Shown here: piece by piece, positions 1-47,331 of the stretch | How positions within the stretch are numbered: position 1 is the first letter of the stretch | Layout: each line of letters begins with the position of its first letter | DNA from: Nitrospirota bacterium | GTDB lineage: Bacteria > Nitrospirota > Nitrospiria > Nitrospirales > NS-4 | Direction: 5' to 3' | Length of the DNA: 47,331 nucleotides | Assembly (NCBI GenBank): GCA_005877565.1 | Contig: VBOK01000077.1 | Location: forward strand, 1 to 47,331 | The notes under the pieces: model-generated | The model's database searches: none | What the model saw: only the letters and a program-made list of their open reading frames with translations | What the model was told of the DNA's origin: nothing | Translations under genes and position numbers: made by a program

Positions 1-195
1 GGCTTCCGTCAGGTCAGGGTGCGGGTCCACGGCGGGGACGCGCGGGTCGAGGTGGGGCAGGATGAACTCGTGCGGCTCTTCGAACCTAAGATGCGTGACC
101 GCGTGACCAGCAGGCTCGCCGCACTGGGTTTCGACACCGTGATCCTCGACCCCGCTGGCTACCGCCAAGGAAGCGCAAACCGGCTTACCAGGTAG
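1..195 (+). CDS. 3' end of a LarE-like PP-loop ATP-utilising enzyme (partial, start lies outside the window)
   Basis: The frame is open from the window edge to TAG at 193-195. The translation GFRQVRVRVHGGDARVEV...LGFDTVILDPAGYRQGSANR resembles the conserved C-terminal tail of TIGR00268/LarE-type proteins. Confidence 0.5.
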   Translation, partial: GFRQVRVRVHGGDARVEVGQDELVRLFEPKMRDRVTSRLAALGFDTVILDPAGYRQGSANRLTR

Positions 196-196
196 T

Positions 197-574
197 TCAG
201 GACTGGGAGTCTGCCCTCAGCAGTTCTCGCACTTTACTGACAAGGGACTCGATGGGGAAGGGCTTTTGGAGAAAGTTTGCCATGTCGGGATCCCGAAGCT
301 TCTCGCGGACGACCTCAAGCGGGTAACCGGAGATGTAGAGCACTTTCATGTGCGGGCGCGACGATGTCACCATGGAGGCCAATTCGCGCCCGTTAATCCC
401 AGGCATCATGACATCCGCGACCATCAAATGGATGGGGCCTTCATGCCGTCTGGCCATCAGGAGCGCCTCGCTGTTGACACGGGCCACCAAGACGGTGTAC
501 CCCTGCTGTTCGAGACTCTCCCGAAGCACTGCCCGGACCGACTCATCGTCGTCCACAAGCAGAATGGTCTCCAT
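197..574 (-). CDS. single-domain response regulator (CheY-like receiver)
   Basis: METILLVDDDESVR...MVADVMMPGINGREL...KVLYISGY...FLQKPF carries the receiver DD / D / K signature. ATG at 574 has an AAGGA Shine-Dalgarno about 11 nt upstream. The longer track ORF (to 628) has none. Confidence 0.85.
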   Translation of the reverse strand: METILLVDDDESVRAVLRESLEQQGYTVLVARVNSEALLMARRHEGPIHLMVADVMMPGINGRELASMVTSSRPHMKVLYISGYPLEVVREKLRDPDMANFLQKPFPIESLVSKVRELLRADSQS

Positions 575-777
575 ACCAGGAGCGTCCTTTCGCGTGGTGT
601 CACTCATACGAGTCAATCTTACCGCCATGCGGGCTTCTATGAAAGAGGTTAATTAGACAGGCCTGGGGTGTGCCTTGTGCACTCCGGCAGTCAGCACTAG
701 AATGAATGCCGCCTGAGGTCGCACGCTGTGAACCGTGAGCCCGCCAATGAGGACGGACGCCGCGAGAGGAGGAGACT

Positions 778-1083
778 ATGCCAATGTACGTGAGCCTGGT
801 GAAGTTCACGCGGGAAGGGATCATGACGATGAAGGAAGAGGGCATTGCCCGGTCCGACAAGGTGAAGAAGAACATCGAGGAGTTGGGCGGGAGACTGATC
901 GCCGCCTATTATTGTCTCGGGGAATACGATGTGGTGGCCATCCTACAGTTCCCGGACAACAAGACAGCTATGAAGGCGGCGGTCAAGAACGCCTCGATCG
1001 GGCACATCTCGATCACCACGATGCCGGCCTTGCCAAGGGATGAATGGGCCACGCTGTTGCGTGAGGTCTGGAAGAAGAAATGA
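778..1083 (+). CDS. GYD-domain protein
   Basis: 101 aa. MYVSLVKFT..G......GGRLIAAYYCLGEYDVVAI..FPD fits the GYD family pattern. GAGGAGGAG Shine-Dalgarno lies directly upstream. Confidence 0.75.
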   Translation: MPMYVSLVKFTREGIMTMKEEGIARSDKVKKNIEELGGRLIAAYYCLGEYDVVAILQFPDNKTAMKAAVKNASIGHISITTMPALPRDEWATLLREVWKKK

Positions 1084-1089
1084 TGTAGT

Positions 1090-1114
1090 GGGGACAGATT
1101 TCAAATCTGTCCCC
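1090..1114. terminator. perfect 10-11 bp GC-rich hairpin between convergent genes (possible bidirectional terminator, no U-tract)
   Basis: GGGGACAGAT-ttcaa-ATCTGTCCCC fills the gap between the GYD stop (1081-1083) and the atpF stop (1115-1117). Confidence 0.45.
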
Positions 1115-1624
1115 CTACGACTTCTCGAAGTCCTTGGCGACCGCGGTGAGGGCCTCGTCGGCCAGTCGCTTATGGTCGGCGTCCGTCAGGCTCCGCTCGA
1201 GCACTTTCTCGGCGACGCGCAGGCCCAGTTCGCCGGCGTAGCGGCGCACCTCCTCGAGCGCCTTGCGGCGCTCCTGCTCGATCTCACGGGCGGCATTCGC
1301 CTTGATCCGCTCCGCTTCGGCCGACATCCGGCGCTCGTTCTCTTCCATCATGTGCTGCGCCCGGACCTTGGCTTGGGCAATCATCTCCTCCGCTTCTTTT
1401 TGCGCGGACCTCATCTTGGCATCATACTCGGCCATCCGCCGTTCGGCTTCCGCACGCTGCCGCTCCGCCGCTTCGATGGTCTCGCGAATCTTCCGCTCCC
1501 TGGCATCTAAGTTCTCCAGAATCCACGGAAAGGCATATTTGTAGAGAATAAGGAGAAGGACGCCAAAAGACGCCCACTCCCAGAAAAGCAGCGATGAGAA
1601 GAACTGCGTGTCAAACTGTGGCAT
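1115..1624 (-). CDS. atpF: F0F1 ATP synthase subunit b
   Basis: 169 aa with an N-terminal TM helix followed by a long charged Ala/Glu/Arg-rich helix. Position is downstream of atpE. Confidence 0.9.
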   Translation of the reverse strand: MPQFDTQFFSSLLFWEWASFGVLLLILYKYAFPWILENLDARERKIRETIEAAERQRAEAERRMAEYDAKMRSAQKEAEEMIAQAKVRAQHMMEENERRMSAEAERIKANAAREIEQERRKALEEVRRYAGELGLRVAEKVLERSLTDADHKRLADEALTAVAKDFEKS

Positions 1625-1639
1625 GAGGACTTCGTCCTT

Positions 1640-1870
1640 TTACTTGCGCAGGCCCATGATGATGAAGGCAATCACAATTCCATAGAGGGCGATCGCTTCA
1701 ACGAGAGCGAACCCGATCCACATGTACTTGCCCACTCGACCCTCCGCTTCCGGCTGGCGGGCCACCGCCTCAATCATCTTCCCGAAGATGTACCCGATTC
1801 CCACGCCGGCGCCGGCGAACCCGGCGGCCGCCAATCCCATTCCCAACAGTGCAGCCGATGCAGCGTCCAT
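1640..1870 (-). CDS. atpE: F0F1 ATP synthase subunit c
   Basis: 76 aa hairpin proteolipid with a GxGxGxG helix, an ARQPE loop and a conserved carboxylate in LVEAIALY. Confidence 0.95.
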   Translation of the reverse strand: MDAASAALLGMGLAAAGFAGAGVGIGYIFGKMIEAVARQPEAEGRVGKYMWIGFALVEAIALYGIVIAFIIMGLRK

Positions 1871-1901
1871 TCAGCTTCTCCTTTCTCTGCGAGAGAGCCT
1901 G

Positions 1902-2795
1902 CTAGTGTGCGCCTTCGGCATGCCCATGCAGGGTGATGGCATCGCCGAGGTACACGCAGGTCAAGATCGTAAAAATGTAAGCCTGAATTAAGGCAATCCC
2001 GACTTCCAGGCCATTGATGGCGATGGAAAAGGCAAACGGGAGCCAACGGCTCCAGATCACGGTCAGGATCACTGGTATCAGAATGCACATCCCGACAAGA
2101 CCCCACGTGCCCGTGGCAGCGATGACCCGACGCCATCCCACAATCAATACAACCATGAGGATCAGGAGTCCGATTTTGACTGCCAGCGGGGCCGCTATCA
2201 AAGGAATTGAGACAACCATCCCAAAAAGGACAGCGAGAATCGTGTGCCCCGCCGTCATGTTGGCGAAGAGCCGGACCGCCAGTGAGAGCGGCCGCGCCAA
2301 TTGGCTGACGAGTTCGATCGGCACCATGAGGGGAAGCAGCAACACAGGAGTCCCCGCCGGCATCAGGATCCCGAGGAACTTGATACCGTGCAGCACGAAC
2401 CCGACAACGATGCTCATGCTGTACACGAACAACGCGAATGCTGCCGTGACCACGATCTGACTGGTCACGGTGTACGACCCGGGGATCAGCCCGAGGAGAT
2501 TGCAGAACAGAATGAACACAAACAGGGTCGCCACGAACGGAAAGAACTTCATGCCCTTCTCACCCATCGTGTCCATGATCATATTCCTGATGAACTCCAC
2601 CAAGATCTCGGCAAGGCTCTGCAGTCTCGTCGGGACGAGCCGCTGCTGTCTGGCTGCCACGATCAATAGGGAGGAGGCCAGGACGATGATGATCCACATC
2701 ATCACCACGGCTTTGTTCGGAGAAATATCCAGCCCGAACAGCGACAGCGACCCATAGGGGTGCAGTTCAAAGGGGTGGAGGGGGTTGCTTTCCAT
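1902..2795 (-). CDS. atpB: F0F1 ATP synthase subunit a (with an extra hydrophobic insertion)
   Basis: Carries the RLFANMTAGH essential-Arg motif and a C-terminal LIQAYIFTILT motif. At 297 aa it is longer than usual. Confidence 0.9.
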   Translation of the reverse strand: MESNPLHPFELHPYGSLSLFGLDISPNKAVVMMWIIIVLASSLLIVAARQQRLVPTRLQSLAEILVEFIRNMIMDTMGEKGMKFFPFVATLFVFILFCNLLGLIPGSYTVTSQIVVTAAFALFVYSMSIVVGFVLHGIKFLGILMPAGTPVLLLPLMVPIELVSQLARPLSLAVRLFANMTAGHTILAVLFGMVVSIPLIAAPLAVKIGLLILMVVLIVGWRRVIAATGTWGLVGMCILIPVILTVIWSRWLPFAFSIAINGLEVGIALIQAYIFTILTCVYLGDAITLHGHAEGAH

Positions 2796-2798
2796 GGC

Positions 2799-3008
2799 TC
2801 AAAGACGTGACGCAGTCCGATACACGTTCAACAGACCCGCAGACATGCCCAGGAAGACACCAATGACTATGCCGAATGGACTGGAGCTGAAATACGAGTC
2901 GGCCAGGTACCCCAAACCGCCGCCCACGATCAGGGCAGCCACCAGTTCGACGCCGATCCGCGCGGCGATCGAGAGGCCTTTCCGGAACGCATCGGGCTGA
3001 TCAACCAT
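2799..3008 (-). CDS. atpZ: AtpZ/AtpI-family small membrane protein
   Basis: 69 aa from ATG 3008 with two TM helices (GVELVAALIVGGGLGYLAD, GIVIGVFLGMSAGLLNVY). It sits directly upstream of atpB. Confidence 0.7.
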   Translation of the reverse strand: MVDQPDAFRKGLSIAARIGVELVAALIVGGGLGYLADSYFSSSPFGIVIGVFLGMSAGLLNVYRTASRL

Positions 3009-3235
3009 GAAACCCAGCGTCTGCGGCTTCCACCGGGCCAAGGACGCGTCCTGGCGTGTCCGGGGCGGGCGGGTTGAGATATCGCGAAGTCTCGGCTGAG
3101 CGGCGTTCAAATTGCTCCGGTGAAAAATCGCGCGCCATCTAAACAGAATCGCTGAGGGAAGTCAAGGTTGCAGGATGCCTTGCTGGGGCCGTAACCGGTG
3201 AGTTAAGATGCCGCACACACCGAGGGCTCCTCACA

Positions 3236-4708
3236 GTGTTTCGAACCTCGCGCGAATCCTTCCTGAAGGCTTCCCCGCCCATCCCGCTGGCGACCGTCCT
3301 GCCGCTCCCGGTCTGCTCGACGTTCGAGCTCTACCAGCGCCTGGCTGGGGATGCGCGCTGCCCCGTGCTGCTGGAGAGCGGCCAGGGGCCCAGTGGTGTC
3401 GCCCCGGGACCGCGGTACTCGATCATCGGCGCCGATCCCGCGTTCCTGTTTCGCGGCACAGGATCACGCGTGGGCTGGTGCGCAAGAGGCGAGGAATGGA
3501 TCATCCGTGCCGGGGATCCACTGGCGGTGCTCCAAGACCTGCTCTCCCGCATGGCCGTCTCCCGCCCTTCCGGCTTCCCTCCATTTTATGGGGGCGCCGT
3601 CGGCTATTTCGGCTATGACGTGGCCCGCTGGTTTGAGCGTCTCCCCCATCCACCGCCCGATGACCTGGGTCTCCCCGATCTGGAGCTCGCCTTCCTCGAC
3701 CTCGTGGCCGTCGCGGACCACCACCAGAAAGAGTTGTGGCTCCTCTTCTGTCCCTTCGGGGAGCGCTTCATCAAGGAGTCGCGTGAGGAACTCTATGAAG
3801 AAGGGCAGGCTCGGCTGCTGGCGCTAGAGACCCGGCTGACAGGGTTGCTGCCAGTCTTGCCCGACACGAGCCCGCAGGGTCTGCCGCACGTGACACCCGG
3901 CATGTCAGAGGCCGACTATACGGATCGGGTGCGCCGGTGCCTCGACTACATTGCAGCCGGGGACATCTATCAGGCCAATCTGTCCCATCGATTTGCCGTC
4001 GATTTGGGCGGGCGGTCGTCGCGCTCCATCTACCGCCGCCTGCGCGAGATCAATCCCGCGCCTTTCGCCGCCTTGCTCGAACTGCCGGACGTCACACTGG
4101 TCAGTTGCTCGCCGGAACGGCTCGTGCGGATCAGCGGGCCCGAGGTGGAGACCCGGCCGATCGCCGGCACCCGCCCGCGCGGCGCCTCCACGGACGAGGA
4201 CCGTCTCCTGATCGAAGACCTCCTGATGAGCCCGAAAGAGCGAGCCGAGCACATCATGCTCGTGGACCTGGAACGCAACGACCTCGGACGCGTGTGTACC
4301 TACGGCAGCGTCCGCGTGGACGAGTTCATGGTCGTCGAGCGCTATTCGCACGTCAGTCACATTGTGACCAACATCCGCGGCCGGCTCGCGCCCGGCAAGG
4401 ATGCGCTGGAGGTACTCCGCGCGGTCTTCCCGGGAGGAACCGTGACAGGCGTGCCAAAGGTCCGCTGCATGGAGATCATCGACGAACTGGAGCCGATCCG
4501 CCGCGGGCCCTATACCGGCTCCATCGGTTATCTCAGCCCGAGCGGCGACCTGGACCTGAATATCATCATCCGGACGTTGGTCATCGCGGGCGAGCGCGCC
4601 TACTTACAGGTGGGCGCGGGCATCGTTGCGGACTCCGACCCCGCGCGTGAATACCAGGAGACCCTGTACAAGGCCGAAGCGCTTCTCAAGGCGCTGAGGG
4701 AATCCTGA
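3236..4708 (+). CDS. pabB: aminodeoxychorismate synthase component I (chorismate-binding enzyme; TrpE not excluded)
   Basis: Chorismate-binding motifs SPERLV, IAGTRPRG, ERAEHIMLVDLERNDLGRV, FPGGTVTGVPK and GPYTGSIGY are present. The start is GTG. A class IV aminotransferase/lyase gene follows directly. Confidence 0.75.
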   Translation: MFRTSRESFLKASPPIPLATVLPLPVCSTFELYQRLAGDARCPVLLESGQGPSGVAPGPRYSIIGADPAFLFRGTGSRVGWCARGEEWIIRAGDPLAVLQDLLSRMAVSRPSGFPPFYGGAVGYFGYDVARWFERLPHPPPDDLGLPDLELAFLDLVAVADHHQKELWLLFCPFGERFIKESREELYEEGQARLLALETRLTGLLPVLPDTSPQGLPHVTPGMSEADYTDRVRRCLDYIAAGDIYQANLSHRFAVDLGGRSSRSIYRRLREINPAPFAALLELPDVTLVSCSPERLVRISGPEVETRPIAGTRPRGASTDEDRLLIEDLLMSPKERAEHIMLVDLERNDLGRVCTYGSVRVDEFMVVERYSHVSHIVTNIRGRLAPGKDALEVLRAVFPGGTVTGVPKVRCMEIIDELEPIRRGPYTGSIGYLSPSGDLDLNIIIRTLVIAGERAYLQVGAGIVADSDPAREYQETLYKAEALLKALRES

Positions 4709-4711
4709 GCG

Positions 4712-5578
4712 ATGTGGATTTATCTGAATAACCGGTTCGTGTCGAAAGAGGAGGCAAAGATTTCAGTCTTCGATCACGGCTTCCTGTACGGCGACGGCGT
4801 CTTCGAGACGCTGCGGGCGTATCACAGAAAGTTCCTCATGTTGAGCGAGCACATCACCCGCCTGGAACAGTCGGCGGCCCGCCTTCATATCGCCATGCCG
4901 GTCAAGCGCAGCCGGTTGAATGCCATCGTCGCGGAATCGCTCGAGCTGAACAAGTTGACGGACGCCTATCTCCGGATCACGGTCTCGCGTGGTCAAGGTG
5001 AGATCGGACTGGATCCAGCGCTCTGCAAGACTCCCACGCTGGTGGTCATCGCCAAGCCCTTTGAGCCGTGTCCTGAATCGTTCTACACGGACGGGGTGGC
5101 GGTGGCGGTCGTACAGACCAGACGCAACTTGCCGGAAGCCCTGCCGCCGCATGTCAAATCCCTGAATTACCTCAACAACATTCTGGCGAAGATGGAGGCG
5201 ACGGCGCTCGGAGCCTACGACGCCGTGTTGCTGAATCATCACGGAGAGGTGACCGAAGGGACAACCAGCAATGTGTTCGTGGCCCTTGGAGGCCGCCTTC
5301 TGACGCCCGCACATGACTGCGGCATCCTTGCCGGCATCACCCGCAACCTGGTGTTGCAACTGGCACGCGAACTGGAGATCCCAACAGAAGAGACGCGGCT
5401 GACCGCGGCTGACCTCCCGATCGCCGACGAATGCTTCCTGACCAATACGACCGTGGAGGTGTTGCCGGTGACGCAGGTGGATGGACAGAAAATCGGAAAC
5501 GGACAGCCGGGCGAGATCACCCGACGGCTGCATACTTCATTTCGGGACAGTCTTGGTCGGTTCCTTGCCGGCCGTTGA
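4712..5578 (+). CDS. pabC: class IV aminotransferase fold, aminodeoxychorismate lyase-like
   Basis: FDHGFLYGDGVFETLRAY, LRITVSRG and EGTTSNVF are present. It lies 4 nt downstream of pabB. Confidence 0.65.
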   Translation: MWIYLNNRFVSKEEAKISVFDHGFLYGDGVFETLRAYHRKFLMLSEHITRLEQSAARLHIAMPVKRSRLNAIVAESLELNKLTDAYLRITVSRGQGEIGLDPALCKTPTLVVIAKPFEPCPESFYTDGVAVAVVQTRRNLPEALPPHVKSLNYLNNILAKMEATALGAYDAVLLNHHGEVTEGTTSNVFVALGGRLLTPAHDCGILAGITRNLVLQLARELEIPTEETRLTAADLPIADECFLTNTTVEVLPVTQVDGQKIGNGQPGEITRRLHTSFRDSLGRFLAGR

Positions 5579-6871
5579 CCGGTCGGCGATCCGCTCGACT
5601 TTGACCTTGGATACGCGCCGATCCCCGAGATCCACCACGGTAAACTTGTAGTCCCCGTGGTAGAAAACCTCGCCGCCGCGCGGGAGCCCCTGGATCTGGT
5701 AGGTGATGAACCCGCCGAGCGTCTCGTAGTCCGGCGATGCGGGGATCGGCAGCCCGTATTCCGACACGAGGTCCTTGACCGGCATCGAAGCGTCGACCAG
5801 GATCGCGCCGTCCTTGAGGCGTTCCACCGGCTTCTCTTCGGTGTCGTACTCGTCCTGGATTTCGCCGACGATCTCCTCAATCAGGTCCTCCAGCGTGACC
5901 AGCCCCTCGACGCTGCCGTACTCGTTGACCACGATCGCCATGTGGATGCGGCGGCGCTGCATCTCTTTCAGTAACACGCTGACCTTCATGGCTTCGGGAA
6001 CGTAATAGACGGGATGCAGCAACTCTTTAAGGTTCAATGGCTTGCCTGCTGCGACCTGACTCAAGAGGTCTTTCTGGTAGAGGATGCCGAGCATTTCGTT
6101 GAGGCCCTTCCGGTACACCGGGTAGCGGGAGAACTTGTTCTCGTCGATGTACTTCAGCAGGTCCGGAGTCGGGGTGTCGATCTGGATGGCGCACATCTTC
6201 GGGCGACGGATCATCACTTCCTTCACCGACATGTCGGTGAACTCAAACACACTGTGGATCAGCTCCTGCTCGGTCCTGTCGAAGACGCCCTTCTCGCGGC
6301 CTTCCTGCATGAGCAGGTTGATTTCTTCCGCGGAGATAAAGACCTTCTCCCCCTGGGCGGCCTTGCCGAGCACGCGCAAAACGCCTCGGCTGGACATGGC
6401 GAGGGGACGAATGCCCCAGGCCGCCACGCGGGCGAACCATTCCAGGGGACGCGCCGCAAACAGCGCCAGGCGCTCGGGGTTTTTGAGCGCCAGTATCTTG
6501 GGGACGAGTTCGCCCAGCACGAGCGAGAAGTACGAGATGATGAGTACCACGATGCCAATCGAAATCGGTTCGGCCAAGGCCCGCACCAAAGCCACGGGTG
6601 CCGCCTCGAAGACAGGCTTCAGGTGGTCGATCGCGACCACGCCACCCATGGCAGCTGCCGAGGCGCCCGCGACCGTGATGCCGATCTGGGTGGTCGCCAG
6701 GAAACGTTCGGAGTCCTCCTGAAAGCCCTGGACGAGACGGGCCTTGGCGTTCTTCGCCTCGACCAGTTGTTTGATCCGACTGCGCCGCGTGTTGACGATG
6801 GCCAACTCGGCGCAGGCGAAGAAGCCGTTCAGGAGGATGAGGGCAGCAATGGTGATGAGTTCGACCCACAT
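5537..6871 (-). CDS. hemolysin/CNNM-family membrane protein (DUF21 + CBS pair + CorC_HlyC)
   Basis: The N-terminal multi-TM DUF21 region has NGFFACAELA. A CBS pair and a C-terminal transporter-associated domain follow. Its 3' end overlaps pabC by 42 nt, convergently. Confidence 0.8.
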   Translation of the reverse strand: MWVELITIAALILLNGFFACAELAIVNTRRSRIKQLVEAKNAKARLVQGFQEDSERFLATTQIGITVAGASAAAMGGVVAIDHLKPVFEAAPVALVRALAEPISIGIVVLIISYFSLVLGELVPKILALKNPERLALFAARPLEWFARVAAWGIRPLAMSSRGVLRVLGKAAQGEKVFISAEEINLLMQEGREKGVFDRTEQELIHSVFEFTDMSVKEVMIRRPKMCAIQIDTPTPDLLKYIDENKFSRYPVYRKGLNEMLGILYQKDLLSQVAAGKPLNLKELLHPVYYVPEAMKVSVLLKEMQRRRIHMAIVVNEYGSVEGLVTLEDLIEEIVGEIQDEYDTEEKPVERLKDGAILVDASMPVKDLVSEYGLPIPASPDYETLGGFITYQIQGLPRGGEVFYHGDYKFTVVDLGDRRVSKVKVERIADRSTAGKEPTKTVPK

Positions 6872-7071
6872 AAAGATTTCAGCCTGCGGACCTTGCCTCC
6901 GGTTTAGGTGGTTATTGTAGCCGAAGCGCTCGTACGATTCACACGTTTCCTGTCAAAAAGCGATAAGACCATCAAAATACTCAAAGATCGCCCGGTTTCA
7001 CGGATGAGAATGTTTATGACAAGTTCGACAGGTCGTTGACACCCCAGAAGGGGTTGGCTATTGTGAGCCGC

Positions 7072-7938
7072 ATGTCGCAGAACCTTTGCGCATATGGGTT
7101 GGCTGGCGGCCTTGCTTGCCTGCTGCTCCTGGGCGTCTCTTCGCAAGACGTCAGGGGGGAACCGCTCTATCAGTATAAGGATGAGAACGGAGTCATGCAC
7201 TTTTCCAACGTCCCGACCGATCCTCGCTATCGAACAGTGATCGCGAACGACCGCATGCAAATCGGTGGCTCTCCGGTCGTTCCCAGCCAGACAGCCATGG
7301 CGCTCTCCTCGCAGCTCAGCGAGCCCAGCGCGTCGCGTTCCGGTGACTCGATCTATCGGCACGTGGACCGGAACGGCGTGATTCACTTCACCAATGTTCC
7401 GACGAGCCCTCGCTACAAAAAGATGCGGGACCCGCGTGCGTTCACTCAGCTCCAGCCGAAGCGGCTCTCGCCCGCCCTGCACCGGACGATCACACAGACC
7501 TCGCTGGCGTACCGCATGAGCCCGGCACTGGTTCGGGCCGTCATCGAGGCCGAATCGGCGTACGATCCCAACGCCGTCTCGTCCAAGGGCGCCATGGGGT
7601 TGATGCAGTTGATGCCGGAGATGGCGTGGTCCCTGAACGTTGCGAACCCCTATGACCCAAAGCAGAACATCGCCGGTGGAGTCCGGCACCTTCGCTACCT
7701 GCTGGACCGCTTCGGGGGTAACCTGGAACTGGCCCTGGCGGCCTACCACGCGGGGGAAACCCGCGTATCGCGCGAGAGCCGGATTCCGCGGATCAGCGAA
7801 ACCCAGCAATACGTTCGCAAGGTCATCCGCTTCTACCAGAGTTTCTCCAGGGATGGAGGAGGGAGCGACCGGCCCTACGCCGCCGAAGGCCAACCGCTCG
7901 TGACTCGGCGCTTCGTCAATTACCTCAGCCCGAATTAG
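7072..7938 (+). CDS. secreted lytic transglycosylase (SLT domain) with two DUF4124-like repeats
   Basis: Signal peptide from ATG 7072. There is an internal duplication (YKDENGVMHFSNVPTDPRY and YRHVDRNGVIHFTNVPTSPRY), then the SLT motif AVIEAESAYDPNAVSSKGAMGLMQLMP. Confidence 0.8.
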   Translation: MSQNLCAYGLAGGLACLLLLGVSSQDVRGEPLYQYKDENGVMHFSNVPTDPRYRTVIANDRMQIGGSPVVPSQTAMALSSQLSEPSASRSGDSIYRHVDRNGVIHFTNVPTSPRYKKMRDPRAFTQLQPKRLSPALHRTITQTSLAYRMSPALVRAVIEAESAYDPNAVSSKGAMGLMQLMPEMAWSLNVANPYDPKQNIAGGVRHLRYLLDRFGGNLELALAAYHAGETRVSRESRIPRISETQQYVRKVIRFYQSFSRDGGGSDRPYAAEGQPLVTRRFVNYLSPN

Positions 7939-7949
7939 GCTTCCGCAAC

Positions 7950-9584
7950 CTACGCTTTCACGCCAGCTCCTCTGACCCGCGCACGACCGGGCGCTTCGGT
8001 ACGCAGTTGGGTATGGCGATCCCACCCGCTTGCAAACTCTTCAGGATGGTCGGAGCGGAAATGCGCCCCCAGGCTGTGCTCGCGTTGCAGCGCCGCCGTC
8101 GCGACCAAATGGCCCACGGTGACCATGTTCTGGACCTCCAACTCACGGCGCGTCCGGCAGCGGTCTCTGAGCCGCTCCTCCCATTTCTCCAGTTGCGCGA
8201 GCGCGGAGAGCAGCCCCTGCTTGCTCCGGATGATGCCGACCTTCTCCCACATCAAACGCCTTAACGAGTTGAGCAGCTTCTCCATGTCCAGGTGATCACC
8301 GTGATCGTCCTCCGCCTCTCCGGCCGCCACGTCCGGCGCGACAGTGGTCCCGCGCCCGGGGAGCATGCCACTGGCGTACTCGGCGGCAGCCTCGACCGCG
8401 CGGGCCCCGAAGACCAACCCTTCCAGTAACGAATTGCTGGCTAGGCGGTTCGCGCCGTGGACCCCCGTGCAGGCTACTTCTCCGGCGGCGAACAGTCCCG
8501 GCACGCTCGTAGCCCCTCGCGCGTCCGTTCGCACCCCGCCCATCATGAAATGCGCACTCGGACAGACCGGGATCATCTCCTCCGTGATGTCCACGTCGTA
8601 CCGCAGACAGGTCGCGTAAATCGTCGGGAACCGTTCCCGGATGAAACCAGTGGCAAGGTGGGTCACGTCCAGGTAGACATGGCGGGCGGACGTCGCCACC
8701 ATCTCGTTCCAGATTGCGCGGGACACGATGTCGCGCGGGGCCATCTCGGCCATCTCATGGTAGCGCTTCATGAAGGCCTCGCCCTTGATGTTGCGGAGAA
8801 TACCCCCCTCCCCACGCATGGCCTCTGTGAGCAAAAACTGGGGTGTCGCCGGCAGATACAGGGCCGTCGGATGGAACTGGACGAACTCCATGTCTTCCAC
8901 GATCGCCCCGGCTCGATAGGCCATCGCCATCCCATCACCGGTGGCGACGGGTGGATTGGTGGTCCGGGCATAGAGCTGACCAGCCCCGCCCGTGGCCAGC
9001 ACCACGGCCTTTGCCTTGACCTGTTTCACCACCCCGGAGGATTCGTCCAGCTCGAGGGCGCCCACGCAGTGCCCTTGCGCATCCAGTAGCAGGTCGATGG
9101 TGAAGTGGTGGTCCCGCCAAGCGATCTGCGGCAGGGAGCGCGCCCTATTCAGGAGCACGCGAACCATTTCGGTGCCGGTCGCATCACCGCCGGCCCGCAG
9201 GATCCGATGCCGGCTGTGCGCGGCCTCGCGGGCCAGGGCATAGCCGTCCCCTGCACGATCGAAGCGGGCACCCCACCGGATCAGTTCCTGAACCCGGGCC
9301 GGGCCTTCCTCGACGAGCACCTGCACGGCTTCCGGCCGACACAGCCCTTTCCCCGCGCGCAAGGTATCGTCGCGGTGCAATGCGATATCGTCCTCCTCGG
9401 AGGCGACTGCCACACCGCCTTGCGCGTAGATGGAACTGCCTTCGGCAGGGCTGCCCTTCGTCAACATGAGGACGCGGCCGGCCTGGCTCAAGCCGATGGC
9501 CGTCCGCAATCCGGCGACGCCGCTTCCGATGACGAGGAAATCGGCGGCCGGCAGGGTCGGCATGGCGGAGCGGCGTTGGGGCAT
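7950..9584 (-). CDS. nadB: L-aspartate oxidase
   Basis: FAD fingerprint DFLVIGSGVAGL and succinate dehydrogenase/fumarate reductase-type flavoprotein motifs throughout. ATG 9584 has GAGGGGA 7 nt upstream. ATG 9563 is an alternative start. Confidence 0.9.
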   Translation of the reverse strand: MPQRRSAMPTLPAADFLVIGSGVAGLRTAIGLSQAGRVLMLTKGSPAEGSSIYAQGGVAVASEEDDIALHRDDTLRAGKGLCRPEAVQVLVEEGPARVQELIRWGARFDRAGDGYALAREAAHSRHRILRAGGDATGTEMVRVLLNRARSLPQIAWRDHHFTIDLLLDAQGHCVGALELDESSGVVKQVKAKAVVLATGGAGQLYARTTNPPVATGDGMAMAYRAGAIVEDMEFVQFHPTALYLPATPQFLLTEAMRGEGGILRNIKGEAFMKRYHEMAEMAPRDIVSRAIWNEMVATSARHVYLDVTHLATGFIRERFPTIYATCLRYDVDITEEMIPVCPSAHFMMGGVRTDARGATSVPGLFAAGEVACTGVHGANRLASNSLLEGLVFGARAVEAAAEYASGMLPGRGTTVAPDVAAGEAEDDHGDHLDMEKLLNSLRRLMWEKVGIIRSKQGLLSALAQLEKWEERLRDRCRTRRELEVQNMVTVGHLVATAALQREHSLGAHFRSDHPEEFASGWDRHTQLRTEAPGRARVRGAGVKA

Positions 9585-9585
9585 C

Positions 9586-10092
9586 CTAGCGTCCCCTCGG
9601 TCGGTCGCTCTGAATCCGGCGATCGGCCATGCCGAAGGGCGGGTCCCCATCCACACCGCTCACGGTGAGAGTCTGATGGCCGACCAACCGGAGGATGGCA
9701 TGGCCCCGCTCCCTGAGCGGCTGCTCATCGGTCGCGCGCTGCCACTGCCCGAGCCAGTGGAAATAGACGGCCACATCGGTCCCATCCACCATGACCCGGT
9801 CGATGGTGAGATCGAGGGCGATCCGATCATAGACGGCGAAGTCGCGTTGGATCTCCTCCTCCAGCTTGCGGAGACTGTCGAGCGGCATGAACAGGCTGTG
9901 AAAGACGCTTGCGTCCTTACCCGTATACGCCTGCCGGATCCGCTCCACCGTGGCGTCGATCTTGCGGACACGGGCGGCATCGTCGGGGTTGATGTTGCTG
10001 GCTTTGGAGCAGGCCACCGCCACCAGCCCGATCAGACCGAGTACGGTCCAGCAGGCGAGCGGCCGCGCGCGGCTTACGATCCACGCGATCAT
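9586..10092 (-). CDS. hypothetical lipoprotein (possibly NTF2-like fold), candidate leaderless mRNA
   Basis: MIAWIVSRARPLACWTVLGLIGLVAVAC has a signal sequence plus a lipobox-like AVAC. A perfect TATAAT lies 6 nt upstream of ATG 10092 on the minus strand. Confidence 0.55.
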   Translation of the reverse strand: MIAWIVSRARPLACWTVLGLIGLVAVACSKASNINPDDAARVRKIDATVERIRQAYTGKDASVFHSLFMPLDSLRKLEEEIQRDFAVYDRIALDLTIDRVMVDGTDVAVYFHWLGQWQRATDEQPLRERGHAILRLVGHQTLTVSGVDGDPPFGMADRRIQSDRPRGR

Positions 10093-10127
10093 GCCGGCAT
10101 TATACACCCTTCCGACACGCCCTATTC

Positions 10128-10156
10128 TTGACAAGCCGACAGTAATCGCATACGCT
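10128..10156 (+). promoter_or_regulatory. candidate sigma70-type promoter for the small-ORF/ABC transporter operon
   Basis: Perfect TTGACA at 10128-10133, a 17 nt spacer, then TACGCT at 10151-10156. Confidence 0.35.
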
Positions 10157-10245
10157 CAGCCGGCTCTCACGACGGCATCCGGAATTCCCTACTTGCTATT
10201 GCCGACCGGATTAGGTAACTTACTGGAAGCGTAAAGGAGCGCGTC

Positions 10246-10341
10246 ATGTCGAGCGTCGTCAAGAAGCGCCGAAAGAAGATGCGGAAGCACAAGCACCGGA
10301 AGCTCCGCCGGCGCATGAAATTCGCTCGCCGTCGGTCCTAA
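10246..10341 (+). CDS. 31-aa highly basic peptide, bS22 / AURKAIP1-COX24-like ribosomal protein family
   Basis: MSSVVKKRRKKMRKHKHRKLRRRMKFARRRS. AAGGAG Shine-Dalgarno 7 nt upstream. It is close to the actinobacterial bS22 pattern MGSVIKKRRKRM.KKKHRKLL. It is too short for the supplied ORF track. Confidence 0.7.
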   Translation: MSSVVKKRRKKMRKHKHRKLRRRMKFARRRS

Positions 10342-10371
10342 GCAGCGCGTCCGTCGTAAGGAGGCACGGTC

Positions 10372-10596
10372 ATGCCAACAGAAGGCAAGAAGGTCCGCAT
10401 CAAAGTCCGGACAATCCATACGACTTACATCGGGGATATCCTTCTGCCGGCCATGCGCAACCGGGTGTCCGATTATTTCAACGACGAGAAGTACATGTTC
10501 CTGAATCTCACCGACGTCAGGATCGAGAACACCACGGACCCTGTGGAGTTCGTCTGCCTCAATAAGCACCTGATCGAGTCGATCATCCTCGCCTGA
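10372..10596 (+). CDS. small conserved-looking hypothetical protein
   Basis: 74 aa with AAGGAGG Shine-Dalgarno upstream. It sits between the bS22-like ORF and the ABC transporter. I recognise no motif. Confidence 0.55.
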   Translation: MPTEGKKVRIKVRTIHTTYIGDILLPAMRNRVSDYFNDEKYMFLNLTDVRIENTTDPVEFVCLNKHLIESIILA

Positions 10597-10632
10597 CGGC
10601 GAGGGGGCGTTCGTCCGGTCACGCACACCCCC

Positions 10633-12423
10633 ATGCCCCGCCTAGCCCCGTTCGGTCGGCTCCTTCCCTATCTCCGGCCGTACCGCCTCCGCATGGCTGC
10701 GGCCGCGCTGCTCGTCATGGGCGCGGCCGGCATCAACCTCAGCATGCTCTGGGTCATCCGGCGGCTCGTGGACACGGTCCTCGTCCAGAGAGATGCCGCC
10801 GCGCTGAACACCGCCATCGCCGAACTGGGCGGGCTGTTCCTCCTCCAAGGGCTCCTCATCATGGGCCACAGTTACCTGACGGCCTCGGCCGGCCAGCGCA
10901 TCATGGCCGACTTCCGGACGCACCTCTTCACTCACCTGCAGAGTCTCTCTCTGGGATTTTTTGCGCGACGTCGGACCGGCGAACTGATATCGCGGCTCAT
11001 GAACGACGTGGGCGCGCTGCAGACCGCCCTGACGGAAGTCCCGATCGACCTCGCGAAACAGGTCGTGACGCTGGTCGGCGGGCTCGCCATCCTGTTTGTC
11101 ATGAACTGGCGTTTGTGCCTGCTGATTCTGCTCCTCCTCCCGGCCATCGTGCTGATCGCCCGCTTCTTCGGCCGGCGACTCAAGGCGCTTTCCACTGGCA
11201 TCCAGGACGAGACCGCGCGCGCCTCGACGATTCTGGAGGAGGTGCTTTCCGGCATCCGCATCGTCAAGTCCTTCGTACGGGAAGATTACGAGCGGGCCCG
11301 GTTCGGCACGCAGGTTCACCGCACCCTGGACATCGTCCTCAGGCGGGCGCGGATCATGGCGATCTTCGTGCCGACGATCACCTTCGCCACCTTCGCCGCC
11401 GCGGCGGCAGTCCTCTGGTACGGCGGGTCCCAGGTCATCCGCGGGACGATGAGCCCGGGGGACCTGATCGCGTTCGTGCTCTATGCCGGCCTACTGATCG
11501 GACCCTTCGGGACCTTCGCACGCCTCTTCTCCCACGTCAAGGAAGCCCAAGGCGCGCTTGCGCGCGTGTTCGAGATCCTAGACACGCGGCCCGACGTGAC
11601 CGACGCGCCCAACGCCCGGCCGTTGCCGCCCGTGCGGGGCTACGTTGCCATGGAGGGTGTCAGCTTCTCCTACGACGGGCACACGACGGTGCTCTCGGAC
11701 CTTACTTTTAAGATCCGGCCGGGGGAAATGGTTGCGGTCGTCGGGCCGTCGGGATCCGGAAAGACCACCTTGATTAATCTCATCCACCGCTTCTACGACC
11801 CGGTGGCTGGCGTCGTCACCATCGACGACTATGACCTCAAGTCCGTCACCCTGCAGAGCCTCTACCAGCAGATCGCGTTGGTGCCGCAGGAGATGCACCT
11901 CTTCGGCGGCACCATCCGGGACAACATCCGCTACGGACGGGTCTCCGCCAGCGACGAGGAGATCGTGGCCGCCGCCCGGGCGGCCAACGCGCACGACTTC
12001 ATCACCGCCTTCCCGGATGGCTACGACACTCTTGTGGGGGAAAAGGGCGTCAACCTCTCGGGTGGACAGCGCCAGCGGATCGCCATTGCGCGGGCCGTGC
12101 TCAAGGACCCGCGGATCCTCATCCTGGACGAGGCCACCTCGTCGCTGGACAACGAATCGGAGGCACTGGTGCAGGACGCGCTGGACCGCCTGATGAAGGG
12201 ACGGACGACGTTCGTGGTCGCGCACCGGCTCAGCACAATCCAGAAGGCCGACCGGATCCTCGTGCTGGACAAGGGCCGGCTCGTCGAAGAGGGCACGCAC
12301 GCCATCCTCCTCGACAGGAAAGGCTTGTACTACCATCTGTACACGTTGGGCCTGGTTGAGAGCGAACCGCCTGTCACCCTGAGCAGCGCGAAGGGTCTAG
12401 ATTCTTCGCGGAGCCTGTCCTGA
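10633..12423 (+). CDS. ABC transporter, fused permease/ATPase, MsbA-like exporter
   Basis: Six-TM ABC_membrane domain, Walker A GPSGSGKTT, signature LSGGQRQRIAIAR and Walker B ILILDEATS. The last 17 codons and the stop lie inside a REP-like repeat. Confidence 0.9.
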   Translation: MPRLAPFGRLLPYLRPYRLRMAAAALLVMGAAGINLSMLWVIRRLVDTVLVQRDAAALNTAIAELGGLFLLQGLLIMGHSYLTASAGQRIMADFRTHLFTHLQSLSLGFFARRRTGELISRLMNDVGALQTALTEVPIDLAKQVVTLVGGLAILFVMNWRLCLLILLLLPAIVLIARFFGRRLKALSTGIQDETARASTILEEVLSGIRIVKSFVREDYERARFGTQVHRTLDIVLRRARIMAIFVPTITFATFAAAAAVLWYGGSQVIRGTMSPGDLIAFVLYAGLLIGPFGTFARLFSHVKEAQGALARVFEILDTRPDVTDAPNARPLPPVRGYVAMEGVSFSYDGHTTVLSDLTFKIRPGEMVAVVGPSGSGKTTLINLIHRFYDPVAGVVTIDDYDLKSVTLQSLYQQIALVPQEMHLFGGTIRDNIRYGRVSASDEEIVAAARAANAHDFITAFPDGYDTLVGEKGVNLSGGQRQRIAIARAVLKDPRILILDEATSSLDNESEALVQDALDRLMKGRTTFVVAHRLSTIQKADRILVLDKGRLVEEGTHAILLDRKGLYYHLYTLGLVESEPPVTLSSAKGLDSSRSLS

Positions 12424-12482
12424 GCGAACAACTGAGATGCTTCGCTTCGCTCAGCATGACAAGCGAAGGGCTCAGAATGACC
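12373..12482. repeat. cluster of REP-like palindromic units (forward units followed by two inverted units)
   Basis: GTCACCCTGAGCAGCGCGAAGGGTC and GTCCTGAGCGAAC are followed by inverted GCTTCGCTTCGCTCAGCATGAC and AAGCGAAGGGCTCAGAATGAC. The same unit recurs at 35901-35912, 38286-38310 and 44118-44188. Confidence 0.8.
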
Positions 12483-12490
12483 CCACGGGG

Positions 12491-13108
12491 TCACTTGATC
12501 TTAGAGAGGTCCACCTCCCAGGTCATCGCGTCACCCACCGGAGGGTACAGTGTTATCTTCGTAGCGGCATTCGGGTCAAAGGACGAATACGGGAACGATG
12601 CCACAATCTTTCCACGATAGGCCGGTCCCTTCTCGTTCTTCTTGGCCCTGTCCGGCTTGGCCATCTCCCCTTTGATCATCTTCCCGCCTTGTTCTAGCGT
12701 CGCGGTTGAACCCTCGGCAAAGTCAGCGGTGTCGCCACAAAAATCGAATGCGATTCGCAACACTTTCGAGTCCAGGATTTTTTGAATCTGCTCGTCAATC
12801 TTCGCCTTGTCCTGTTCGGCTTGCTCAGGGTTCCGAGCGATCGCACCTCCCAAGCGGTTGAGCGTGACTGTCTTGGTTCTGATCTCTCCGCCTCCCCCGC
12901 AAAGGTCCTCTTTGAGGTTGGCTCCAAATCGTGTGGGGATCGTCTTCAGGTCTTCGTCACTCATCTTTTTGCCGTCCTCAATCGCTTGCTTCAAGGCAGT
13001 GGGATTCAGATCCACCACGATCGCGCCAGGCGAGGCCGGGGTCAGACACAAGAGCCCTGCGGCCGCTACCGCTCCCCCAATCCATCTCAGCACACTCCAC
13101 CCTATCAT
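12491..13108 (-). CDS. secreted hypothetical protein
   Basis: 205 aa from ATG 13108 with GGAGAAAGGA upstream. Signal peptide MIGWSVLRWIGGAVAAAGLLCLTPASPGA. GC is lower than in the neighbours. No recognisable motif. Confidence 0.6.
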   Translation of the reverse strand: MIGWSVLRWIGGAVAAAGLLCLTPASPGAIVVDLNPTALKQAIEDGKKMSDEDLKTIPTRFGANLKEDLCGGGGEIRTKTVTLNRLGGAIARNPEQAEQDKAKIDEQIQKILDSKVLRIAFDFCGDTADFAEGSTATLEQGGKMIKGEMAKPDRAKKNEKGPAYRGKIVASFPYSSFDPNAATKITLYPPVGDAMTWEVDLSKIK

Positions 13109-13291
13109 CGGTATGTCCTTTCTCCAGATTGTTTGCACTGGGCCCAAGAAGCGCGGAATGCGTCCTCCCGCGAGAATCTTCCTCATTCTAAAAAATCGTC
13201 GCGTGCTTTGCAAACCCGCTTGCCAGAGAGCGGACACCCCTGTTACAGTGTGAGCCGTTCAACGCCCAACCTGTACGCAAGGAGAATTGAC

Positions 13292-13744
13292 GTGGAAAAC
13301 GATTTGATCGCCAGGCTGAAAGAAGTCCTCACAGATAAGAACTACAGGGACATCCCCCTCGATTTCGTGGTCGAGCATGTCCGGGAAGCCGTCAAGGGCC
13401 GCGCGATCAAGGCCTTCCATGTCAACGAGCACATCCCGAATGGCTACGAGGATCAAGGCGCGTTCAATCTGCTGATCGTCACAGCAGGCAATCACCTCTT
13501 CGACTGTGTCGTTGGAGAAGAATACTTCCGCTATGATGCGGTTGCCATCAAGGCCATCGACAAAGTCCAGGTCATCGACGGGCAGTGGGAGAACAAGGAG
13601 ACGAACAAGACCGAACAGTTCCTGAGCCTGCGTCTGTCGCACGGCGACGAGAGCCATATCGCCCTGTCCCTGGACGACGCCGAGCGCCCCAGCCTCAAGG
13701 CCTTGGCCGACACGATCCTCACCGTCCGCAACCCTGAACCCTGA
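13292..13744 (+). CDS. hypothetical cytoplasmic protein
   Basis: 150 aa from GTG 13292 with AAGGAG 8 nt upstream. It is divergent from the secreted protein gene. No motif recognised. Confidence 0.55.
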   Translation: MENDLIARLKEVLTDKNYRDIPLDFVVEHVREAVKGRAIKAFHVNEHIPNGYEDQGAFNLLIVTAGNHLFDCVVGEEYFRYDAVAIKAIDKVQVIDGQWENKETNKTEQFLSLRLSHGDESHIALSLDDAERPSLKALADTILTVRNPEP

Positions 13745-13750
13745 TCGTAC

Positions 13751-13836
13751 AGCGTTAAACGTTAATCGTTATACGTGAGTCCAAGGGAGGGGGAGACTCC
13801 ACCGTTTAACGCTTAACGAATTACGTTTAACGAACG
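13751..13836. repeat. AT-rich imperfect palindrome built from CGTTAA / TTAACG units
   Basis: AGCGTTAAACGTTAATCGTTATACGTGAGTC - loop AAGGGAGGGGG - GACTCCACCGTTTAACGCTTAACGAATTACGTTTAACG, between convergent genes. Confidence 0.7.
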
Positions 13837-13843
13837 CGGCGCC

Positions 13844-14311
13844 TCAGCCGCCAAGTTTCACGATGATCTCCCACTCCTTGGGCGTCACCGGCATCACTGA
13901 GAGCCGGGTTGCCCGGCGCAACAAAGGCATCTTCTCAAGCCCTTTGGTCTTGCGCAAGGCATCCAGGGGCACAGGCTTGCGGAGCGGCTTGATCGCTCGC
14001 AAGTCCACCATGTCCCAGATCGGCTTCTCACGCGTTGCTTGGGGGTCATAGTGGATGTTCTTCGGATCGAACTGGGTAGGGTCGGGGTACGCCTCCCGTA
14101 CGACTTCCGCGAGACCCACCACGGCCGGCGGGTCGCAGTTGCTATGATAGAAGAGCACCTTGTCGCCTGCCCGCATCTCCCGCATGAAGTTGCGCGCCTG
14201 GTAGTTCCGCACCCCATCCCAGTGGTTAGTCGAGTTCTTCGACTTCACCAGGTCGCCAAAGCCAAAGGCGGTAGGCTCTGACTTCATCAACCAATAGCGC
14301 GGATTCGGCAT
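13844..14311 (-). CDS. EVE (PUA-like) domain protein
   Basis: MPNPRYWLMKSEP....WDGVRNYQARNFMREMRAGDKVLFYHS matches the EVE domain N-terminal pattern. Confidence 0.8.
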   Translation of the reverse strand: MPNPRYWLMKSEPTAFGFGDLVKSKNSTNHWDGVRNYQARNFMREMRAGDKVLFYHSNCDPPAVVGLAEVVREAYPDPTQFDPKNIHYDPQATREKPIWDMVDLRAIKPLRKPVPLDALRKTKGLEKMPLLRRATRLSVMPVTPKEWEIIVKLGG

Positions 14312-14378
14312 GGCCGCAGAATATTCTCCGCGGCAGGTCGAGTCAAGCCTTGCCATGCCGCCAGAGTCCGGCTAAAGT

Positions 14379-14921
14379 ATGGCTATGGGCGCCTTACAGC
14401 TTGACGACCGCGCACCAGCATTCAACCTGCCGAGCGTGGACGGCCGCACCTACAGCCTGGAGACGTTCGCCGACAAACCGGTCCTCGTGGTAATCTTCAG
14501 TTGCAACCACTGTCCGTATGTTCAAGCTTACGAAGATCGGATGGTCGCCATCCAGCGGGACTATCGAGACCGTGGAGTGCAGTTCGTCGCCATCAATTCG
14601 AACGACGACAGGAACTACCCGGAAGACAGCTTCGAGCGGATGGTCGCGCGCGCCACGGCCAAAAGCTTCAACTTCCCATACCTCCGCGACGCGACTCAGA
14701 CGGTCGCGCAGGCCTATGGGGCCACCCATACTCCCCACCTCTTCGTTTTTGACCGGGAGCGACGCCTCCGTTACACGGGGAAGATCGACGACAACTGGCA
14801 GGACCCGTCGGCCGTGACGCGCCATTATCTGAGGGAGGCACTGGAAGCCCTCCTGCAAGGGTCCGCTCCGACCGACGCCAAGACTCACGCGATCGGCTGT
14901 TCGATCAAATGGGCCCACTGA
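14379..14921 (+). CDS. thioredoxin-fold thiol-disulfide oxidoreductase (redoxin/AhpC-TSA-like)
   Basis: PVLVVIFSCNHCPYV has a CxxC in thioredoxin-fold context. HTPHLFVFD is present. Confidence 0.75.
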   Translation: MAMGALQLDDRAPAFNLPSVDGRTYSLETFADKPVLVVIFSCNHCPYVQAYEDRMVAIQRDYRDRGVQFVAINSNDDRNYPEDSFERMVARATAKSFNFPYLRDATQTVAQAYGATHTPHLFVFDRERRLRYTGKIDDNWQDPSAVTRHYLREALEALLQGSAPTDAKTHAIGCSIKWAH

Positions 14922-14966
14922 GTCGGCTGCCTTCCCCGCAAGTAAGGACGCTCTCTTTGTCCCCAG

Positions 14967-15608
14967 TCACCGGCTCGGCGCAGTCTGTGGTTTTCCTTTG
15001 CCGGACTCAGAGGCCAGATATCCGTGGTAGTCGATCTGAATGAGGGGACGCATCTTGTGACTCCCCTTTCGTTCCTCATCGCTTCCAGGTTTCACAAAGA
15101 CCGCCGGTTGGAAATCAAGCTCGAAGAGACTGCCTGGGGGCGGATTTGCGGGGTCCTGCCAACTGGCCAGTGGGTGAGTCGTCAATCCAAACCGGAGATA
15201 CGGACCTCGAATCGCAACGTGACCGGATATCGGCGCATAGCGGCGTTCCGGTTGAGGGCTCCACAGCACGAAGCTGAGGCGTTCCGCGGCGCCAGCCTGT
15301 GTGAGTCCGTCAGCCAGAACCGGTGCCAGCAAGGCCAGTTCTTCGTCGGTGAAGACCGGCAACAATCCCTGGCCGTTCCTGATCCGGACACTGCGCAGGA
15401 GCATGGCAACCTGTGCCGGCTTAAGTATGGCGGGGTGCGTGTTCCATCCCATTGCGTCCATCCCACCGGCCGACGGATCAGTTTCCAGTTGAACGAACGT
15501 ACGGTCTTGCTGGTAGAGGATCCGCGAGGGCGGAGCGGGCAATGTACAGCCAGCGAGCGCACCCGTAAGGAGCAACGCTGCTCCGCCAAACAAGGCGTAC
15601 TTGTTCAT
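14967..15608 (-). CDS. hypothetical lipoprotein
   Basis: MNKYALFGGAALLLTGALAGC is a signal sequence with an LAGC lipobox. Confidence 0.6.
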   Translation of the reverse strand: MNKYALFGGAALLLTGALAGCTLPAPPSRILYQQDRTFVQLETDPSAGGMDAMGWNTHPAILKPAQVAMLLRSVRIRNGQGLLPVFTDEELALLAPVLADGLTQAGAAERLSFVLWSPQPERRYAPISGHVAIRGPYLRFGLTTHPLASWQDPANPPPGSLFELDFQPAVFVKPGSDEERKGSHKMRPLIQIDYHGYLASESGKGKPQTAPSR

Positions 15609-15691
15609 GCGCCAATTATAGGTTATCCCGACGACCGCGTCTACGCCTTGGCGTCTCTCTCCCAACTGTGGGAGAATGGGTGCATTGATGT

Positions 15692-17251
15692 ATGCTGAAA
15701 CTCGCCCTCCTCGATATCGGCAGCAACTCCATCCACATGGTCCTGACGGAGATCCAGCCGGACCTCTCTTACAAGATTCTGGACCGGATCAAGGATGTGC
15801 CACGCCTGGGTGAGGAGACCTTCCAAACCGGGCAGTTCTCGCCTGACGCCATCGCCAAGGGGATCGAGGTGGTTCGGACCTTCACCACCCTGGCTCGCAA
15901 CCGCGGCTTCACGCGAGTCGAGGCTGTCGCTACCAGCGCTGTCCGCGAAGCGGCCAACGGCGGCGACCTGATCGAGGCCATCGAGCGGGAAACGGGCATC
16001 CGTGTCCGCGTGGTCACGGGCCTGGAAGAAGCTCGTCTGATCTATCTAGGCGTCCGACAGAGCATGGATTTCGGCGACCGCAATGTACTGATCGTGGATA
16101 TCGGCGGCGGCTCCGTCGAGCTGATCGTGGGCAACCGAACCAAGCCGCTTCACACAGCCAGTCTCAAGCTCGGTGCGATCCGGATCAACGATCTCTATTT
16201 GAAGAAAAACCCATCGTCCTCTGACGCCTTGAAACGGCTGGAAAAGGCCGTGGAGACCGAACTCAAGCCCGCGCTGCCACGTTTCGAAAAGGTCGGATTC
16301 GACGAGCTAGTCGGCACTTCCGGCATGATCAGCAACCTGGCAGAGGTCATGCACCTGCAGAAGACGGGGCGGCCCCTTCCCCAGCTCAACTTGGCGCGGT
16401 TCTCCCTCAAGGACATCATGGCAGTTGAAAAACTCTTGCGCGAGATGTCGCCCAAACGCCGGAACGAGATTCCCGGTCTCGACCCGAAACGGGCCGATCT
16501 GTTGTTGCCGGCCACCATCGTGCTCCGCACCATCATGGAGCGGCTGGACATCGGCGAGCTGACCGTCAGCGACAAGGCAATCCGGGAGGGTCTCCTCTAC
16601 GACTTTATCGCGCGCCATCGAGACGGAATCCAGGCGGAGCAGGACATCCCTAACGTCCGGCGTCGGAACGTCATGCACCTGGCCCGAAGCTGCCAATACG
16701 ACGCCGTCCACGCGCATCACGTCGCGAAGCTCTGTCTCCAACTTTTCGATCAGACGGCATCCATCCATAAGATGGGTGAGCGGGAGCGGGAATGGCTGGA
16801 GTACGCTGCGATCCTGCACGACATCGGCTATCTCATCAACTCACGCCAGCATCACAAGCATACCTACTACGTCATCAAGAACAGCGACCTGGCCGGGTTC
16901 ACGGTCGACGAGATCGAGATGATCGCGAACGTGGCCCGCTACCACCGCCGGGCGCTCCCCGAGGATGATCATCGAAACCTTAAAGACCTTGATGCTAAGC
17001 ATCTGGAAACATTGACAGTTCTTGGAGGGATCCTCCGCCTTACCGATGCTCTGGACCGGAGCCACTTCGGTGTCATACAATCAATGCGCTGCACTGCCAC
17101 CCCAGAGGCCTTGGAGATCGACCTCACGGCCACCGATGATGCGGCGCTGGAGCTCTGGGCGGCACGCGACCGCAAGGAACTGCTGGCTCAGGGACTCGAT
17201 CGAGCCATCCGATTGACGAAAGCGACCGCGCCCGGGGAATTCGACGCATGA
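15692..17251 (+). CDS. ppx: Ppx/GppA-family exopolyphosphatase / pppGpp phosphohydrolase with C-terminal HD domain
   Basis: ASKHA-fold motifs LLDIGSNSIHMV and IVDIGGGSVEL are present. The HD region has ILHDIGY..RQHHKH. Confidence 0.85.
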   Translation: MLKLALLDIGSNSIHMVLTEIQPDLSYKILDRIKDVPRLGEETFQTGQFSPDAIAKGIEVVRTFTTLARNRGFTRVEAVATSAVREAANGGDLIEAIERETGIRVRVVTGLEEARLIYLGVRQSMDFGDRNVLIVDIGGGSVELIVGNRTKPLHTASLKLGAIRINDLYLKKNPSSSDALKRLEKAVETELKPALPRFEKVGFDELVGTSGMISNLAEVMHLQKTGRPLPQLNLARFSLKDIMAVEKLLREMSPKRRNEIPGLDPKRADLLLPATIVLRTIMERLDIGELTVSDKAIREGLLYDFIARHRDGIQAEQDIPNVRRRNVMHLARSCQYDAVHAHHVAKLCLQLFDQTASIHKMGEREREWLEYAAILHDIGYLINSRQHHKHTYYVIKNSDLAGFTVDEIEMIANVARYHRRALPEDDHRNLKDLDAKHLETLTVLGGILRLTDALDRSHFGVIQSMRCTATPEALEIDLTATDDAALELWAARDRKELLAQGLDRAIRLTKATAPGEFDA

Positions 17252-18030
17252 CCACGCCGGCCAAAGCTCCGTTCACCGTGCCGCACCCTTATCCGGGCAA
17301 GCTCATCGTCGTGGAAGGGATCGACGGCTCGGGCAAGAGCACCCAGCTCAGCCTGATGCGCAAGTGGCTGGACTCTCAGGGCAACAACGTCTTCTTTACT
17401 GAATGGAACTCCTCTGAGTTGGTCAAGGAGACAACCCGGCGCGGCAAGAAGACGAAGGTCCTGACGCCGCTGACATTCAGCCTTTTGCACGCGACCGATT
17501 TTGCCAACCGCCTGTACCATCAGATCCTGCCCCCGCTCAAGGCCGGCATGATCGTCCTGGCCGACCGCTACATGTACACAGCCTTCGCACGAGACGCGGT
17601 ACGGGGTGTCTCGCATAGTTGGGTGCGCCACCTGTACAGCTTCGCTGTCAAGCCCGATCTGGCCTTCTACTTCCGCGTGCCGATCGAAGTTTCCCTGTCG
17701 CGCCTCCTTGAAGGCACGCGCGCGGAGCTGAAGTACTACGAGGCCGGGATGGACCTCGGGCTGAGCACGAATATCGTGGAAAGCTTCAAGATCTTTCAGT
17801 CGCGGGTGTTGAATGAGTACGACAAGATCGTGGACGAATTCGGCCTGACTGTCATGGACGCCACGCTGGAAATCGACGAGCAACAGGAGCAGGTCCGCGA
17901 GATCGTCTCGAAGACTCTGGCTTCCTACAAACCGAAACGGGGTTCGCATGCAAAGCGAGAAGCGCTATTTTGGCGAAGGTTTACCATACCAGAGTCTGAA
18001 GGGGCTGAAAGGGAAGCTGATCGCCATTGA
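17248..18030 (+). CDS. thymidylate kinase-like P-loop kinase, paralog 1
   Basis: VVEGIDGSGKST is an intact Walker A and LADRYMYTAFA is a DRY motif. The start overlaps the ppx stop (ATGA). Confidence 0.7.
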   Translation: MTTPAKAPFTVPHPYPGKLIVVEGIDGSGKSTQLSLMRKWLDSQGNNVFFTEWNSSELVKETTRRGKKTKVLTPLTFSLLHATDFANRLYHQILPPLKAGMIVLADRYMYTAFARDAVRGVSHSWVRHLYSFAVKPDLAFYFRVPIEVSLSRLLEGTRAELKYYEAGMDLGLSTNIVESFKIFQSRVLNEYDKIVDEFGLTVMDATLEIDEQQEQVREIVSKTLASYKPKRGSHAKREALFWRRFTIPESEGAEREADRH

Positions 18031-18781
18031 GGGCCCGGACGGCGTCGGGCGCTCGACCCACATCGAATCAATCCAGGAGTGGCTGGAGGTGCAGGGCTAC
18101 GGGGTCCTCACCACCGGATGGACCCGCTCGGAGCTCATGTCGAAGGCCATCACGAGCGCCAAGCAGGGCAACATCCTGGACCCCTGGAGCTACAGCCTGC
18201 TATACGCCACAGACTTTGCGGACCGGCTGGAACACCAAATCATTCCGGCGTTGCGCTCGGGCTTCGTGGTCCTCTCCGATCGCTACATCTACACCGCCTT
18301 CGCCCGTAACGTCGTCCGTGGGTGCGACCGCGAGTGGATCCGCGGCGTCTTCGGTTTCGCGATCGTGCCGGATCTCGCCTGCTATCTCCGGATTGACGCG
18401 GACACGCTGGCGCTCCGGGTCATCGAATCCAAGGGCATGACCTACTGGGAATCCGGCATGGACATGCGGCTGGGGGCAGACCTCTACGACAGTTTCAAGA
18501 AATACCAGGGCATGATCATCGAGGAGTCCGACAAGATGGCCGAGGAGTTCGGCTTCCAGATCGTGGACGCCCGGCGCCCGCCGGAGGAAATTCAGGAGGC
18601 CCTGCGAGCTCGCATCCTGCCCATCCTCAAGGAAAGCCGCACGAAGCGTATCAGTAAAGCCGCTGCGGAAAAGGCCGCCGCCGAGAAAGCTGCGGCCGAA
18701 AAGCTTGCGGAAAAGGGCGCTGAAAAATCCAGCGAGAAAGCCAGTGAGCCCGCCCCCGTCAAGGAACCCGCTACCACCTGA
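17948..18781 (+). CDS. thymidylate kinase-like paralog 2 with Walker A Lys-to-Arg change and an (AAEK)n tail
   Basis: AIEGPDGVGRST, LSDRYIYTAFA, and the C-terminal AAEKAAAEKAAAEKLAEKGAEKSSEK. It overlaps paralog 1 by 83 nt. Confidence 0.65.
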   Translation: MQSEKRYFGEGLPYQSLKGLKGKLIAIEGPDGVGRSTHIESIQEWLEVQGYGVLTTGWTRSELMSKAITSAKQGNILDPWSYSLLYATDFADRLEHQIIPALRSGFVVLSDRYIYTAFARNVVRGCDREWIRGVFGFAIVPDLACYLRIDADTLALRVIESKGMTYWESGMDMRLGADLYDSFKKYQGMIIEESDKMAEEFGFQIVDARRPPEEIQEALRARILPILKESRTKRISKAAAEKAAAEKAAAEKLAEKGAEKSSEKASEPAPVKEPATT

Positions 18782-19754
18782 TCAAGGCGGTGGCCCAGGT
18801 GAGGCCGCCGCCGATCGTGGCGAGACAGACCAGATCGCCCGCTCTGATCTTGCCCGCCCGAACCGCGGCATCCAGCGTCAGCGGCAACGACGATGAGGAG
18901 GTATTCCCGTACCGTTCAATCAGACTGAACGTGCGCGACGACTCGATGCCGAGCCGCTCCCTCACCCTCTCCAGCAGCCGCCCGTTGGCCTGATGAAAGA
19001 TGAAGCAGCGGACGTCGGGAACGGCGACTCCATGTTCCCGCAAGGTCTCCGTCACGGCCATCTCCAGACGGCGCACCGCCACGCGAAACAGGCTGGGGCC
19101 CCGCATGTGGATCGCATGGAGTCCTTCGGCCACCGTCTTCTCAGACGGAGGCATCCTGGAGCCGCCCGCGCGGATCTGGATCAACTCCGCATGGGAGCCA
19201 TCCGACCGCAACGAGACCGACAAGACCCCATGGCGTCCATCACCAGGCGCCAAGACCGCGGCCCCCGCTCCGTCCCCGAAGAGGATCGCCGTGCTGGGCT
19301 CCTTATAATTGAGGAAGCGCGACTTCACTTCTGCCGCGGCGACCAGGACCCGACTTGCCTGGCCCAGCCGGATCATGTGATCCCCGACCGACAACGCATA
19401 GAGAAACCCTGAACAGGACGCCGCGAGGTCGAAGGCAAAAGCCTGCTTTGCGCCCAGTAACCGTTGCACGTGGCAGGCCGACGCGGGCATCGGCGTATCA
19501 GGCGACGTCGTGGACAGGATGATCACATCGAGCGCGTGCGGTGGCACACCGGCCGCTTCCAGCGCGGCCAGGGCGGCCCGCTGCGTGAGGTGAGACGTCG
19601 CCTCATCCGGCCCGGCCCACCGGCGCTCTTTGATGCCGGTCCTCCGGTAAATAGCCGACGGACTCATCCCCGTCAGGCGGGCCAGCTCAGTGTTCGAGAC
19701 AACACGGAGCGGGACATACCCGCCTGTGCCAACGATCCGCGACCGTAGGGTCAT
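18771..19754 (-). CDS. fabH: 3-oxoacyl-ACP synthase III (KAS III)
   Basis: Active-site Cys in AASCSGFLYAL, plus HQANGRL and GNTSSSSLP motifs. Confidence 0.85.
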   Translation of the reverse strand: MTLRSRIVGTGGYVPLRVVSNTELARLTGMSPSAIYRRTGIKERRWAGPDEATSHLTQRAALAALEAAGVPPHALDVIILSTTSPDTPMPASACHVQRLLGAKQAFAFDLAASCSGFLYALSVGDHMIRLGQASRVLVAAAEVKSRFLNYKEPSTAILFGDGAGAAVLAPGDGRHGVLSVSLRSDGSHAELIQIRAGGSRMPPSEKTVAEGLHAIHMRGPSLFRVAVRRLEMAVTETLREHGVAVPDVRCFIFHQANGRLLERVRERLGIESSRTFSLIERYGNTSSSSLPLTLDAAVRAGKIRAGDLVCLATIGGGLTWATALIRW

Positions 19755-19859
19755 AGGGTCTTTCCATGCATCAAGGACAGGAGATTATAGGAATCAGCCT
19801 TACAGGGTGTCAATTTATGCTTGATTTCGACATGGTTGTCTGATATTAGGTTTCCCCGT

Positions 19860-20759
19860 ATGCGCGTTTACGTACCCCTCGCCGCAACCGTGCTGGTCGG
19901 CCTCCTTCTCGCCAGTTGCTCCAGCACGTCCAAGGCTCCGCAGTCCAAGGATGCAGCGATCCCTGCGACCGACGCCGACGAGCAGGTTTTGAAGACCGAC
20001 CCCCTCGAGCGCAACTACGACCCGCACGTCATCATGAAGCGGGCCGAAGCGTTCTTCGAGAAAGAAGACTATGCCGAGGCCGCGGTCGAGTACCAGCACT
20101 TCCTGGATCTCCACAAGGCGCACATGCTGGCGCCGTACGCCCAGTACCGCCTGGGGCTCAGTCATTACAAGCAGGTCACGGCCCTGGACCGTGATCCGGA
20201 GCACGTCCGCCAGACCATTGACGCGATGGAGAAGCTCTTGAAGGAGTATCCGGGCAGCGCGTACGAACTGGACGCCCACGCGAAGATCCAGGAAGGCCGC
20301 GAGCACCTCGCCGCCTACGAGATCTACGTGGGCAAGCACTACTATCGCCAGGCCGCGTACCTCGCTGCCCTGCATCGGTTCGAGCGTGTGCTCGCCCTGT
20401 ACGCCGACCTGGAAGATTCGGCTGAAGCCCACTACTACCTGGCCAAGACCTACAAGGACATCGGCGCGCCGGAACGCGCGGTCGAACACTTGACCGTCTT
20501 GCTGACCCAATACCCCAAGGCCAAGGTCCGGAAAGACGGCCAGGCGCTGCTGGCTTCGCTGAACGGCAAGGCCGCTTCGATGCTGGCAACGGCAGACGCC
20601 CCCTCGCTGCCGTCCAAGGCGTCACTGCCGGCTCCTTTGCCGCCCCTGCCCCCAACCCGGTCGTTGTCCATGAACCCCGCGGACATTCTCCCGGCCGGCG
20701 CGAACGGCTACGGTCACACGCCGGCCATCATCGACTGCGGCCTGAACATCCTCTGCTGA
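19860..20759 (+). CDS. bamD: outer membrane protein assembly factor BamD-like TPR lipoprotein
   Basis: MRVYVPLAATVLVGLLLASC lipobox, TPR-like repeats with YQHFLDLH and YRLGLSHY, and a Pro-rich C-terminal extension. Confidence 0.7.
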   Translation: MRVYVPLAATVLVGLLLASCSSTSKAPQSKDAAIPATDADEQVLKTDPLERNYDPHVIMKRAEAFFEKEDYAEAAVEYQHFLDLHKAHMLAPYAQYRLGLSHYKQVTALDRDPEHVRQTIDAMEKLLKEYPGSAYELDAHAKIQEGREHLAAYEIYVGKHYYRQAAYLAALHRFERVLALYADLEDSAEAHYYLAKTYKDIGAPERAVEHLTVLLTQYPKAKVRKDGQALLASLNGKAASMLATADAPSLPSKASLPAPLPPLPPTRSLSMNPADILPAGANGYGHTPAIIDCGLNILC

Positions 20760-21927
20760 AAACCGACGCAGCCTTCTCCCGCACGAGGCGCGCGAAGAAG
20801 GCCTCCGCCTTGCCCCTGATTTTCGCGAAGAAACTCTGGTAGGTCTCGCGTCCCTTGAGGACGTCGTAGTAAAGGCGCACGACTTCAGGCCCGCGCCGAA
20901 GCGCCTGGTGCATGATGCGAGGGAAGGTATACACCGCCCAGGCCATCCGAGCCGCCACTCGAAACTCGGGATAGATCTCGCGGGCGACCTCCGCGTCGTA
21001 CGCCGTCAGGTCCGGTGTCAGCCCGTGCAGATGGTCCACGATGCTCACCGCCGCCATCCGGCCGCTGAGGATCGCGTAATAGATCCCCTCCCCCAACACC
21101 GGATCCACGAGGTGTGCTGCGTCGCCAACCAGGACGGCCCGCTTCGTGGCCAGCGGCATCCGCTCGGCGGGCCTGCCTCCATAGAGCGGAATCGGATGTC
21201 CGAGCCCGCGCGGGACCTCGATCCCCGTGAGGGTAGGCTCTCCTTGGACGAAGCGATCGTAGCATCCCTTCGGATTTCTCTCCCGCCCGTGAAGCCCCGC
21301 GACTCCCACAGACAGCCGCCCCTCTTTCGGGAAGACCCACGCGTAGCCCCATGGCACGACTCCGATGTCCAGCGCGATTGCGCCAGCTCCCAGACTGGAC
21401 GGAATCCGGGGAACAGCGACCTCGCCTTCGAGCGCGCCCCACAAACGCCCGCGGCGACCGGCAAACAGAGACCGGGCGACGACGCTGTTCGCACCGTCGG
21501 CGCCCACCACGATCCTGGCCCGATACCAGCCCCGCGCCGTCGTCACCGCCACGCCGTCCGCACCTTCCGAGACAGACACCACCCGTTCATTGTCCAAGAT
21601 GCGGACTCCGCGAGCTTCCGCTTTGCGCACCAGATGGGCGTCGAAGCGGTCGCGCATCACCATAAAGGCGATCGGCTCGCGGGATACGACCTCGAACGAC
21701 TCGGTCCCGGCGAACCGGAACCGCACGGCATGGATGGTGTCCTCGATCAGCGGGTGGAAATCGGGCTCCAGCAGACGATCGATGCGAGCGGAAAGGCCTC
21801 CGCCGCATACCTTATAGCGGGGCACCGCCTTCCATTCCAGCCCCAATACCGAGAGACCGGCCCGCGCCAGCTCGGCCGCGGTGACGGCGCCAGCCGGTCC
21901 CAGCCCCACGACGATCGCGTCGTACAC
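20728..21927 (-). CDS. FAD-dependent geranylgeranyl reductase-family oxidoreductase
   Basis: MYDAIVVGLGPAGAVTAAELARAG dinucleotide-binding fold. LVGDAAHLVDPVLGEGI is present. Confidence 0.75.
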   Translation of the reverse strand: MYDAIVVGLGPAGAVTAAELARAGLSVLGLEWKAVPRYKVCGGGLSARIDRLLEPDFHPLIEDTIHAVRFRFAGTESFEVVSREPIAFMVMRDRFDAHLVRKAEARGVRILDNERVVSVSEGADGVAVTTARGWYRARIVVGADGANSVVARSLFAGRRGRLWGALEGEVAVPRIPSSLGAGAIALDIGVVPWGYAWVFPKEGRLSVGVAGLHGRERNPKGCYDRFVQGEPTLTGIEVPRGLGHPIPLYGGRPAERMPLATKRAVLVGDAAHLVDPVLGEGIYYAILSGRMAAVSIVDHLHGLTPDLTAYDAEVAREIYPEFRVAARMAWAVYTFPRIMHQALRRGPEVVRLYYDVLKGRETYQSFFAKIRGKAEAFFARLVREKAASVFSRGCSGRSR

Positions 21928-22668
21928 TCAGTAATACCAGCCGATCCCGCGACGTTCCAGCTCGCCGGTGATGAGCGCCAAGCTGTTCGTGTAGAGCATG
22001 ACTCCGACGAGGACGAGAAAGACCCCGCTGACGACGGAGATGCCGTACATGTAGTGGCGGATTCGCTTGAAGTAGTGGAGGAAGGGGTCCAAGGAAAGGG
22101 CGATGGCGAAGAGGGGCAGCCCGATGCCCAGGGAATAACTGGACAGGAGCTTCACGCCAGTCATCATCGAATCGCTGGTCCCGGCAAGCATGAGAATGGT
22201 CCCGAGAATCGGTCCCACACATGGAGTCCACCCTGCGGCGAACGCCATGCCGACGAGCAACGAACCGATGTAGCCGGCCGGCCGGCTCTGCAGGTGGATG
22301 CGCTTCTCGGTCAGGAGGAAATTCAGCTTCAGCACCCCCATGACGTACAACCCGAATATCACGATCAGGATTCCACCCGCCTTCCGCATGAAATCCTGGT
22401 AGGTGAACAGCAAGTGCCCGATCAGACTGGCCGAGGCGCCGAAGGCGACGAACACAGCGGTCAGACCCAGGATAAAAAACAGGGAGTTCAAGATGATGGT
22501 CGCGCGCACCCGACTCCGATCTGTCTGATTGGTCAGCTCCTCAAGGGTCAGGCCGGTGATATAGATGAGGTACGACGGCACCAGCGGGAGCACGCAGGGG
22601 GATACGAACGAGAGAAAGCCCGCCGCGAAAGCAATGACGAGGGTGATGTCGGGGGCCTGCTGGAACAT
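21928..22668 (-). CDS. ccdA: cytochrome c biogenesis thiol-reductant transporter CcdA (DsbD TM domain)
   Basis: FLSFVSPCVLPLVPSYL and GWTPCVGPILG are the two conserved Cys-bearing helices. Confidence 0.85.
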   Translation of the reverse strand: MFQQAPDITLVIAFAAGFLSFVSPCVLPLVPSYLIYITGLTLEELTNQTDRSRVRATIILNSLFFILGLTAVFVAFGASASLIGHLLFTYQDFMRKAGGILIVIFGLYVMGVLKLNFLLTEKRIHLQSRPAGYIGSLLVGMAFAAGWTPCVGPILGTILMLAGTSDSMMTGVKLLSSYSLGIGLPLFAIALSLDPFLHYFKRIRHYMYGISVVSGVFLVLVGVMLYTNSLALITGELERRGIGWYY

Positions 22669-22669
22669 C

Positions 22670-23236
22670 TCAACGAAATTGTAGCAGCCTCCGGATGCCG
22701 TCGCGGGCTTCAGTGTCCTGCCAGTCACGCGCGCCGAAGATCTGGTGCGTGATCACACCCTCGCGATCGACCAGGAACGTGACGGGCAGCGTCCGTACCC
22801 CGTACAGGCGCATCACCACTGCGTCCGGGTCGTGGGCGATGGTGAAGGTTAGCCCCAAGGCATCCCGGTAGGGTCTCGTCACAGCCGGTCCTTCCGGGTC
22901 CGTGGAGACCGCCAGGATCGCAAACCCCTGGCGGCGATACTCGCGGTAGAGGCGCTCCATCGCCGGCATCTCGACCTTGCACGGCCCGCACCACGTCGCC
23001 CAGAAGTTCACAAAGACGACATGCCCGCGATAGTCGGAGAGGCGCACTTCCCGGCCATCGAGCGTATTCAGCACGAAGTCCGGCGCCAAGTGGCCGACCC
23101 GGGGCGCCTCGGTGAGCACAGGCGCAGCCGGAGCCGCGACGTGGTCCCCCGTGAGCTCGTTGTCAGGCACGTCGTCGCACCCGAAGAGTCCGGCCGAGAA
23201 GACCAGCGCCAGCAGCACGGCAGTCGGGATGGACAT
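22670..23236 (-). CDS. TlpA/ResA-like thioredoxin lipoprotein
   Basis: LFGC lipobox and VNFWATWCGPCKVEMP. Confidence 0.8.
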   Translation of the reverse strand: MSIPTAVLLALVFSAGLFGCDDVPDNELTGDHVAAPAAPVLTEAPRVGHLAPDFVLNTLDGREVRLSDYRGHVVFVNFWATWCGPCKVEMPAMERLYREYRRQGFAILAVSTDPEGPAVTRPYRDALGLTFTIAHDPDAVVMRLYGVRTLPVTFLVDREGVITHQIFGARDWQDTEARDGIRRLLQFR

Positions 23237-23246
23237 GGGAACGGGC

Positions 23247-23861
23247 TTAGTCAGCCTTGACGGACTTGGACTGTTTCTGCAGCAGTTGCACGATGGTTTC
23301 GATGCTCTCGCGCCTCGTCCAGTCACGCGGCCCGATAACTTTCTCGCGGAGCACGCCGCTCTGATCAATGATATAGGTCTCCGGCACGCCCATCAGCTTG
23401 TAGCGCTTGTCGGTCTGCCCCCAGGAGTCCGTCAGGATCGGGAAGGACAACTTCAGGGTCTCGACGAAGGACGGGATGTCTTTCGTCGTCGTGACCCGGT
23501 CCATGCTGACGGCCAGCATCATGAAGTCCCGGTTCTTGAGGTTGTCCCAGAGCACCTGCATCGAGGGCATCTCTTCCTTGCAGGGCTTGCACCAGGTGGC
23601 CCAGAAGTTCAGGAAGACGACCTTGCCGCGATAGTCCGTCAGCCGCTGGGTCTTTCCCTGCAGATCCGGCAGGCTGAAGTCGGGCGCCGTCATGCCGACG
23701 ACGAGCGGCTCGTACTTGGAGCTCTGCAGCCAGACCACGCCGAATGCGAACACGAGGATGGCGAGCCCGCCGAGGATCACGATCAGCCGGCGGCGCGCCG
23801 TCGGCCTGGACCGGGCAGACGCCGCGCTCGTGCTACTGAGTGCGACGTCCTGATCAGGCAT
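23247..23861 (-). CDS. membrane-anchored TlpA/ResA-like thioredoxin
   Basis: N-terminal TM anchor and LNFWATWCKPCKEEMP. Confidence 0.8.
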   Translation of the reverse strand: MPDQDVALSSTSAASARSRPTARRRLIVILGGLAILVFAFGVVWLQSSKYEPLVVGMTAPDFSLPDLQGKTQRLTDYRGKVVFLNFWATWCKPCKEEMPSMQVLWDNLKNRDFMMLAVSMDRVTTTKDIPSFVETLKLSFPILTDSWGQTDKRYKLMGVPETYIIDQSGVLREKVIGPRDWTRRESIETIVQLLQKQSKSVKAD

Positions 23862-24762
23862 AGGCGTGCAGCCCCGACAGCAGGAAGTTGACGCCCCAGA
23901 AGCAGAAGATGACCATGCCGAAGCCGAAGACCTGATAGAGCGCGGCGCGATGGCCTTCCCAGCCCCGGTTCATGCGAGCATGGATGTAGGCGCCGTAAAT
24001 CAGCCACACGATCAGCGACCATGTCTCCTTGGGATCCCAGGACCAGTACCCGCCCCACGCGTAGTTGGCCCACATCGCGCCCAAAATGACCCCGAAAGCC
24101 AGCAGCGGGAATCCGATCATGACCGACTTGTAGCCGAGCTCGTCGATCTTCTCCAGGCTCGGAAACGTATCGTAGATCGTGCCCCGGCGTCCCCGGTGCT
24201 CCGCGCGCTCCTTGAGCAGGTACATCATGCCGAGGCCGCCCGCCATCGCGAACGCCGCGTAGCTGGTCAGCGTAATGGAGACGTGGATGTAGATCCAATA
24301 GCTGTTCAACGCCGGCACCAGCGGCTCCGCGACCTGATAGCGGTACGGCAGGAGCGACGCGGCGCCCATCGCGATGAACCCGACCGACACGACGAAGGCC
24401 CCGATGGCCTTGATCCCGTATTTGAGCTCCAGGAACAGGTAGCCTGCGATGATCGCGAAGGAGACGTATGACATCGCCTCGAACTGGTTGGACCAGGGCG
24501 CGAACGTGCCGGACAGCTGCATGCGCTCGTAGGCTCTCATCCCCAAGGCCAGGCCGTTCATCAGAAGCCCGAAGAAGGTGACCCAGGTCGCGAGCTGTCC
24601 GAGCGGCTGCGCCCAGCCGTCGTCTTCCTCGGAGGACGCCGGATGCCCGGCATACGCCGGGCGCAGGGCCTTCTTCGACGCCGCGAGGTAGCCGAAGTAG
24701 AGCCCTACCGCCGCCAGGTAGAGCCAAAACGTCACATCAAAGAGAAACAGCGATCGAAACAT
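23854..24762 (-). CDS. ccsA: System II cytochrome c maturation heme-handling protein CcsA/ResC
   Basis: WWD-type motif [20 protein letters not shown] and conserved His residues. Confidence 0.9.
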
Positions 24763-24781
24763 AGCTTCTCCTCATTATAGC

Positions 24782-26203
24782 TTAGGCTGTTGGATGTCGC
24801 AGCGTCTTGAGACGCTCACTGATCCGTTGAAACTCGCGATCGAAGTCGATCTGCCCTTTGTAGGCCGTCCCGCCCAGGTAGACCGTCACGCCGTGCGGCT
24901 CGGAGACCACTTTGGCCCATACCCGCCGGTGAAAGATGAATGCCGACAGCATCACTCCCACAACCAGCAGGGTGGAGCCAACCCACACGATGATCACGCC
25001 CGGGTCCTTGGCGATCTGCAAGCCGGTGAACTTTTTCGTCAGGTAGCCAGTCAGCTCGAACTTGTACTTGGACCCCTGGATCTCGAACAGGTCGGGATAA
25101 TTATAGAAGATCCACGGTGCCGCGAGCTGCCGATCGTATTCCGTGATGGCCAGCTTGATAGCCGGGTTCTCGTGCTCGACCGTCTTCGAATAGACGCGAC
25201 GGTCCTTGGCGTCGAACCCGAAGTCCGCCACGAAATCCGTCAACTGGAGCTTGAGCCCCAGATTTTTCAGCTCGGACTCCTTACGCCAGTCCAGGATTGC
25301 CTCGCCGACGACCTTGTCCGTGGCCTTTTCCCGCACCACGATCCGCGCCTTTTCGACGCGGTCCCAGGAGTCGCCATAGCTGGACTGATAGAACCAGATG
25401 CCCTTATAGACCAGCGGGTCGTTGACGGTGATCGTCTTGGTGACCTGCTTCTCCCCGTTCTCGAGGACCGTGAGGGTGCTGTTGTAGGACTTGACCGCGC
25501 CGTTGTCGTAGTAGTCGAGCCAGAACTTGTCCACGTGCAGGTCAAAGTTCCCCTGCGGGACGTGATAGGTCTCCCCTTCGAGGCAGACGCCGAAGTCGCG
25601 GAAGCCCAGGATGTTACCGATGAGCCCGCCCGCCACGATGACCGTCACGCTGAGGTGGGCCACATGGGCGGCGACCCGACCCATGATGCCTTTCGTCGCG
25701 TAGAGGGTCGTCTCGGTCTCGGCCTTGTTGACCAGCACACGATAGCCCCGTTCGGCGAACGCCAAGCCCAACGCCTCGGCGACCTTGGGCCGTTCGTCCG
25801 GCAGGTCCACCGTCGCGGATCGCTTCAGGTTCTGGATGAACGATGCCGTGACGTTGACCTTATCCTGCCGGATCGAGCGCCAGATCGCCGGGAACCGCTG
25901 GTGGAAACAGGTCAGGGAGTTGATGCAGAGCAGGACCAGAACGGTCGAGAAGTACCAGGTATGATAGATGTCAACGAACCCCAGCTTGACGAACCACCAG
26001 TAGGCGTTCTCCCCGTACTCCTTGATGTAGACCTCAGGCCGCTCGCCCTGTTGGATGACCGTCCCCACCGTCGAGAGAATGGCCAGGGTGATCATCAGGA
26101 AAATCGCCAGTTTCAGCGAGCTGAAAAACTCGACGAGGGCGTCGCCGAATTCCTTGAAACTGAACGACTTCGCATCCTCGGTCCGTTTCGTAATGGCATC
26201 CAT
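24782..26203 (-). CDS. resB: System II cytochrome c maturation protein ResB/Ccs1
   Basis: The N-terminal segment [23 protein letters not shown] is typical of ResB. It has a large soluble loop and a C-terminal TM. It is adjacent to ccsA. Confidence 0.85.
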
Positions 26204-26377
26204 GGGGTTCGTGGCTTGAGCGTTGATCGCGGCTATTCAATCCTACAAGGCGCGTGCAGGGACTGTCAAGATTTCTCCTTGACAACCGTGGACTTCACTC
26301 GCTACTCTCAGGGCCGAATCCGTCCGTGCCCGGACTCAGACTCTCAGGCAGCAAACCACAATGAGGGACTCCGAATA

Positions 26378-28681
<2,304 letters not shown>

Positions 28682-28736
28682 GTCGGATTGACTCCGTGGG
28701 ACCATTCGCATAAGATGCGAATCCCTAAATCATTAA

Positions 28737-29795
<1,059 letters not shown>

Positions 29796-29814
29796 GCGTA
29801 CCGGTCCCCTCCGC

Positions 29815-31014
29815 ATGCATCTGAACAAAGTCACCATCGAGGACCTGCCCCTCCGGGGAAAGCGCGTCATCATCCGCGCGGACTTCAACGTGCCGCTGGA
29901 CGAGAGCGGTCACATCACGGACGATACCCGCATCCGGGGCACCCTCCCGACCATCAACTACGCAGTGGACGAAGGCGCGCGGGTGATCCTGTGCTCCCAC
30001 CTGGGGCGTCCCAAGGGGAAAGTGGACCCACGCCTGAGCCTGGCGCCGGTCGCGCGCCGCCTCCAGCGCCTGCTCGGCAAAGAAGTCCTCTTCGCGGAGG
30101 ACTGCATCGGCGCGCAAGCCGAAACGCTGGTGAACAAGATGAAGCCGGGCGACGTGCTCCTGCTGGAGAATCTCCGATTCCACGCCGGCGAAGAGCAGAA
30201 CGACGACCAGTTCGCCAAGGCGCTGGCCTCCCTCGCCGACGCCTACGTCAACGACGCCTTCGGAGCCGCCCACCGCAACCACGCCTCCGTCTCGGGCATC
30301 ACAAAATACCTCCCCATGGCCGGGGCCGGCTTCCTCATGCGCAAGGAGATCGAGTACCTGGAAGGCGCCGTGGCCGACCCCATGCGCCCCTTCGTGGCCA
30401 TCCTGGGCGGAGCCAAGGTGTCCGGCAAGATCGGCGTGATCGAAAACCTCGGGAAAAAGGTGAACAAAGTCATCATCGGAGGCGGCATGGCGTTCACCTT
30501 CCTCAAGGCCATGGGCCTTGAGGTCGGCAACTCGCTCGTCGAGGACGGGATGCTTAGCTTCGCCAAGGAGATCTACGAGCACGCGGTCGGCCGGGGCGTG
30601 AAGTTCTACCTGCCCGTGGATTGCGTCGTGGCGACCAGCCCCAGCCCCGGGGAAGAAACCAAGATCGTGACGTCACAGGAGATTCCCAAGGGATGGTACG
30701 GCCTCGACATTGGCCCGGCCTCCGTCAAGTTGTTCACGGAAGCGCTCGGCAACGCCAAGACCATCCTCTGGAACGGCCCCATGGGACTCTTCGAAAACGA
30801 CGCCTACGCGCGCGGCACGATGGCGGTCGCCCACGCGGTCGCCGACGCCTACGCGTTGACCATCGTCGGCGGGGCAGACACGGCGCTGGCGGTCCACAAG
30901 GCAGGCGTGTCCGAGAGCATGTCCTTCATCTCCACCGGCGGCGGCGCCGCTCTCGAATTGCTGGAAGGCAAGGCCCTGCCGGGCATCGCTGCCCTGCCCA
31001 GCAAACCGACCTGA
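29815..31014 (+). CDS. pgk: phosphoglycerate kinase
   Basis: RADFNVPLD, SHLGRPKG and GGGMAFTFLKA. Confidence 0.95.
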   Translation: MHLNKVTIEDLPLRGKRVIIRADFNVPLDESGHITDDTRIRGTLPTINYAVDEGARVILCSHLGRPKGKVDPRLSLAPVARRLQRLLGKEVLFAEDCIGAQAETLVNKMKPGDVLLLENLRFHAGEEQNDDQFAKALASLADAYVNDAFGAAHRNHASVSGITKYLPMAGAGFLMRKEIEYLEGAVADPMRPFVAILGGAKVSGKIGVIENLGKKVNKVIIGGGMAFTFLKAMGLEVGNSLVEDGMLSFAKEIYEHAVGRGVKFYLPVDCVVATSPSPGEETKIVTSQEIPKGWYGLDIGPASVKLFTEALGNAKTILWNGPMGLFENDAYARGTMAVAHAVADAYALTIVGGADTALAVHKAGVSESMSFISTGGGAALELLEGKALPGIAALPSKPT

Positions 31015-31032
31015 TCCACCCGACGAAGTCCC

Positions 31033-31860
31033 ATGACCCCACGCCTGCGGCTGATCGTCGGAAACTGGAAGATGCACAAGACGATCCCGGAGGCCGTGGG
31101 ACTCGTCGAGCACCTGGCTGATCTGCTGAAGAAGTCTCCACCCACGAACGTCACCATCGTCATTGCTCCTCCGTTCACAGCCCTTTCAGCCGTCGCATCG
31201 GCATTAACGACGCATGGGCTCTTCGAGGGCACGGGAGGGGGGACCAGCAGACCGGGATCCCCTCCCGTTTCGATAGCCGCGCAGGACATGCACTGGGAAG
31301 ATGCCGGCGCGTACACCGGGGAAGTCTCGCCGCCGATGCTCAAAGATCTGGGCTGCCGCTACGTGATCGTCGGCCATTCGGAACGACGCCGCTATTTTGG
31401 CGAGACCGACGCCCTTGTACGGAAGAAAGTGCTGGCCGCGCTGCGCCACGGATTGCGGCCCATCCTCTGCATCGGCGAGACGTGGGACCAGCGCGCCCGC
31501 AATCAGACGGGGTCGGTGCTGGCCGCTCAATTGACGGAGGCGCTGACGGACGTTGACAAGGACCAGGGCGCGGATGTCGTGATCGCCTATGAACCGGTCT
31601 GGGCGATCGGGTCCGGCCAGCCCGCCACGCCCACGCAAGCCCGTGAGGCGCACCGGCACATTCGAGCGCGGATCACGGCGCGGTGGAGGCACGAGACAGG
31701 CGAGCGCGTGCCGATCCTCTACGGAGGGAGCGTGACGCCAGAGAACATCGGCGAGCTGCTCGCCATCCGCGAAGTGGATGGCGCGCTCGTCGGCGGAGCT
31801 TGTCTCGATCCCCCCCAGTTTGCTAGAATCCTCGCCGTCGCCAGTTCCGCTAAGGCGTAG
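31033..31860 (+). CDS. tpiA: triosephosphate isomerase
   Basis: GNWKMHKT, VGHSERR, AYEPVWAIGSG and YGGSV. Confidence 0.9.
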   Translation: MTPRLRLIVGNWKMHKTIPEAVGLVEHLADLLKKSPPTNVTIVIAPPFTALSAVASALTTHGLFEGTGGGTSRPGSPPVSIAAQDMHWEDAGAYTGEVSPPMLKDLGCRYVIVGHSERRRYFGETDALVRKKVLAALRHGLRPILCIGETWDQRARNQTGSVLAAQLTEALTDVDKDQGADVVIAYEPVWAIGSGQPATPTQAREAHRHIRARITARWRHETGERVPILYGGSVTPENIGELLAIREVDGALVGGACLDPPQFARILAVASSAKA

Positions 31861-31869
31861 GAGCATGCC

Positions 31870-32271
31870 ATGTTCACAGCCCTGATCATCCTCCACGTGC
31901 TGGTCGCCTTCATCATGGTCGGCGTGATCCTCCTGCAATCCGGGAAGGGAGCGGAGATCGGGGCCGCCTTCGGCGGGTCCAGCCAGACCATCTTCGGTGC
32001 GCGCGGCGCCAACACGTTCCTAGGCAAGCTGACCGCCGTGGCGGCGACGATCTTCATGCTCACCTCGCTGTCGCTGGCGATCATGTCCAAACAGCGGAAC
32101 TACTCCTCAACCATCGGCCTGGACAAACCGCCCGCCTCCGCTCCGGCGGCGCCTTCGCCGGCTTCGGACACCCCGACGCCAACTCAATCCTCTCCGGCGC
32201 CGGTGCCCACCGCGCCGACTGCAGCCGATCCAGCCAATCCACCTTCCTCACCCGCGCCGACCAAACCATAG
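31870..32271 (+). CDS. secG: preprotein translocase subunit SecG with Pro/Ala-rich C-terminal tail
   Basis: LLQSGKGAEIGAAFGG and the position after tpiA. Confidence 0.85.
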   Translation: MFTALIILHVLVAFIMVGVILLQSGKGAEIGAAFGGSSQTIFGARGANTFLGKLTAVAATIFMLTSLSLAIMSKQRNYSSTIGLDKPPASAPAAPSPASDTPTPTQSSPAPVPTAPTAADPANPPSSPAPTKP

Positions 32272-32371
32272 CAACAGCCTCTACCTCCTTATGCGGTTGT
32301 TTGCTTTACGCATACACCGCGCCTAGAATCCCCGCACGCGCTAGGCCCTGGAAGAACCGTGAGGAGTTCCG

Positions 32372-32521
32372 ATGCCTGAGTCCCCGATCTGCACGTACTG
32401 CCGGGAGCCTATTGACACGCAGACAGAGAATTACGTCATCCCGAACAAAGATTCAGTGGAGAATGAATCGGAATGGGAATACGTCCACCTGGAATGCTAC
32501 AGCAAGGACCTGCCGGACTGA
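32372..32521 (+). CDS. 49-aa Cys/His small protein (putative zinc-binding)
   Basis: MPESPICTYCREPIDTQTENYVIPNKDSVENESEWEYVHLECYSKDLPD has CxxC...HxxC. GAGGAG lies 5 nt upstream. It is absent from the ORF track (below 60 aa). Confidence 0.5.
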   Translation: MPESPICTYCREPIDTQTENYVIPNKDSVENESEWEYVHLECYSKDLPD

Positions 32522-32546
32522 TCAGCCCTCACCCCGCCGTCAATAG

Positions 32547-33461
32547 CTACAAGGGCGAGAGCCAGGAGGCATGCTTGGCGTCACGCCCACTGACGATGTC
32601 GAAGAAGGCAGTTTGCAAATCGCGGGTGATGGGGCCCGGCTTGCCGGTGCCCACGGTGCGGTCGTCCACCTCGCGGATCGGCGTCAGCTCGGCGGCCGTG
32701 CCGGTCATGAACACCTCATCGGCGATGTAGAGTTCGTCGCGTGTGAACCGTTCTTCCACCACCGTCAGGCCGCGCTCACGGGCGAGCTGCATGATCGAGT
32801 TTCGCGTGATCCCTTCGAGGATCGAGGTCAGCGGCGTGGTCTTCACGACGCCGTTGCGCACCAGGAAGATGTTCTCCCCCGTGCCCTCGGAGACGTAGCC
32901 CTCGGGGTCCAGCAGGATCGCCTCATCGTACCCGCCGGCCTTCACTTCGCGCTTGGCCATGATGGAGTTAACGTAGTAGCCGGCGATCTTGGCCCGCGTC
33001 AGGCTGACGTTGACGTGGTGGCGGGTGAAGGAGGACACCTTCGCTCGGATGCCGTTCTTCAAGCCTTCCTCGCCGAGGTAGGCGCCCCACGGCCACGCCG
33101 CGATCGCCACCCGGATCGGGTTCTCGGGCACGTAGAGCCCCATGTCGCCATAGCCCACGAAGACGATGGGCCGGATGTAGCATTCATCGAGCCGGTTCAC
33201 GCGGACGGTCTCCCGGATCGCATCCGCGATCTCCTTCTTTCCGTATGGAATCTGCAACAGGCAGATGTGGGCCGACGCAAACAGCCGGTCCACGTGCTCG
33301 TTGAGGCGGAAGATGGCCGAGCCCTGCTTGCCCTTGTAGCACCGGATGCCTTCGAAGGCGGACAGGCCATAGTGGAGGCTGTGCGTGAGGACGTGGACCT
33401 GGGCGTCCTTCCAGGGCACCAACTTCCCGTCCAGCCAGATCTTCTCGGATTCCTTCAGCAC
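32547..33461 (-). CDS. ilvE: branched-chain amino acid aminotransferase
   Basis: [33 protein letters not shown] and GITRNS. GTG 33461 gives the usual length of about 304 aa. Confidence 0.9.
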
Positions 33462-33603
33462 GAGCGCATGATAGCAGCGGCAGCGGGCGCAGAAACGTCC
33501 GGCGCGCAAGCCGCTGGCCGGAAAGAGGCCTCACCCGGCTGCAGTTGACCCGTCGAAGACTGACGACCGCCGACTGGCCGAAATCTCGGAAGCGCTGGAC
33601 ATC

Positions 33604-33750
33604 ATGCTGCCGGAACTGACCGCTCGCATCGCCGCGGTCGAGCACCTGCTGGTGGAGAAGGAAATCTGCGACCGCGAGGAGCTCATCGCAGCGCGGCAGT
33701 TCGTGGACGAACGGCCGCGAGGCGGCTTTGCAGGTGAAGAGCAGGACTGA
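33604..33750 (+). CDS. possible 48-aa small ORF
   Basis: MLPELTARIAAVEHLLVEKEICDREELIAARQFVDERPRGGFAGEEQD. The frame stays open upstream without a canonical start. It abuts the stop of the convergent 114-aa gene. Confidence 0.3.
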   Translation: MLPELTARIAAVEHLLVEKEICDREELIAARQFVDERPRGGFAGEEQD

Positions 33751-34095
33751 CTAAAGGCGGCTCGCAGCTTTGAGGGTTTGGGCCCTGGCCATGGCCCTCC
33801 GTGATCTGGCCATGGCCCTCCGCGATTCTGTCAATTGCCAACGGGTACGCGCACTCGCGAGCTGCAAGATGGCTAATTGCTCTTGAGCATGGGCTTTCTC
33901 TTGCTTGTGCAGGATTGCGCACTCGGCTCGGGTGAGATCTGTCCACGCTCCTCCTTTTCTTGCTCGCTTGATACGGTCGTCGAGGGACTCTCGGAGTTGT
34001 TTGTTGCGCATGTTCACGAGGGACGTTAGGGCCCGCTGTCGGAACTGAAACTCGGCTTGTTCTGCTACTCTGTCGTGCTGGGTCTTGCCAAACAT
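33751..34095 (-). CDS. hypothetical basic helical protein
   Basis: 114 aa with GAGGAG 7 nt upstream of the ATG. It contains an in-frame 21-bp tandem duplication. No motif recognised. Confidence 0.5.
   Translation of the reverse strand: MFGKTQHDRVAEQAEFQFRQRALTSLVNMRNKQLRESLDDRIKRARKGGAWTDLTRAECAILHKQEKAHAQEQLAILQLASARTRWQLTESRRAMARSRRAMARAQTLKAASRL
33785..33826. repeat. 21-bp direct tandem duplication (2 copies, 1 mismatch)
   Basis: CTGGCCATGGCCCTCCGTGAT followed by CTGGCCATGGCCCTCCGCGAT. On the minus strand it encodes a duplicated SRRAMAR. Confidence 0.9.
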
Positions 34096-34180
34096 GGAGC
34101 GCTCCTCGGGCTAGAGATTATGACTCAGAATTGATATTGAGAGAGCCTATTATACGCCATTTATGAATCCCGTGTCTTTT

Positions 34181-34210
34181 CTTGACTTGCCCCGCTGCCG
34201 CGTGTTAAAA
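34181..34210 (+). promoter_or_regulatory. candidate promoter of rplU-rpmA
   Basis: TTGACT at 34181-34186, a 17 nt spacer, then TTAAAA at 34204-34209. It lies 45 nt upstream of the rplU ATG. Confidence 0.4.
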
Positions 34211-34254
34211 AACAGCGCTCCCACACAATCCGAGATCGAACGGAGCATCAGACG

Positions 34255-34569
34255 ATGTACGCGATTGTTGAGACAGGCGGGAAACAGTATCGGGCGACGC
34301 AAGGCACTGTTTTACAAGTGGAAAAGCTGGACGGCGCGGTGGGCTCCACGGTCACACTGGACAAGGTGTTGCTGATCTCCGGCGAGTGGACCACCAAGGT
34401 CGGCACCCCCGTCATTCCCAAGGCGAAGGTCACCGGCGAGATCGTGGCCCAGGGCCGGACTCCCAAAATCATCGTGTTCAAGAAAAAGCGCCGCAAGGCG
34501 TATCGCCGGAGTCGCGGGCACCGGCAGTCGTTCACCAGCGTGAAGATCACCGGAATTTCTGAGGGCTAG
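34255..34569 (+). CDS. rplU: 50S ribosomal protein L21
   Basis: [14 protein letters not shown]. Confidence 0.95.
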
Positions 34570-34571
34570 TC

Positions 34572-34853
34572 ATGGCGCACAAAAAAGGACAGGGTTCGTG
34601 CCGGAACGGGCGGGACAGCAACCCGCAGTATCTCGGCGTGAAATGCTTCAGCGGCGAGGTCGTGCCGGGGGGGAGCATCCTCGTCCGCCAGCGCGGCACG
34701 CGGATTCACCCGGGCTTCAACGTCGGCAGAGGCAAGGACGACACGCTGTACGCCAAGATCCCCGGCGTCGTGAAGTACGAAGGCCCGAAGGAACGGCGTC
34801 GGGTCAGCGTGTATCCGGTTGCGTCCCAAGCCCAGGCCGCCGCAGCCTCCTAA
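34572..34853 (+). CDS. rpmA: 50S ribosomal protein L27
   Basis: [22 protein letters not shown]...[10 protein letters not shown]. Confidence 0.95.
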
Positions 34854-34877
34854 CCTCTTTTCTCTTTTGTCACCCGG

Positions 34878-34915
34878 CCTCTTGTTCCGACGAAGGAGCA
34901 AGGGGCTTTTTTATT
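34878..34915 (+). terminator. Rho-independent terminator after rpmA
   Basis: CCTCTTGTTCC-gacgaa-GGAGCAAGGGG is an 11 bp stem including 2 GU pairs. It is followed by CTTTTTTATT. Confidence 0.75.
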
Positions 34916-34938
34916 GCGTTTGAGGAGACCGTGAGGGA

Positions 34939-35562
34939 ATGTTCACGACTGCGGAAGTCCGGTGGTTCTTTGAAGGCCCGATTCCTGACGAAATAGAACA
35001 ATGGTTCTGCAGCAGCCTGGCGCTCAACGCGGCGCCCCGCGAGGACCACTATCTGCTGTTTCCGGCCCCTTTGGGCCTGGGGCTCAAGTTGCGCGAAGGG
35101 CGGCTGGAGATCAAGTATCTGGTTGAGTCAGTGGGAATCCACACCTTCATGGCGGACGTCATCGGCACTGTCCAGGTATGGAACAAGGACGCCTATGGCG
35201 AACCGGCGGTCAAGGAATTCGAGCGGCTGCAGACAAGCGCGCCCCATCTCTGGATCGCGGTGAGAAAGAAACGGACGCTCCGGAGGTTCTCCCTCGAAGG
35301 CACCAGCATCGTTGAAGTTCCAGCCGACAGGGTCTTCCTTCGTGATGGCTGCAACGCCGAGTTCACAAAGATCACGGTGGATGGGTTGGCGTACTGGAGC
35401 TTCAACTTCGAGGCGTACGGGAATCCCGTGCGGGTTGCGGACTACTTGCAAAGAGTGGCGATGCACGTCCTGAAAGAGAATCAGCGGCCATCTTATTCCT
35501 TCCCCGCCCCGAACTCCTGCTCGTACCCAGAGTGGTTGTGGCGATTGGCGAAGAAGCGATGA
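34939..35562 (+). CDS. hypothetical protein, possibly CYTH-like (triphosphate tunnel) fold
   Basis: 207 aa. The N-terminal AEVRWFF resembles the CYTH ExExK/R start. Alternating charged beta-strand patterns follow (LKLREGRLEIKY, VRKKRTLRRF). The assignment is weak. Confidence 0.55.
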   Translation: MFTTAEVRWFFEGPIPDEIEQWFCSSLALNAAPREDHYLLFPAPLGLGLKLREGRLEIKYLVESVGIHTFMADVIGTVQVWNKDAYGEPAVKEFERLQTSAPHLWIAVRKKRTLRRFSLEGTSIVEVPADRVFLRDGCNAEFTKITVDGLAYWSFNFEAYGNPVRVADYLQRVAMHVLKENQRPSYSFPAPNSCSYPEWLWRLAKKR

Positions 35563-35578
35563 GTCACGCAACTCACTG

Positions 35579-35767
35579 CTATTGGTGGGGCAATTTCTTT
35601 TCTAACTGCTCCCCGCGCGGGGTGTCCTTGGGCTCGTAGGGACTGGGCTGGTACTCATACACCGAGCGCAGCACCAGGACGATCCCGGCACCGATGAGGG
35701 AGACCACCAGCATGACGATCACCCATTTCCCATTGCGGCGGTACCAAGCCCGTAGCGAACGTGGCAT
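35579..35767 (-). CDS. small single-pass membrane protein
   Basis: MPRSLRAWYRRNGKWVIVMLVVSLIGAGIVLVL... is 62 aa from ATG 35767. Confidence 0.4.
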   Translation of the reverse strand: MPRSLRAWYRRNGKWVIVMLVVSLIGAGIVLVLRSVYEYQPSPYEPKDTPRGEQLEKKLPHQ

Positions 35768-35826
35768 TTCCAGCGCCTCTCCCCCGCCACGCCGGCTCAC
35801 CACGAACCGGCGCGACGGCAGCTCAC

Positions 35827-35855
35827 TTGAGGGTCATACAAGTATAGCGTAGAAT
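35827..35855 (+). promoter_or_regulatory. candidate sigma70-type promoter reading into the low-GC segment
   Basis: TTGAGG at 35827-35832, a 17 nt spacer, then TAGAAT at 35850-35855. Confidence 0.4.
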
Positions 35856-35901
35856 GTACACCTTACAAAACGATGGGTAAAGGGGACGGGCTCCATTTCC
35901 G

Positions 35902-35944
35902 TTCAGCATGACAAGGTAAGACGAAATGGACTTCGTTGATCAGA
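35902..35944 (+). repeat. left direct repeat: copy of the obg upstream region plus the first 6 codons
   Basis: TTCAGCATGACAAG-GTAAGACG-AAATGGACTTCGTTGATCAGA matches 38300-38360 at 37 of 43 positions, with one 18-nt indel. The ATG at 35926 opens an 18-codon remnant, MDFVDQKDRKRAERQKKD. Confidence 0.75.
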
Positions 35945-36014
35945 AAGACAGAAAAAGGGCAGAACGACAGAAAAAGGATTAGATTCATTAAGGGAGCTTG
36001 CGGTAAGCTAACTC

Positions 36015-37067
36015 ATGCTTGAAAATTGGTTCTCTAAAAATCCTTCCAACCGACCTAAGCCCCTAGATCAGCACGGGGGGCTGTCGAATATCATCGATAG
36101 AATAAAGGATCAATTCGAGCGCATCATCCATTCAGATCACATCAAATTTCTCTCCCAACTTTCTGTTGGCTACTACATCGTGCTAATCGGTGTTACCGGA
36201 ATACTTTTATACACTGGATATCGCCTCGGACAATCGGGCAATCGGGCTTTGCCGACAAGTACTGCTGTTCTCAGTGAAAGTAGCGGAAAGGTCACTAAAC
36301 TTGAAGCGGACTTAAGCTTAGTGAAGAGTGCGCTCCAAGAACGCATCAAGTCATTCGAAGGCTCGTTAAAAGAAAGGGAAGCTCAAATCAAGGAACACGA
36401 AAATGTCATCTCCTCTTTGCGCAATGAGATCAAAGAGCTGCAAAGCAAACTCAGCGCCGAACAAAACAAGAACGCTGAACTATTAATTCAGTCAGGTCCT
36501 TCAGAAACAACGATAAGCGAGTTACAAAAAGCACGATTAAGTCTGCCAAAGCCATTGCGCCACAAAGGCTTCCAAATGCAATTGAGCCCCATCATCTCGC
36601 CAAAGGGATACCTCATCTGGGCGCCTGAACATGTGACGGAAGATGGCTTTTATATAGACGGAACCCATTATGCATTATTCAAATGCCTTCAAAAGATTGC
36701 GCCAATGGATTTGCTAGGGGAAGTGGAACGGAAAAACCTATTTTTCGCAATAACTGTTGGTGATAAGGTTCTTTCACCCGTACCTTACTTATACATGCTT
36801 CCACTCGAAGAGGGTAAACATAAGATAAAGATAGAACCTCTTTCCGGGTCAGCAGAGAATAATTCCAAAGAAACAGTGGTCAAGCTGATGGCAAGGCAAG
36901 TCGAATTTATCGAGATCGATAGTATTGCTGTGCTGAGTGAAGCGGGAGCATTTCGCGTCAAGCTCAAAACATTTGATCAGGAAAGTACTGTCCGGAGGAT
37001 TTCTAAAGTGCTCGAAACCATGCACGTTGATAACGATTGCCTCTTGGAGGTCCTGACAACCAGATAG
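36015..37067 (+). CDS. orphan membrane-anchored coiled-coil protein
   Basis: 350 aa with strongly AT-biased codons. TM helix LSVGYYIVLIGVTGILLYTGY. Heptad-rich region KLEADLSLVKSALQERIKSFEGSLKEREAQIKEHENVISSLRNEIKELQSKL. The C-terminal domain of about 170 aa is unrecognised. Confidence 0.65.
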   Translation: MLENWFSKNPSNRPKPLDQHGGLSNIIDRIKDQFERIIHSDHIKFLSQLSVGYYIVLIGVTGILLYTGYRLGQSGNRALPTSTAVLSESSGKVTKLEADLSLVKSALQERIKSFEGSLKEREAQIKEHENVISSLRNEIKELQSKLSAEQNKNAELLIQSGPSETTISELQKARLSLPKPLRHKGFQMQLSPIISPKGYLIWAPEHVTEDGFYIDGTHYALFKCLQKIAPMDLLGEVERKNLFFAITVGDKVLSPVPYLYMLPLEEGKHKIKIEPLSGSAENNSKETVVKLMARQVEFIEIDSIAVLSEAGAFRVKLKTFDQESTVRRISKVLETMHVDNDCLLEVLTTR

Positions 37068-37123
37068 CTGCTCACCCCGTACCTGCCCGCTCCCTATCCC
37101 TGGAGAAAGGACAAAGAAGTTAT

Positions 37124-37621
37124 ATGGCTTACAAGAAAATTGTTATGCTGCATGACAAGAACATTGCGCTGGTCGCTCACGACAATAAGAAACTGGACCT
37201 GGTGGAATGGGCCAAATACAACCGCGATCTCTTGGCACACCACAAAGTGTATGCGACAGGTACCACCGGCGAGATCCTGGAACGCGAACTGGGCTTCAAA
37301 ATCACGCGATTTCAAAGCGGTCCCCTGGGCGGGGACCAGCAAATCGGCGCCAAGATCGTCGCCGACGAGATCAATTTTCTCATCTTTTTCTGGGATCCGC
37401 TCGAACCCATGCCGCATGACCCGGATGTCAAGGCCCTCCTGCGCATGGCCGTGGTGTGGAATATCCCCATCGCCTGCAATCGGGCCTCCGCGGATTTCAT
37501 GATCTCCTCCCCCCTCATGGATGGAAAGTATGACCGCCTGATACCTGACTATGAAGGCTATCACACCAGGAAAATAGACAGAGCGAAGGCGCAGGATGAG
37601 GCATCAGGCACCATTTCCTAA
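37124..37621 (+). CDS. mgsA: methylglyoxal synthase
   Basis: IALVAHDNKK, ATGTTG, SGPLGGDQQIGA and DPLEPMPHDPDVKALLR. Confidence 0.85.
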   Translation: MAYKKIVMLHDKNIALVAHDNKKLDLVEWAKYNRDLLAHHKVYATGTTGEILERELGFKITRFQSGPLGGDQQIGAKIVADEINFLIFFWDPLEPMPHDPDVKALLRMAVVWNIPIACNRASADFMISSPLMDGKYDRLIPDYEGYHTRKIDRAKAQDEASGTIS

Positions 37622-37791
37622 AGTAAGATGGTCGATTCGCTTCGCCCTCTCTGGGCGCCTGTTCCGTGCCACCCAAGCTGTATCAGGTTAGATACTTGAT
37701 GGCATCTTTTTAGATACGCGCCGCCCTCTCACCGACACTCGCGCGTCGCGCGAACCTCCTGTAATTTCTGACTCGCCAGTTGCTCTGTCTG

Positions 37792-38014
37792 ATGGGCAAA
37801 GTTGTTGCTTACCCGATAGTTCTCCATATGCAGCTCTGTCCAGGGACGGAAGGCAAAGATGACTGTGGCGCCTATCTCCGCAAATGCACGAAGTGCGGCT
37901 CGAAAGGCACAAGCCAAACCATATAGGTGTGGGTACTGTCACCGAGCTACCGGGGCACCTGTTGCTCTTCAAATGCAACGGGTCACCAGCTCAGACGGCT
38001 TCCCTATTTTGTGA
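37792..38014 (+). pseudogene. possible frameshifted small zinc-ribbon ORF
   Basis: Frame 1 reads MGKVVAYPIVLHMQLCPGTEGKDDCGAYLRKCTKCGSKGTSQTI and stops at 37924. The +1 frame continues PYRCGYCHRATGAPVALQMQRVTSSDGFPIL to 38014. Joining them gives CxxC...CxxC. Confidence 0.25.
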
Positions 38015-38163
38015 AAGGATAACGCGCAACGAAGTGAGGACGGTGGGCCGCTAAGCTTGCAGGACCCGCTTCCCTTCCTCGAAATCGCAAGCTCTCTTCA
38101 CCCCTCCGGTTTGCTTTGTCAGTCCTTGGGTTTTATACTGTCTGCACATTTAGTTGGATGAGC

Positions 38164-38280
38164 GGGTGGCGCCGAGCGGGCGCCCGGGCGGAGCGGAAGG
38201 CGCCTGCAACCGAGTCGGCGGGGCTGCGCCGGTGAAAGGCGCATGAGCACGTCTGGGCTGCTCGGCGACAGGACCCGCGA
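38164..38280 (+). repeat. unclassified 117-nt GC-rich structured repeat, copy 1 (candidate ncRNA or mobile-element end)
   Basis: About 87% identical to the reverse complement of 46969-47083. It contains the perfect palindrome CGGGCGCCCG. An 8-10 bp closing helix keeps pairing through two compensatory changes. Confidence 0.8.
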
Positions 38281-38285
38281 ATTGA

Positions 38286-38310
38286 GATTCTTCGCTGCGC
38301 TCAGAATGAC
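38286..38310. repeat. single REP-like unit (inverted orientation)
   Basis: GATTCTTCGCTGCGCTCAGAATGAC is the reverse complement of GTCATTCTGAGCGCAGCGAAGAATC. Confidence 0.75.
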
Positions 38311-38360
38311 AAGAATAGGCGGAATGGCAGGGTAAGACGCTGTGGATTTCGTTGATCAGA
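38300..38360 (+). repeat. right direct repeat (functional obg start region)
   Basis: CTCAGAATGACAAG-[18 nt]-GTAAGACG-CTGTGGATTTCGTTGATCAGA is the partner of 35902-35944. Confidence 0.75.
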
Positions 38361-39367
38361 TCAAAATCTACGTGAAGGCCGGGGACGGCGGGAACGGGTG
38401 CCGGAGCTTCCGCCGGGAGAAACACGTCCCGCACGGTGGCCCCGACGGCGGCGACGGCGGGAACGGCGGCGACGTCATCTTGGAAGCCACGGAGCGCCTG
38501 TCCACCCTGCTCGACCTCCAGTTCCAGCAACACCATGTCGCGAAGGACGGCGACAACGGCGAAGGCTCAAACCGCCACGGCCGCTCCGCGCCGCCGCACA
38601 TCATTCGCGTGCCCGTGGGCACCATCGCGAAGGACGTCGCGACAGACGAGACCCTCGCCGATTTAACCGAGGACGGCCAGCACGCGATCGTGGCGCAGGG
38701 CGGACGCGGTGGACGCGGCAACGCGCATTTCGCCACCCCGACCAATCGCGTACCGACCCGAAGCGATCCCGGCACACCCGGCGAGGAGCGCTGGCTTCAA
38801 CTGGAATTGAAGCTCCTGGCGGACGTCGGTCTGGTGGGCTACCCCAACGCCGGCAAGTCCACTCTGATCGCAGCCATCTCGCACGCGCGCCCCAAGATCG
38901 CTGACTATCCGTTCACGACCCTGGCGCCGAACCTCGGCGTCGTCTCCGTGGACGAGGACCAGAGCTTCGTCGTGGCGGACATCCCGGGCCTCATCGAGGG
39001 CGCCCATGCAGGGAAGGGCCTCGGCTTTCAGTTCCTGCGTCACATCGAGCGCACGTCATATCTCATGTTCCTGGTGGACATCTCTGAGAGCGTGACGGTG
39101 GACCCTGTCGAAAGCCTGCAGACCCTGCGCAAGGAACTGAAGCTGTACAATCCGGATCTTGCCAAGAAGCCGTACGCGGTCGCCGCGACGAAACTCGACA
39201 TCGCGGGTGAAGGGAAGCATCTGAAGAAACTCGAGATGGACTGCAAGAAGCGCCACCTGCGGCTCTTTCCGATCTCGGCCGTCGCCGGCGTCGGCCTGAA
39301 GCCGTTGATCCGCCATCTCGGTTCGCAGGTCGCGAAGCTACGGCAACCCCTGAAAGCGAGTGTGTAA
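38342..39367 (+). CDS. obg: GTPase Obg/CgtA
   Basis: GTG start. MDFVDQIKIYVKAGDGGNG, G1 GYPNAGKST, DIPGLIEGA. Confidence 0.95.
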   Translation: MDFVDQIKIYVKAGDGGNGCRSFRREKHVPHGGPDGGDGGNGGDVILEATERLSTLLDLQFQQHHVAKDGDNGEGSNRHGRSAPPHIIRVPVGTIAKDVATDETLADLTEDGQHAIVAQGGRGGRGNAHFATPTNRVPTRSDPGTPGEERWLQLELKLLADVGLVGYPNAGKSTLIAAISHARPKIADYPFTTLAPNLGVVSVDEDQSFVVADIPGLIEGAHAGKGLGFQFLRHIERTSYLMFLVDISESVTVDPVESLQTLRKELKLYNPDLAKKPYAVAATKLDIAGEGKHLKKLEMDCKKRHLRLFPISAVAGVGLKPLIRHLGSQVAKLRQPLKASV

Positions 39368-39371
39368 GACA

Positions 39372-40493
39372 ATGCGCGACCAGATCGTCAAAGACGTGAA
39401 GCGCCTTGTGCTGAAGGTGGGCAGCCGCCTCGTCGCTTCCAAGGGCAGCGGCCTGAACGCCGAGCGCATTGACCAGCTCGCCAGCGAGCTGGCCGTGTTG
39501 AAGGTGCAGGGGCGGGAGATCGTGATGGTTTCCTCGGGCGCCATCGTGTGCGGCATCGAGAAGCTGGGCCTGCCGGAGTATCCCAAAAGCCTGCCGCACA
39601 AGCAGGCCGCCGCCGCCGTGGGCCAGAGCCGCCTCATGTGGGCCTACGAGAAGGCCTTCGAGAAGGTGGGCCAGAAGGTCGCGCAGGTGCTGCTCACGCG
39701 CGAGGACCTGGCGAACCGCGCGCGCTTCCTCAACTCGCGCCACACTCTGACCACCCTGCTCGACTATGGGGTCGTGCCGATCATCAACGAAAACGACACC
39801 GTCGCAGTGGACGAGATCCGCTTCGGGGACAACGACAGTCTGGCCGGGATGGTCGCCCACCTCGTGGACGCCGACCTCTTGGTGATCCTCTCCGACGTCG
39901 AGGGACTCTACACCGAGGACCCGCACCACAACCCCAATGCCACGCTGATTCCGGTGGTCACTGAAGTGACGGCCGAAATCGAGCGGCGCGCTGGCGGGAC
40001 GTCCAGTTTCGAAGGGACCGGTGGCATGTACACGAAGGTCCTCGCGGCCAAGAAGGCCGCGACCTACGGCATCGCCACGGCCATCGTCAGCGGGGAGCGG
40101 CCGGGCCACCTGACGGCGCTGTTCGACGGGCATCCGGTCGGGACCCTCTTCTTGCCGAAAAGCCAGAAGCTCACAAGCCGCAAGCACTGGATCGGCTACA
40201 CGGTGAAGGCCAAGGGCCGCCTCACACTGGACGACGGCGCCGTCGAGGCCCTCACGCGCAAGGGCAAGAGCCTGCTCCCTTCCGGCATCACGGCGGTGCA
40301 CGGGGACTTCGACAACGGCGACGCTGTCGCCTGCGTGGACAAATCCGGGCGCGAGTTCGCGAAGGGGCTGGTGAACTATTCCTCCGAGGCCATTGCGAAG
40401 ATCAAGGGATTGAAGACGTTCGAGATCCAGAAGACGTTGGGGTACAAGGACTACGACGAAGTCATCCACCGGGATAATTTGGTGATCCTATGA
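39372..40493 (+). CDS. proB: glutamate 5-kinase with PUA domain
   Basis: LVLKVGS, VSSGA, NENDTV and a C-terminal PUA region (GRLTLDDGAVEAL). Confidence 0.9.
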   Translation: MRDQIVKDVKRLVLKVGSRLVASKGSGLNAERIDQLASELAVLKVQGREIVMVSSGAIVCGIEKLGLPEYPKSLPHKQAAAAVGQSRLMWAYEKAFEKVGQKVAQVLLTREDLANRARFLNSRHTLTTLLDYGVVPIINENDTVAVDEIRFGDNDSLAGMVAHLVDADLLVILSDVEGLYTEDPHHNPNATLIPVVTEVTAEIERRAGGTSSFEGTGGMYTKVLAAKKAATYGIATAIVSGERPGHLTALFDGHPVGTLFLPKSQKLTSRKHWIGYTVKAKGRLTLDDGAVEALTRKGKSLLPSGITAVHGDFDNGDAVACVDKSGREFAKGLVNYSSEAIAKIKGLKTFEIQKTLGYKDYDEVIHRDNLVIL

Positions 40494-41740
40494 ACCTGAC
40501 CGACTACGTCGTCCAGAAAGCCGCACAGGCCAAGGCTGCCGCGCGGCAGCTGGCGATCCTGTCCACAGCCGTGAAGAACAAGGCGCTCCTCACCATGGCC
40601 GACGCCCTGGAAGCCCGCGAGGTGGAGCTGCTGGAGGCCAACAAAAAGGACCTCGCCGCCGCGAGCGGACTCTCGAAGGCGGCGATTGACCGGCTCATGC
40701 TCAACACGAATCGCATCAAGGAGATGGCCGTGGGCCTGCGCGAAGTGGCGTCGCTCCCCGATCCTGTCGGCGAAGTGACGAAGATGTGGCGGCGGCCCAA
40801 CGGGCTGCAGGTGGGTAAGATGCGCGTGCCGATCGGCGTGATTGGGATCATCTACGAGTCGCGCCCCAACGTCACCGCCGACGCCGCCTCCCTCTGTCTT
40901 AAATCCGGCAATGCGGTGGTGCTCCGCGGCGGCTCGGAGGCCATCCAGTCCAACGCCGCGATCGCGAAGATACTGCGTGAGGCCGGCGAGAAGATCGGCA
41001 TCCCGGCTGGCGCGATTACGTTCATCGACAACCCCGACCGCCAGGTCTCCTCCCTGCTGCTCAAGCAGGACAAGCTGATCGACCTCATCATCCCGCGAGG
41101 TGGCGAACGCCTCATGCAGTTCATCATGGAGGAGTCCACGATCCCGGTAATCAAGCACGACAAGGGAGTGTGCCACACCTACGTGGACGACAAGGCGGAC
41201 CTCGCCATGGCGGAAGCCATCTGTTTCAACGCGAAGGTGCAGCGGCCGGGGACCTGCAACGCGATGGAGACGCTCCTCGTGCACCAGACCGTCGCTCCGA
41301 CGTTCCTGCCGCTACTCATCAAGCGCTATCAGGAGGCCGGCGTGGAGGTCCGCGGCTGCCCGCGGACCGTGAAGCTTGCGCCGGGCGTCAAGCCCGCCGC
41401 CGACTCCGACTGGGGCACGGAGTTCCTGGACCTCATCCTAGCCGTCCGCGTCGTGGACGACATGGAGCAGGCCATGGGGCACATCGCCCGCTACGGCTCG
41501 CAGCACTCCGAGGCGATCGTGACGCAGGACCACGGACGAGCCATGCGCTTTTTGAACGAGGTGGACGCCGCGGCGGTTTTCGTCAACGCCTCGACGCGTC
41601 TCCACGACGGCTACCAGTTCGGCCTGGGGGCTGAGATCGGCATCAGCACAACCCGCATCCACGCGCGCGGCGCGATGGGCCTGGAGGAACTTACCAGCAC
41701 CAAGTTCATCGTGCTCGGCACCGGCCAGCTCCGGGAATGA
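40490..41740 (+). CDS. proA: gamma-glutamyl phosphate reductase
   Basis: VIGIIYESRPNVT, LRGGSEA, CNAMETLLVH and HSEAIVT. It overlaps proB by 4 nt. Confidence 0.95.
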   Translation: MNLTDYVVQKAAQAKAAARQLAILSTAVKNKALLTMADALEAREVELLEANKKDLAAASGLSKAAIDRLMLNTNRIKEMAVGLREVASLPDPVGEVTKMWRRPNGLQVGKMRVPIGVIGIIYESRPNVTADAASLCLKSGNAVVLRGGSEAIQSNAAIAKILREAGEKIGIPAGAITFIDNPDRQVSSLLLKQDKLIDLIIPRGGERLMQFIMEESTIPVIKHDKGVCHTYVDDKADLAMAEAICFNAKVQRPGTCNAMETLLVHQTVAPTFLPLLIKRYQEAGVEVRGCPRTVKLAPGVKPAADSDWGTEFLDLILAVRVVDDMEQAMGHIARYGSQHSEAIVTQDHGRAMRFLNEVDAAAVFVNASTRLHDGYQFGLGAEIGISTTRIHARGAMGLEELTSTKFIVLGTGQLRE

Positions 41741-42414
41741 AGCTCGGGCTGTACGGCGGCGCGTTCAATCCCATCCATCGGTGCCATCTGCTCGTCGCCG
41801 AGACCGCGCGCACCCGGCTTGGGCTCGACACCGTCCTCTTCATTCCAACTGGCGGCCCACCCCACAAGCCGCCGTCTGACTTCATTCCGGCGAAGCACCG
41901 GCTGGAGATGGTACGTCTCGCCATCGCGCCGTATCCCTACTTCCAGTTCTCGGACATCGAGACGAGACGCGACGCGAGATCCTACACGATCGACACCGTC
42001 CGGGCCCTGAAGGAGACCTACCCGCCCAATACCCGCATGGTCTTCATCATCGGCCTAGACGCCTTTCTCGAATTGCCAAGCTGGCGGGAGCCGGAGCGCC
42101 TGCTGGAGAATTGCGATTTCGCCGTGGTTTCACGAACCGGCTTTCAGTTTAAGTCCTTGGAAAAACTTCCGATTCTTGGCATCATGGACACGGAGCAGCT
42201 GGCCCGATTGGATGCCGGCCAGCTTGAGAAATATGCGTTCCGGCTCAAGAGCGGACGGTCGCTCTGGGCACTGGCGATGCCCCCCTGCGAAGTGTCGTCA
42301 CAGGAGGTCAGGAAGCGACTGAAATCAAAGCAGGGCATCGAAAACCTCTTGCCGACAGCCGTCGAGTCTTATATACTGCGATATCATTCTGGAGCAGGAG
42401 GGTTACCGCAATAA
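41737..42414 (+). CDS. nadD: nicotinate-nucleotide adenylyltransferase
   Basis: GLYGGAFNPIHRCHL and SSQEVRKRL. It overlaps proA by 4 nt. Confidence 0.9.
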   Translation: MKLGLYGGAFNPIHRCHLLVAETARTRLGLDTVLFIPTGGPPHKPPSDFIPAKHRLEMVRLAIAPYPYFQFSDIETRRDARSYTIDTVRALKETYPPNTRMVFIIGLDAFLELPSWREPERLLENCDFAVVSRTGFQFKSLEKLPILGIMDTEQLARLDAGQLEKYAFRLKSGRSLWALAMPPCEVSSQEVRKRLKSKQGIENLLPTAVESYILRYHSGAGGLPQ

Positions 42415-42482
42415 TCCGCGGATCACGAGTAAAAGTCCGGTGGGCTGCCCTGGCAGCCGAAGAGAAAAAAGCCTCTGAGATC

Positions 42483-42833
42483 GTGATCTTAGACGTCGCC
42501 CTCAAATCCGGGGTGACGGATTATTTCCTCATCTGCTCAGCCGAATCCGAGCGTCAGGTCATCGCCGTCAAGGACCATATTGAGAAGGTCCTTGACGAAA
42601 AGGGATACCGCCTCTACGGCCTCGAAGGCCTCGCGGCCGGCGTGTGGGTCCTGATGGACTACGACGATGTCGTCGTCCACATCTTCACGCGCAGGGCGCG
42701 CGAGCATTATGGGCTGGACCGGCTCTGGGCCGACGCAAAGCGCTTGCCGCTCCCGAAGGCCCGCGCAACCGTCACGGCTGGTCGTCCCAAGGTACGGATG
42801 CGCAGGGAGCGAACCGCCAGGCAACGGGGATAA
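42483..42833 (+). CDS. rsfS: ribosome silencing factor RsfS (true start probably upstream, near 42411-42420)
   Basis: DYFLICSAESERQV, DYDDVVVHIF and YGLDRLW. The in-frame upstream codons encode the expected N-terminal helix ...AALAAEEKKASEIV, but there is no canonical start codon there. Confidence 0.8.
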   Translation: MILDVALKSGVTDYFLICSAESERQVIAVKDHIEKVLDEKGYRLYGLEGLAAGVWVLMDYDDVVVHIFTRRAREHYGLDRLWADAKRLPLPKARATVTAGRPKVRMRRERTARQRG

Positions 42834-42836
42834 CCG

Positions 42837-44076
42837 ATGCGCTTCTTCCTATGGGTGTTCACGCTGATCGCTGCCATCGTGGCGGCCGTCTACTTCAGCG
42901 ACCTCAACCCCGATCCGATCACGCTCCGGCTATCGCAGCAAACGTCGACCGAAGTCACCCCGCTCTACCTCGTGCTCTTTTGCATCGCTGGCGGCGCGCT
43001 GACAGTCGTGTTGCTGTTCGGCCTGCGCGAGGTCCGCGCCCTCATCCTCAACTGGCGCTCTACCCAGCGGCGCAAGCGCGAGGAGAAGCTCCAGAGCTAT
43101 TACAGCAGCGGCGTGCTGGCCTCGCTCTCCCGTCGGACCAGCGAGGCGATCTCCCAGCTGCAGAAGGTGCTGGCGTTGGACCCCACCCACACCCGTGCCC
43201 TGGTCTCGCTGGGCAACATCTTCCGCCGGGAGAAACATTACAACGAGGCGGTCCGGCTGCACCTGAGGGCCCGGTCGCTCGAAGAAGGCAATCTGGAGGT
43301 CCTCTTGTCCCTAGCCCGCGACCTCGAAGACGCCAAGCGCTACGACGAGGCGATCCAGACATTGGAGGACGTGCTCAAACATGACAGCACCAACCCGACC
43401 GCCCTCTACCGCATCAGAGACATCCACATCCGGAACGGCAGATGGAAAGCGGCCCATGCGGTCCAGGAACGGCTCCTGAAGGCAGGCCTGTCCGACCACG
43501 AAGTCCGCGTCGAGATCCAGGTCATGACGGGGCTGAAATATGAGGTCGGGCGACAGTACTCGGAACGCGGCGATCTCGACCTCGCCAGACGCTACTTCAG
43601 GAATGCCATCAAGCTGGACAAAGGGTTCCTGCCCGCGCGGATCGGCTTCGGCGAGCTGCTCATTCGGGAAGGCAAGCTGAAGCTGGCAGCGGCTCGGCAA
43701 GCTCTACTACAGGCTGGAGATGATCGACGACGCCTTCGATCTGCTCTCGACGCTGGAGGGTCTCCAAGACCCCACCGGCGCCCTGCATAAGATCATGGCC
43801 TGCCTCTACATCCGCAAGGGGGACACAGAATCGGCGCTGATAATCCTGCAGGAAGCCCTCAACCGGGCACGGCCCGTCGGGGCCCCGTTCGCCTGCACAG
43901 CCTGTCACTACGAAGCGCGGGAATGGAGCGGGCGCTGCCAGGCCTGCGGGCACTGGAACACGCTGGCTCACGTGCTCCCTTCGTTCAGCGACGCAGGCCA
44001 GCCCCGCGAGAGCGTGCGCGAGCCCGTTCAGCCCCACCCCTATCCGGGCATCGCCTCGCCGTTCGAGCCTGTGTAG
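42837..44076 (+). pseudogene. lapB: LapB/YciM-like TPR protein with C-terminal rubredoxin-type zinc finger, split by a +1 frameshift near 43681-43720
   Basis: Frame A (42837-43790) gives two N-terminal TM helices plus TPR repeats, then degenerates after ...LIREGKLKLAAA. Frame B (open from 43681) gives LGKLYYRLEMIDDAFDLL...FACTACHYEAREWSGRCQACGHWNT. Confidence 0.7.
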
Positions 44077-44117
44077 ACGGGCTGGCCTTTTCCCCCAAAA
44101 TCAGTAACAATGCGCGT

Positions 44118-44188
44118 GTCATTCTGAGCAAAGCGAAGAATCTCATGTGTGAGGCAGTGTCTAGACCCTTCACTTCGTTCAGGGTGAC
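44118..44188. repeat. REP-like inverted pair forming a hairpin
   Basis: GTCATTCTGAGCAAAGCGAAGAATCT - 19 nt - AGACCCTTCACTTCGTTCAGGGTGAC. Confidence 0.8.
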
Positions 44189-44211
44189 AACTTTTGAGGA
44201 TTGACCCGAGC

Positions 44212-45759
44212 ATGGCAACTAACATCAAACCTGTCGCACTGATCATCTTGGACGGCTGGGGCGTGAGCCAGAAGACGGAGGCCAACGCCCTGGCCCTCGC
44301 ACGGCTGCCGTTCTACAACTCGCTCCTTCGGAACTGTCCCCACACCATGCTGTCAGCGTCCGGCGAGGACACGGGGCTGCCCGACAACCAGATGGGGAAC
44401 TCTGAGGTCGGACACATGAACCTCGGCGCCGGCCGCATCGTGTACCAGGACCTCACCCGGATCAATCGGGCGATCAGGGACGGCTCCTTCGCAACGAACC
44501 CGGTGCTCGCACAGGTCCTGCACAAGGTCCGCTCCACCGGCGGCCGCCTGCACTTGCTGGGCCTCCTGTCGGACGGCGGCGTGCACAGCCACATCTCCCA
44601 CCTGGAGGCAATCCTGGAGATGGTGAAGAAGGAGGGCCGCCCGCCGGTGTTTGTGCATGCGTTCCTGGACGGGCGGGACACGCCCCCGCGGAGTGGCCTC
44701 GGCTACGTCAAAACCGTCGAGGCACAGACGCACAAGCTTGGCGTCGGGACGATTGCCACCGTGATGGGGCGGTACTACGCCATGGACCGGGACCAGCGGT
44801 GGGACCGCGTGGCCAAGGCCTACGCCGCCCTCGTGGAAGGCCACGGCGTGCACCGGCGCTCGGCTGAGGAGGCTGTCACGGCGAGCTATGCGGCGAACGT
44901 GACCGACGAGTTCGTGGTCCCGGCCGTCATCGTGGACCAGCACGACCATCCGATCGGGAGCATTGACGACGACGACGGGATCTTTTTCTACAACTTCCGC
45001 GCGGACCGGGCCCGCGAGCTGACGCGCGCCCTCACCGAGCCGGCCTTCGAGGCCTTCCCGCGGTCGGTCGTGCCGAAGCTGGCCGCCTTCGCGACGATGA
45101 CCTCATACGACGAGACCTCCACACATCCGGTGGCCTTTTCCCCGTTCCGTCTGACGCGCATCCTGCCAGAGCTCATCAGCGAGCGTGGGCTCAAGCAGCT
45201 CCGCATCGCCGAGACTGAGAAGTACGCCCACGTCACGTACTTCTTCAACGGCGGCGACGAGAAGACCTATCCGGGCGAAGACCGTGTGCTGATTCCCTCC
45301 CCACGCGACGTCGCAACCTACGACCTGAAGCCGCAGATGTCTGCACGAGAGGTCGCCGACGAGGCCGTGCGGCGCATCGAGTCCCGTCAGTACCACCTGA
45401 TCGTGCTGAACTTCGCGAACCCGGACATGGTGGGGCACACCGGCAACCTGAAAGCCGCGATCCAGGCGGCCGAGGTCATTGACGAGTGCCTGAACAAGGT
45501 CATCTCCGCCATGCGCCGGATCGGTGGGGCCGTGGTCCTGACCGCCGATCACGGCAACCTGGAGCAGATGGTGGACTACGAGACCGGCCAGCCTCACACG
45601 GCGCATACTCTGAACCCAGTACCGTGCCTTATCGTGGACGACCGGCCGCACGCCTTGCGTGCCTCCGGCGTCCTCGCGGACATTGCCCCGACGATCGTGC
45701 ACCTGATGGGGCTTCTCCAACCGCCCGAAATGACCGGCGTGTCTCTGATCAAGGAGTGA
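44212..45759 (+). CDS. gpmI: 2,3-bisphosphoglycerate-independent phosphoglycerate mutase
   Basis: ILDGWG, MGNSEVGHMNLGAGR, SDGGVHSH and ADHGN. Confidence 0.95.
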   Translation: MATNIKPVALIILDGWGVSQKTEANALALARLPFYNSLLRNCPHTMLSASGEDTGLPDNQMGNSEVGHMNLGAGRIVYQDLTRINRAIRDGSFATNPVLAQVLHKVRSTGGRLHLLGLLSDGGVHSHISHLEAILEMVKKEGRPPVFVHAFLDGRDTPPRSGLGYVKTVEAQTHKLGVGTIATVMGRYYAMDRDQRWDRVAKAYAALVEGHGVHRRSAEEAVTASYAANVTDEFVVPAVIVDQHDHPIGSIDDDDGIFFYNFRADRARELTRALTEPAFEAFPRSVVPKLAAFATMTSYDETSTHPVAFSPFRLTRILPELISERGLKQLRIAETEKYAHVTYFFNGGDEKTYPGEDRVLIPSPRDVATYDLKPQMSAREVADEAVRRIESRQYHLIVLNFANPDMVGHTGNLKAAIQAAEVIDECLNKVISAMRRIGGAVVLTADHGNLEQMVDYETGQPHTAHTLNPVPCLIVDDRPHALRASGVLADIAPTIVHLMGLLQPPEMTGVSLIKE

Positions 45760-45764
45760 CGACG

Positions 45765-46784
45765 ATGGACCATCGTGACAATCCGAATGGCGCGTTCCGT
45801 GCTTGGGCCAACAAGGCGATCGCCGGCGAGGCGCTGACCCGTGAAGAAGCGCGGACGGTGTTGCAGACGCCGGACGACCGAGTGCTGGAACTGCTCGACG
45901 CCGCGTACACCGTCCGCCGGCGGTTCTTCGGACGCAGGGTCCGCCTCCAGATGCTCCAGAACGCCAAGAGCGGCGCCTGCCAGGAGGATTGCGGTTACTG
46001 CTCCCAGTCGGCCGTGTCCACGGCGGACATCCGGAAATATGGGCTGCTGAAGAAGTCGCACATGGTCGAGGGCGCGCGGCGGGCGGCGGAGTCCAAGGCC
46101 ATCCGCTACTGCATCGTCATCAGCGGACGCGGCCCGCTCGACCGCGAGCTCGCCGAAATCAGCGAGGCCGTCCGCGAGATCAAGGGCACGGTGCCGGTCC
46201 AGGTCTGCTGCTCTCTGGGCCTGCTCACGGAAAACGACGCGCGCCGGTTAAAGGCAGCAGGCGTGGACCGGATCAACCATAACCTGAACGCGTCTGAGCG
46301 GTTCCACCCGCAGATGGTGACGACCCACACGTATCAGGACCGCCTCACGACGATCCGGAACGCCCGGGCTGCCGGCCTGGAGATCTGCTCGGGTGGCATC
46401 GCGGGCATGGGCGAGACGGACGAGGATCTGATCGACCTGGCGTTCGCGCTGCGCGAAGTACAGCCGGACTCTATCCCGATGAACTTCCTGCATCCGGTCC
46501 CCGGCACGCCGATGCAGGATCGGAACAACCTCACGCCCCAGCGCTGCCTGAAGATCCTGTGTCTGTTCCGCTTCCTGCACCCGCGGACGGAGCTAAGGGT
46601 CGCGGGCGGGCGCGAGTTCAACCTGCGCGCCCTGCAGGCGCTGGCGCTCTACCCTGCCGACTCGCTCTTCGTCGGCGGCTACCTCACGACGCCGGGCATG
46701 CCCGCGCCCGAGGCCTGGCAGATGATCGAGGATCTGGGCTTCGAAGTGGATACCCAAGGAGCCTCGCGGATGATCCCTTCGTAA
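45765..46784 (+). CDS. bioB: biotin synthase (radical SAM)
   Basis: CQEDCGYCSQS is the CxxxCxxC cluster. It is followed by YCIVISGRG. AAGGAG lies 8 nt upstream of ATG 45765. Confidence 0.9.
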   Translation: MDHRDNPNGAFRAWANKAIAGEALTREEARTVLQTPDDRVLELLDAAYTVRRRFFGRRVRLQMLQNAKSGACQEDCGYCSQSAVSTADIRKYGLLKKSHMVEGARRAAESKAIRYCIVISGRGPLDRELAEISEAVREIKGTVPVQVCCSLGLLTENDARRLKAAGVDRINHNLNASERFHPQMVTTHTYQDRLTTIRNARAAGLEICSGGIAGMGETDEDLIDLAFALREVQPDSIPMNFLHPVPGTPMQDRNNLTPQRCLKILCLFRFLHPRTELRVAGGREFNLRALQALALYPADSLFVGGYLTTPGMPAPEAWQMIEDLGFEVDTQGASRMIPS

Positions 46785-46968
46785 CGAGGCGAAGGAGATC
46801 AGGTCAGATACAAGGCCGCAGGCTTGAAAATACCGGAGGTGTATTCTCTGGAATACATTGAGGATATTTTCGAGCCGAGAACGAAGTAGGTGGCCTGAGA
46901 TCGTTCGCCGCAGTAGAACGGGATTATCCGTCAGGCTCCTAGGGGCGCGCCGGTGTCACCTTGACCTC

Positions 46969-47083
46969 TCGCGGGTCCTGTCGGCGAACAGCCCTGACGT
47001 GCTCAGATCCTTTCGCCGTCGCAGCCCCGCAGACTCGGCTGTAGGCTCTTCCGCTCCGCCCGGGCGCCCGTTCGCCGCCACCC
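46969..47083 (-). repeat. unclassified GC-rich structured repeat, copy 2 (inverted relative to copy 1)
   Basis: Its reverse complement, GGGTGGCGGCGAACGGGCGCCCGGGCGGAGCGGAAGAGCC...GACAGGACCCGCGA, aligns end to end with 38164-38280. Confidence 0.8.
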
Positions 47084-47206
47084 CTCCGCCACAGTCGACA
47101 TCGGTGCCACTCGCTAGTGCCTACCTTGAAACCCCTGTCCTCATAAGGAAAAAGGACTTCGCTAAATTTCTTTTCACTTCTCTTGCTTTACTGTAATTAC
47201 TATGCT

Positions 47207-47331
47207 ATGCTTCGCCTACTTGAAGAAAAGGAGGAGCGAAACGTGGAACTGACAAGCCAGTTAACGTCCCTAAAGAAGAAAGCTATGAAGAAAATCGGTG
47301 AGGCTGCTGGAGAGCACGATATTTCACGAAT
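47207..47331 (+). CDS. 5' end of a hypothetical, lower-GC, coiled-coil-like ORF (partial, runs off the window)
   Basis: MLRLLEEKEERNVELTSQLTSLKKKAMKKIGEAAGEHDISR... An internal GTG at 47243 is preceded by AAGGAGG. Confidence 0.35.
   Translation, partial: MLRLLEEKEERNVELTSQLTSLKKKAMKKIGEAAGEHDISR

Follow-up and report, generated by a model that had tools for sequence, protein, structure and literature searches.

Does the interval between rpmA and obg in a soil Nitrospirota genome hold a mobile island that integrated at the obg start and left direct repeats at both ends, or does the duplicated gene start have another origin? The window, which is the whole 47,331-nt stretch analysed here, comes from a metagenome-assembled genome of soil Nitrospirota. 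The order rplU-rpmA-obg, named in the initial annotation as the expected arrangement, is indeed present in most of 80 more distant genomes, with an rpmA-obg gap of usually 50-250 nt; this genome scan with Obg (common motif PKIADYPF; best listed match 68% identical) informs the general arrangement and not the close relatives. In the window, as had been noted, rpmA ends at 34853 before a terminator and obg starts at 38342, and the 2.4 kb ending in the obg start had been interpreted as a site-specifically integrated island that regenerated the 5' end of its target. Close relatives were obtained via protein search, contig look-ups and a metagenome scan with orf350; these comparison loci (numbered with the prefix L) are short metagenome contigs in which repeat assembly may be wrong and lineage is assigned from few genes. 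The features of the interval are as follows.

34876-34907, plus strand: terminator-like hairpin after rpmA, a 13-bp stem followed by TTTTTATT (T run)
34939-35562, plus strand: orf207, clade-specific gene with no family match, adjoining rpmA and outside the repeat-bounded segment
35579-35803, minus strand: orf74, small predicted membrane protein, kept beside orf350 in the clade
35905-35944, plus strand: left copy, putative relic of the obg 5' module, with one REP-tail unit CAGCATGACAAG, the GGTAAGACG spacer, ATG, and obg codons 2-6 plus one base
35926-35982, plus strand: ORF of 18 codons plus stop, MDFVDQKDRKRAERQKKD, opened by the pseudo-start and read from the window sequence
35941-35977, plus strand: two tandem 19-nt units of REP-tail type, CAGAAAGACAGAAAAAGG and CAGAACGACAGAAAAAGG, with a third member at 38302-38319 in the obg leader
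36015-37067, plus strand: orf350, low-GC orphan gene restricted to the clade (GC 44%, GC3 0.47)
37102-38100, plus strand: probably separately acquired segment of mgsA plus about 480 nt, with a Cys-rich ORF and non-coding DNA, patchily distributed in relatives
37124-37621, plus strand: mgsA, methylglyoxal synthase, matching an NCBIfam equivalog and Pfam MGS
37828-37926, plus strand: 32-aa Cys-rich ORF within the 37102-38100 segment
38111-38140, plus strand: conserved promoter-like 30-mer of obg, TTGCTT-17-TATACT, with presumed promoter function
38162-38286, plus strand: GC-rich, MITE-like hairpin element with inverted ends in the obg leader, predicted to fold as one long hairpin
38284-38341, plus strand: REP-like half unit GAGATTCTTCGCTGCGCTCAGAATGACAAG, degenerate second tail unit and GGTAAGACG spacer, belonging to a repeat family
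38324-38360, plus strand: right repeat copy, extending into obg codons 1-6
38342-39367, plus strand: obg (GTPase ObgE/CgtA), intact, GTG start, with NCBIfam equivalog models matching residues 1-335

The obg gene is regarded as intact because the NCBIfam ObgE equivalog models match from residue 1 (NF008955, 481 bits over residues 1-335); Pfam GTP1_OBG covers residues 4-158. On the rpmA side, orf207 follows rpmA in relatives down to 83% Obg identity, and the likely promoter of orf74 (TTGTAA-16-TATACT, 35868-35841 on the minus strand) lies within a block conserved in all relatives.

Positions 35908-35944 and 38324-38360, 2416 nt apart, are equal at 31 of 37 bases (84%) in an ungapped alignment that includes obg codons 1-6. 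The pair scored 44 against a top score of 23 among 100 shuffles. Moreover, the pattern GGTAAGACGNNNTGGAYTTCGTTGATCAGA gave two exact matches where 0.00 were expected (100 shuffles), and the 13-mer TTCGTTGATCAGA was found solely in the left and right copies. The duplicated obg start is thus confirmed, and the two copies are true paralogues of the obg 5' end. The initial annotation had aligned 35902-35944 with an 18-nt indel; the repeat stands, but the gap is an alternative register only, as the left copy contains a single REP-tail unit where the right one contains two in tandem. It had also read the point of divergence as the edge of an att core, whereas the copies part where a REP-tail-type unit begins (CAGA) and not at foreign DNA. 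A unit resembling the tandem 19-mers, CAGAATGACAGAAAAGG, is present in the obg leader of L121. The left copy does open a dead-end ORF of 18 codons, as had been described.

The AT-rich orphan ORF noticed earlier between the repeats is orf350, compositionally foreign DNA flanked by both copies, with a GC3 of 0.47 versus 0.75-0.90 in the neighbouring genes. Its product is predicted to have a single transmembrane helix at the N-terminus, followed by a coiled coil (about residues 91-157) and a C-terminal part rich in beta structure. Searches against Pfam, NCBIfam, PADLOC and PHROGs returned coiled-coil noise only, and the AlphaFold model (pLDDT 38) was unusable. Just 26 homologue clusters were found, all at least 57% identical; homologues outside the clade were not found, nor was a donor. 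A 317-aa gene of L088 was considered as a homologue and rejected (25% identity, no real alignment). The order orf74(-)-orf350-(mgsA)-obg is kept in all 27 of 27 orf350-bearing metagenome loci and in all loci reached via Obg homologues of 87-100% identity that have the upstream region on the contig, and among about 35 related metagenome loci orf350 always lies between orf74 and obg or mgsA. L117 (Obg 92%) is unreadable at this position, its contig ending in an IS3 element upstream of the promoter. orf350 is missing only from relatives whose Obg identity is 83% or lower, and in these the site is occupied by other cargo. Neither orf350 nor the left junction was found in viral contigs, and no orf350 homologue was found at any other site. 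Third-codon-position identity to the window in the same loci is 79-87% for orf350, 70-80% for obg and 77-81% for proB; orf350 has diverged at synonymous sites like the backbone genes, which points to vertical descent with fast protein change.

The mgsA segment has a different distribution. The mgsA product matches NF003559 (215.4 bits; cut-off 84) and TIGR00160 (188.3 bits; cut-off 146.9) over its full length. The segment is absent from L084, L085, L094, L095, L097, L098 and L100-L105, in which the DNA matches the window to about 37100 and resumes at about 38101; it is present in L106, L108 and L114, and in L119 within a different neighbourhood. Third-position identity of mgsA is 80-91% regardless of backbone identity (65-99%). 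To L119 it reaches 80%, above obg (65%) and proB (74%), and within the species it is below that of the flanking genes. A recent transfer of mgsA was considered and rejected, as this pattern suggests allele exchange, though it is not decisive. Direct repeats were searched for at the segment ends, yielding weak CCCT microhomology only. The small Cys-rich ORF, which had been taken for a broken zinc-ribbon gene, is shortened in frame and not broken. The mgsA segment seems to be a later, independent addition in the window's lineage.

Upstream of obg, the promoter 30-mer is nearly invariant in every relative whose Obg is 79% or more identical; elsewhere in the 1.44 Mb of loci searched it occurs only before orf350. 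The hairpin element (-87.7 kcal/mol, but a z-score of only -1.58 versus shuffles of this GC-rich sequence) occupies this site in some relatives and is missing from it in others, and it has copies before orf350 in L100, L102, L105 and L106; its end at 38261 has a related sequence at 46970 on the minus strand. Copies of the REP-like unit lie at 12441, 38291 and 44115 (minus strand), with 0 expected, and full REP units are found in the obg leaders of L092, L097 and L121. The leader is bare in L085, L098, L094 and L104, holds the hairpin element in L095 and L087 and the REP unit in L092 and L097, and holds both in the window. Such insertion polymorphism at one site among close relatives, together with several dispersed intergenic copies that also occur in many relatives' leaders and before orf350, is as expected of REP-like or MITE-like repeats. 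The GC-rich structured segment corresponds to no known RNA, since a Rfam scan of the whole window gave zero families at threshold. The hairpin element and the REP-like unit are therefore best regarded as small dispersed repeats that are gained and lost within the obg leader, the hairpin probably being a later, independent addition in the window's lineage.

The 2.4 kb is not one element: the distribution among relatives differs between orf350, the mgsA segment and the small repeats (hairpin and REP). Other cargo is seen upstream of obg in further relatives, including a response regulator followed by FAD-binding and alcohol-dehydrogenase genes up to a TPR gene in L088, a radical SAM gene in L120, PIN and alcohol-dehydrogenase genes in L121, the IS3 element in L117, a 163-aa gene in L096 and L100, and a LuxR-type gene with a 624-aa gene in L106 and L108. 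The rpmA-obg interval is best read as a long-standing variable region in one soil Nitrospirota clade, and its repeat-bounded 2.4 kb is not a single unit.

How the left copy varies among relatives bears directly on its origin. The pseudo-start is present in eight loci (window, L082, L090, L084, L098, L099, L101 and L104), whereas eight others carry the promoter 30-mer before orf350, with or without the hairpin element and REP unit; four loci have fragments of the obg 5' module there, and six have nothing. In L084, L098, L101 and L104, the similarity between left and right is only a stretch of 17-18 nt (identical in L101 and L104, but differing at two positions in L084 and L098), and the pseudo-start ORF stays open for 18 to 34 codons up to the ribosome-binding region of orf350. 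The H2 sequence TGGGATCAGAC was considered as a degenerate pseudo-start and rejected, being a better match to the third 19-mer unit of L084. Alleles of the pseudo-start and promoter-copy types share the same 32-nt upstream flank, GACAGAAAAGTAGCCTGTCCCCCTTCCTCACC. The pseudo-start alleles have common downstream 19-mers, and the promoter-type copies of L100, L102, L103, L105, L106 and L108 share the derived substitutions TTGAGATTTACACTG. Left-right similarity reaches about 30 nt upstream of the promoter in L100, and the promoter-type left copy of L105 aligns with the right copy of the window over about 200 columns, from promoter to REP unit. Upstream of obg, the GGTAAGACG spacer is confined to the species of the window. 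Both allele types are found within this species: the window, L082 and L090 carry the pseudo-start, but the left copy was not found, with 4 mismatches allowed, in the conspecific contigs L091, L092, L093 and L096, whose orf350 is 97-98% identical. L091 and L092 carry orf350-mgsA-obg although they have no left copy, and the contigs of L093 and L096 break off within orf350. None of the loci retains the left copy at full length, promoter and start included.

Several expectations of an integrated island were compared with these patterns. Direct repeats like those of a 5'-end-targeting island do exist (31/37 in the window, 17-18/18 in L101 and L104), obg is intact and the pseudo-start lies at the far end; the obg-proximal promoter is common to outgroups that lack orf350, and either copy may be the native one. 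The initial annotation had reported no integrase or recombinase gene, and in line with it neither of these and no transposase was found among 37 window ORFs scanned with Pfam and NCBIfam (all rpmA-obg ORFs and 30 more), and beside obg in relatives no recombinase was found apart from the unrelated IS3 transposase of L117. A fixed att site is contradicted by the conspecific contigs L091, L092, L093 and L096 that lack the left copy, two of which (L091 and L092) keep the cargo, and a short core by the other lineages in which a copy of the obg promoter stands before orf350 behind the same 32-nt flank. An empty site was not found within the clade: orf350 is carried by every relative that has a readable upstream region and an Obg identity of 87% or more. 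The situation that had been named in advance as contrary to an island, in which all relatives carry the segment with the same two repeat copies and no empty site, was largely encountered because relatives carry the segment and no empty-site variant was found, but the repeat copies are mosaic and not the same. Overall, reading the repeats as island borders is partly supported: recent integration of a mobile island is not upheld, while the label of a remnant is apt.

We therefore favour, with a probability of roughly 60%, the reading that the left repeat is a decayed fossil of an old duplicated obg 5' module in a variable region, the pieces of which diverged by lineage. In the ancestor of the orf350-carrying lineages, the whole obg 5' control module would have been doubled, so as to stand both before orf350 and before obg. 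It would have begun about 45 nt ahead of the promoter and run on through the promoter and the leader, REP-type units included, as far as the start codon and six codons. Selection would have preserved the copy next to obg, and the orf350-proximal copy would have decayed differently in each lineage, leaving one REP unit, spacer and start in the window and, elsewhere, the 18-nt start only, the promoter only with or without the hairpin element, or nothing. Alleles may then have been swapped among lineages through homologous recombination in the conserved flanks. The duplication could have arisen by single-crossover (Campbell-type) insertion of a circular DNA bearing orf350 and an obg 5' fragment, or by recombination or template switching between REP-tail units; neither route would need an element-encoded recombinase, and both are more likely than an integrase. 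The single ancestral full-length copy is proposed from overlapping fragments because no locus keeps it whole, and a similar mosaic could result from parallel gene conversions off the obg side. Today, the left copy would at most provide expression signals for orf350, either as a promoter copy or as an obg start driving a short upstream ORF, and the pseudo-start ORF may act as such an upstream ORF of orf350.

Alternatively, a small orf350 element may long ago have integrated site-specifically into obg codons 1-6 with a recombinase acting in trans or since lost, bringing its own obg promoter and 5' end, so that the repeats would be degenerate attL and attR of a now immobile element. The 17-18-nt stretch that flanks the cargo as the sole left-right similarity in four loci resembles a short att core, the cargo is low in GC, the tandem 19-mers adjoining the core can be read as arm-type sites, and the architecture is like that of islands replacing the 5' end of a target gene, as in dusA islands (PMC4482086). 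We nevertheless consider this unlikely: beyond the missing recombinase (bar the IS3 of L117), the confinement of orf350 to one site and its absence from viral contigs, the lack of an empty site and the conspecific strains that keep the cargo without the left copy, the duplicated unit spans the promoter and about 45 nt beyond, far above core size, and the supposed arm sites are REP-tail units that also occur in obg leaders.

It is also conceivable, though we rate it as quite unlikely, that orf350 has always been upstream of obg and that pieces of the obg 5' end were repeatedly copied before it by gene conversion or template switching between REP units and selected as a strong promoter or start, with no link to an insertion. 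Breakpoints at REP-type units fit such copying, as do the REP unit and species-specific GGTAAGACG spacer of the window's left copy and the upstream ORF, which is open in every pseudo-start lineage that was read through. However, the derived substitutions that promoter-type left copies share across lineages, and the downstream 19-mers common to the pseudo-start alleles, both speak for a shared ancient origin and not for recurrent events; moreover, the low GC of orf350 would still need a foreign origin.

A more speculative scenario, to which we give little credence, is that the first six codons of obg serve as the attachment core of tiny integrase-less cassettes. Each would consist of the 18-bp core and a single cargo gene, orf350 for instance, together with arm-like 19-nt repeats in tandem. 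Their insertion would depend on a recombinase from another place in these Nitrospirota genomes, and the cassette would supply a new obg promoter and start codon, keeping the essential gene alive; the present state would be their fossil. Finally, chance or shared repeat-family membership, with two REP-like units happening to lie near two start codons, has a negligible probability and appears already refuted: the first 13-15 nt of the earlier alignment (GTTCAGCATGACAAG) do belong to a dispersed REP-like family, whose copy at 12441 contains TCAGCATGACAAG exactly, but the 18 nt of obg coding sequence lie outside that family and match at 16-18 of 18 positions in eight loci, and the shuffles gave no chance match to the 30-nt pattern.

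The decayed-module reading carries a caution, as direct repeats of a gene start around low-GC cargo mimic a fresh integration when one sequence is viewed, and comparison with relatives shows the duplication to be ancient, eroded and set within a variable region. The promoter and start of the gene for an essential ribosome-associated GTPase would have been copied before an orphan neighbour and then eroded by lineage, with small REP-type repeats marking the breakpoints. The finding opens no long-standing question; it makes rpmA-obg a defined locus for tracking gene gain and loss in uncultured soil Nitrospirota.

SXT/R391 elements in prfC are one example of islands that integrate into, and replace, the 5' end of a protein gene. 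The dusA-associated islands are another (PMC4482086). As in dusA-type islands, the locus has direct repeats with one copy in the 5' end of the target gene, an intact target gene, a displaced 5' fragment at the far end and cargo of foreign composition between. In contrast to them, no integrase and no empty site were found here, the cargo has become fixed in the clade and passes on vertically, strains of one species differ in the far-end copy, and the duplicated unit covers promoter and leader, at least about 130 nt versus a core of about 21 bp. A literature search found no report of obg as an integration target. In Campbell-type insertion, direct repeats of a chromosomal segment lie on both sides of the insert, and the inner ends of the two copies mark the limits of the homology segment. 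Our locus similarly has an insert between direct chromosomal repeats whose copy ends would bound such a segment, but the donor circle is hypothetical and the repeats are degenerate and partly deleted. REP/BIME- and MITE-type repeats are small dispersed units in intergenic regions. The units described here are similarly short, predicted to be palindromic or hairpin-forming, and intergenic, with several copies per genome, a presence that varies among close relatives and rearrangement breakpoints at the units; unlike those repeats, this family has no match to a curated model (Rfam, window) and no associated transposase was seen. Chromosomal hot spots are sites of gene gain and loss between conserved core genes. 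The rpmA-obg interval resembles them in holding unrelated cargo within the same flanks (rpmA or ilvE; obg-proB-proA) and in having alleles common to several lineages, but differs in that orf350 comes with a duplicated control module of the neighbouring essential gene.

In most of 80 more distant genomes the order is rplU-rpmA-obg and only a short gap, usually of 50-250 nt, separates rpmA from obg; the initial annotation was right to call this arrangement widely conserved. In the window, a 47.3-kb contig from a Nitrospirota MAG, the rpmA-obg region is arranged as follows:

32547-33509, minus strand: ilvE
34255-34569, plus strand: rplU
34572-34853, plus strand: rpmA
34876-34907, plus strand: terminator-like hairpin
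34939-35562, plus strand: orf207, a clade-specific neighbour
35579-35803, minus strand: orf74, conserved beside orf350 in the clade
36015-37067, plus strand: orf350, a low-GC orphan gene
37124-37621, plus strand: mgsA
37622-38341: non-coding DNA, 720 nt
38342-39367, plus strand: obg, GTG start
3' of obg, plus strand: proB and proA

The GC content is 44-47% at ~35.8-37.2 kb, compared with roughly 60-68% in the flanking genes, and GC3 is 0.47 in orf350 and 0.65 in mgsA, compared with 0.75-0.90 in most neighbouring genes. About 2.4 kb of this interval had been interpreted as a site-specifically integrated island bounded by repeats, albeit without an integrase or recombinase gene; indeed, no integrase, recombinase or transposase was found among the 37 scanned ORFs of the window.

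The duplication of the obg start is real. The ungapped match of 35908-35944 to 38324-38360 covers 31 of 37 positions with an alignment score of 44, whereas shuffled sequences reached at most 23, and a 30-nt degenerate pattern comprising the spacer and codons 1-6 matched at the two repeat sites only, with 0.00 matches expected. The left copy, which lies before orf350, opens an 18-codon ORF (35926-35982), as had been described. The 18-nt indel of the earlier alignment arises because REP-tail units (short dispersed-repeat units) stand two in tandem in the window's obg leader and singly in the left copy. In the left copy, TTCGTTGATCAG is succeeded by a tandem pair of 19-nt units, CAGAAAGACAGAAAAAGG and then CAGAACGACAGAAAAAGG, which are similar to the REP-tail units of obg leaders (38302-38319 in the window; CAGAATGACAGAAAAGG in the related Nitrospirota locus L121). 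Therefore, the two copies part where a repeat unit begins, and the point formerly taken for the edge of an att core is not an edge of foreign DNA.

The 30-mer TTGCTTTGTMAGTCCTTGGGTTTTATACTG 5' of obg is almost invariant in all relatives whose Obg is at least 79% identical, and may be a promoter (TTGCTT-17-TATACT). The stretch between it and the obg start codon varies among relatives, being only 6 nt long and probably leaderless in L088, short and bare in L085, L098, L094 and L104, and furnished with a GC-rich hairpin element with inverted ends in L095, L087, L118 and L119, with a REP-like unit in L092 (the window's species), L097 and L121, and with a hairpin element plus a REP half unit in the window (38162-38341). 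The obg leader is a hot spot for small repeats. The -10 box of L088/L089 (7980-8003; Obg 83% identical) is followed after 6 nt by the start codon of obg (TATACTGGTGCCATGG), suggesting a leaderless obg mRNA. The REP-like units form a dispersed family (GTCACCCTGAGC...GAAGGGTCTAGATTCTTCGCTNCGCTCAGAATGACA, with tandem tail units), which occurs in the window at 12370-12480 (copy at 12441), at 44100-44190 on the minus strand (copy at 44115) and at 38284-38313, as well as in the obg leaders of L092, L097 and L121.

The left copy is a fragment of a second obg 5' module (promoter, leader, start and codons to 6). Four types of sequence were found before orf350:

Sequence types before orf350 in the window and related loci
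Pseudo-start (ATGGAYTTYGTTGATCAG, then 19-mers): window, L082, L090, L084, L098, L099, L101, L104
Promoter copy (30-mer with or without hairpin element and REP unit): L085, L100, L102, L103, L105, L106, L108, L109
Fragment (partial hairpin element, REP pieces): L091, L092, L093, L096
Nothing recognisable: L094, L095, L097, L110, L116, L118

In 1.44 Mb of fetched loci, the 30-mer occurs nowhere other than 5' of obg or orf350. Pseudo-start and promoter-copy alleles have a 32-nt flank immediately upstream in common, the similarity between left and right copies in L100 reaches ~30 nt upstream of the promoter, and in L105 the alignment of the left copy to the right copy of the window, at obg itself, spans the promoter through the REP unit. 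The simplest reading is a single ancestral second copy, which would have begun ~45 nt before the promoter, ended at codon 6 and later been trimmed by differing internal deletions. Derived changes common to the promoter-type left copies, such as TACACT for TATACT, fit an old left copy no longer under selection. These data show two paralogous obg 5' modules around orf350, the distal one of which has decayed in a lineage-specific manner.

In four loci of the window's own species (L091, L092, L093 and L096; orf350 97-98% identical, and L092 obg 98% at the nucleotide level), the pseudo-start is absent even with four mismatches allowed. Instead, L096 and L092 carry a 163-aa gene with hairpin-element and REP-unit fragments before orf350; L091 and L092 retain orf350-mgsA-obg, and the L093 and L096 contigs end inside orf350. 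Both left-copy allele types are also present in a group with orf350 72-76% identical, and the alleles are therefore common to several lineages. On this comparison, the left copy is dispensable and polymorphic. It may supply expression signals to orf350; in all pseudo-start lineages that were read through, the short ORF from the pseudo-start remains open up to the ribosome-binding region of orf350.

Closer relatives were collected by looking up the contigs of Obg homologues 79-100% identical and by scanning metagenomes with an alignment of orf350; the scan yielded 27 loci. All orf350 homologues found have orf74 on one side and obg or mgsA on the other. In 5.8 billion proteins the family comprises only 26 clusters, all at least 57% identical and all from the window's clade, and none was found on viral contigs. 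The orf350 protein is 70-85% identical to those of L084, L085 and L094, with third-codon-position identities of 79-87% for orf350, 70-80% for obg and 77-81% for proB. As the value for orf350 is at least as high as those for obg and proB, the gene has descended with the backbone while its protein changed fast. Judged from these sequences, orf350 is no recent arrival but old at the rpmA-obg locus. Both orf350 and orf207 encode fast-changing proteins (70-85% aa identity) with synonymous-type sites conserved like those of obg and proB, which points to relaxed or diversifying selection.

In contrast, the mgsA segment is a separate piece. The DNA of L084, L085, L094, L097, L098 and L100-L105 matches the window from 34801 to ~37100 and again from ~38101, directly 5' of obg. 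As these relatives skip 37102-38100, this segment, in which non-coding DNA accompanies mgsA and a small Cys-rich ORF, is an addition. It is present in the window's species, L106, L108 and L114, and also in L119 (Obg 82% identical) in a different neighbourhood. Third-position identity of the segment to the window remains 80-91% whether the backbone is 65% or 99% alike, suggesting that mgsA alleles were exchanged between lineages. In L119, mgsA (5742-6218; 91% DNA identity to the window) lies between BrkB-like and DPBB/SPOR genes, 1.8 kb 5' of obg, with no rpmA within 8 kb. The window's Cys-rich ORF (37828-37926; 32 aa, MQLCPGTEGKDDCGAYLRKCTKCGSKGTSQTI) is 56 aa in the conspecific L082 (2071-2241); 72 nt lying between 16-nt direct repeats, or 24 codons in frame, are missing from the window's version. 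The ORF once described as a possible broken zinc ribbon is therefore shortened in frame and not broken.

Other genes also occur 5' of obg, and the rpmA-obg interval is a variable region in the window's clade:

L088: response regulator, orf217, FAD-binding genes, alcohol dehydrogenase, TPR gene
L120: radical SAM gene
L121: metK, ahcY, PIN-domain gene, alcohol dehydrogenase; no rpmA nearby
L117 (Obg 92% identical): IS3-family element (237-1432; HTH_Tnp_1 and rve ORFs), ~100 nt upstream of the obg promoter
L106, L108: LuxR-type regulator, 624-aa protein

Elsewhere in the window, a lapB-like TPR gene (42837-44073; 464-465 aa in relatives) lacks residues 281-337, with a frame change between 43676 and 43693; this reflects either pseudogenisation or faulty assembly. 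Two adjacent ORFs (17248-18030 and 17948-18781) both match the thymidylate kinase family.

The ~2.4 kb is thus composite, since 37102-38100 and the small repeats each have a history of their own. We infer that the obg 5' module was duplicated in a single event, at or near the appearance of orf350. If a circle with orf350 and an obg 5' fragment had been inserted by a single crossover, exactly the observed layout would result; alternatively, REP-tail units could have mediated the duplication through recombination or template switching. Overall, the locus is of modest interest, an example of ordinary genome plasticity in a lineage that has not been cultured. An ancient site-specific integration event retains some probability, although neither an empty site nor a second location of orf350 was found; what survives of the proposed island is at best such a very old event, several independent pieces having been wrongly joined as one element. 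While its long duplicated unit and missing integrase count against such an event and set the rpmA-obg locus apart from dusA-type islands, its layout would match theirs (PMC4482086).

Follow-up and report, generated by a model that had tools for sequence, protein, structure and literature searches.

The stretch of DNA analysed here (the window; 47,331 nt of contig VBOK01000077.1 from a Nitrospirota bacterium) carries a GC-rich element of ∼117 nt twice, once in front of the GTPase gene obg and once, on the opposite strand, beyond the biotin synthase gene bioB. The question that this locus raises is what kind of element this is; the original prediction, made from the two copies, had offered a small structured RNA, a protein-bound DNA hairpin or the conserved end of a mobile element. 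Alignment of positions 38164–38280 (plus strand) with 46969–47083 (minus strand) gave 87.2% identity over 117 columns with two 1-nt gaps, in agreement with what had been described. The 8-bp helix proposed for copy 1, formed by CGCCGAGC (38170–38177) and GCTCGGCG (38260–38267), was also found; copy 2 reads CGGCGAAC and GTTCGCCG at those positions, both substitutions being compensated. When the two window copies were folded together with RNAalifold, the element formed a single unbranched, bulged hairpin of 34 pairs, and a third compensated pair appeared in the apical stem (columns 46/70, A-U to G-C). The given strand had a lower folding energy than its reverse complement in both cases: –68.4 kcal/mol (z = –2.5) versus –53.6 for copy 1, and –54.1 versus –42.1 kcal/mol for copy 2.

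A covariance model of the element scored copy 1 at 108 bits (38162–38278, plus strand) and copy 2 at 124 bits (46969–47083, minus strand, antisense to bioB). The third-best score was 13 bits, far below either, and no further full copy was found in the window with this model. The borders of copy 1 were corrected to lie ∼2 nt farther out at the 5′ side and ∼2 nt shorter at the 3′ side than in the earlier coordinates. A GC on either side of the copy lengthens its terminal helix, the 5′ end reading GC-GGGUGG and the 3′ end GACAGGACCC-GC. Helix P1 joins 38164–38167 to 38273–38276, plus the GC extension, and helix P2 joins 38170–38178 to 38259–38267; the upper stems and the apical hairpin lie inside P2. 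The perfect palindrome CGGGCGCCCG, reported earlier as invariant, is indeed present in both window copies but is not a feature of the family, most relatives reading GGGACCC there. These bases do no more than supply the 5′ strand of a stem, and a role for the palindrome as a functional site was rejected since the family does not conserve it.

That the element is non-coding is borne out by the 1-nt indels that distinguish the copies and by the pairing of their substitutions, which together exclude a protein-coding reading. Opposite copy 1 and the beginning of obg, the minus strand contains an ORF of 128 aa (38150–38536). This reading frame is almost certainly an artefact, of a kind that gene callers may predict where the repeat occurs. 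Nor does the element belong to a known RNA class: Rfam 15 gave no match at gathering score in the whole window, and a local search at E ≤ 10 returned chance matches only (11.7–16.5 bits), which do not correspond to the element, one weak lncRNA match among them overlapping its 3′ half. No tRNA or tmRNA genes were found in the window. An intrinsic terminator was considered and discarded, as neither window copy has a U-tract or terminator-like site, the 3′ flanks reading GCUCUU or GCGA at most. The 117-nt element is real and strongly structured, and it is not a unique small RNA gene.

Additional copies were collected by scanning one genome per GTDB species with a two-block pattern taken from the element, which rendered at least 113 loci (loci from this and the other searches are designated below by L numbers); nhmmer, followed by the covariance model, was used to part true copies from chance matches. 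The wider search advocated in the original prediction thus yielded at least ∼60 full-length copies, 57 of them distinct, among the matches listed, and the two window copies are not chance. The hosts are at least ∼15 metagenome-assembled genomes of Nitrospirales, Nitrospirae or Nitrospiria from soil and groundwater. Nearly all copies among the matches listed come from assemblies so named; the three exceptions are on contigs that had been assigned to other taxa, probably by faulty binning. Often, 2–4 copies occur in one 8-kb locus. The homologues of the window bioB are labelled Nitrospirota or Nitrospirales by their sources, and the window sequence recurs at >99% identity in three ENA soil metagenome contigs. 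Two pattern scans of viral contigs gave six loci, none of which was a family member under the covariance model; plasmid, phage and E. coli collections showed no similarity to the element, and a 21-kb stretch of Candidatus Nitrospira bockiana contained no copy. No description of this hairpin repeat family was found in the searchable literature on Nitrospira/Nitrospirota repeats, REPIN/RAYT systems and MITEs. The family appears to be undescribed so far, though elements of this kind are well known: palindromic repeats that lie between genes, are confined to one lineage and evolve by compensatory change occur in enterobacteria, pseudomonads, neisseriae and others (see also PMC3116915 and PMC6006769).

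The borders of the family are sharp: conservation begins and stops abruptly, and the flanks differ wholly between copies. The 5′ end reads (GA)GC-GGGUGRC and the 3′ end GRCAGGACCC-GC(UC), and all copies have in common a conserved foot, GC-GGGU-GR ... RCAGG-ACCC-GC, composed of the helix GCGGGU/ACCCGC and an asymmetric internal loop in which the two bases GR of the 5′ strand face the five bases RCAGG of the 3′ strand. A K-turn reading of this loop was set aside by eye from the sequence, the required GA/GA tandem being absent. The two arms, GCGGGUGGCGCCGAGC and GCUCGGCGACAGGACCCGC, repeat each other imperfectly in inverted orientation, and the 3-nt asymmetry between them is conserved; the stems above the foot form a variable and covarying stack. 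With its interior folded as one bulged hairpin that does not branch, the element usually measures ∼113 nt, with variants ranging from ∼35 to ∼300 nt. The interior measures ∼35 nt in L025, ∼80 nt of unrelated sequence in L120, L121 and L082, and ∼300 nt in L033; the foot is kept in every interior-length variant. Two blocks, GGAGCGGAAG and UGAGCACGUC, seem invariant but constitute the search pattern, and copies found secondarily in the same loci lack them.

Covariation was assessed in a MAFFT alignment of 54 distinct copies that had not been fitted to any structure. Standard pairs were formed in 95.7% of the pair cells, compared with 84.3 ± 0.5% after shuffling of columns (none of 500 shuffles reached the observed value), and double changes were seen in 185 cells versus 57 in the shuffles, a control that overstates significance because the sequences are related to one another. 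A control in which the pairing partner was slid by 1–3 columns, and the number of independent pair types, are free of this weakness; 33–41% of the slid cells paired, and compensatory change was found in 17 of the 30 pairs. Many of the covarying changes are transversion swaps, for which no wobble intermediate is possible (CG 23 with GC 23; AU 37 with CG 16; CG 39 with GC 10). Two positions are predominantly G-U, namely columns 22/104 (G-U in 32 copies, G-C in 20) and columns 61/69 (U-G in 48 copies), which shows that the structure is kept by selection on the strand reading GGGUGG, be it as RNA or as single-stranded DNA.

Placement relative to genes was counted with a crude gene caller based on ORFs and GC3. 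In 36 cases the element shared its strand with the upstream gene, against 13 in which the two lay on opposite strands; the downstream gene was convergent in 33 and co-directional in 16; by a normal approximation on these rough gene calls, the biases would correspond to p ∼0.001 and ∼0.015, respectively. The commonest arrangement places the element directly after a same-strand stop codon and 0–60 nt from the stop codon of a convergent gene. Copies were also found in 5′ UTRs, in divergent promoter regions and antisense to their neighbours.

In the window, a distance of 62 nt separates copy 1 from the start of the downstream gene obg (38342–39367, plus strand), the first gene of a block with the order obg, proB, proA, nadD, rsfS, lapB, gpmI, bioB. 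A promoter-like TTGCTT-N17-TATACT (38111–38139, plus strand) is found upstream of copy 1; this block is kept in front of obg in the window, L064, L025 and L117, and in a looser form in L118 and L121, and it scored below threshold in a consensus promoter scanner. If it acts as the obg promoter, as its letters suggest, copy 1 would lie in the obg 5′ UTR. At the other end of the block, bioB (45765–46784, plus strand) is convergent with copy 2, which points towards it from the minus strand and has its 3′ end 185 nt beyond the bioB stop codon. The 5′ ends of both window copies face variable low-GC DNA (44–45% GC) and their 3′ ends the conserved obg–bioB block. The DNA beyond copy 2 (47090–47331) has 45% GC, and a plus-strand ORF that opens at ∼47243 (GTG after AAGGAGGAG) runs off the window; the region after bioB is different in each related genome examined.

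The surroundings of copy 1 contain several other repeats. A direct repeat (35900–35944 and 38298–38360) comprises the first six obg codons together with ∼25 nt in front of them; its two units agree at 39 of 45 bases, apart from an insertion of 18 nt (score 47.5, versus 15.4 ± 3.2 for shuffles). These repeats flank a 2.4-kb segment holding a coiled-coil ORF of 350 aa with no family match (36015–37067; 44% GC), the methylglyoxal synthase gene mgsA (37124–37621), two relics of the family (see below), the obg promoter block and copy 1. By its sequence, the segment resembles an island that entered the genome at the obg 5′ end. In L064, mgsA is missing and the 350-aa ORF lies directly against the promoter. 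A second, unrelated short dispersed repeat, TGAGATNCTTCGCTNNGCTCAGNATGACAAG, occurs at 38283–38313 (plus), 12430–12463 (plus) and 44117–44145 (minus); one of its copies sits between copy 1 and the obg start, and is absent there in L064, L025 and L118. A third hairpin repeat family of ∼45 nt, GGGGTCAGGCAC-loop-GAGCCAGACCCC, is often found beside the main element in related genomes (L025:190–235 and 235–260, minus strand; L118:680–720; flanks in L099, L079, L109 and L097), and a half copy of it (GGGGACGGGCTCCATTTCC) is present at 35876–35895 of the window. Compared with window positions 37883–37898, same-strain contigs hold 72 extra bases (L001:770–827 and L002:2141–2198); the difference is bounded by the direct repeat TTCGTGCATT and reflects either a deletion between short repeats in the window or a duplication in the contigs.

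The syntenic obg–bioB block was recovered from six related genomes via bioB homologues. The element is present upstream of obg in the window, L118, L064 and L025, and absent from that position in L117, L120, L121 and L128; downstream of bioB it is present in the window and L128, and absent in L117, L118, L120, L121 and L130. The flank of the L128 copy is homologous to that of copy 2, making this an orthologous occupied site. No clean empty site was found, either by BLAST of flank junctions or at the syntenic loci: the unoccupied alleles carry different sequence, so that the target site is not readable from them. In L117, which has neither element nor leader, the conserved TATACT box lies 7 nt before the obg ATG (L117:2476–2520), an arrangement suggesting that its obg mRNA may be leaderless. 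Between proB and proA, L120 has a fragment of an IS110-family transposase (Pfam Transposase_20; L120:3361–3747) with no hairpin repeat adjoining it.

Orthologous copies persist between genomes that differ at species level. A comparison of the window with L064 gave ∼96% identity for the element itself, 93% for the coding DNA of obg and 89% for the promoter block. The L118 orthologue of the window copy differs from it by compensated changes in the apical stem, and further orthologous copies are kept in L076/L108 and in L066/L104/L033. Orthologous sites may also hold different interiors, as in L097 versus L082, which share the same outer ends, and in L033 versus L026. With 4–6 copies sampled per genome, mean copy identity was 0.80 both within and between assemblies, and the nearest relative of most copies was in another genome, probably as an ortholog. 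An old family passed on mainly by vertical descent would look like this, and such a history suits both an element useful to its host and a slow one of the REPIN type. Signs of recent multiplication within a genome were limited, in this thin per-genome sample, to one assembly with identical paralogs, where three cores at three loci are 99–100% identical.

An additional stem encloses about one quarter of the copies. A small hairpin that resembles REPs, (G)ACCCGTTGCA-loop-(GA)GCAACGGGTNCCCC, stands alone in L075 and surrounds full cores in L080, L083 and L128; in L012, L071, L109 and L033, wrapped cores lie inside larger copies, and the outer copy of L071 is itself wrapped by the small hairpin. 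A composite form consists of a leader, GCGGGTGGCGCCGATGTCGCCGGAGGCGGAG, a core ending in ACCCC and a tail, GCCGCAGGCGACAGGACCCGC (L078, L079, L028, L081, L097 and L118). Directly upstream of copy 2, the window has a 5′ piece of this form, GCGAGTGGCACCGATGTCGACTGTGGCGGAG (47084–47114, minus strand), that matches the leader preceding the cores of L078, L079, L028, L099 and L118. Tandem 3′-end fragments follow some cores (L111 and L004), and the L082 variant occupies the loop of a stem that resembles a terminator and has a U-rich run behind it. Motif search and alignment revealed two relics in the window, both on the minus strand: a small REP-like hairpin (GACCCGTTGCA...GAGCAACAGGTGCCCC) followed by a 3′-terminal family fragment (GGTAGCTCGGTGACAGTACCCA) at 37930–37984, an arrangement also seen in L080, L033 and L075, and a degenerate 5′ fragment, GGGTGGCACGGAACAGGCGCCCAGAGAGGGCGAAG, at 37640–37676, just after mgsA. 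The flanks of a copy pair more strongly with each other than do mismatched flanks (–15.9 versus –12.9 kcal/mol; p = 4e-4). Direct repeats of 3–8 bp did not exceed the mismatched-pair control under any of three border definitions, i.e. no target-site duplication was found; the recurrent GC on both sides may be a helix extension or a 2-bp duplication. Long elements with the same ends were also sought in related DNA, where solo end motifs occurred at about the chance rate (a rough estimate) and none flanked a transposase.

The number of copies, their unrelated flanks and sharp ends, the fragments, nesting and composite forms, the differences in occupancy between genomes, the preference for gene 3′ ends and a one-strand hairpin under selection all lead to the same reading: the element is probably a copy of a lineage-specific family of dispersed intergenic hairpin repeats, of the REP/BIME–REPIN, ERIC and hairpin-MITE kind. 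The possibility raised at the outset that it might prove to be part of an IS or MITE family was roughly right, as the element does belong to a dispersed repeat family, though no annotation of that family was found in the collections searched. The suggestion that it is the conserved end of a larger mobile element gained no support, the unit being complete, with both ends sharp in ∼60 copies.

REPINs are doublets of REP sequences that form hairpins and are mobilised by RAYT (TnpA_REP) transposases. Like REPs, BIMEs and REPINs, the Nitrospirales family is extragenic, lineage-specific and present in many copies per genome as a palindromic repeat with a one-strand hairpin, and REPINs too are hairpins of ∼100 nt with one strand structured. 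Shared as well are the lack of target-site duplication, the mosaic and nested clusters, the long vertical persistence and the preference for gene 3′ ends. In contrast, the Nitrospirales foot has no guide tetranucleotide GT[AG]G or CnGA, the four bases 5′ of GGGU being GAGC, AAGC, TTGC or similar and pairing with the 3′ GC(TC); its arms are not simple inverted copies of a 25–35 nt REP, and it bears the conserved asymmetric loop GR against RCAGG. With ERIC/IRU, the Yersinia repeats, RUP, Correia elements and hairpin MITEs the family has in common that imperfect palindromes of ∼100–130 nt lie in intergenic DNA that is transcribed, that their borders are sharp, that an RNA hairpin is preserved by compensatory changes and that insertion variants differ in length. 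It differs from this group in showing no sequence similarity (no E. coli or plasmid match), in being GC-rich with a conserved foot and a replaceable interior, in lacking TA or other target-site duplications and in having, in the related DNA searched, no parent insertion sequence with the same ends. Of the features that define MITEs, terminal inverted repeats are present, but a target-site duplication of fixed length is not.

The alternative ranked second, and judged rather unlikely, is that of a cis-acting RNA module with a host function, whose copies are old and largely immobile and whose hairpin is kept for its work in the mRNAs that carry it; it could protect 3′ ends from exonucleases, act as a terminator or pause site that needs no U-tract, or present the conserved foot to an RNA-binding protein. 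The bias of the element strand towards the sense of the upstream gene (36 versus 13), the tight fit against stop codons and the strand-specific G-U pairs all speak for such a module, as do the orthologous copies kept across species-level genomes, with the element conserved at least as well as its surroundings, the compensated apical-stem changes between the window and L118 orthologues, and the fact that most copies have their nearest relative in another genome. However, nested copies, tandem 3′-end fragments and truncated relics resemble the debris of a replicating element; moreover, copies also occupy 5′ UTRs, divergent promoter regions and antisense positions, there is no U-tract, and the interior ranges from 35 to 300 nt. 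A role in cis is in any case compatible with mobility, and is hence no bar to the interspersed-repeat reading; the REP elements of E. coli are both mobile and functional.

Two further readings are each let down by features that define the class. Multi-copy sRNA genes of ∼115 nt, each transcribed on its own and with conserved loops acting in trans, would agree with the size, the stable fold and the strong covariation, and copy 2 does lie in a 455-nt intergenic gap without a co-oriented gene. This sRNA reading is nevertheless very improbable: conservation ends exactly at the helix ends, many copies touch or almost touch stop codons, the interior loops are replaceable and copies are nested inside other copies. 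The stand-alone RNA gene of the original prediction likewise gained no support: no promoter or terminator likeness is conserved in the flanks of the copies. We regard as equally far-fetched the idea of structure-specific recombination sites that, like integron attC sites, would delimit gene cassettes open to exchange, despite the resemblance of conserved ends enclosing a folded centre of variable length, structure conserved above sequence and function on one single strand. Such sites would account for the variable low-GC DNA beside both window copies, towards which their 5′ ends are turned while the 3′ ends are turned to the obg–bioB block, and in L063 and L083 copies lie on either side of a gene that, from its N-terminal sequence only, was named M24-peptidase-like. 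Yet all copies end in GGGUGRC and GRCAGGACCC and lack R′′/R′ core sites, with neither RYYYAAC nor GTTRRRY boxes; rather than forming co-oriented cassette arrays, they are of mixed orientation and lie mostly between ordinary housekeeping genes; no integron integrase is encoded nearby or among the called genes of the loci listed; and the two copies of L118 have the same orientation at different sites.

For the favoured interspersed repeat, a mode of propagation can be proposed. The unit would have been duplicated or transposed to give rise to its copies. That the foot is conserved while the interior varies freely suggests a protein that may read the foot on single-stranded nucleic acid, and recognition of the hairpin by a putative protein, the remaining one of the original candidates, is compatible with this conservation. 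Such a trans-acting factor, possibly an HUH/Y1-type or other structure-specific enzyme, would move or copy the unit without target-site duplication, preferentially into hairpin-forming intergenic DNA at gene 3′ ends; given the lack of duplications and the nesting of hairpins, structure-specific single-strand enzymes would fit better than DDE transposases. In ∼450 kb of related DNA, tblastn gave no match to a RAYT-like ORF at E < 1, with an approximate E. coli RayT query that makes a weak probe. Once resident, the unit would be co-transcribed with its neighbour as a very stable RNA hairpin in the UTR, which could buffer mRNA 3′ ends or modulate read-through; copy 1 would thus be a passenger in the obg 5′ UTR and copy 2 a passenger downstream of bioB on the opposite strand. 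More speculatively, and to our mind unlikely, the foot might be the site of a structure-specific enzyme or RNA-binding protein that defines either a new hairpin-targeting, duplication-free mobile element or a new genome-wide UTR module of this Nitrospirales clade.

In practical terms, matches to this family in Nitrospirales should be annotated as an interspersed hairpin repeat, not as sRNA genes or ORFs (e.g. 38150–38536). Interspersed repeats of the REP/ERIC kind are known to break short-read assemblies, and two copies of the family were found at contig ends or beside runs of N (L102 and L025). The family also offers a covariance-rich, naturally replicated data set, with a constant foot and a freely varying interior, in a host lineage that is environmentally important, uncultivated and related to nitrifiers. 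A protein that mobilises or binds it, if found, would carry the REP–RAYT picture beyond the Proteobacteria. Finally, several species have the element in the presumed leader of obg, an essential GTPase gene, while a sister lineage lacks it and has an apparently leaderless obg; the obg leader with and without the element is thus a natural experiment on UTR hairpins.
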